Shown here: piece after piece, positions 1 to 24,448 of the stretch | Numbering within the stretch: position 1 is the stretch's first letter | Layout of the letters: every line of letters starts with the position of its first letter | Origin: an archaeon | GTDB taxonomy: Archaea; Nanobdellota; Nanobdellia; Woesearchaeales; UBA9642 | Length of the DNA stretch: 24,448 nucleotides | Direction of reading: 5' to 3' | Assembly (NCBI GenBank): GCA_043806035.1 | Contig: JAZDHK010000035.1 | Location: 1 to 24,448 of the forward strand | Translations under genes and position numbers: made by a program | The notes under the pieces: model-generated | Database searches by the model: none | Told to the model about the DNA's origin: nothing | Seen by the model: the letters and a program-made list of their open reading frames with translations, nothing else

Positions 1-238
1 ATTTCTTTGGCACGTTCACAAGGAAGTGCACGTGCGTTCCTGCAAAGCCGAACGTGCCGAATTCGAAGCCTTGCGTTTCGAATTCTCGAAACGCTGCCGT
101 GCACGTGTCGATGTGCGATTGTTTGCCAAAACAGTTGTATCTGCATTTGGTCACGAACATCATCGTGACCCAGTTGTTTCTTGTATCACTCACTGCGTGA
201 CCGATAGTTTTATAGCTCCCGCTGTCCAATGCAGTCAT
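1..238 (-). mobile_element. tnpA: IS200/IS605-family Y1 (HuH) transposase TnpA, 5' part (runs off window start)
   Basis: Manual translation from ATG at 238: MTALDSGSYKTIGHAVSDTRNNWVTMMFVTKCRYNCFGKQSHIDTCTAAFREFETQGFEFGTFGFAGTHVHFLVNVPKK. FVTKCRY resembles the TnpA (W/F)xTKYR motif and HVHFLVxxP is the HuH motif. SD-like GGACGTGA lies just upstream. Not in the ORF track. Confidence 0.85.
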
Positions 239-248
239 AATTTCACGT

Positions 249-293
249 CCATAGTCTCAAAGGCGCCGCTTTGCGGCGGCGCGCCGACTATGG
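249..293. repeat. GC-rich nested hairpin just upstream of tnpA
   Basis: CCATAGTC (249-256) / GACTATGG (286-293) is a perfect inverted repeat enclosing CGCCGC-TTT-GCGGCG (264-278). Consistent with IS200-type subterminal or translation-repressing hairpins. Confidence 0.75.
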
Positions 294-324
294 TCTCTTC
301 TTGATAATTCGAGAATTTAACAGC

Positions 325-382
325 TGCGGCCTTTCAACTGCGGGTTTCGCTGCTACTCAACCCGCGAGTATTCCCGGCCGCA
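325..382. repeat. Second structured element upstream of tnpA (outer stem plus two interleaved stems)
   Basis: TGCGGCC (325-331) / GGCCGCA (376-382); GCGGGTT (340-346) / AACCCGC (359-365); TACTC (354-358) / GAGTA (366-370). Confidence 0.65.
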
Positions 383-558
383 CGATAACAACATTAGAAT
401 TTTCGGTTTTAATCTCTGTGAAGACGAGCCCGAATTGAGTTTAACATCGCGATCAAGAGAACGTGCACATATTAAATAATTGAGACCCTTATCTTTCAGG
501 TGTAATTAAGATCAAATTACTTAAATATTTGCGAGTATTCACCCCCTGATAGCATACG

Positions 559-1323
559 TCACTCAAGCAATCCTTCTTTCCTCATCTGCCGCAGTATGCG
601 TGCATAGCGAGAAGGGCTAATTCCTAGAACGTTTGCGGAATGCGTCTGCTTGTGGAGATGTTTCTTAAGGATCTGCCCTCGATAATACCTATCTGAATCT
701 TTGAAGGGTGATTGCTTGCTTACGGGTTTGATGCCTGTCTTTCTTGCAGTCAATACCATGGCTCCATAATCCATGAGTGCGTTGTGCCAATCTCGTGATC
801 TTCCTTTCGGGAGTAGAGCGAGTGCATACCTTTCCAGCGTCGCCTGTGGTGTTTTCTCGGACAGATGCAGCAATGCAATGAGTATCCTGCGTACGTTCGT
901 GTCTATGGTTATCTCACCCTTGTTGTAAGCGAATATCAAGACTGCTTTGGCCGTGTATGGTCCGATGCCGGGAAGTGCAAGCAACTCTTTATACGTTTGG
1001 GGAAATTTTCCTTTATACGCGTTTACAACATGCCGTGCCAGCCGCTGCAGACGTACTGCCCTGCTGTTGTAGCCGAGACCAGACCAGAGTTTCAGGACGT
1101 TCTCTTTTTTTGCTCTAGCCAGCGTTTGTAGCGTCGGAAATTTTTTGATGAACGCAGCATATTTGGGGATGACTCTGTCCACTTGGGTCTGCTGGAGCAT
1201 GACTTCTGAGACGAGGATCTTATAGGGATTTGTCGTCTTGCGCCAAGGGAGGTTCCTACCGTGCTTTGCATAATGGTCGAGTATTGTCCTCTGTACTTCC
1301 TTCACTTTTTTCTGGGAAAGCAT
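559..1323 (-). CDS. mutY: A/G-specific adenine glycosylase (HhH-GPD), Fe-S-less short form
   Basis: RNLPWR, PYKILVSEVMLQQTQV, WSGLGYNSRA, HhH LPGIGPYTA, DTNVRR, ALMDYGA; no cysteines. Confidence 0.9.
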   Translation of the reverse strand: MLSQKKVKEVQRTILDHYAKHGRNLPWRKTTNPYKILVSEVMLQQTQVDRVIPKYAAFIKKFPTLQTLARAKKENVLKLWSGLGYNSRAVRLQRLARHVVNAYKGKFPQTYKELLALPGIGPYTAKAVLIFAYNKGEITIDTNVRRILIALLHLSEKTPQATLERYALALLPKGRSRDWHNALMDYGAMVLTARKTGIKPVSKQSPFKDSDRYYRGQILKKHLHKQTHSANVLGISPSRYARILRQMRKEGLLE

Positions 1324-1419
1324 GCGTTTTGCATGGCAATCCCGAATAAAAGCTTATTGAAACCACTTGCGAGTAGCTAAAATGGAAACATTTATGAAAG
1401 AGAAGCACATCACAACCAC

Positions 1420-2025
1420 ATGCACGAACGCCTACACATCTCGGCAGAAGGGCTTGATACACTCATGAACAAGACACTGCCCGCAGCACGCAGCGCTCTT
1501 GCCGAGTGGAAAGAGAGTGTTGCAGGGATACTCGTGAAAGGAGACAATGTGTGGACTCCTGCGCTCATCGAGGTCCACGACGACACGTATGACATTTCTC
1601 CCGTCGTTGCCGTGCACGGTGTGGGCAGCCACAAGACGGGTGACAGCTACACTGACCTAGTACAGATCATGCAGAACGGTTTCTCTGGCAGGAATGGACC
1701 ATTCAACGCGTATGGCGGAAATGACGTCGAGGCCCCTTCAGTATGGATGCAGCCATCACAAAGAGAAGAGACAAAAGGAGACAAGTACTGGCTGACCGTG
1801 CTCAAATTCCAGCCAAATGCTGTAATGTCAAGAGAAGTGGAACGCGTCAAGAATGGCAGGTTCCCGCTTGCAATAAAGAGCGCACAATCTCAGGATATTG
1901 TTGCAAACATCATGCTTGCATCAAATCTTTCGAAAGCAGAACAGAACAGGCGTCTTGCCCTGTATCTGCAACTATCAGGAACAATTTCTATTCACAACTA
2001 CGCGTCAACAAACAAAATAGAATAA
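1420..2025 (+). CDS. Hypothetical protein (201 aa)
   Basis: Long ORF divergent from mutY with TATA-like TTTATGAA about 20 nt upstream; no family recognised. Confidence 0.7.
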   Translation: MHERLHISAEGLDTLMNKTLPAARSALAEWKESVAGILVKGDNVWTPALIEVHDDTYDISPVVAVHGVGSHKTGDSYTDLVQIMQNGFSGRNGPFNAYGGNDVEAPSVWMQPSQREETKGDKYWLTVLKFQPNAVMSREVERVKNGRFPLAIKSAQSQDIVANIMLASNLSKAEQNRRLALYLQLSGTISIHNYASTNKIE

Positions 2026-2099
2026 CACCACCACTCATCAGTGGTTATTAATGGAAAGGTTTATAAACGATGTCTGATTGACGTAGGCAAGGTGATAGC

Positions 2100-2363
2100 A
2101 TGGTTCTATCTGCAAAAGAAACACTCGAAACAAAAAACCTACAAACACAACAAAAAGCCAGCAAGCTTGAAGATGCAATTGATAAAAAGCTTGCGGATGA
2201 GTATGTGGATGAAACATCTGAAGTTGTCTTTCCATATATACCCGGCACATCAAGAAAGGCATTAGCAATAGTCATGAGTCACTATCGCCAGGCAGGCTGG
2301 ACAGTCACCCAAAAACATGATCAACGAGAGGGTGACATGCTCGTATTCAGTTACAAAGGATGA
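2100..2363 (+). CDS. Small hypothetical protein (87 aa)
   Basis: TTTATAAA box near 2060 and AGGTGA SD before the ATG; first gene of a same-strand cluster. Confidence 0.75.
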   Translation: MVLSAKETLETKNLQTQQKASKLEDAIDKKLADEYVDETSEVVFPYIPGTSRKALAIVMSHYRQAGWTVTQKHDQREGDMLVFSYKG

Positions 2364-2373
2364 GAGGAGAAAC

Positions 2374-2850
2374 ATGACCCTAGGCAAATACCTCATGATA
2401 CCCATCGCAGCAGGATACGTCCTGTTCTCGGCAGGCTGCAGCAAGCAAGACTTGTCACCCGTCAACCCGCCTAATCTCGAGCAGACAACACCACGTGTTG
2501 TTGACAAGGCAAAGGATTTCGTCGACGACATTCCGCTCACGAGATATCACGGCAAGCAGGACTATACGTGCAGAGGCACCTGGATCCATGGCTTGTACGA
2601 CGGATTCATCGATGTTGACTTGGGAACGCTTGTCACGGACAGTTCTGACGTTGTTCAGATAAAGAATGAGAAAGACGCTGACGGCAAATACCAAACAACC
2701 ATTATCGTCGACCAGAATGGCGACGGAAAGCCAGAACTGTACAGGACATGGGGCAAGGACAGAAAGAAGGACAGCGGTATAAAACCTGTTACTTCAAAAC
2801 AAGTCAAGGCGTTCAACGAAGTAAAAAAGGCAGCTGGACGACGGTTGTGA
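2374..2850 (+). CDS. Putative lipoprotein with a DxNGDG Ca-binding-like loop
   Basis: ATG at 2374 after GAGGAG; MTLGKYLMIPIAAGYVLFSAGC signal/lipobox; DQNGDGKPE motif. Confidence 0.75.
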   Translation: MTLGKYLMIPIAAGYVLFSAGCSKQDLSPVNPPNLEQTTPRVVDKAKDFVDDIPLTRYHGKQDYTCRGTWIHGLYDGFIDVDLGTLVTDSSDVVQIKNEKDADGKYQTTIIVDQNGDGKPELYRTWGKDRKKDSGIKPVTSKQVKAFNEVKKAAGRRL

Positions 2851-2852
2851 GC

Positions 2853-3239
2853 ATGAAAACGCTTAAGACAATAGTTCTTGTGACGCTCGGCATGGCAGCC
2901 CTGGCAGGAATAGCTGGCTGCGAGGAAGGAGAGAGAAAACCGGAAGCGAAACTCATTGTCACGCCAGTACGCGTTGAAGAAAATTTCGCAGAGGGCAAAG
3001 GCGCAATTAGCATGTATGTCGAACCGCAGGACGGGCAACCGCAACTCGTTGTAGGATACCGTGACGGCTATTACGAAGAAGCAATGGACCTCTCCTCAGC
3101 AAAGCTCCTCATTGACAAGAAGATTGCAGAACAGGACACCATGACGGTTACTGGTCACTTTGAGAACAGGTACGGTGGGCGCATCATACGGATGATGAGT
3201 TTTGACCTGTACGGCTACCATTTCAAATTTGACAAGTAG
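2853..3239 (+). CDS. Putative lipoprotein, paralog family member 1
   Basis: MKTLKTIVLVTLGMAALAGIAGC lipobox; shared C-terminal KIAEQDTMTVTGHFE...LYGYHFKFDK. Confidence 0.85.
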   Translation: MKTLKTIVLVTLGMAALAGIAGCEEGERKPEAKLIVTPVRVEENFAEGKGAISMYVEPQDGQPQLVVGYRDGYYEEAMDLSSAKLLIDKKIAEQDTMTVTGHFENRYGGRIIRMMSFDLYGYHFKFDK

Positions 3240-3248
3240 GGTGAAGGT

Positions 3249-3623
3249 ATGATGAACTATCTGAGAACGACGCTATTGACAGCTCTTGGCGGAGTAATCA
3301 TGCTCGGTTGCAGCAGTTCTCATACAAAGGAAGGGACGTTTGCAGTCATTCCAACAACGGTTGCCGAAAGCTCTGACTACGGCTGGCACGTTGTTTCTAG
3401 CGACGTCATCCTTGAAGGCAAGCACGTGCTTGCAGAAGCGTACATTAATAACAAAAGCAGGGACATGAAACGCAGCGTTTCCGCAACAGCACTCATCGCA
3501 AGAAAGATTGCAGAGCATGATACTATGACCATCTACGGTCATTTCGAGGACATGCACGGGGGACGAGCGCTCAGGGTTACGGGGCTTGACCTCTATGACT
3601 ATCATTTTTCGTTCGACAAGTGA
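3249..3623 (+). CDS. Putative lipoprotein, paralog family member 2
   Basis: Signal peptide ending MLGC; KIAEHDTMTIYGHFE...LYDYHFSFDK; GGTGA SD. Confidence 0.85.
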   Translation: MMNYLRTTLLTALGGVIMLGCSSSHTKEGTFAVIPTTVAESSDYGWHVVSSDVILEGKHVLAEAYINNKSRDMKRSVSATALIARKIAEHDTMTIYGHFEDMHGGRALRVTGLDLYDYHFSFDK

Positions 3624-3634
3624 AGGGTGAAATC

Positions 3635-4021
3635 ATGAACTATCTGAAGAATATTGTGTTGGCAACGCTTGGCGCAGCAGCACTCGGTGTAACATTGAGC
3701 AGTTGTTGCGAATCTGGCAGCACTACCGCGAAACCAAAAGTCGCGAAACTCACTGTTCTCCCCATCACTGTTTCCGAGACGTCAAAAGGAGACTGGGCAA
3801 GCATTTCAGCCATCGTCAACGTCGAGGGAAAACAGATGCTCGCTCAAGGATACACAAATAGAATACTGCCTAATTCCGCTGCCCTTTCTCTTATCGAGCA
3901 AAAGATTGCAGAGAAAGACACCATGACCGTGTATGGCCATTTCGAGAACTCATATGGTAGGCGCATCATCGCTATTGACGTTCTTGAAGCCTACGGCTAC
4001 CATATTGAGTTCAAAAAATAA
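3635..4021 (+). CDS. Putative lipoprotein, paralog family member 3
   Basis: ATG at 3635 after GGTGA; signal peptide ending LSSC; KIAEKDTMTVYGHFE...AYGYHIEFKK. Confidence 0.85.
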   Translation: MNYLKNIVLATLGAAALGVTLSSCCESGSTTAKPKVAKLTVLPITVSETSKGDWASISAIVNVEGKQMLAQGYTNRILPNSAALSLIEQKIAEKDTMTVYGHFENSYGRRIIAIDVLEAYGYHIEFKK

Positions 4022-4031
4022 ACGTGGAGAA

Positions 4032-4286
4032 TTAATTAAGAGCGACTTTCTGCCCTATTGCCTGACCTGGCAGTCCCGTCTCAAAAATTGCTCTGACCGC
4101 TCCCGTATTGCCGTGCGCGGCAGCAATCTTTCCCTTCATGTCCTTCTTGCCCGTGTTCCAAACGACAGATTTTCCGACGAGCTTCTTTGCCTCGTCTCGT
4201 TTAGCAACGCCTTCTACTTTGATAATAATGTGTGTAGGGGTTTGCGTGTGCCTGTTCCTTCTGTAGTTGACGATGACGCCGTTCAT
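4032..4286 (-). CDS. rpl35ae: 50S ribosomal protein L35Ae
   Basis: MNGVIVNYRRNRHTQ...GKIAAAHGNTGAVRAIFETGLPGQAIG matches eL33/L35Ae. TTTATAAA about 22 nt upstream of the ATG at 4286. Confidence 0.95.
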   Translation of the reverse strand: MNGVIVNYRRNRHTQTPTHIIIKVEGVAKRDEAKKLVGKSVVWNTGKKDMKGKIAAAHGNTGAVRAIFETGLPGQAIGQKVALN

Positions 4287-4424
4287 GCTCTGGGGAAATG
4301 CACTTCGTTTATAAAGCTTACTGTGCAACAAGAACACATGTAGTTATCATTAAACAGTAGTTACAAAACGCAAGATTTATATACTGGAAATGCCTCTCAT
4401 ATTAACCAAAAAGGTGCATCGCAG

Positions 4425-5177
4425 ATGAAGAAACTACTCCTTCCCTTGCTCGGACTTGCTGCATTGCTAGGCGGATGTGCATGCAAGGAACCACAGCAGC
4501 AAGTCAGAGAATACACCCCAGAAGACGTTAAACCCATTCCTATAGATAGCATGATGGCTGCATCTGTGCCTTTTGAAGCAATCCCCCTCGAGCAGCACAT
4601 CCTTCAGGAAGAAGAACGTGTCAAAACAATCGCTGAGGAAGATTATCTCCAAACAATGGAAGACATTTCCACACCACTCGAGGCGGCCATCTACTGTACG
4701 AAAGTCTTGCACTACGCCGCGGAGGAGAATTTTCCTTCAAACGAATACGGTTTACCAACATATTTTGTCGATTTCAAAACCATCCACGAGAAGAAAGAGG
4801 ATGTCTGCACCGGTGGAGCAACGGCTGCAGCTGCTTTGCTCTATGATAACGGCTTTCATCCCTACGTGCTTATCATGCGTGCAAAAAACAGCGACAAAAG
4901 CCACGTCGTATTCGTGTATAAGTCAACAGACGGATGGTACGGAAGCATAGGCATCAACGAGATTGACATCAGAACATTCGCAGACAGCCTCGGACAGATT
5001 GCACAAGATATCATCTGGCTAGGAGAGCAAACGTATCCAGCGAGCTATAAACTGTATGAGCTGAACGGCCCTGGCTTCATTGATGAGCACAAAAATCATG
5101 ATCCACGAATGGACTACAAAACACGAGACATTCTCGAGCACTACGCGCAAGCAAGACTCAGAGGAGTCCATCCGTAA
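4425..5177 (+). CDS. Putative lipoprotein with transglutaminase-like (Cys-His) domain
   Basis: MKKLLLPLLGLAALLGGC lipobox; DVCTGGATAAAALL helix followed by SHVVFVY...GWYGSIG. Confidence 0.65.
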   Translation: MKKLLLPLLGLAALLGGCACKEPQQQVREYTPEDVKPIPIDSMMAASVPFEAIPLEQHILQEEERVKTIAEEDYLQTMEDISTPLEAAIYCTKVLHYAAEENFPSNEYGLPTYFVDFKTIHEKKEDVCTGGATAAAALLYDNGFHPYVLIMRAKNSDKSHVVFVYKSTDGWYGSIGINEIDIRTFADSLGQIAQDIIWLGEQTYPASYKLYELNGPGFIDEHKNHDPRMDYKTRDILEHYAQARLRGVHP

Positions 5178-5210
5178 TGCCCAAAAAGTCTGAAGAAATA
5201 AGAAAAAAAT

Positions 5211-5567
5211 TTAGAATTCTACGTTGTACCCGTGTGCGTCAACGCTTTGGATGATGAACTCGTTGCCTTGATATTTTCCTGTCAGCGTCACACTTCCTGA
5301 GTCGCCTTTTGCGATCTCTGCACTGATGAGCGCTTGAGCATCTGCCGAATTCACCTTACCAATATAGCCACTGACGTGCGCGAGGACATCGCTGCTATCC
5401 GTCCTAATAACCGTCGCTACTGCACCACAACTGTGGCCGTATGCTTCGCTTACGCTTACCGGTCTGCCAGTCAAGGTTGTAGTTTGTGGCTGTTCGACTG
5501 AATTTCCTGAGCATCCCGCAAGGAGTGCTGCAGCAACTATTGCGCTTAATGTTATGATTGTTCTCAT
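5211..5567 (-). CDS. Putative lipoprotein, diverged paralog family member 4
   Basis: ATG at 5567 after AGGTGA; LLAGC lipobox; PVSVSE, ALISAEIAKGD, VTLTG, AHGYNVEF align with members 1-3. Confidence 0.8.
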   Translation of the reverse strand: MRTIITLSAIVAAALLAGCSGNSVEQPQTTTLTGRPVSVSEAYGHSCGAVATVIRTDSSDVLAHVSGYIGKVNSADAQALISAEIAKGDSGSVTLTGKYQGNEFIIQSVDAHGYNVEF

Positions 5568-5775
5568 GGTTTCACCTTTAGCACGGGTAGTGAACGAGAT
5601 ATTTAGGTGTTTCTTCTGCAAATAACGGAAACGCCTACCTGCCCGTGTTATTTTTAGGTATTTGCTCTTTAGAAAGCCTCAGATGCGAGTATTTATGAGA
5701 AGAAGCTGACATTTTGCAGCATTCCGAAAAATTTAAATACAAGAAACTACAATTAAATATCCTGATATACAAAAT

Positions 5776-5797
5776 AGTATATTAGTATAAATATACT
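5776..5797. promoter_or_regulatory. Palindromic operator-like site
   Basis: AGTATATT-N6-AATATACT perfect inverted repeat, 3 nt before the ATG at 5801; BRE/TATA-like GAAAAATTTAAATA at 5726-5739. Confidence 0.45.
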
Positions 5798-5800
5798 CGT

Positions 5801-5971
5801 ATGTCAGAAAAGCAGGCAAGAAGGCCAAGGAACATCATTGGCAGGAACGTGAAAACCATGTGCGACTTCAGGATGGGAGAATACTGTTTCAACCCGAAAA
5901 AAGTACGACCCGGCATAGTTGCCATGCCCTGCCATGAATGTTCCTGTGAAGCCCATCACGACAGCGAATAA
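5801..5971 (+). CDS. Cys/His-rich microprotein (56 aa), possibly zinc-binding
   Basis: Manual translation MSEKQARRPRNIIGRNVKTMCDFRMGEYCFNPKKVRPGIVAMPCHECSCEAHHDSE; below ORF-track cutoff; abrupt AT-rich to coding-like transition at the ATG. Confidence 0.6.
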   Translation: MSEKQARRPRNIIGRNVKTMCDFRMGEYCFNPKKVRPGIVAMPCHECSCEAHHDSE

Positions 5972-6023
5972 TATTCAGGAAACACCACATAAAGCATAAT
6001 AATGCTCTTCTCCAAAACAGCGC

Positions 6024-6326
6024 ATGGATGATGCGTTGCTGCTCAAGATCGCTCAAACGCTCACGCCTGAACTCGTACTGATCAAAGATCTTTCCACGAG
6101 AGAGGGAGAACTCGTCACCATTCGAGGAGAGATCATCCAGCAGAGGACGACAGAGAAAGCAACCTTTCTCACTATCCAAGACAGAACCGGGACGTGCGGT
6201 GCTGTAGCGTTCTCGGACGTGAGCAGTATGAAAGGAAACATCGTAGAGATTCGGGGAAAGGTCGATGACAAAGAACTTCTTATCGAGACCATAACCGTTC
6301 AGTCAGGTTTGCCAGGCACGTCATGA
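6024..6326 (+). CDS. OB-fold nucleic-acid-binding domain protein
   Basis: GELVTIRGEI...FLTIQDRTG...GNIVEIRGKV is a typical OB-fold pattern; overlaps the tdk 3' end by 28 nt. Confidence 0.75.
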   Translation: MDDALLLKIAQTLTPELVLIKDLSTREGELVTIRGEIIQQRTTEKATFLTIQDRTGTCGAVAFSDVSSMKGNIVEIRGKVDDKELLIETITVQSGLPGTS

Positions 6327-6916
6327 TGCAAGAAGCACCTCGCCTGATACTCATCTCCGCCCGTATCCACCTGAATGATGCTGTCATCATAGAGCACAGG
6401 CTTGCCATCCCTAAGCCTTTGCGTTCTTGTCGCCTTTCCTCCGCAGACGTTGCAGACGGCAGTTAATGTGTAGACTCTGTCTGCCATGAGCACTAAAGAT
6501 CCCATCTCTCCAAAAGGCTCTCCCCTGAAGTCCATGTCCAGACCGGCATAGATGACTGTTTTGCCTTGCCGCAGTAGCTTTTCTGTTATGGGAATGATTG
6601 CTCTGGGCAAGAACTGTACTTCGTCGCAGGCGACAAGGTCTATGGATTGTTCTTGCTTTGCTTCTTCCTGAGCCAGATGGTCGAGAATCTGGTACGGATT
6701 ATCTGTGTCAAAGCGGATGCAGTGCTGCTTGACGTCAGAATAGCGTGATTTTATCTCCCTATCTCTCGTATTCGTTATGGGATTGAAGAGCAGGAACGTC
6801 TTGTATGGCAGCTGCAGGATTTTCTCTCTCTGAACAAGCGAGTCTATTCTTTCCAGTAATTTTCTTGTCTTTCCTGAGTACATGCAGCCGGCGATGACTT
6901 CCAGCGTGCCAGGCAT
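6299..6916 (-). CDS. tdk: Thymidine kinase
   Basis: P-loop GCMYSGKT, DEVQF, AGLDMDFRGEPFG, Zn site CNVC...YQARC. Confidence 0.95.
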   Translation of the reverse strand: MPGTLEVIAGCMYSGKTRKLLERIDSLVQREKILQLPYKTFLLFNPITNTRDREIKSRYSDVKQHCIRFDTDNPYQILDHLAQEEAKQEQSIDLVACDEVQFLPRAIIPITEKLLRQGKTVIYAGLDMDFRGEPFGEMGSLVLMADRVYTLTAVCNVCGGKATRTQRLRDGKPVLYDDSIIQVDTGGDEYQARCFLHHDVPGKPD

Positions 6917-7099
6917 TGCGTGAGGATTCAAGTAACCACCCCAAACAGTGGCAGAAGGCGCTTTTACTTAAAGATTGCGATATGCAGCCAAGAGCTGTTG
7001 TAAATCTTCTTTCTTTTCCTCAGGCATTTTAACGTAGAATTCCTGCAGACGGCATTTTCGCAATGATGCGGGAGCTTTTCCTGATGCCTGTCGCCCTGT

Positions 7100-7762
7100 C
7101 TAGCCTTTTACCCAGATTTCCGTATCCCTGTAAATCTTGTAGAGCTTGGAGGGAATTTTTCCAAGTGTTGTGGCAATGTCGTCAATGCTTTCCTCGAACA
7201 ATTGCAATGACTGTCTAGGGTCCATGGGTTCTCGAGAGCCACGCAGAGTCAATAGTTTATTCTGGCAAAGGCCCGTATAGAATTCCTCAGACTGTCCTGT
7301 TGAGTAGAAGGGGTTACTGTTGAAAGAAACTTCATCAGCAAATTGTTTGATGACCGCATTCCACATGGTCATGTACATCTCATCAGACCATGTCAGTTGC
7401 AGGAAGTCGACAGGAGCTATGACGATGGGTGGGATGAGCTTTTTTTGGTCTTGCGGGGAGGGCACTTCAAGGGTTCTGAGCTCTTCCGCGAATGCCTTGC
7501 CATCCTTGATGTTCTCTTCCTTGACGAATCGCATGTATGCATCATTATCCGGCCTTCTGAAGTCTTCAAGGCTGGTTATGCCATGCTCTCGCATGTACTC
7601 ATAGAGTCGTTTTCCTGTAGTTATTGCTGAACTGGCGTAGATGACATGATTTTTTTCGGGGTCACCAATCGTTGACCTGTATGCGGATAGCGAGACCCTG
7701 ATGGCTTCGGTTATTTGTGCTTCTCGCTCCAGTGCGGCTCTGACGTTGAGGGGAATGTCCAT
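7100..7762 (-). CDS. Hypothetical protein, possibly nucleoside 2-deoxyribosyltransferase-like (DUF4406-like)
   Basis: IYASSAITTG, VIAP, W...YM..W, YSTGQSEE resemble that fold; TATA about 22 nt upstream of the ATG at 7762. Confidence 0.55.
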   Translation of the reverse strand: MDIPLNVRAALEREAQITEAIRVSLSAYRSTIGDPEKNHVIYASSAITTGKRLYEYMREHGITSLEDFRRPDNDAYMRFVKEENIKDGKAFAEELRTLEVPSPQDQKKLIPPIVIAPVDFLQLTWSDEMYMTMWNAVIKQFADEVSFNSNPFYSTGQSEEFYTGLCQNKLLTLRGSREPMDPRQSLQLFEESIDDIATTLGKIPSKLYKIYRDTEIWVKG

Positions 7763-7823
7763 ACTGCAAGAAACACAAACCCCTTTATATATTTTGTCAT
7801 TATTCAATAGTAACAAAAGAGAG

Positions 7824-8642
7824 TTAGGGTTTGAGGAAGGTGACGCTGGCTATGCTCGTTGCGATGCTCTTAGAATGCTTCTTGACAAAGCCCCAGCTCT
7901 TGTTGGGCACGTCGAAGACGGTGAGGAGATAGCAGATGACGACATATTCCGCAAAGACGGACGGGGAAGGAAGCTGCTTTGCATCAAAGAACTGGTCAGG
8001 CACGCTGTGATTGAAGACGGCAACACCGACGAACTCGGCAACGAACAGCGTAAGGAATCCGAACATGTCAAGATGCTTCAGTACAGGATTGCTCTTCTGC
8101 TGCTTCTTGACCAGAGCGGCAAAGTCTGTAGGAGCGTAGAAGTTGCCGTATTCCCGCAGGATGAGCGTTGCGTTCTCGTCGAGCAGCGCAAAATAGTCCT
8201 TTGTCGCGTTCTGGAACGTCCTCAAATCGATCTTTTTGTTGATGAATTGTTGTTCCCTATCCAGAAACTCCTTTTGGCGTGCCTGTACATTTGCGAAATA
8301 GGTCTCGAGCACGAAGAGATGCGCCTGCTGTCGTTTCCATTTTGTGTCGAGAGCGTTCAGCGCAGGAAGCATGCGTTTGTGTGCTTCAGCAATGATGGCG
8401 TACACGCCTCTCTCGCGATCGTTGATAATACGCAGCCCTTCATACGGATTGCCTTGCTCATATGCTGACGCCTTCCCAAATAGTCGCTTGAGCACGCCTG
8501 GCTTTTTTCCCGAAAGCACAGCATAGCAGGCCGCCCTTCTCGCATACAGCCCATCGTAGATGCGTATGGCCTGGCTCACTTTCTTTACAAGTTCAGAGAA
8601 ATCCTGCAGGAGACGAATCTGCTCTGCTGAGATGTCGGGCAT
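7824..8642 (-). CDS. Hypothetical helical protein with C-terminal hydrophobic segments
   Basis: Long ORF; TTTATAAA about 22 nt upstream of the ATG at 8642; two hydrophobic stretches near the C-terminus. Confidence 0.7.
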   Translation of the reverse strand: MPDISAEQIRLLQDFSELVKKVSQAIRIYDGLYARRAACYAVLSGKKPGVLKRLFGKASAYEQGNPYEGLRIINDRERGVYAIIAEAHKRMLPALNALDTKWKRQQAHLFVLETYFANVQARQKEFLDREQQFINKKIDLRTFQNATKDYFALLDENATLILREYGNFYAPTDFAALVKKQQKSNPVLKHLDMFGFLTLFVAEFVGVAVFNHSVPDQFFDAKQLPSPSVFAEYVVICYLLTVFDVPNKSWGFVKKHSKSIATSIASVTFLKP

Positions 8643-8725
8643 GCACGCATACTGCACAATACGATTTATAAACATTGCGTCAAATATTCATCATGTTTTT
8701 ATACGCTGCTGAATTCCCCTCACAC

Positions 8726-9997
8726 ATGGCAATCGACACGTTGGCATTCGTCATGGCAGGCGGCAGAGGAGAGCGCATGATGCCTCTTACTGAGAAGCGG
8801 GCAAAGCCTGCCGTTCCTTTCGGAGGCCATTTCAGGATTATTGACTTTGTCCTGAGCAATCTATACAATTCTGACGTTAGAGGCATTATCGTCGCAACGC
8901 AATGGAAGTCTGACTCATTGCACGTGCACTTGCGCAGAGGCTGGTATCCCCTTTTTGGCAATGGGCCGAGAGAGTTCATCCTCACAAAACCTGCCGTGCA
9001 GACGGGAAGCAACGAAGGCTGGTATGAAGGTACGGCTGATTCCATCATCAGACAAAAGAATCTCATCAAGGAATACTCGCTTAACGACGTCATGGTCTTC
9101 GGGGGAGATCACATCTACTTCATGGATGTGCAAAAATTTCATGACTTCCACGCAAAAACAGATGCTGCGGTCACCATCTGCGTCACGCGCATGCCCAGAA
9201 AAAAGGCGGCTGGAAAGTTCGGCGTTCTTGAAGTCGACGGTAACGGAAGAGTGGTTGGTTTTGAGGAAAAGCCGGACAATCCAAAATCCGTGCCTGGCGA
9301 TGAGAAGAACTGCCTCGTGAGCATGGGCAATTACTGCTTTGACACGAAAAACCTCCTCGCCGAGCTCGAGCACGATCAGGAGAAGGCATTGGCGCAGAGC
9401 AAGGAAGAATTCTTGAGTGACCCGAATAAATTCACGCTGCGTGACTTCGGTTACAATATCATTCCTTCCATGCTCGAATCAAAAGTGGTATACGCGTACG
9501 ACTTCTCACAGGAGCTCGTGCCCGGGCAGACAAAGCGCGAACGAGGATATTGGCGTGATGTAGGAAGCATAGATGACTATTTCAATGCAAATATGGAGAT
9601 ACGCAGTCCCGATCCCATCCTGAACCTGTACAATGCAGAATGGCCTCTTTACACCTACCTGCCAGCGCCCATCAATCCCGCGAAGCTCGTGCATGAGAAC
9701 ACGAGAGCCATAAACTCACTCGTGGGCATTAACATGATCCTCAGCGACTGCTACGTGCGAGACAGCGTGCTGGGCATGAATGGCAAGATTGAGGAAGGCG
9801 TGTCAATTGTTAAGTCTATCCTCATGGGACTGAATAAGATAGGACGAGGATCTCACATCAACAACACGATTATCGATAAGGACGTGAACATTCCTTCAAA
9901 CACCGTCATCGGCGAGGACAAGAAGTACGACAAAGAGCGAGGATTCACCGTCTCTCCCGGAGGGATAACCGTCGTGCCGAAAGGATACAAGTTCTGA
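8726..9997 (+). CDS. glgC: Glucose-1-phosphate adenylyltransferase (ADP-glucose pyrophosphorylase)
   Basis: MAGGRGERMMPLTEKRAKPAVPFGG, WYEGTAD, GDHIYFMD, FEEKP, SMGNY, DFG, YWRDVG, C-terminal beta-helix. Confidence 0.95.
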   Translation: MAIDTLAFVMAGGRGERMMPLTEKRAKPAVPFGGHFRIIDFVLSNLYNSDVRGIIVATQWKSDSLHVHLRRGWYPLFGNGPREFILTKPAVQTGSNEGWYEGTADSIIRQKNLIKEYSLNDVMVFGGDHIYFMDVQKFHDFHAKTDAAVTICVTRMPRKKAAGKFGVLEVDGNGRVVGFEEKPDNPKSVPGDEKNCLVSMGNYCFDTKNLLAELEHDQEKALAQSKEEFLSDPNKFTLRDFGYNIIPSMLESKVVYAYDFSQELVPGQTKRERGYWRDVGSIDDYFNANMEIRSPDPILNLYNAEWPLYTYLPAPINPAKLVHENTRAINSLVGINMILSDCYVRDSVLGMNGKIEEGVSIVKSILMGLNKIGRGSHINNTIIDKDVNIPSNTVIGEDKKYDKERGFTVSPGGITVVPKGYKF

Positions 9998-9999
9998 AG

Positions 10000-10013
10000 C
10001 AAAAATTTAAATG
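10000..10013 (+). promoter_or_regulatory. Archaeal BRE/TATA for the SPT-like gene (likely leaderless)
   Basis: CAAAAATTTAAATG ends 22 nt before the GTG start at 10036, the same spacing seen at many genes here. Confidence 0.55.
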
Positions 10014-10035
10014 TACATTCCCATTCCTTTCGTTC

Positions 10036-11229
10036 GTGGGTATCTTCGACAAGTGTTCTGACAGCAAGATCGTGAACAGTGAAAAAGTCATTCGTGCATT
10101 GGACATTTATCCATTCTTCATTCCCTTGCAATCAGAAACAGACAGCACGGTCATGATAGACGGAAAGAAAAAAATCATGCTCGGATCGAACAACTATGCA
10201 GGTTTGACGAACGATCCTCGTGTAAAGGAAGCGGCAATACGCGCCATCGAGAAGTATGGAAGCGGCTGTACTGGGTCTCGGTTGATGAACGGCACGCTGG
10301 ACATCCATATTGAGTTGGAGGAAAAGCTCGCAAAGGCCATGCAGAAAGAGGCAGCCCTAGTTTACAGCACTGGCTTCCAGACGAATCTAGGAACTATCTC
10401 CACACTCGTCGGCAGGGACGACTGCGTCATTATTGACAGGGCAGACCATGCCAGTATCGTAGATGCGTGTAGGCTCTCTTTCGGAGATGTGCTCAGATTC
10501 AAGCATAATGACATGGACGATCTCGAACGAATGCTCACCTCCGGCAAAAAATACAAAGGCAGGCTCGTTGTTGTCGATGGCATTTTCAGCATGGAGGGAG
10601 ACATTGCAAAACTCCCCGAGATAGTCTCGTTATGCAGGCAGTATGATGTGCAGCTCATGGTCGATGACGCGCACAGCATAGGCGTGCTGGGAAAAAACGG
10701 CATGGGCACGGCAGAGCATTTCAACCTCGTTGATAACGTCGATATCATCATGGGGACGTTCAGCAAGTCCTTTGCGAGCATCGGCGGCTTCATCGCAGCC
10801 AAGAAACACGTTGTTGATTACGTCAAGCACACCTCTCGTGCATTTCTTTTCAGTGCAAGCATACCTCCCGCGGCAGCGGCGACAGCATTAACGACGCTGG
10901 ATATCATCCAGAACGAACCGGAACGCAGAACTCGCCTCTGGGAAATAACGCAGTACATGAAAAAAGCGTTCACGGACATGGGATATGATACAGGCATGAG
11001 TGCAAGCCCCATCATCCCCGTCATCATCGGCGAGGACATCGCGACGTTCACGTTCTGGAAAGCAATATACGAAAAAGGCGTATTCACGAATCCCGTCATC
11101 AGTCCCGCCGTGCCTGAAGGAACGGCTCGTTTGAGAACGAGCTACATGGCGACGCACAAGGATGACGAATTGAACAGAGCCTTGGAAATATTCTACAAAA
11201 CAGGAAAGGAGTTCGGTATCGTTCGATAA
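10036..11229 (+). CDS. PLP-dependent alpha-oxoamine synthase, serine palmitoyltransferase-like
   Basis: GSNNYAGL, GSRLMNGT, YSTGFQTNLG, DHASIVD, DGIFSMEGD, DDAH, PLP lysine in GTFSKS, FLFSAS. Confidence 0.85.
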   Translation: MGIFDKCSDSKIVNSEKVIRALDIYPFFIPLQSETDSTVMIDGKKKIMLGSNNYAGLTNDPRVKEAAIRAIEKYGSGCTGSRLMNGTLDIHIELEEKLAKAMQKEAALVYSTGFQTNLGTISTLVGRDDCVIIDRADHASIVDACRLSFGDVLRFKHNDMDDLERMLTSGKKYKGRLVVVDGIFSMEGDIAKLPEIVSLCRQYDVQLMVDDAHSIGVLGKNGMGTAEHFNLVDNVDIIMGTFSKSFASIGGFIAAKKHVVDYVKHTSRAFLFSASIPPAAAATALTTLDIIQNEPERRTRLWEITQYMKKAFTDMGYDTGMSASPIIPVIIGEDIATFTFWKAIYEKGVFTNPVISPAVPEGTARLRTSYMATHKDDELNRALEIFYKTGKEFGIVR

Positions 11230-11244
11230 GATTCTGCTTATCGA
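11223..11244 (+). terminator. Hairpin overlapping the SPT-like stop codon
   Basis: TCGATAAG-N6-CTTATCGA perfect 8-bp stem; function inferred only. Confidence 0.35.
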
Positions 11245-11262
11245 GGCATCATGAGTGTGTGC

Positions 11263-11285
11263 AGTTTGTTTCAGAACATGCGTTG
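11263..11285. repeat. Direct repeat of tRNA-Gly 3' end plus downstream flank (att-like)
   Basis: AGTTTGTTTCAGAACATGCGTTG versus AGTTTGTTTCAGAACCTGCGTCG at 13138-13160, 21/23 identical. Confidence 0.75.
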
Positions 11286-11374
11286 GACATAGAGCTTTCC
11301 AGAAAACACCATCTTCGAAAATCTTCCGGTTTTTTCTTGATAACGCTTTAATTGAATCGCAGCATATTTAAACT

Positions 11375-11698
11375 ATGAACTGCAGGGATACTTTGGTTGA
11401 GAAATTAGCCAAGTATAGTGACGTCGTCATAACACAGCATGCGCTCGAACAGGCAGTGTTTAGGAATATCAGCCTGGAAGAGGTCAGAAGAAACATCCTG
11501 CATCCGGAAAGATTAGTGTTTGCAGGTAAACAAGAAGCAGAACATCCTGACGAGGAAAAGTATGACTGTTATTTCGAGTACAGCAAAACGAGATGCCACC
11601 GGTACGTGCTGGTCATCAATGCCACCTGTATCGTGTGTACCATTATCAAAATCAACAAGAGATGGCAAAAGAAAGTTGAGAAATATGCGAAGCATTAA
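11375..11698 (+). CDS. DUF4258-like (RelE/BrnT-fold) putative toxin
   Basis: ITQHALEQAVFRNISLEEV...YDCYF...IVCTI pattern; overlaps the downstream partner gene. Confidence 0.7.
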   Translation: MNCRDTLVEKLAKYSDVVITQHALEQAVFRNISLEEVRRNILHPERLVFAGKQEAEHPDEEKYDCYFEYSKTRCHRYVLVINATCIVCTIIKINKRWQKKVEKYAKH

Positions 11699-12038
11699 CT
11701 TCAGCTATGATACTGACCAGGACGACCTCCTATTGCATTATGCATCCTGCCAATCCAAAGGCAGTGTTGAGATCGGAGATCTCATCATCGATTATGACTC
11801 AAAAAATGAGTTTGTTGGTTTGCAGCTCATGCATGCATCAGCATTCATCAAGGCCTGCTGCAATGAGAACGAAATCGTCATTAAAACCGTGCTGAGCACG
11901 TTGCAATCTGCACGGCTCGAAACGACGAAGAGAAATAACCTGCTCATCATCAAACTTGTTCTTGTCGGCAAAAACAAAGAAATATCTTCCGTGCTGACCT
12001 TGCCAAGCATCACGCAGGAGAATCCTGCATTAGGTTAA
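11685..12038 (+). CDS. DUF2283-like putative antitoxin
   Basis: ATG at 11685; FSYDTDQDDLLL...GDLIIDYDSKNEFVGLQLMHAS matches the DUF2283 pattern. Confidence 0.8.
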   Translation: MRSINFSYDTDQDDLLLHYASCQSKGSVEIGDLIIDYDSKNEFVGLQLMHASAFIKACCNENEIVIKTVLSTLQSARLETTKRNNLLIIKLVLVGKNKEISSVLTLPSITQENPALG

Positions 12039-12069
12039 GCGCGTTGAGCGAGCACACAACTGCTCTCAC

Positions 12070-12207
12070 CTAACCCTTTATGGTGATGCCTACCTTCTTG
12101 TGGCAGCGTTCGTGTTCCTTATCGTCCTTCTCGTCGTACTCCTTGTGCTTTCTATGCCACGCATCATGCTCTTTACGGGTAATGACCATGTTCTTCTTTT
12201 TGTCCAT
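12070..12207 (-). CDS. His-rich microprotein (45 aa)
   Basis: Manual translation MDKKKNMVITRKEHDAWHRKHKEYDEKDDKEHERCHKKVGITIKG; TTTATAAG 22 nt upstream. Confidence 0.7.
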   Translation of the reverse strand: MDKKKNMVITRKEHDAWHRKHKEYDEKDDKEHERCHKKVGITIKG

Positions 12208-12266
12208 GGCTGTTCACATGTTTGTAGAGCTTATAAATCTTATGCACGGCAACTACTGCGTCTCTC

Positions 12267-12662
12267 TCAATGCCTTTTTCTGCTGTGCCGTTGAGATCGT
12301 TTGCGTTTCTTGAACCAGCCAATGAGAAACAGAATTCCTATAAGAAGTGCTGGGCCAGCAATAAATAGTGACCAGGAAATCATGTACCACGCAAATGCTT
12401 TGTCCAGGACTAGCATCGTCATATACAATAATCCTGACAGAATGAAAGCAATGCCCCCCACAATTTCATGTTTCCATGAGATGAGCAGAACGATCAATAA
12501 CATAAATGCGGGGATGTTGTGCATGAACAAACCGAGGACAGTTCCCCAGAAGCCCAGCTGCATGTCAAAAATATCCAAGGAGAAGAACATCAAGAACAAA
12601 ATGAAGGCTATCGACAAGATTCTCGGCGTCCAGTAAATGAATGTGTTGCCCTTTTTGTCCAT
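12267..12662 (-). CDS. Four-TM hypothetical membrane protein
   Basis: WTPRILSIAFILFLMFFSLDIF...LFMHNIP; four hydrophobic helices and a basic tail; TATA about 23 nt upstream. Confidence 0.85.
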   Translation of the reverse strand: MDKKGNTFIYWTPRILSIAFILFLMFFSLDIFDMQLGFWGTVLGLFMHNIPAFMLLIVLLISWKHEIVGGIAFILSGLLYMTMLVLDKAFAWYMISWSLFIAGPALLIGILFLIGWFKKRKRSQRHSRKRH

Positions 12663-12788
12663 GCTGCGTCATTAGAGAGTACGTATATTTAAAATACGTT
12701 ATTTTACCTATGCAATTCCAGAATGCGTCGAACGAAACGCCCATTACACGTTAGATTTTCAACGGACAACGGTCAAGAAAGAGCTCCA

Positions 12789-13106
12789 TTATTTTTTTGG
12801 AGCATAGCCCTTTGCCTTGTACACATACTCCTTGCCAGGAACGCGTAAATACGTCAGTTCAAGAGAAGCAGTCACGACATCATTTGGTTCTGGCTTCTGC
12901 CCGATAAAGTCAGTAAGCTTGCTCGGCATCATCTGAAATCCCACCTCGAGCACATCTCCAACCCACAACGTCCTTGCCACAACATCGCTCAAATCAACAG
13001 AATACTCTCCGTACGCGCAGCCCAGCACTATCTTTCTCCTGACGCCATCGCCTTTCTCGATCCGCTCAACAGAAGCCAATAAATGTTCAATCTTGTTTTT
13101 CGACAT
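12789..13106 (-). CDS. Hypothetical beta-rich protein
   Basis: ORF 12789-13124; the ATG at 13106 fits TTTATATA (13138-13131) spacing better. Confidence 0.6.
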   Translation of the reverse strand: MSKNKIEHLLASVERIEKGDGVRRKIVLGCAYGEYSVDLSDVVARTLWVGDVLEVGFQMMPSKLTDFIGQKPEPNDVVTASLELTYLRVPGKEYVYKAKGYAPKK

Positions 13107-13153
13107 CCCAAGATGAGGCATCATAGTAAGTATATAAAGTTTGTTTCAGAACC

Positions 13154-13249
13154 TGCGTCGAGCGGGAATCGAACCCGCGACACCGCCTCTTTGCACACCA
13201 CTCGCGTGGCACGTGGCAAGGCGGAATTATACCATTTAACTATCGACGC
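13154..13249 (-). tRNA. tRNA-Gly(GCC) with a 25-nt intron at 37/38 (intron 13189-13213); CCA not encoded
   Basis: Acceptor GCGTCGA/TCGACGC+A, anticodon stem CCGCC/GGCGG, loop TTGCCA^A, T-arm GCGGG-TTCGATT-CCCGC; bulge-helix-bulge formed by TTGC/GCAA with CAC and AGA bulges. Confidence 0.95.
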
Positions 13250-13322
13250 ATAACGTTCGAGATGAACGTTTTATTTATATAGATTACGAAATTATTTAAA
13301 CAGCCTCACCCGATAGAAAACT

Positions 13323-14240
13323 ATGACAAACAAAGCCAAAATCGTTTTCATCGTCATGCTCGTCCTGCTCTGCAGCTGCACTCCGCAACAGAGTCTGCAT
13401 TCCCGGCAAGAAGCCATTCCAGAAACAGCAGTGAAGATAACGCCCGATATGGACAGCAACCCACCGCAATCATTTTCTGATGAGTATGCTGACCCAGTGC
13501 CAATTCCAGTCATCGACACGGCAGGAGCAGAAGATTCTGCATTCATCATGCCTGACGGGAAAACGCTGTACTTTTTCTTCACTCCCGATGTCAATGTTCC
13601 TGTGGAACGACAACTCTTTGACGGCAGCACCGGCATATACGTGGCAAGAAAAACGAACGGTTGGAGCGAACCAGAGCGAGTACTGTTGCAGGACAAAGGA
13701 AAGCTCTCGCTTGACGGCTGTGCCTTCATCCAAGACAAGAGTATGTGGTTCTGCTCCGCACGTGAAGGATATACGGGCTTGCACTGGTTCACTACAGTAC
13801 TCAAAGATAACAAATGGCAGAACTGGAAGAACACTGATTTCCCCGCATCATACGAGGTTGGCGAGTTACACATGACTGCTGACGAGCTTTACTTCCACTC
13901 AAGCAGAGCCGGAGGGAAAGGAGGATTGGACATTTGGGTGTCAAAAAAAGTGAATGGAGCATGGTCTGAGCCAGAGAATGTTGCCAACGTCAACTCTGCA
14001 GGCGACGAGGGCTGGCCCTGCATCAGCCCCGATGGGAAAGAATTATGGTTTTCAAAAGAATACAGTGTCTGGAGGTCGAAGAGCATAAACAGCATCTGGG
14101 CAGCACCAGAACGCATGTTCGGGCCGCTTGTAGGCGAACCATCACTTGACGCCGCAGGGAATGTGTACTTCACCCACCACTTCTACAGGAACAACACTAT
14201 GCTCGAGGCGGACATTTACATTGCAGAAAAGAAACACTAG
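13323..14240 (+). CDS. PD40/TolB-like beta-propeller lipoprotein
   Basis: LLCSC lipobox; repeats PDGKTLYFF, DELYFHSSRAGGKGGLDIWVS, NSAGDEGWPCISPDGKELWF. Confidence 0.85.
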   Translation: MTNKAKIVFIVMLVLLCSCTPQQSLHSRQEAIPETAVKITPDMDSNPPQSFSDEYADPVPIPVIDTAGAEDSAFIMPDGKTLYFFFTPDVNVPVERQLFDGSTGIYVARKTNGWSEPERVLLQDKGKLSLDGCAFIQDKSMWFCSAREGYTGLHWFTTVLKDNKWQNWKNTDFPASYEVGELHMTADELYFHSSRAGGKGGLDIWVSKKVNGAWSEPENVANVNSAGDEGWPCISPDGKELWFSKEYSVWRSKSINSIWAAPERMFGPLVGEPSLDAAGNVYFTHHFYRNNTMLEADIYIAEKKH

Positions 14241-14773
14241 TATGTTATCTGCACAAATTCCCCGTTCTCGACATTGCGGGAAAGCATCTGCTCATTCGTC
14301 CATTGCTCAATGAGGCCGAGCGCGATCTGGATGGGCTCTCGGTGCGTCACCACGAGTACGCAATTCTTTTCTGTCTTCTGCACGGACTGCAAAAACTCTT
14401 GAACACGCAGTTTCTCCTCTTCAAAGCTCTCTCCGCAGGGAAGCTTGCCTGTCCACTTGTCCGACATCTCTTCATAGAGGGCAACTAATTGTGGGTCGGG
14501 CATGCTTTCAACACCGTGATTTCTGTCCTGCAGTCGCTCATCGACGGTGATGGGGAGATTGTGCGGTTCGTTGATGATGTGCGCCGTTTCCAGGGCACGC
14601 ATGAACGGACTAGCATACACTGCCTGGAAGGGCACGTTCCGTAACTTTCTTGCAGTCTGCTCTGCCTGCTCCCTGCCTTTCAGAGTAAGCGGTGCATGGT
14701 TATTGGAAGAATCATACGTCATGTTGAGCACGTTGTTCATCGTCTCGCCGTGCCTGACAAAATAGACGTCCAT
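14237..14773 (-). CDS. Histidine phosphatase superfamily protein
   Basis: FVRHGET, LTLKGREQA, ASPFMRALETA, GES, VLVVTH. Confidence 0.9.
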   Translation of the reverse strand: MDVYFVRHGETMNNVLNMTYDSSNNHAPLTLKGREQAEQTARKLRNVPFQAVYASPFMRALETAHIINEPHNLPITVDERLQDRNHGVESMPDPQLVALYEEMSDKWTGKLPCGESFEEEKLRVQEFLQSVQKTEKNCVLVVTHREPIQIALGLIEQWTNEQMLSRNVENGEFVQITY

Positions 14774-14796
14774 GCTTTGCAAAAAAAAGCAGCAGC

Positions 14797-14804
14797 ATTA
14801 AATA
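14797..14804. promoter_or_regulatory. Single AT box centred between divergent starts (candidate bidirectional TATA)
   Basis: ATTAAATA lies 23 nt from the ATG at 14773 (-) and 21 nt from the ATG at 14826 (+). Confidence 0.5.
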
Positions 14805-14825
14805 CTTTGTTGTTTCAAACACGGC

Positions 14826-14984
14826 ATGGACCTGAAAAAAGAAGGCAGTTATGCCATCTTCTGCCCGCGATGCAACTCAACAAGAATCTTTCCTGCAGCA
14901 GGAGGCATGACAGGAACGTATCAGTGCCAGGACTGCGGGTATTGCGGCAGTCTTGTCATTGAGAAGACGTTCAGGAAAGGCTAA
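14826..14984 (+). CDS. Zinc-ribbon microprotein (52 aa)
   Basis: Manual translation MDLKKEGSYAIFCPRCNSTRIFPAAGGMTGTYQCQDCGYCGSLVIEKTFRKG: CxxC-x17-CxxCGY. Confidence 0.8.
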   Translation: MDLKKEGSYAIFCPRCNSTRIFPAAGGMTGTYQCQDCGYCGSLVIEKTFRKG

Positions 14985-15493
14985 GCGTACGTTCTGCGAA
15001 CCGTTTCAAAATGCTTGATATCGTCAGGTGTTCTCCTCTTGTACACGCGCAGCCGCTCCTCCTTTGTTTTTACGTGATTGAACGGCGTTATGTAGAGGAC
15101 GTCATCATACCCCATCTCCTTGATAACTACCATTATGCTGTCCTGCTCCTGCTTGTTGACGATGCATTCCAGCTCGCTCACTGCATTGCCGTTACCATCT
15201 TCAAATGTCTTGTAGCCAGTGATGTAGCCTTGCACGAATGCCGTCTTTCCATCAGCATAGTCCCCGAGGATGATTGTCGCATCGACGTAGAGCACGTTCT
15301 TGCTACCAACTTCGATGGTGTAGTCTGGGCAGAAGTCGGGATTGTGAATGTATTCGTAGGAGAGATCCTGAGGAATTGTCTGGACGGAGTCCTGTGGCGT
15401 TTCCTGTTGATTCTCACGCAGGTTTGGACTGTACGTGGAGAACGATATGAGCACTGCTGTGCAGCCCAGGGCAAGGACAATGGCAGGTCTCAT
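14981..15493 (-). CDS. Hypothetical secreted or membrane-anchored protein
   Basis: N-terminal hydrophobic signal; TTTAAATA about 22 nt upstream. Confidence 0.7.
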   Translation of the reverse strand: MRPAIVLALGCTAVLISFSTYSPNLRENQQETPQDSVQTIPQDLSYEYIHNPDFCPDYTIEVGSKNVLYVDATIILGDYADGKTAFVQGYITGYKTFEDGNGNAVSELECIVNKQEQDSIMVVIKEMGYDDVLYITPFNHVKTKEERLRVYKRRTPDDIKHFETVRRTYA

Positions 15494-15561
15494 GCAGCGA
15501 AAAATCCTCGAGCATATTTAAATCTATCTCTGATCACTAACTAGTCAATACGACAACGCTC

Positions 15562-17142
15562 CTATTTCAGGAGAGAATGCCCCGTCATGTCTTTCGGCTT
15601 CTTGATCTTCAGCAGGCTCAGGATGGTTGGTGCGATATCGCGCAGGCCGCCTTTCTGCACGAGCTTGACGTCCTGCCTGAGCACGATGAACGGCACAGGG
15701 CTGGTGGTGTGCGCGGTCTGCGGCCTGCCGAACGTATCTTCCTTGAGTTCCGCATTGCCATGGTCTGAGGTGATGATGAGCGTCCCTCCCGCTTTCTCGA
15801 CGGCGTCTGCGGCCTTGCCCAGGACAGCATCTACTGCCTCGACAGCGTGCACCGTTGCCTTTATTTTTCCTGAATGCCCGACCATGTCGCAATTCGCATA
15901 ATTCAAGATAATGACGTCATATTTTTTCTTCTTGAGCTGGTCGATGAGTTTTTTCGTGATTGCCGGCGCTTCCATCTGCGGCTTCTTGTCGTACGTGGCT
16001 ACGGTCTTGTCAGAATGGATAAGGATACGGTCCTCTCCAGGGAATGCGCCTTCCCTGCCGCCGTTGAAGAAATACGTGAGGTGGGCATACTTTTCTGTTT
16101 CGGTAAGTTTCAGATGCTTGAGTTTGCGTTTGCTGAGCACTTCAGATAAGGTATTAGAGACTGGCTGGTGGGGGAATGCAACGGGCAGCTTAAAATTCTT
16201 GTCGTAGTCCGTCATGCAGACGAAGTGCACGTGCAGGTTCTGTTTTCTCTTGAACTGGCCGAAATGGCCTTGTGTGAATGCGCGTGCAAGCTCTCGTGCT
16301 CTGTCGCTCCTGAAGTTGAAGAAGATGATTGCGTCATGCTGTTTGATTGTGCCGTTCTGGTTCAGTAGGGTTGGCTTGACGAATTCGTCAGTGAAGTTCT
16401 GGCGGTAGGCGATGTTGACTGCTTCCATGGGATCCCTGATGAGTATGCCTTTGCCGTTCACCATGAGGTCGTACGCTTTGTGTTCTCTGTTCCACCGATT
16501 GTCTCTATCCATGGCGTAATATCTGCCGATGACGCTTGCCACGCTGCCCGTGTTTGCTTTGATTATGTGTTTTTCGAGCATGCGCAAGTATTTCTTTGCA
16601 GAGAAAGGATCGACATCCCTCCCATCGAGGATGGCGTGGATGAACACGTTCTGGATGAAGTGGTGGTTGGCCAAGTCGAGCAGGGCAAGCACATGGTTGA
16701 TGTGGCTGTGCACCCCGCCATCACTCAGGAGACCGATGAAGTGCAGGCGTGAATTGTACTTTTTGACGTGACGTATGGCATCCAGCAGTGCGGGGTTCTT
16801 GAAAAACGTGCCGTCGCTGATGGCCCTGTTGATCCTGAAGAAGTCCTGCTCAGTCACCCTTCCCGAGCCGATGGTCATGTGCCCAAGCTCACTGTTCCCG
16901 ATGACACCGTCAGGCAGGCCGACTGCCGTGCCGCTCGCGTCAAGTACTGCATGCGGGAAGGCCATGAACTTGTCCATGTTTGGCTTTTTTGCCATGCTGA
17001 TGGCATTGCCCTGTGTCTCTTCTCTCAATCCATACCCGTCGACGATTGCGAGCACTATGGGTTTGCCGTGCTTGGGGATGTGGCGTGTAGCAGCACGTTT
17101 CTTGCCCAGCTTATGTAGTGTCTTTTTCTTAGGCTTTGCCAT
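15562..17142 (-). CDS. gpmI: 2,3-bisphosphoglycerate-independent phosphoglycerate mutase (bacterial type)
   Basis: IVDGYG, GNSELGH, SDGGVHSH, GRYYAMDRD, NFRSDR, ETEKYAH, DMVGHSG, SDHGN, TAHT. Confidence 0.95.
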   Translation of the reverse strand: MAKPKKKTLHKLGKKRAATRHIPKHGKPIVLAIVDGYGLREETQGNAISMAKKPNMDKFMAFPHAVLDASGTAVGLPDGVIGNSELGHMTIGSGRVTEQDFFRINRAISDGTFFKNPALLDAIRHVKKYNSRLHFIGLLSDGGVHSHINHVLALLDLANHHFIQNVFIHAILDGRDVDPFSAKKYLRMLEKHIIKANTGSVASVIGRYYAMDRDNRWNREHKAYDLMVNGKGILIRDPMEAVNIAYRQNFTDEFVKPTLLNQNGTIKQHDAIIFFNFRSDRARELARAFTQGHFGQFKRKQNLHVHFVCMTDYDKNFKLPVAFPHQPVSNTLSEVLSKRKLKHLKLTETEKYAHLTYFFNGGREGAFPGEDRILIHSDKTVATYDKKPQMEAPAITKKLIDQLKKKKYDVIILNYANCDMVGHSGKIKATVHAVEAVDAVLGKAADAVEKAGGTLIITSDHGNAELKEDTFGRPQTAHTTSPVPFIVLRQDVKLVQKGGLRDIAPTILSLLKIKKPKDMTGHSLLK

Positions 17143-17244
17143 CGACTACTCCCCAACAATTTCCTATTCAAAGAAGCTGCATTATTTAAACCTTTGCGTG
17201 GTTTTGTTATCATTAAAGGAGTGAAACAGAAGCTGCATTATTGG

Positions 17245-18117
17245 TTAAGCATAGTCTGCAGCAACAGTCGCAGGCACGGCACGTTTACGTTCTGTATCCC
17301 GCACAAACCCCCTGATATAGATGCGTTCCGTACCCAGCATGGCCTTGAGCGGTCCGAGGATGTCATTCGGAGTTCTTTTTGTGCCAAAGCTCAGGAAATC
17401 AGCTGCGAAATAGCCATGCTCATTGTAGGAGTGGTAATGCCCGAAGCCATCGCTGAACATGGACATACCCGTAATGCCGCCTTTCTCGTAGAGCTGTCGC
17501 CCATTGCCGTCGTGCAGCGGTGACGCATCGAACTGGTAGTGCTTCTCGAAGATGAGCTGTTGCGTCTCTCCCTTGAGGTAGATGTCGTGCATGATCCGAT
17601 TCAATCGTTCAGGATCCTCGAGCAGGAGATGATCTATGCCGAAGCCGTCGACTATGAGATGATGGTAGGGCTGGTCGAGGCGCGTGTATGCTGCGTCTTT
17701 GAGTATGCGCTCCTCATTGCCTCGGACGATGATGCCCAAAGGGTTATGGTTGCTGATGACGCAGTGCTCGATGCCTTTGCCGAATGCGTCATGCACGATG
17801 CTCCTGTCCTTGGCCACGATGCCTGGATCTGACTCGTTGCCACAGGTGAAGATGTCGAGTGTCGCCTTTCCTGTCAGAAGATCGAGCGTGAGATACTGCA
17901 GTGATTCTTTGATGAGGGCGGCGGAGTGGATTCTGCCGTCGTGCTGCATAACGTAAGGTCCTAGGAGAACGTTTGCTTTGATGCGTGCAAGGATATTGGA
18001 AGAGACAGCCCTGACAGTATCGAGATAATTTGGCGCAAAAAGAGAAAGATCTACGTGAGAAACGTCAATGATGGCTTGGCGCCCATCTGCAGAGTATGTT
18101 TGAAATGGTGTGTTCAT
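17245..18117 (-). CDS. speD: Tandem two-domain S-adenosylmethionine decarboxylase-family proenzyme
   Basis: Domain 1 LIKE71-S72...LDIFTC92G; domain 2 HLIVD...GGITG...HSYNEHGYFAAD. Confidence 0.75.
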   Translation of the reverse strand: MNTPFQTYSADGRQAIIDVSHVDLSLFAPNYLDTVRAVSSNILARIKANVLLGPYVMQHDGRIHSAALIKESLQYLTLDLLTGKATLDIFTCGNESDPGIVAKDRSIVHDAFGKGIEHCVISNHNPLGIIVRGNEERILKDAAYTRLDQPYHHLIVDGFGIDHLLLEDPERLNRIMHDIYLKGETQQLIFEKHYQFDASPLHDGNGRQLYEKGGITGMSMFSDGFGHYHSYNEHGYFAADFLSFGTKRTPNDILGPLKAMLGTERIYIRGFVRDTERKRAVPATVAADYA

Positions 18118-18329
18118 CTTGCTTAGTATACATAACGGTCAAACCCCGAGTGAATGCCTCTTCTTATTGTTCAATATCATGCCACCAAAAATAAAGCAGC
18201 ACATACCAAATTTTCATGTAGAGACACACACTCATTTTTAAAAGTATTGGTTTTTAAATGCAGACGCTGTCCCGTCGGAAAAAATCAAGTTCTGGCATCT
18301 GCGTTGTGCAGCGCATATCCTGTGCGTTT

Positions 18330-18788
18330 TCAGATGCGCATGGGCAACTCCTTGATGGTATTCAGGATGAGAATGGTGTTCGTCCTCTCGACAAAATCAT
18401 ACGTTTGGATGGTCTTGACGAAGGTGTCCAACTCACGCACCGTTCTGAATCTGCAGACGAGCACCGTATCGAAATCACCCGTGATATCATAGACTTCATA
18501 GATGTTGTGGAATTTGGCGAGCTTCTTGTCCAATTCCAGGAGTTTGCCTTTGGCGATACGCAGCTGGATGAGCGCCTTGATCGCATAGCCGAGCAATGCA
18601 TAGTCGATGATCGCCGTATAGTGCTTGAGCACGCCTTGCCGTTCAAGCTTTCCTATGCGGTTGAGGACGGTGACGAAACTCACCCCTGTTCGCTTGGCGA
18701 GCTCACGTAAAGGCAATTTCGCGTCGGCGATGAGCTCACTCATAATCAGCACATCCGTATTGTCGATGGCAAGTTTAGTTTTGTTCAT
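18330..18788 (-). CDS. Lrp/AsnC family transcriptional regulator
   Basis: IDNTDVLIMSEL..DAKLPLRELAK HTH; YDITGDFD; VERTNT. The start could be 18794. Confidence 0.92.
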   Translation of the reverse strand: MNKTKLAIDNTDVLIMSELIADAKLPLRELAKRTGVSFVTVLNRIGKLERQGVLKHYTAIIDYALLGYAIKALIQLRIAKGKLLELDKKLAKFHNIYEVYDITGDFDTVLVCRFRTVRELDTFVKTIQTYDFVERTNTILILNTIKELPMRI

Positions 18789-18916
18789 CCGCATCCACCC
18801 CACAACCAAAATATGTGAAAAATGTTCAATTAACATGTAAAAAAAGGTGTTTATTTTAATTCTTTTCGAAAGAAGCTTTATTATTGTACTATTCTTTTGT
18901 CCTAGCAGGTGAGAAC

Positions 18917-20305
18917 GTGGATGATGGTGAAAGAAGTACAGGTGAGAGCACTAGGCAAAATCGGCACGACAGCAAAGAACAGACGTATCGGCAGGAGGTA
19001 GAGCAGCGCATGAAAAAAGAGAACGTCGCATTTCTCCAGCTGCAGTTCACGGACTTGTTCGGCATGGTGAAGAGCATCACCCTGCCTGCAGACCGGCTTG
19101 ACGATGCGCTCACGCACGGTGCATGGTTTGATGGAAGCAGCATAGAAGGGTTTGCAAGGATTCAAGAAAGTGACATGCGTCTCAAGCCCGACTTATCCAC
19201 GTACGCGCGTGTCCCGTGGCTGGATTCCGAAAAAGGCAACACGGCACGCTTCATCTGCGACGTCGTGAATCCTGACGGCAGCCCATTCGTCGGCGATCCA
19301 CGATATGTCCTGCATCGTGCCGTCCAGCACGCCAAGGAATCAGGATTCACATACTGTGCAGGTCCTGAACTCGAATTCTTCCTCCTCAAAGAAAACGGGC
19401 ACGGCCATCTGCCGCACGACGATGCCAGTTATTTCGACAACACCACTGACCTCGCGCACAAGATCCGCAACGACATGCTGCTCACCTTACGTGCAGTAGG
19501 CATCACTGATGAAGCAGCGCATCATGAAGTCGCCGTCGGCCAGCACGAGATCGATTTCATGTATGACGAGGCGATGAAGACCGCGGACAACACCATAACG
19601 GTGAAGAGCGTCATCAAAGCAGTCGCCGAGCAGCACAACCTGTATGCAACATTCATGCCCAAACCATTCTTTGGCATGAACGGCAGCGGCATGCACATCC
19701 ACCAGAGCCTCTTCATGAACGGGAAGAATGCGTTCTATGATGAACGTGATCCGTACAAGCTCTCCCCTCTTGCGAAGCAGTTCATTGCCGGGCAGCTCGA
19801 GCATGCACGGGCCATGTCTGCCATACTGAGCCCGTTGGTGAATTCCTACAAGCGTCTCGTTCCCGGCTATGAAGCGCCCGTGTACATCGTGTGGGCGAGC
19901 AACAACCGCTCTGCGCTCATCCGCGTGCCAAAAATCCCTGAAGGCAAGTCATCGTCGAGCAGGGCAGAACTGCGCTGTCCTGACCCGAGTGCGAACATCT
20001 ATCTTGCATTGGCAGTCATGCTCGAAGCAGGACTTGACGGCATACGAAAGCAAGCGACCATTCCTTCACCGTTCGAAGAGAACATGTATCATCTGAACGA
20101 TGCGCAGCGTGCACAGCAGCACATCGCGATGCTTCCAGGCTCGCTCGGTGAGGCCATTGGTGTACTCGAGCAGGATGCCGTCATCAGGAACGCATTGGGA
20201 GGGCACATCATCGAGAGGTATGGTGCTGCTAAACGAAAAGAGTGCGATGCGTTCAGGACTGCTGTGACGGATTGGGAAGTGCACAAGTACTTGAGCAGGT
20301 ATTGA
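18917..20305 (+). CDS. glnA: Glutamine synthetase type I
   Basis: FDGSSIEGF, GPELEFF, HHEVAVGQHEI, TFMPKP..GSGMHIHQSL, NSYKRLVPGYEAP, ELRCPD. GTG at 18917 follows an AGGTGA SD. Confidence 0.95.
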   Translation: MDDGERSTGESTRQNRHDSKEQTYRQEVEQRMKKENVAFLQLQFTDLFGMVKSITLPADRLDDALTHGAWFDGSSIEGFARIQESDMRLKPDLSTYARVPWLDSEKGNTARFICDVVNPDGSPFVGDPRYVLHRAVQHAKESGFTYCAGPELEFFLLKENGHGHLPHDDASYFDNTTDLAHKIRNDMLLTLRAVGITDEAAHHEVAVGQHEIDFMYDEAMKTADNTITVKSVIKAVAEQHNLYATFMPKPFFGMNGSGMHIHQSLFMNGKNAFYDERDPYKLSPLAKQFIAGQLEHARAMSAILSPLVNSYKRLVPGYEAPVYIVWASNNRSALIRVPKIPEGKSSSSRAELRCPDPSANIYLALAVMLEAGLDGIRKQATIPSPFEENMYHLNDAQRAQQHIAMLPGSLGEAIGVLEQDAVIRNALGGHIIERYGAAKRKECDAFRTAVTDWEVHKYLSRY

Positions 20306-20348
20306 CAGAAGTAAACACACATAATCGTGCGTGGGCTGAAAGAACGTG

Positions 20349-20843
20349 TCAAGGAGTGGAAGTGAGGCAGAAGAGTTCCTCATGCACTGCTCCTTGCGCA
20401 GTGAGCGTGCTTTTAAACAGGCAGCATTTCTGCACGTGCACCATTCCCGTGAGGGGAATTTCGGCAAAGGAATGCATGTCTTTGACGCGCGCCAACGTGA
20501 TGTGTGGGTGGAATGGCTTGTCCGGCCTGAATCCTATACGTTGCAGCCGCCGCTCGAGCTCCTGCTGGAGCTGCAGCACTTGCTGGAGTGCGGCATCGTC
20601 TTTGAATGCAGCAAAGATGACACGAGGCTTGTCCAGAGTGAATGCGCTGATCTTGTCGAGCTGCAAGTCAATAGGGGAGAAGTGCAGTCCCTGCATACAG
20701 GCGATGACGTCCTCGCTGTTCTTGACCTCGCCGAGAAATTGCAGGGTGAGGTGGAATGTTTTAGGGAAGCTGCCCTTGCAAGAAAGTTGTCGTTGCATGT
20801 CCGTGAATGGGCCTTCAAGCGTCAATGCCAGGAAAAGTCTCAT
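20349..20843 (-). CDS. thpR: RNA 2',3'-cyclic phosphodiesterase (2H family)
   Basis: MRLFLAL, HLTLQFLG, PHITLAR, FKSTL. Confidence 0.9.
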   Translation of the reverse strand: MRLFLALTLEGPFTDMQRQLSCKGSFPKTFHLTLQFLGEVKNSEDVIACMQGLHFSPIDLQLDKISAFTLDKPRVIFAAFKDDAALQQVLQLQQELERRLQRIGFRPDKPFHPHITLARVKDMHSFAEIPLTGMVHVQKCCLFKSTLTAQGAVHEELFCLTSTP

Positions 20844-21430
20844 TCTTTCAGCCAGGGCTTCGCTGCAGTGTATGCAAGCCGCATCAGGATCTCTATGACG
20901 ATGATGAAGATGACATAATACACCATGGTGGTCAGCAGTGTGGGGAGTTGGTCGAGAAAGTCATATACTTTGTTCGCCGACCAGTAGCTGCTGTCGATGA
21001 GCAGCACGCCCAGCAGGACGAGGGGGAGGAGTTTCGCGAGCTCTTGGGCAACTTCCTCATTGATGTACGACGTTGCCCGGACGGCTGCAACCATTGCTGC
21101 AGAGACGAGCAGGACTCCCGCAACCGATTGGTCTCTGACGAGGAAGAGCAGGAGGCAGGTGAGGATGAAGAACCAGAGCACAGCGAGGATGGGAAAAATC
21201 ATGATGTATTCCACAACGTAGAGCAGGACGTGCATGGCATTCTTGAGCAGCGGATGCTCCGTTGTGTTATACTGCACGAGATTGAGTTTGAGAATGTCTC
21301 GTGTTGCCATGAATTTATAGAATGCGAAGATGATGAACACATAGAGGACTATGCCGAGCACGAGCCATAACACGGGCTCGTTCGTTGCCATGCCCTCGAC
21401 TACCGTGAGGGTTGTATTCATGACTGCCAT
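20840..21430 (-). CDS. Multi-pass membrane protein
   Basis: Several hydrophobic helices; overlaps both neighbours, suggesting an operon. Confidence 0.85.
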   Translation of the reverse strand: MAVMNTTLTVVEGMATNEPVLWLVLGIVLYVFIIFAFYKFMATRDILKLNLVQYNTTEHPLLKNAMHVLLYVVEYIMIFPILAVLWFFILTCLLLFLVRDQSVAGVLLVSAAMVAAVRATSYINEEVAQELAKLLPLVLLGVLLIDSSYWSANKVYDFLDQLPTLLTTMVYYVIFIIVIEILMRLAYTAAKPWLKE

Positions 21431-21651
21431 GTGATGCCGGTGAAGTCATACTTGGTCGCGATCAGGATGATGTCGACAAGCCACCAGATGCCTAGTCCCC
21501 CGAAGGTGATGAGCTTGAGGATGCCTGTCCCTACTTTGCCCATGATGAACCTGTCCACGCCGAACCATCCGAAGATGACGGACATGATCAGGCAGAGCAC
21601 CCAATTCACGTTTCTCCCTGTTGCTCGCTTCACGATTTTCTTTTTTGCCAT
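21418..21651 (-). CDS. TM2 domain protein
   Basis: FGWFGVDRFIMGKVGTGILKLITFGGLGIWWLVDIILI is a canonical TM2 motif. Confidence 0.9.
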   Translation of the reverse strand: MAKKKIVKRATGRNVNWVLCLIMSVIFGWFGVDRFIMGKVGTGILKLITFGGLGIWWLVDIILIATKYDFTGITWQS

Positions 21652-21776
21652 GCTCTTTCTGTGCAACAGGATTATTTAAGCGTTGCCATTATTGCAAGAC
21701 GCACACGCCGATATTGTTATCACTCAATAATGGTTAAATAAGAAACTTTTATATATGAGCAGAGCATAACAAACGC

Positions 21777-22793
21777 GTGCACGATGTGACGATTTCCGAA
21801 AAGATAGATGAGCTGTATGCAAAGGACGCTGCTGCAGAGCGGTATTTGCGCATGCGATTCAAAGGAGAGTCTTTGTTGCAGAACATACGAGCAAACCCTC
21901 CTGCTGACACATCGTTGCAGACATTAGACAGATACGAGCATGCTCACGATCTGAGCATCCTGCTCAACAATCTGCCGACTTCTGCCAAGGAAGCGTTTGA
22001 AACGCAGCTGCTGCTCTGGACATATACGCAATATCCCTTCACTGATGAGAAGAATGACGAAACAGTAGCGCTTCTGGCAAAACGCATGCGGATAAGCGCA
22101 GATCGTATCGAAAGTGCCCGTCTCGCTGCATGGAGGATTTTCAACACGCGCAGCGGCGCACTTATCAAGCGAACACTTGATCTCGAGATGGATCTGACAA
22201 ACCATCTTGACGTTCCTCCCTTGCAAGAGTATGCTTTGCCAGGCATAACGTTATCTCCTGCACGGCTGACACAGTATGGATTCATCCCGATGTTCGCACG
22301 ATCGTACAAGAAAGGTGATCTGCTCGAGGAGGAGTGGGGCGAGAAACGAATGGGCGAAAAATTGTTCATGATCTATCTTGACACGCCGTGCGCTCTCGCC
22401 CTTACGTACAAGGATATCCCTCAAGCGCTCGTCGGATTCATCCCCTCAGATGAAAGAACGCTGCTGATAGATCAATTGCAAGGCGTGATCCCTTATTTCA
22501 AGAATGAGCAAGGGAAGTACAGCAAGGGATCATCGAGAGGCCTTGCTCCGCTCGACTGGACGAGATTGCTTGTCGAGAAAGCAGAGGCGATTGCACGCTC
22601 GCACGACTTTTCCACGCTTGCCATCCAGAGTGGCGAGAACAACCAATGGGCGCGTAGGCCGAAAGGAGATGGCACGTCGAACCTCCCTTACGAGAAAGCG
22701 CTCGAACGATATGATGACCTTGCCGCACGGCTGCATTTCACCCAGCGTGAGGACGAGAACTGGTACAAGGCCATAGCTGCCCGAGCAGCATGA
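21777..22793 (+). CDS. Hypothetical protein; C-terminal half GNAT/VirK(DUF535)-like (tentative)
   Basis: TATA 5' of the GTG start; TLLIDQLQG, LLVEKAEAIARSHDFSTLAI, YDDLAARLHF patterns. Confidence 0.55.
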   Translation: MHDVTISEKIDELYAKDAAAERYLRMRFKGESLLQNIRANPPADTSLQTLDRYEHAHDLSILLNNLPTSAKEAFETQLLLWTYTQYPFTDEKNDETVALLAKRMRISADRIESARLAAWRIFNTRSGALIKRTLDLEMDLTNHLDVPPLQEYALPGITLSPARLTQYGFIPMFARSYKKGDLLEEEWGEKRMGEKLFMIYLDTPCALALTYKDIPQALVGFIPSDERTLLIDQLQGVIPYFKNEQGKYSKGSSRGLAPLDWTRLLVEKAEAIARSHDFSTLAIQSGENNQWARRPKGDGTSNLPYEKALERYDDLAARLHFTQREDENWYKAIAARAA

Positions 22794-22842
22794 TTTATAT
22801 ACCATCTCATATTTCTTTGCCTTGAGGTGGGGGAGTGATCAC

Positions 22843-23175
22843 ATGGCAACACGAACAGAGAAGAGCATCGTCGCAGCAGTAGCAACGATGGGCGTTTGTG
22901 GTCTTGCAGGTCTAGTCGGCGGCTGGTATGTAGGAGATGCGCTTAATGATTACGTCACCGTTCTGAAAGAAGCACCGGGCGCAATACACTATGCTGTTGA
23001 TATTGGTTGTTCCTTGGTTGGAGGAAGCGTGGGTATCGGTGTCGGCTAGGTGGCAGGCATGATCGTTGCTGCAGTAGGGATAACGACCGGTTATGAAAAG
23101 AAGAAAAAGGAAAAGAAAAAAAATGTTACACTACTGTATTCAGGTAATGACCGCATAACGAGGAACAATCAATAG
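22843..23175 (+). pseudogene. Gly-rich two-TM membrane protein interrupted by an in-frame TAG at 23047-23049
   Basis: ...VGGSVGIGVG*VAGMIVAAVGITTGYEKKKKEKKK...: the hydrophobic helix and basic tail continue past the stop. Confidence 0.5.
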
Positions 23176-23336
23176 AAGTTCAGAACAGCAGTGTGCCCTC
23201 TGCAATATCTGTGTATGAGAAGAATATTCCTATCCGGGATGATGACACCAATCCAGAGCTCCTGCATAGTGCTCATACATCTCAGCACAGATAGTTTTTG
23301 CACAAACTATAAAAACAGTGTGCCATAGCTTCCAGC

Positions 23337-24448
23337 ATGAACGAGGAAAAACTCAGGAAGCTCCAGGAGCTCAAGAAAAAAGGCATACCCTCCTACCCCT
23401 ATAGGTATGCGGTCACGGCAACATCGAAGGAAATTCTCGACAAGTACGCCCATATAGTCGTTGCGGAGCACACGCAGGACATCCACAGCATCGCCGGCAG
23501 GATCGTGCAGATGCGGGAGATGGGCAAGGCAAGCTTCATGCACCTCCAGGACAGCGTGGGAAAAATACAGGTGTATCTGCGGGCTGACCAGCTCGCCAAT
23601 TACGACCTGCTCAAGCTCCTCGACCTCGGTGACATCATCGGTGTTGAAGGAGAAGTGTTCAGGACGAAGATGGGAGAAATAACCATCAATGCACGGACAG
23701 TAGTCCTGCTCACCAAAAGCCTGGGAGACCTGCCAGAAAAATACCACGGGCTCAAGGACATTGAGTTGAGGTATAGGAACCGGCATCTCGACCTCATCGC
23801 CAATCCAGAAATCAGGGAGACGTTCAGAAAACGAGCAGCCATCATCAGCACCATGCGCAAAGTCCTCGACGAAAAAGGATTTTTGGAAGTAGAAACTCCC
23901 GTCATCCAGCCCATCTACGGCGGGGGGGCGGCAAAACCGTTCACCACGTTCATCAACGATCTCAAGCAAAATGCATACTTGCGGATCAGCGACGAGCTCT
24001 ACCTGAAACGGCTCATCGTCGGAGGAATAGATAGGGTGTACGAGATCAGCAAGGACTTCAGGAATGAGAGCATCGACAGGAGTCATAATCCCGAATTCAC
24101 GATGATGGAAGCCTACCAGGCATACGCTGACCTGCATGACATGATGGACTTGTGCGAGGAAATCTTCGAACAGGCATGCCTTGCCGTGAACGGCACGCTC
24201 GACGTCACGTATGGCGAACACAAGATCAACTTCAAGCGACCCTGGAAACGAGTACGGATGATCGACTGCATCAAGGAGCATGCAGGCATCGACGTCACAA
24301 GCATGGACGAGGAGGCGCTGCTCTCGTTCATTAGGACACAGCACATAAAATTTGATAGGGAAGAGAAGAAAGGCTACATGGTTGCTGCCATCTTCGAGCA
24401 CTTCTGCGAGGAAAAGCTCATCCAGCCGACATTCATCATCGACCATCC
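23337..24448 (+). CDS. lysS: Lysine--tRNA ligase class II, 5' part (runs off window end)
   Basis: Manual translation: AGRIVQMREMGKASF, FLEVETP, YGGGAAKPF, LRISDELYLKRLIVGG, DFRNESIDRSHNPEFT. Missing from the ORF track, which shows only the antisense ORF. Confidence 0.95.
   Translation, partial: MNEEKLRKLQELKKKGIPSYPYRYAVTATSKEILDKYAHIVVAEHTQDIHSIAGRIVQMREMGKASFMHLQDSVGKIQVYLRADQLANYDLLKLLDLGDIIGVEGEVFRTKMGEITINARTVVLLTKSLGDLPEKYHGLKDIELRYRNRHLDLIANPEIRETFRKRAAIISTMRKVLDEKGFLEVETPVIQPIYGGGAAKPFTTFINDLKQNAYLRISDELYLKRLIVGGIDRVYEISKDFRNESIDRSHNPEFTMMEAYQAYADLHDMMDLCEEIFEQACLAVNGTLDVTYGEHKINFKRPWKRVRMIDCIKEHAGIDVTSMDEEALLSFIRTQHIKFDREEKKGYMVAAIFEHFCEEKLIQPTFIIDH

Follow-up and report, generated by a model that had tools for sequence, protein, structure and literature searches.

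A bacterial-type alpha-oxoamine synthase of the serine palmitoyltransferase clade in a DPANN-type archaeon

A gene from the genome of a DPANN-type archaeon encodes an alpha-oxoamine synthase (AOS) that lies within the serine palmitoyltransferase (SPT) clade and was acquired horizontally. It was found in the window, that is, the whole stretch of 24,448 nucleotides that was analysed (contig C35 of the assembly). In our judgement the gene product is probably a soluble, bacterial-type, PLP-dependent enzyme of this clade, derived from bacteria and now a normal resident of the archaeon: the gene has a promoter of archaeal type and a composition like that of the host, and its protein is under purifying selection. 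Sphingolipids are regarded as a trait of eukaryotes and bacteria, and to our knowledge sphingolipid synthesis has never been shown in archaea. The gene and its features are as follows (positions in the window).

10006-10012, + strand: TATA-like box TTTAAAT, 30 nt upstream of the start codon, in the gap of 38 nt that separates the AOS gene from the preceding one
10036..11229, + strand: SPT-clade alpha-oxoamine synthase gene, a single ORF of 397 aa, stop included
10447..10674, + strand: catalytic and PLP-contact residues H138 (10447-10449), S185, D210 (10663-10665), A212 and H213 (10672-10674)
10753..10788, + strand: PLP-binding motif GTFSKSFASIGG, residues 240-251, with the Schiff-base lysine K244 at codon 10765-10767
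11128..11136, + strand: R365-L-R367, the arginine R367 being invariant in 72/72 aligned rows

The start codon is GTG at 10036, and the open frame offers no earlier one. The six motifs on which the earlier note had based its assignment are all in the translation, namely YPFF (within IYPFFIPL), GSRLMNGT, YSTGFQTNLG, GTFSKSFASIGG, SRAFLFSAS and EPERRTRLW. Its rule that GTFSKS marks SPT held in a small reference set, with T-F-S-K-S in 7/7 SPT sequences, T-L-[GS]-K-A in the Kbl references (n = 3) and T-[FL]-[GS]-K-[GA] in the BioF references (n = 2). The same G-T-F-S-K-S is described as the PLP-binding motif characteristic of SPT in a study of the Sphingobacterium-type enzyme S. multivorum SPT (PMC10196870). 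K244 of the window protein lies within this motif, and H138, D210, H213 and R367 are all present.

Profile searches gave matches beyond chance, with the highest score for an SPT model. Pfam Aminotran_1_2 matched residues 44-384 with 200 bits, and the family profiles ranked as NF047600 (NCBIfam, CFB-type SPT; 547.4 bits), TIGR01825 (428), SPT-BetaP (415), Kbl (401) and BioF (393). The NF047600 match joins residues 15-393 of the protein to model positions 14-392 of 395, so the protein is collinear with SPT over nearly its whole length, as the earlier note had stated for Bacteroides SPT. The score of 547 bits is under the curated cut-off of 640 bits for this equivalog (SerpalmtaseCFB), so the protein is assigned outside the narrow equivalog and NF047600 is its closest family only. 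The same is true of 18/28 scanned clade proteins, and the Bacteroidota references pass at 648-700 bits. Among the proteins used, we know of no assayed member in the sub-cut-off part of the SPT clade.

When sequences from the PDB were ranked, the best solved relative was S. multivorum SPT (PDB 3A2B and the 8GUH series; 438.6 bits, E 1.8e-130), and a solved structure with a 439-bit sequence match fixes the fold of the window protein. The two proteins are of equal length, align end to end (query 5-392), share GTFSKS and are identical at about half of the aligned residues (196/385, counted by hand from the alignment). Identity to the window protein is 53% for the Parabacteroides SPT and 49% for the Bacteroides SPT (tblastn). 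The further scores were 299 bits for Thermus BioF/Kbl, the second best, 279-290 for Sphingomonas-type SPTs, 243-268 for Kbl, 171-210 for the catalytic subunits of human, plant and yeast SPT, 171-194 for ALAS and 118 for CqsA. The cysteate fatty acyltransferases that serve sulfonolipid synthesis (PDB 28EH, 7U7H) are also long-chain-base-forming AOS related to SPT, but they reach only 232-238 bits compared with 439 for SPT, and their substrate pocket is reported to be remodelled relative to canonical SPTs (PMC13692747), whereas the pocket residues of the window protein match SPT. On PDB scores and pocket residues, the protein falls outside this family (CFAT/SulA).

In a maximum-likelihood tree of 72 rows (HemA, CqsA and CFAT were compared by PDB score alone), the window protein and its sister from another archaeon, G084 (pair 100/100), are part of a 49-row clade (UFBoot 100, SH-aLRT 96). 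This clade takes in 7/7 references that score above an NCBIfam SPT cut-off and excludes 3/3 Kbl and 2/2 BioF references. Within it, the window protein branches from a basal polytomy and not from the Bacteroidota subclade. A quick tree had contained, inside the SPT clade, a branch of 21 rows with a length of 7.59; these were unrelated GNAT-like proteins that had joined the BLAST cluster via AOS-GNAT fusions, and they were taken out before the careful tree.

The horizontal acquisition from bacteria that had been proposed from the sequence is supported: the gene falls within a clade of bacterial sequences and is patchy among archaea. Only one close archaeal orthologue was found, that of G084, which belongs to another family of the same order (73% identity), and the nearest bacterial relatives have 57-64% identity. 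Genomes of the same family gave no AOS match at E <= 1e-30 in the order sample (0/7) and none at E <= 1e-90 in the phylum sample (0/11). Among Black Sea MAGs, Ding et al. (2024, PMC11334938) report Spt-like proteins in 38 bacterial phyla and 0 archaeal MAGs, give a total of 40 sphingolipid-capable phyla including those known earlier, and treat Nanoarchaeota as lipid scavengers.

The active site is intact. Of 15 active-site residues named for S. multivorum SPT (PMC10196870), 12 are identical in the window protein and three are conservatively changed; H138, S185, D210, A212 and H213 are among the identical ones in our own alignment. Relative to that enzyme the substitutions are F83L, L84M and M271L, and R365 stands in place of L. 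The frame around the serine side chain is kept in full (N52, G80, S81 and S243, together with the PLP phosphate contacts). Nine alignment columns distinguish the SPT references from Kbl and BioF, and in 7/9 the window protein has the SPT residue. At R365 it resembles Kbl and BioF, and this residue is seldom seen in the SPT clade: R occurs in 4/49 rows (the window protein, G084, one Poribacteria and one Aminicenantes), and the other 45/49 have L, M or I.

From clade and residues, the protein likely synthesizes a long-chain base, and we infer that it would condense L-serine with long-chain acyl-CoA or acyl-ACP to 3-ketodihydrosphingosine. As in other members of the family, K244 would bind PLP as an internal aldimine until displaced by L-serine or a different small amino acid, with H138 anchoring the carboxylate and G80-S81 and N52 framing the side-chain pocket. 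Long-chain acyl-CoA would bind next, and a decarboxylative Claisen condensation would give a 3-keto long-chain base of the 3-ketodihydrosphingosine type. ACP, KAS and fatty-acid synthase were not found in this genome, so that acyl-CoA would serve as the acyl donor, as it does for Bacteroidota SPT. The putative source of acyl-CoA is the single FadD-like acyl-CoA ligase of this genome, which would use fatty acids taken from other cells. This ligase was not found in G084, G096 or G364, and the search for lipid-related Pfam families returned none beside this ligase or the bCerS-like gene of G084.

In the ceramide pathway described for the Caulobacter model, Spt acts with bCerS and CerR (PMC11087976). 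Across this genome, by contrast, neither a bCerS-like gene (best 11 bits, compared with self-scores of at least 439) nor a convincing CerR-like gene (best 113-135 bits, compared with at least 220 for family members) was found, and the KdsR-like reductase search gave weak matches only (30% identity, 86 bits). The SDR of a Rahnella operon scores 192 bits on the CerR-like profile. The best CerR-profile matches of this genome sit in sugar-nucleotide operons, and its extended SDRs best match sugar-nucleotide enzymes. Thus the genome yielded neither the pair of bCerS and CerR nor a KDSR, and these absences are provisional, the assembly being 93.7% complete in 42 contigs. With no bCerS-like gene and no clear CerR/KdsR reductase, synthesis may stop at the long-chain base, which may be the end product or may be processed by unrelated enzymes. 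The earlier interpretation is thus supported in part: it holds for the SPT-like character of the enzyme, its archaeal host, its horizontal acquisition and its promoter. The route to sphingoid or amino lipids from scavenged acyl-CoA is a hypothesis; the genome has one FadD-like ligase, and neither a bCerS-like gene nor a convincing CerR/KdsR-like reductase was found.

Partner genes are scattered over the order as a mosaic. An Spt-like gene occurs with a FadD-like ligase in this genome and with a bCerS-like gene (386 bits) in the sister archaeon G084; AOS, ligase, GNAT and hydrolase share one locus in G181; AOS and a CerR-like gene occur in genus g140; and bCerS-like genes are present in 32/401 genomes of the order. 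In a context sample of 80 loci of relatives, 28/80 have a CerR-like extended SDR at most 500 bp away, a GNAT-like gene of about 380 aa (YghO-family, bCerS-like) is directly downstream in 20/80 (fused to the AOS in locus L063), and both neighbours are present in 12/80. The two-neighbour loci include those of the nearest bacterial relatives, with 2/3 Zixibacteria-type loci (L008, L013), Cytophagia and Zhuqueibacterota. A KdsR-like SDR of Heimdallarchaeum, 7.5 kb from the AOS, was left out of the linked count because it is at the locus edge.

No lipid genes were found adjoining the AOS in the window, and the AOS is the only gene that the window has in common with the loci of G084, G214, G142, G271 and G181. 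Bacteroidales loci carry a lipid-kinase neighbour, whereas the window gene has none and its host is archaeal. By gene context the window gene stands alone, as do those members of 'Spt-like clade B' (Ding et al., 2024, PMC11334938) that have no linked partners, for example in Cloacimonadota; according to the same source linkage is not required, some phyla that bear Spt-like proteins being without linked partners. The GlgC-like gene upstream is rare (1/18 other genomes of the family, 41% identity), and with no shared synteny this means that no 'empty site' is definable. The gene is located in a variable region and is closely followed by a DUF4258/DUF2283 pair. Many genes of the window are bacterial in type.

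A long-chain AOS with a product other than a sphingolipid is an unlikely explanation, and the best placed of the alternatives. The enzyme might use another amino acid (Ala or Gly, giving 1-deoxy bases, or another amine donor), or might release an amino-ketone or amino-alcohol that, instead of entering a ceramide, serves as a signal to the bacterial or archaeal partner cell or acts on its membrane. The missing bCerS-like and clear CerR/KdsR-like genes agree with such a product, as does R365, which departs from 45/49 clade members. SPTs are also somewhat promiscuous: S. multivorum SPT weakly accepts Ala, Gly and homoserine (PMC10196870), and Ding et al. (2024, PMC11334938) put forward the hypothesis that Spt can use other amino acids. 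Sequence does not reveal the choice of amino acid. However, the residues that frame serine and the PLP phosphate contacts are all kept, and G084 retains a bCerS-like acyltransferase, in keeping with a lineage that N-acylates a long-chain base.

Still less probable is a short-chain enzyme of Kbl/BioF type, whether a glycine C-acetyltransferase, an 8-amino-7-oxononanoate synthase or an enzyme of broad specificity like Thermus BioF/Kbl. Kbl (E. coli 1FC4, NF005394) shares with the window protein the fold family, the catalytic His/Asp/His/Lys/Arg and R-x-R before the C-terminal helix, and BioF (E. coli 1BS0, TIGR00858) shares the fold family, G80-S81 and R-L-R, so that R365-x-R367 matches both. 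The score under the SPT cut-off, the sizeable TIGR01825, Kbl and BioF scores, the second rank of the Thermus enzyme and the Kbl-like and BioF-like AOS genes in other genomes of the order would also fit. However, the protein is under the Kbl and BioF cut-offs too (401 compared with 460 bits for NF005394; 393 compared with 426.45 for TIGR00858), and 1FC4 and 1BS0 score 264 and 200 bits compared with 439 for SPT. The protein lies inside the SPT clade (100/96), with the BioF references outside, and forcing it together with G084 into the Kbl group costs 120.5 lnL (P-value = 7e-5, AU test). At the place of G80-S81, which is common to SPT and BioF, Kbl has S/A-V. The partners of these enzymes were also missing, in agreement with the claim that no bio or tdh genes are nearby, which is true for the window and, with the queries used, for the whole genome: Zn-type Tdh, BioA, BioB, BioD and BioW were not found (E <= 1e-3), the extended SDRs resemble sugar-nucleotide enzymes, and there were no tdh/bio genes among the recurrent neighbour families scanned across the 80 loci. 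Score, clade and the lack of a Zn-type threonine dehydrogenase partner thus place the protein outside Kbl, and score and the lack of BioA, BioB, BioD and BioW matches place it outside BioF. Profile ranking, PDB ranking, tree, AU test and residues all agree that the protein is SPT-like and not Kbl/BioF-like.

The host of this SPT-clade enzyme is archaeal: the genome contains archaeal rRNA, and a tRNA-Gly on contig C35 is interrupted at position 37/38 by an intron of 25 nt. The tetranucleotide profiles of the contig and of the remaining genome correlate at 0.979, orthologues of the contig's LysRS occur in 17/18 other genomes of the family (46-55% identity), and the GC3 of the gene is typical (0.62; genome mean 0.58 +/- 0.08). 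GGGPS, CarS and G1PDH, the three archaeal lipid genes sought, were not found in this genome, and neither were KAS and ACP, which is consistent with a DPANN-type archaeon and with the earlier remark that many DPANN lack an ether-lipid pathway of their own. The host seems to be a small archaeon unable to make its own membrane lipids.

The archaeal-type promoter attributed to the gene is likewise in place. TATA-like hexamers in 1147 upstream regions of this genome peak at -30 to -27 from the predicted starts (266 in the two 2-nt peak bins, compared with 6-43 in others), and TTTAAAT is at the modal -30 position. A box 30 nt upstream of the GTG implies that the predicted transcript is leaderless or near-leaderless. 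Between the window protein and the G084 orthologue, amino-acid identity is 73%, third-position identity is 37.5% and dN is 0.20; dS is saturated and not computable, so there is no dN/dS value. Protein identity at this level with saturated synonymous sites indicates purifying selection on the protein. Although the variable region with its DUF4258/DUF2283 pair, the integrase and AbiEii toxin gene near the G084 orthologue, the lack of same-family matches and the many bacterial-type window genes would fit a recent functionless passenger gene or a mis-binned bacterial contig, this is very improbable in view of the intron-bearing tRNA-Gly, the tetranucleotide correlation, the LysRS orthologues, the modal TATA box and typical GC3, the intact frame with all catalytic residues and the conserved protein sequence.

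Beyond this single enzyme, it is possible, if rather doubtful, that some DPANN archaea without isoprenoid ether-lipid or fatty-acid synthesis use bacterial genes to turn serine and scavenged fatty acids into membrane lipids of sphingoid-base or ceramide type. If true, Archaea would have their first case of sphingolipid synthesis, and a bilayer lipid could be made by a minimal route that needs no glycerol. If the enzyme is an ordinary orphan, it is merely one more horizontal transfer in a DPANN genome. A lipid-auxotrophic DPANN archaeon with an Spt-clade gene that is intact, under selection and equipped with a promoter offers a concrete, clonable test case, which raises the question of whether such archaea remodel scavenged fatty acids into amino lipids of their own or only borrow host lipids. 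The gene is also relevant where sphingolipids in sediments are taken as biomarkers of bacteria, and to the extent of transfer of bacterial lipid genes across the 'lipid divide'.

The gene lies where the earlier note had placed it, all the motifs named there were found in the translation, and its observation as a whole was confirmed. The first possible start in frame is the GTG at 10036, and the PLP lysine is K244, inside GTFSKSFASIGG (translation and alignment). The features discussed are as follows; those without a contig name lie in the window.

559-1323, MutY-like glycosylase
8675-9997, GlgC-like glucose-1-phosphate adenylyltransferase
10036..11229, plus strand, SPT-like ORF, 397 aa (ORF listing and translation)
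11128-11136, R365-L-R367 motif of the SPT-like protein, common to Kbl/BioF
11375-12038, plus strand, overlapping ORF pair that immediately follows the SPT-like gene and weakly matches DUF4258 and DUF2283
13154-13249, minus strand, tRNA-Gly(GCC), Rfam 57 bits, its position 37 followed by a 25-nt insertion (intron), no encoded CCA end
15562-17142, cofactor-independent phosphoglycerate mutase
17245-18117, minus strand, 290-aa ORF with an AdoMet decarboxylase domain on residues 153-273 only
23337-24446, class II LysRS
C27:4032-5744 (another contig of the genome), AMP-binding ligase, best NCBIfam matches to fatty-acid-CoA ligases (256 and 251 bits, under cut-offs)

Comparison with family models revealed that serine palmitoyltransferase (SPT) is the nearest family of the protein, at a score under every naming cut-off. 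NF047600, the NCBIfam model of Bacteroidota-type SPT, matches end to end at 547 bits (residues 15-393 against model positions 14-392 of 395), and the models rank as SPT-CFB (547, cut-off 640), TIGR01825 (428), SPT-BetaP (415), Kbl (401, cut-off 460), BioF (393, cut-off 426) and ALAS (258 bits); Pfam Aminotran_1_2 gives 200 bits. The best solved structure is the assayed S. multivorum SPT (438.6 bits), followed by a Thermus BioF/Kbl enzyme (299), Sphingomonas-type SPTs (279-290), Kbl (243-268), cysteate acyltransferases (232-238), eukaryotic SPT catalytic subunits (171-210), BioF (147-202), ALAS (171-194) and CqsA (118). For S. multivorum SPT, 15 active-site residues are described (PMC10196870). 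Twelve are identical in the window protein (N52, G80, S81, H138, S185, D210, A212, H213, T241, S243, K244 and F272) and the other three are conservative changes (F83L, L84M and M271L). A long-chain product other than a sphingolipid, or another amino-acid substrate, is considered unlikely, and it is the most probable of the alternatives.

For phylogenetic analysis, 138 rows were gathered (the window protein, 10 named reference proteins taken from records of E. coli and of plasmids, 99 rows from 80 relatives' loci and 28 alpha-oxoamine synthases (AOS) of the archaeal order), and a 923-aa fusion, a 599-aa ORF, a 293-aa ORF and a 253-aa fragment were removed ahead of the tree. A quick tree revealed 21 non-homologous GNAT-like rows, and the careful tree of 72 rows omits these and 45 close duplicates. 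In it, the window protein pairs with that of its archaeal sister G084 (100/100, UFBoot/SH-aLRT) inside a 49-row clade (100/96), which includes all seven references over an SPT cut-off, that is, named by NCBI models (five Bacteroidota, 648-700 bits on NF047600; Roseomonas and Rahnella, 613 bits on NF047599), one Heimdallarchaeum protein and 39 bacterial proteins. Kbl of E. coli, Bacillus and Staphylococcus and BioF of E. coli and Alicyclobacillus fall outside; among SPT, Kbl and BioF, the phylogeny proposed in the earlier note comes out on the SPT side.

A short-chain role like that of Kbl or BioF is doubtful, and more so than a different long-chain product. Across nine diagnostic columns (residue common to all seven SPT references and absent from all five Kbl/BioF references), the window protein has the SPT residue in seven. 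One exception is R365, where it and the G084 protein read R-L-R as in Kbl and BioF; R-x-R occurs in four of the 49 SPT-clade rows (these two, one Poribacteria and one Aminicenantes), and 45 have L, M or I at 365. Forcing the pair together with the Kbl group changed the log-likelihood by -120.5 units and was rejected (p-AU 7e-5); this group was chosen after inspection of the tree, and clustering with it is what the earlier note had named as its refutation. The absence of nearby bio and tdh genes claimed there extends to the whole genome with the queries used: at E <= 1e-3, the genome has no match to Tdh (E. coli, Bacillus), BioA/BioB (E. coli) or BioD/BioW (Alicyclobacillus). Additionally, none of the recurrent neighbour families scanned at the 80 relatives' loci is a tdh or bio gene.

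The AOS genes of the archaeal order do not group together; the tree splits them over five or more positions, namely with Kbl-like proteins, with BioF-like proteins, in an order-specific clade, in a group of G181 and g140, and as the SPT pair. The order-specific clade (L097-L110; 15 genomes in several families) has a long branch (100 support), which the quick tree places close to E. coli-type Kbl, and D-E-I-R replaces the R-x-R of Kbl/BioF. The AOS of genus g140 (L085-L087), between scpB and dUTPase/gyrA genes, is 45-47% identical to the window protein and lies outside the SPT clade. Two complete Ca. Heimdallarchaeum genomes carry an AOS (L074 and L075, both 7971-9194), sister to the whole SPT clade (100/96), between genes for an Arf-family GTPase and ornithine/aspartate carbamoyltransferase. 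Against solved structures it ranks ambiguously (S. multivorum SPT 316, Thermus BioF/Kbl 286, Kbl 264 bits), and it is no closer to eukaryotic SPT (176-179 bits).

The SPT-like gene sits in an archaeal chromosome. The genome (1.50 Mb, 42 contigs, 93.7% complete, 2.0% contamination; the window is all of contig C35) carries on contig C15 a full archaeal SSU rRNA (1386 bits, RF01959) and the beginning of an archaeal LSU rRNA. The tRNA-Gly of the window was detected by Rfam and missed by ARAGORN, which reported no tRNA there; introns with this length and position are a feature of archaea or eukaryotes. The tetranucleotide profile of C35 correlates with the rest of the genome at r 0.979 (all contigs 0.76-0.99; rRNA contig 0.944), the LysRS has orthologues 46-55% identical in 17 of 18 other genomes of the family, and the closest homologue of the SPT-like protein among the matches listed is labelled by NCBI as a 'Nanoarchaeota archaeon' MAG. 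The contig also holds bacterial-type housekeeping genes, namely the GlgC-like (447 bits, slightly under cut-off; in one of 18 other genomes of the family), phosphoglycerate mutase (TIGR01307, 675 bits, over cut-off), LysRS and MutY-like genes. The DUF4258/DUF2283 pairing is typical of toxin-antitoxin-like modules, and the G084 orthologue has an integrase and an AbiEii gene in its neighbourhood. The N-terminal half of the 290-aa ORF matched no family in the Pfam search of the window.

An order-wide sample of 401 genomes contains 37 with an AOS at E <= 1e-30, and the sole close orthologue is that of G084, from another family (73% identity); none of the seven same-family genomes in this sample has any match at that threshold. 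In a phylum sample of 401 high-quality genomes, matches at E <= 1e-90 occur only in this genome, G142 and G181; the G142 and G181 proteins are not members of the SPT clade. Bacterial rows surround the SPT pair in the tree, with the Kbl/BioF outgroups placed beyond the clade, so that acquisition by archaea from bacteria is the economical reading. The clade opens in a basal polytomy; by path length, Zixibacteria and Cytophagia supply the nearest rows. The two archaeal genes share 73% amino-acid and 37.5% third-codon-position identity (dN 0.20, dS saturated), which argues that selection has kept both copies for a long time. GC3 is 0.62, vs 0.58 +/- 0.08 for 1157 long ORFs of the genome. The archaeal TATA promoter claimed in the earlier note was recovered as a TATA-like TTTAAAT beginning 30 nt upstream of the GTG. 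TATA-like hexamers of the genome peak sharply at -30 to -27 of predicted starts (137 and 129 in two bins vs 6-43 elsewhere; in 261 of 1147 genes such a hexamer begins within -36 to -24), so many mRNAs of this organism are apparently leaderless and the predicted promoter follows the host's usual leaderless layout. The sparse distribution might suit a passenger gene or a mis-binned contig, an explanation that these host, selection and promoter data make very improbable.

The protein search for relatives was saturated (8000 of 8000 candidates scored), and the at least 120 matches listed comprise the protein itself, one at 73% identity and 118 at 60-65%, few with organism labels (Zixibacteria, WOR-1, Planctomycetota). 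From the best 80 of 163 confirmed relatives' loci, 962 ORFs were clustered, and two families recur beside the AOS, in counts that are lower bounds because many contigs end nearby: both in 12 loci and at least one in 36. The first is an epimerase-family extended SDR, found no more than 500 bp from the AOS in 28 loci; it matches no threonine dehydrogenase model, and its best NCBIfam matches are HpnA-like and OleD-type 3-oxo reductases. The second, a ~380-aa protein with weak GNAT matches, follows the AOS immediately and in the same orientation (<=360 bp) in 20 loci, is 6.5 kb away in one more and is fused to the AOS in L063; the adjacency recurs in plasmid records of Rubrobacter, Aureispira and Streptomyces, and a Pseudomonas veronii homologue, annotated YghO, is divergent from a ligase-SDR-ACP-AOS operon. 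CerR is described as an NDUFA9-like reductase of the bacterial ceramide pathway (PMC11087976). A profile of the first family, here called CerR-like, gives 192 bits with the SDR of the Rahnella ligase-SDR-ACP-SPT operon, and the GNAT-like protein may be a bacterial-type ceramide synthase (bCerS-like); both labels come from gene neighbourhood and two papers' descriptions. A YegS-type lipid kinase is next door in six Bacteroidales-type loci, and a KdsR-like SDR in three.

Of the genes that the earlier note proposed to seek in the genome, one acyl-CoA-ligase-like gene was found, on C27, and ceramide synthase, a convincing reductase and ACP were not, in a single MAG of 93.7% completeness. The best bCerS-like profile score is 11 bits (self-scores >=439), and the order-wide search likewise gave no match here. 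Five extended SDRs reach 113-135 bits on the CerR-like profile, vs >=220 for members; four of them, on C31 excepted, are read by NCBIfam as sugar-nucleotide dehydratases or epimerases in glycan operons. KdsR-like candidates are only FabG-like SDRs (30% identity, 86 bits), and two ACPs and a Bacteroidales lipid kinase found no match at E <= 1e-3. Pfam searches found one UbiA prenyltransferase and no PcrB/GGGPS, CarS, Fe-ADH_2 (G1P dehydrogenase family), ketoacyl synthase or PP-binding domain; judged by this gene content, at 93.7% completeness, the organism seems to lack the means to make either archaeal ether lipids or fatty acids. The C27 ligase, the only AMP-binding ligase found, is 33% identical to that adjoining the AOS of G181.

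The bCerS-like (YghO family) profile was made from the genes that follow bacterial Spt-like genes. Elsewhere in the order, it matches 32 of 401 genomes (e.g., L133, G084:C64:36285-37427; L134; L135; L136), and in 16 of these the score is >=237 bits; only eight of the 32 also have an AOS match (E <= 1e-30). In one G181 locus (L117, G181:C20:8000-27900), the stretch 4878-13631 encodes a GNAT protein (198 bits on this profile), an R-M methylase and an AOS that has 43% identity to the window protein and does not belong to the SPT clade, together with an AMP-binding acyl ligase and an alpha/beta hydrolase. Genus g140 has strong CerR-like SDRs away from its AOS (L139, G214:C57:4065-5018, 293 bits; L140, G142:C14:3819-4772, 277 bits).

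The window protein, a PLP enzyme by homology and probably dimeric like its family, is predicted to join L-serine and a long-chain acyl-CoA in a decarboxylative Claisen condensation that yields a 3-keto long-chain base. The C27 ligase could make the acyl-CoA out of scavenged fatty acids. Bacterial bCerS is proposed to act on 3-KDS ahead of reduction (PMC11087976), and in G084 the bCerS-like protein could N-acylate the base. Because no bCerS-like gene was found in the genome studied here, its product may remain a free base or pass to unrelated enzymes.

In Ding et al. (2024, PMC11334938), Spt-like proteins are reported from MAGs of 38 bacterial phyla and 'no archaeal MAGs', and Nanoarchaeota are described as having very limited lipid biosynthetic capacity. 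In the limited full-text collection searched, serine palmitoyltransferase with archaea and DPANN returned only work of that group, and with Asgard nothing; of the papers returned for sphingolipid with Woesearchae, none suggested an archaeal Spt by its title or abstract. The kind of enzyme is already known, and what is new is its host domain, the Archaea.

Follow-up and report, generated by a model that had tools for sequence, protein, structure and literature searches.

A fused SpeD gene with divided catalytic residues

In a 24,448-nt stretch of archaeal DNA (the whole of which we refer to as the window) we identified a gene that encodes two class 1b SpeD domains within a single chain. Alignments confirm that the predicted catalytic residues are divided reciprocally between the two halves, and the protein is probably a single-chain class 1b SpeD pseudo-dimer with homodimer-like packing and one composite pyruvoyl active site rather than two. 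The design itself, a SpeD–SpeD protein with one site, has characterized bacterial precedents in the available text of Li et al. (2023; PMC10407285), and the novelty implied by the original prediction was therefore set too high. What is new is the archaeal host, together with the reciprocal decay of both halves, which sets the protein apart from the bacterial fusions as far as these are described there. We found no report of an archaeal SpeD–SpeD fusion in the literature searched.

The gene is an intact, ATG-start open reading frame of 290 aa in a single frame (ORF list and translation). The host genome is archaeal and DPANN-type based on its SSU rRNA, Hjc, and tRNA-intron endonuclease, in agreement with the archaeal host suggested earlier. 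The features discussed below are as follows; the codon positions of E71-S72, C92, T216, H229, and E233 were read by hand from the nucleotide sequence.

17245..18117, minus strand: fused two-domain SpeD (class 1b AdoMetDC fold), probable pseudo-dimer, 290 aa plus stop (PF02675 58.3 bits; AF2 pLDDT 76.5, pTM 0.78)
17683..18117, minus strand: N half (aa 1–145), “donor” SpeD domain (17.3 bits in Pfam when scanned alone; hhalign 98.1%; motif table)
17248..17682, minus strand: C half (aa 146–290), “acceptor” SpeD domain (Pfam 44.8 bits; alignment to Thermotoga maritima 1tlu/1vr7; hhalign 99.2%)
17902..17907, minus strand: Glu71-Ser72 codons (GAA TCA), predicted serinolysis site (read in the sequence; S72 invariant in 6/6 same-order fusions; 71–73 in the modelled interface)
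17842..17844, minus strand: Cys92 codon, equivalent to T. maritima Cys83 (invariant in the three-member and six-fusion alignments; modelled interface)
17470..17472, minus strand: Thr216 codon, at the position of T. maritima Ser55 and human Ser229 (1tlu alignment; invariant in the three-member alignment; in modelled contact with N-half residues 68 and 73)
17431..17433, minus strand: His229 codon, at the position of T. maritima His68 and human His243, predicted to act across the interface (1tlu alignment; invariant in both alignments; modelled interface)
17419..17421, minus strand: Glu233 codon, at the position of T. maritima Glu72 (1tlu alignment; invariant in the three-member alignment; Glu72 equivalent in 8/9 acceptor halves; modelled interface)
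18330..18836, minus strand: neighboring gene for an Lrp/AsnC-type regulator, 212 bp away on the upstream side, given as context only (Pfam PF01037, PF13404)

The Pfam SpeD model PF02675 matches the whole protein in two stretches (58.3 bits, cut-off 25). When the halves were scanned apart, the C half scored 44.8 bits and the N half 17.3 bits, which is under the 25-bit cut-off; the TIGR03330 equivalog was not reached (41.2 bits against a cut-off of 75.65). The N half is nevertheless assigned to SpeD because profile–profile comparison matches it to single-domain SpeDs. The N halves of three family members (the window protein, P0001, and its relatives P0004 and P0005) align to these with an hhalign probability of 98.1% (E 1.4e-13), which places ES over ES and TCG over SCG, and the C halves do so with a probability of 99.2% (E 9.8e-20). 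The two stretches found by PF02675 and the hhalign result for each half uphold the earlier claim, now checked with HMMs, of two SpeD domains in one chain.

In the HMMER alignment of the C half to T. maritima AdoMetDC (1tlu, native numbering), T216 corresponds to S55, D223-G224 to E62-S63, H229 to H68, N232 to P71, E233 to E72, and F244 to C83. For the N half, alignments place H64 at S55, E71-S72 at E62-S63, T77 at H68, L81 at E72, and C92 at C83. The N half has kept Glu71-Ser72 and Cys92 and has lost the equivalents of Ser55, His68, and Glu72 (now H64, T77, and L81), and the C half has kept Thr216, His229, and Glu233 but carries D223-G224 where the cleavage Ser would lie and F244 in place of the Cys. 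In T. maritima, S63, H68, and C83 are described as essential in the available part of Li et al. (2023; PMC10407285). The equivalents of Ser63, His68, and Cys83 are complete in neither half, and the full set exists only across both halves of the 290-aa chain. The T. maritima core quoted in the original prediction agrees with the 1tlu chain sequence, and the reciprocal split of residues that it read against this core is borne out by the 1tlu alignment and the motif table.

Relatives and conservation

The family is sparsely represented in sequence collections. An exhaustive phmmer search of 1.84 billion representatives listed five proteins; P0002 and P0003 were discarded on reading as low-complexity repeat proteins, and the true relatives are the two metagenomic proteins P0004 and P0005. 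Word-indexed searches returned the window protein alone or together with P0004, and such a search with alignment A2 returned five close relatives of L024 (one of the further fusions described below) and no bacterial reference proteins. The only match in a scan of genome contigs was an ordinary speD–speE pair from an Ignavibacteriales MAG, whose SpeD serves here as a canonical reference, and a scan of metagenome contigs for relatives gave no match. The fusion gene was also not found in 40 close relatives.

The three-member alignment (P0001, P0004, and P0005; 25–29% identity) has 31 invariant columns, which include E71, S72, T91, C92, G93, G214, T216, H229, E233, and D240. Both relatives come from other data sources and share the two-domain architecture, with the N terminus and linker conserved. 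Across six aligned same-order fusions just nine columns are invariant, and S72, C92, and H229 are among them.

Structural models

The AF2 model of the whole chain (pLDDT 76.5, pTM 0.78) shows the same order of strands and helices in both halves, and the Atlas model of the protein has a pTM of 0.79. The best PDB match in Foldseek is human AdoMetDC (1jl0; E 1.3e-7, probability 1.00, 308 columns, TM 0.48/0.45, rmsd 8.5 Å); T. maritima chains match one half (TMt 0.72–0.79), and the Atlas structure search gave a TM of 0.72/0.77 to a 271-aa bacterial AdoMet_dc cluster. The eukaryote-like domain order noted earlier agrees with these results: the pyruvoyl Ser and the Cys lie in the first half, and human AdoMetDC is the best PDB fold match, over 308 columns and at a TM of only 0.45–0.48.

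Modelled as two separate chains, the halves scored 0.78, against 0.00 for the best of three controls, although the predictor may have drawn on a similar complex already known to it, as T. maritima SpeD dimers have been solved (1tlu, 1vr7). Of 80 solved complexes 58 attain the mark applied to such scores, as do 2 of 110 mismatched pairs. Runs agreed in at least 56% of contacts, with a partner pLDDT of at least 77. The modelled interface joins residues 64, 66, 68, 71–73, 75, 88, 90, and 92 to residues 214, 216–218, 229, 233, 240, and 244, and the pairs 73–216 and 68–216 belong to the contacts predicted with the lowest expected error. The single composite site of the original prediction is supported by conservation in the relatives and by this model, whose predicted interface contains 71–73 and 92 together with 216, 229, and 233.

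Fusions across the archaeal phylum

Among 401 sampled genomes of the phylum we found seven SpeD–SpeD fusions, the window gene and six further genes, and they occur in both domain orders. L025, L026, and L028 have the mirror order, and L027 has the same two-domain architecture as the window protein. The fusions also differ in their degree of decay: L023 combines a complete N half with a dead C half, L024 is partly decayed, and the window gene and L027 are fully reciprocal. Nine other places with further long frames and adjacent PF02675 matches were inspected and held no SpeD–SpeD fusion. Unfused tandem speD pairs occur in two genomes of the phylum (G411 and G136).

In each of the nine fused proteins read, exactly one half keeps both Ser63 and Cys83, and none of the nine has two complete sites. 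The acceptor halves have all kept His68 and Ser/Thr55 (the latter in eight cases by alignment and in one by eye), eight of the nine have kept Glu72, and all have lost Cys83. Donor halves have lost Glu72 in eight cases and His68 in four.

Proposed mechanism and alternative readings

The two domains, the residue pattern with its conservation in relatives, and a confidently modelled packing of the halves are established here; from these we infer that the fused SpeD undergoes cleavage and is catalytically active. The proenzyme would cut itself between Glu71 and Ser72 into chains of 71 and 219 aa (sizes by arithmetic), and Ser72 would become the pyruvoyl cofactor at the start of the 219-aa chain. 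His229 and Thr216 of the second domain may assist across the interface, while Cys92 of the first domain would be the proton donor in decarboxylation, and Glu233, probably along with Tyr210, would help to hold the substrate from the second domain. Neither residue set of the symmetry-related second site survives, and that site is therefore predicted to be inactive. In human AdoMetDC the residues that correspond to Cys92 and Glu233 are Cys82 and Glu247.

In the human enzyme, the pyruvoyl group forms from Ser68 and processing depends on Ser229 and His243, and T. maritima Ser55 is the analogue of human Ser229, according to the available portion of the source (PMC3975893). This correspondence between human and T. 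maritima residues, taken with the statement in Li et al. (2023) that a eukaryotic protomer equals two class 1b chains, suggests that His68 may act from the other subunit in class 1b enzymes.

A different reading of the same chain is that it has no catalytic activity at all and, much like the trypanosomatid AdoMetDC prozyme, persists as a pseudo-enzyme remnant with a regulatory or scaffolding role, capable of neither self-cleavage nor decarboxylation. Each half is individually incomplete, the family is extremely rare (two true relatives in 1.84 billion representatives), no gene of a partner pathway lies close by, and the prozyme offers a precedent for a dead AdoMetDC paralogue that is kept (PMC3253432, in the part available). 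At 25–29% identity, however, the invariant residues make up one complete catalytic set spread over two halves. We consider a dead protein unlikely because drift would not have spared this set in three lineages or in nine of nine fusions. The existence of unfused tandem speD pairs in the phylum (G411, G136) also raises the question of whether two adjacent speD genes were wrongly joined by assembly or gene calling. Such an artefact has next to no probability, given that the frame is continuous within a 24-kb contig, that the architecture is shared by P0004 and P0005 from other data sources and by L027, and that the AF2 chain forms one compact body. An active pseudo-dimer with one composite site remains the preferred interpretation.

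Comparison with known enzymes

Fusions of SpeD1 with a degraded SpeD2 are described for Victivallis vadensis, Lentisphaerota, and Desulfobacter latus in the available sections of Li, Liang, Phillips and Michael (J Biol Chem 2023, PMC10407285), where the V. vadensis type is proposed to model how the eukaryotic enzyme arose and no SpeD fusion is said to have been detected in archaea. Like these proteins, the one reported here has two class 1b SpeD domains in one chain of about 270–290 aa. As far as the V. vadensis type is described there, its sole self-cleavage site lies in the first domain and its C domain lacks the critical residues, so that only two chains result. Here, in contrast, the host is archaeal, and the N domain is itself incomplete (the His68, Glu72, and Ser55 equivalents are gone), which makes the split reciprocal and distinguishes it from V. 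vadensis as described. Furthermore, the bacterial SpeD1–SpeD2 genes lie immediately upstream of speE according to the same text, whereas no speE adjoins our gene and none was found in the genome. The SpeD–SpeDC fusions of Desulfotignum phosphitoxidans and Ca. Omnitrophica OLB16 (PMC10407285, same sections) also join two SpeD-fold domains in one open reading frame, but they have two cleavage sites, two pyruvoyl cofactors, and both AdoMetDC and ODC activities, while the window protein has one Ser–Cys set.

The eukaryotic class 2 AdoMetDC (human AMD1, 1jl0, PF01536) resembles our protein in being a single-chain pseudo-dimer whose pyruvoyl Ser and Cys belong to the first half and whose processing Ser/Thr, His, and Glu belong to the second. 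It differs in having no detectable sequence similarity and a TM of 0.45–0.48, while both halves of the archaeal protein are recognizably class 1b, and in its length of about 330 aa compared with 290 aa. Each half has the same fold as the T. maritima class 1b enzyme (1tlu/1vr7/1tmi) and aligns with its core motif; that enzyme, however, is a homodimer of 130-aa chains in which the two sites are equivalent, as opposed to one chain with unlike halves and, as predicted, one site. Such genes should not be annotated as plain “S-adenosylmethionine decarboxylase.”

Origin of the fusion

The gene most likely stems from one of several independent SpeD–SpeD fusions, after which residues left without a site to serve decayed reciprocally in the two halves. 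Both halves fall with canonical-type SpeDs, outside the local SpeDA-like clade (support 99/95, and 89/91 after column removal). In the first domain tree all seven donor halves grouped together (94/91, 96% of bootstrap trees), whereas removal of 12 catalytic or motif columns left this clade in 5% of bootstrap trees. We regard the grouping as an artefact of shared losses, because it collapsed without these columns, and for that reason rejected this tree as evidence for a differentiation of donor and acceptor domains before fusion, which would have given both orders a single origin. The duplication-fusion of the original prediction is one of two possible histories. The two halves showed no similarity when compared directly with each other by profile–profile methods, and an AU test (p = 0.21) did not reject a single clade made up of both halves of P0001, P0004, and P0005, so that the tree fits either an internal duplication or the joining of paralogues that had already diverged.

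On structural grounds, eukaryotic AdoMetDC has long been interpreted as a pair of prokaryotic SpeD chains joined into one. The window protein could be imagined as a present-day relative of, or an intermediate in, the lineage that led to class 2 AdoMetDC, inherited from the archaeal side. It has the domain order and residue split of the human enzyme, which is also its top PDB fold match over the full length, its host is archaeal, and the fusion model of Li et al. (2023; PMC10407285, available text) has no archaeal example. Yet PF01536 is absent even at E ≤ 10, a profile search of the PDB matches class 1b chains only, the TM to human AdoMetDC stays below 0.5, the host is DPANN-type and not Asgard, and the gene was not found in 40 close relatives. 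We therefore think such descent very improbable. Convergence is the simpler reading, because fusions recur in both orders within the phylum and also in bacteria, and repeated, independent fusion is a likelier history than a place in the ancestry of eukaryotic AdoMetDC. Of the two origins offered earlier, the independent replay consequently fits better, and the eukaryotic intermediate fits less well in view of the missing class 2 sequence signal and of fusions in both orders.

Extant model proteins for the fusion step were previously bacterial only, and such fusions are now shown in archaea. The graded series in this phylum lends itself to studying how fused domains come to fix an obligate composite site, and whether His68 does act from across the interface. 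It is conceivable, if quite speculative, that DPANN archaea preserve the path from a homodimeric class 1b SpeD to a single-chain, one-site enzyme at several stages of decay and in both orders, and that the enzyme, without a speE partner, serves a role outside classical spermidine synthesis by producing decarboxylated AdoMet or by decarboxylating another substrate.

Substrate and genomic context

AdoMet is the leading, if tentative, candidate substrate; L-arginine is possible, some other compound slightly less so, and L-ornithine is the least probable of the four, with the two amino acids together about as likely as AdoMet. The gene for MetK and three PNP/MTAP-family genes in the genome were counted in favor of AdoMet, as were the retention of Glu72 in the acceptor half of 8/9 fusions and the grouping of both halves with canonical-type SpeDs. 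The window was earlier said to lack a spermidine synthase, and this extends to the genome as a whole: no speE (PF01564) match was found in the 93.7%-complete assembly, an absence that in an incomplete genome is no proof. No polyamine gene adjoins the fused speD, whose downstream neighbor encodes a 2,3-bisphosphoglycerate-independent phosphoglycerate mutase (iPGM) and whose upstream neighbor is the Lrp/AsnC regulator.

The missing speE match speaks against AdoMet. It is a reasonable, though not the favored, possibility that the same architecture has been neofunctionalized into an arginine (SpeDA-like) or ornithine (SpeDC-like) decarboxylase whose product is agmatine or putrescine and not decarboxylated AdoMet. 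A speD without speE is the very anomaly by which the ADC and ODC forms were found, according to the available text of Li et al. (2023; PMC10407285), and the genome has no match to the PLP-dependent Orn/Arg decarboxylase family (PF02784). The same sections state that a Pro is completely conserved in bona fide AdoMetDCs, with its loss marking SpeDA, and that SpeDC has four diagnostic residues (Gln, Thr, Phe, and Tyr); the Pro71 position is Asn232 in the window protein, a point counted against AdoMet. On the other hand, P0004 and P0005 retain the Pro, and both halves group with canonical-type SpeDs, apart from the SpeDA-like clade of the same archaeal order. Arginine in particular is disfavored by a PvlArgDC gene (PF01862) and an agmatinase-family gene that are already present on contig C9. 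Whichever substrate is used, an orphan SpeD-fold enzyme in a genome without a speE match is a candidate for new substrates.

The other fusions have a comparable setting. A clear speE is present in just one of five other fusion-bearing genomes, which likewise counts against AdoMet, and the neighbors of these fusions include no polyamine genes, being instead AsnA, Lrp/AsnC, TctA, a DRG-type GTPase, MscS, and an MgtE-like protein. The two closest relatives that carry the iPGM gene (G001, 61% identity; G004, 54%) have unrelated genes upstream of it, and synteny therefore cannot separate gain of the fused gene from its loss. No RNA sequencing runs carrying the sequence were listed; one DNA run that carries it (X1, share 0.79) may represent the sample of origin. 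A scan for sigma-70 promoters and terminators was set aside as not meaningful for an archaeon. The GC content is 0.51 in the gene region, within the 0.44–0.55 found across the window, and composition thus gives no signal of recent transfer. An Lrp/AsnC gene lies upstream of the fused gene in one further genome (G257).

A two-domain SpeD in a Woesearchaeales genome

The original prediction described a fused SpeD pseudo-dimer with a reciprocally split active site. The gene (query, P0001) is intact:

17245-18117, (-) strand: fused SpeD ORF, uninterrupted, 290 aa, ATG start

The host is an archaeon. Its 1.50-Mb assembly comprises 42 contigs, of which the window is C35, and is an estimated 93.7% complete. 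It contains an end-to-end match to the archaeal SSU rRNA model (1386 bits) and genes for Hjc and tRNA-intron endonuclease. GC content around the fused gene shows nothing unusual.

The whole protein matches PF02675 (S-adenosylmethionine decarboxylase; Pfam) in two stretches with 58.3 bits. When scanned separately, residues 146-290 span the entire profile (44.8 bits) and residues 1-145 reach 17.3 bits, below the 25-bit cut-off. Profiles of each half, built from the query and its metagenomic relatives P0004 and P0005, were compared with a profile of 14 single-domain SpeDs (13 of them from the host's archaeal phylum, the last from an Ignavibacteriales MAG). The N-half profile matched with a probability of 98.1% (E 1.4e-13, 93 columns), pairing Glu-Ser with Glu-Ser and Thr-Cys-Gly with Ser-Cys-Gly, and the C-half profile with 99.2% (E 9.8e-20); compared directly, the two half profiles showed no similarity to each other. 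The two PF02675 stretches and the profile-profile support for both halves bear out the presence of two SpeD domains in a single chain, and the weakly scoring N half is, as judged from these alignments, a genuine SpeD domain. The protein fails the class 1b equivalog test (NCBIfam TIGR03330, 41.2 bits, well under the cut-off of 75.65) and has no class 2 identity in Pfam or in profile searches of PDB sequences, the latter returning class 1b chains only.

Five proteins came up at E <= 0.001 when 1.84 billion representatives were searched exhaustively with phmmer: the query, P0004, P0005, and two that were rejected as relatives, their sequences being low-complexity repeats. P0004 (273 aa) and P0005 (257 aa) share the query's two-domain architecture at 25-29% identity; both are singletons, found on short metagenomic contigs from separate sources.

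Reciprocal distribution of catalytic residues

Mapped onto Thermotoga maritima AdoMetDC (PDB 1tlu, native numbering; HMMER), the C half places Thr216 at Ser55, Asp223-Gly224 at Glu62-Ser63, His229 at His68, Asn232 at Pro71, Glu233 at Glu72 and Phe244 at Cys83. By alignment, the N half has His64 at Ser55, Glu71-Ser72 at Glu62-Ser63, Thr77 at His68, Leu81 at Glu72 and Cys92 at Cys83, with no gap between the Ser and the Cys. The codons for these residues were confirmed by eye in the window DNA. Li et al. (2023; PMC10407285) name S63, H68 and C83 as the residues that the T. maritima enzyme requires for processing and catalysis. In human AdoMetDC, Ser68 is the pyruvoyl precursor and processing needs Ser229, of which T. 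maritima Ser55 is the analogue, and His243, as described in PMC3975893. Because the alignments agree with these essential residues, the residue description originally given is correct at every position, and the observation of an intact frame with two domains and split residue sets is confirmed.

Alignment of P0001, P0004 and P0005 leaves 31 invariant columns, including Glu71, Ser72, Thr91, Cys92, Gly93, Gly214, Thr216, His229, Glu233 and Asp240. Adding three more fusions of the same domain order leaves nine, among them Ser72, Cys92 and His229.

The correspondence between human and T. maritima residues, together with a statement in Li et al. (2023), suggests that each site of a class 1b homodimer would combine Ser63 and Cys83 of one chain with Ser55, His68 and Glu72 of its partner; the same source describes the eukaryotic protomer as two fused class 1b chains. 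After fusion and the death of one site, residues serving only the dead site would be free to decay, which would give the pattern seen in the query. By this logic, self-cleavage would be expected between Glu71 and Ser72, helped from the opposite half by His229 and Thr216; the 219-aa chain would carry the pyruvoyl group, and Cys92 would be the probable proton donor.

Predicted structure

An AlphaFold2 model of the query from a six-row alignment (mean pLDDT 76.5, pTM 0.78) has the same order of strands and helices in both halves; the ESM Atlas model has a pTM of 0.79. The best Foldseek match in the PDB was 1jl0, an unprocessed human AdoMetDC mutant (E 1.3e-7, 308 columns, rmsd 8.5 A; query TM 0.48, target TM 0.45), followed by T. 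maritima and Aquifex class 1b chains covering one half each (TM by target 0.71-0.79). In the Atlas structure search, a 271-aa bacterial AdoMet_dc cluster, found most often in Thermodesulfobacteriota, matched over 242 residues (TM 0.72/0.77).

When the halves were folded as two separate chains, the model scored 0.78, compared with 0.00 for the best of three controls; among solved complexes the mark for this score was attained by 58 of 80, and among mismatched pairs by 2 of 110. Runs share at least 56% of contacts, with partner pLDDT of at least 77. On the first half the confident interface comprises residues 64, 66, 68, 71-73, 75, 88, 90 and 92, and on the second 214, 216-218, 229, 233, 240 and 244; the pairs 73-216 and 68-216 are among the contacts of least expected error. 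Since 71-73 and 92 are listed with 216, 229 and 233, both catalytic sets are predicted to meet at the modelled interface, as had been proposed for S72/C92 and T216/H229/E233. Because T. maritima SpeD dimers have already been solved, the model may owe its score to resemblance to a known complex and not be independent evidence. Conservation and the two-chain model together support the interpretation as a composite, one-site pseudo-dimer.

Distribution and origin of the fusions

Among 40 relatives from the host's family and order, none has a full-length match to the fused SpeD, and seven of their genomes have single-domain SpeDs only. Across 401 sampled genomes of the phylum, the family profile matched 69 and PF02675 matched 121. 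We read ORFs at eight places with two matches in one frame, a long frame or a match to the N-half part of the profile, and at nine more with long frames or adjacent matches. SpeD-SpeD fusions occur in seven of the 401 genomes, the host and six others. The Ser-Cys half comes first in G257 (locus L023), G359 (L024) and G406 (L027), and second in G160 (L025), G229 (L026) and G412 (L028). At all three loci of this mirror order (family f33), the tail-to-tail neighbour of the fusion gene encodes a DRG/Obg-type GTPase (MMR_HSR1 and TGS), and two of the three have an MscS-like channel gene nearby.

In all nine fusions compared (P0001, P0004, P0005 and L023-L028), just one half retains the equivalents of Ser63 and Cys83, and none has two complete sites. 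The other, acceptor half keeps His68 (9/9), Ser/Thr55 (9/9; eight aligned, one seen by eye in the raw sequence) and Glu72 (8/9), and has lost Cys83 (9/9) and the Glu-Ser pair (8/9); in that of L027 the aligned place reads Glu-Ser, and an eight-residue insert comes next. Glu72 is missing from eight of the nine Ser-Cys halves and His68 from four. The series is graded: in L023 the first half is complete and the second dead, in L024 the first half no longer has Glu72, and the query, P0004, P0005 and L027 are fully reciprocal. The fusions form a natural series in which the steps that fix a composite active site after fusion can be studied.

Li et al. (2023; PMC10407285) characterised bacterial SpeD-SpeD fusions, two of them with two pyruvoyl sites; in the V. 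vadensis fusion the C domain is dead, and processing yields two chains only. That study detected no SpeD fusion in archaea. The query shares the general build of the V. vadensis protein and differs in its archaeal host, its lack of a speE partner and its own incomplete first half. Our literature search found no published description of an archaeal SpeD-SpeD fusion, and the chief value of these proteins lies in being the first archaeal examples of the one-site design.

A first domain tree placed all Ser-Cys halves, of both gene orders, in one clade (94/91). That clade falls to 5% of bootstrap trees once 12 catalytic or motif columns are removed, so what it records is common loss of residues and not common descent. 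A clade of the P0001, P0004 and P0005 N halves stays robust without these columns (95/90), and a single clade of both halves of these proteins is not rejected (AU test, p = 0.21). These sequence data would fit either a fusion of fresh duplicates or one of diverged paralogues. Both domain orders are represented among the SpeD fusions of one archaeal order and of several bacterial phyla. Independent fusion on repeated occasions, with reciprocal decay arising convergently, is the most economical explanation. Of the two origins first proposed, an independent replay is thereby favoured; an intermediate of the eukaryotic enzyme finds no class 2 sequence match.

Candidate substrates and genomic context

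AdoMet is tentatively our leading candidate substrate. Both halves group with canonical-type SpeDs, apart from a local SpeDA-like clade (99/95; 89/91 in a second tree), the acceptor halves retain Glu72, and the host encodes MetK. The aromatic Tyr210, six residues before Thr216, occupies the place of a Phe in canonical SpeDs, whose presumed role would also favour AdoMet. However, no speE was found in the host, a clear one occurs in only one of five other fusion-bearing genomes, and Asn replaces the Pro that all bona fide AdoMetDCs are stated to have (Li et al., 2023; PMC10407285). Arginine is a less likely candidate because the host already has a gene for pyruvoyl arginine decarboxylase (PvlArgDC); a compound other than AdoMet, arginine or ornithine is somewhat less likely still, and ornithine the least likely of the named candidates.

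The PvlArgDC gene lies on host contig C9 with an arginase/agmatinase-family gene and deoxyhypusine synthase; its match (G000:C9:8910-9386, (-) strand; L003) sits in a 327-aa open frame, about twice the usual family length. Spermidine synthase, PLP-dependent Orn/Arg decarboxylase and archaeal-type AdoMet synthetase were not found in the 93.7%-complete assembly, whose MetK is of bacterial type and which has three PNP/MTAP-family genes. The host also encodes a second SpeD-like protein:

L002:1384-1755 (G000 contig C33), (+) strand: degenerate single-domain SpeD-like ORF, 123 aa; PF02675 21.6 bits, below cut-off

This ORF keeps the Cys but reads Asp-Ser at the cleavage place and Gly where His68 would be; in the tree, a complete SpeD from a same-family genome is its closest relative (100/99). 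It adjoins the Hjc, RNase Z-like and tRNA-intron endonuclease genes.

The fused gene has phosphoglycerate mutase downstream and, just upstream, an Lrp/AsnC-type regulator (18330-18836, (-) strand) beside the glutamine synthetase gene glnA. In G257, such a regulator (L023:1246-1698, (+) strand) likewise lies just upstream of the fused SpeD, beside asnA. This shared arrangement is a weak hint of amino-acid-responsive control.

Other SpeD fusions and tandem pairs

The remaining long frames join SpeD to deoxyhypusine synthase, SpeE, a SET domain, a CxxCxxCC domain or an unknown N-terminal region; there are also two unfused tandem speD pairs.

L015:1495-2826, (+) strand: SpeD-deoxyhypusine synthase (DS/SpeY-like) fusion, ~445 aa; PF02675 95 bits, PF01916 363 bits
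L046:474-1547, (-) strand: SpeD-SpeE fusion, ~357 aa, G342; PF02675, PF17284 and PF01564
L047:547-1617, (-) strand: SpeD-SpeE fusion, ~357 aa, G250
L043:1178-2008, (+) strand: degenerate SpeD and SET domain, G229
L039:758-1534, (+) strand: CxxCxxCC zinc/iron-chelating domain, then degenerate SpeD, G159
L040:1230-1994, (-) strand: CxxCxxCC zinc/iron-chelating domain, then degenerate SpeD, G225
L045:1263-1613 and 1688-2029, (+) strand: tandem unfused speD pair, G411
L044:1150-1985, (-) strand: tandem unfused speD pair, G136; 4-base overlap between genes

The first gene of the G411 pair keeps Glu-Ser and Cys and has Tyr at the His68 position; the second is complete. The tandem pairs in G411 and G136 could be heterodimer stages before fusion. 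Fusions of a complete SpeD to deoxyhypusine synthase, about 445 aa long, occur in L015, L017, L020, L021 and the truncated L022 (G247, G321, G220, G115 and G293, respectively), all from the host's archaeal order. Li et al. (2023; PMC10407285) describe a Woesearchaeota MAG in which speDA is clustered with speY, whereas the L015-type loci have both in one gene. Both SpeD-SpeE fusions come from the host's archaeal order, and L043, L039 and L040 have Thr-Ser in place of Glu-Ser.
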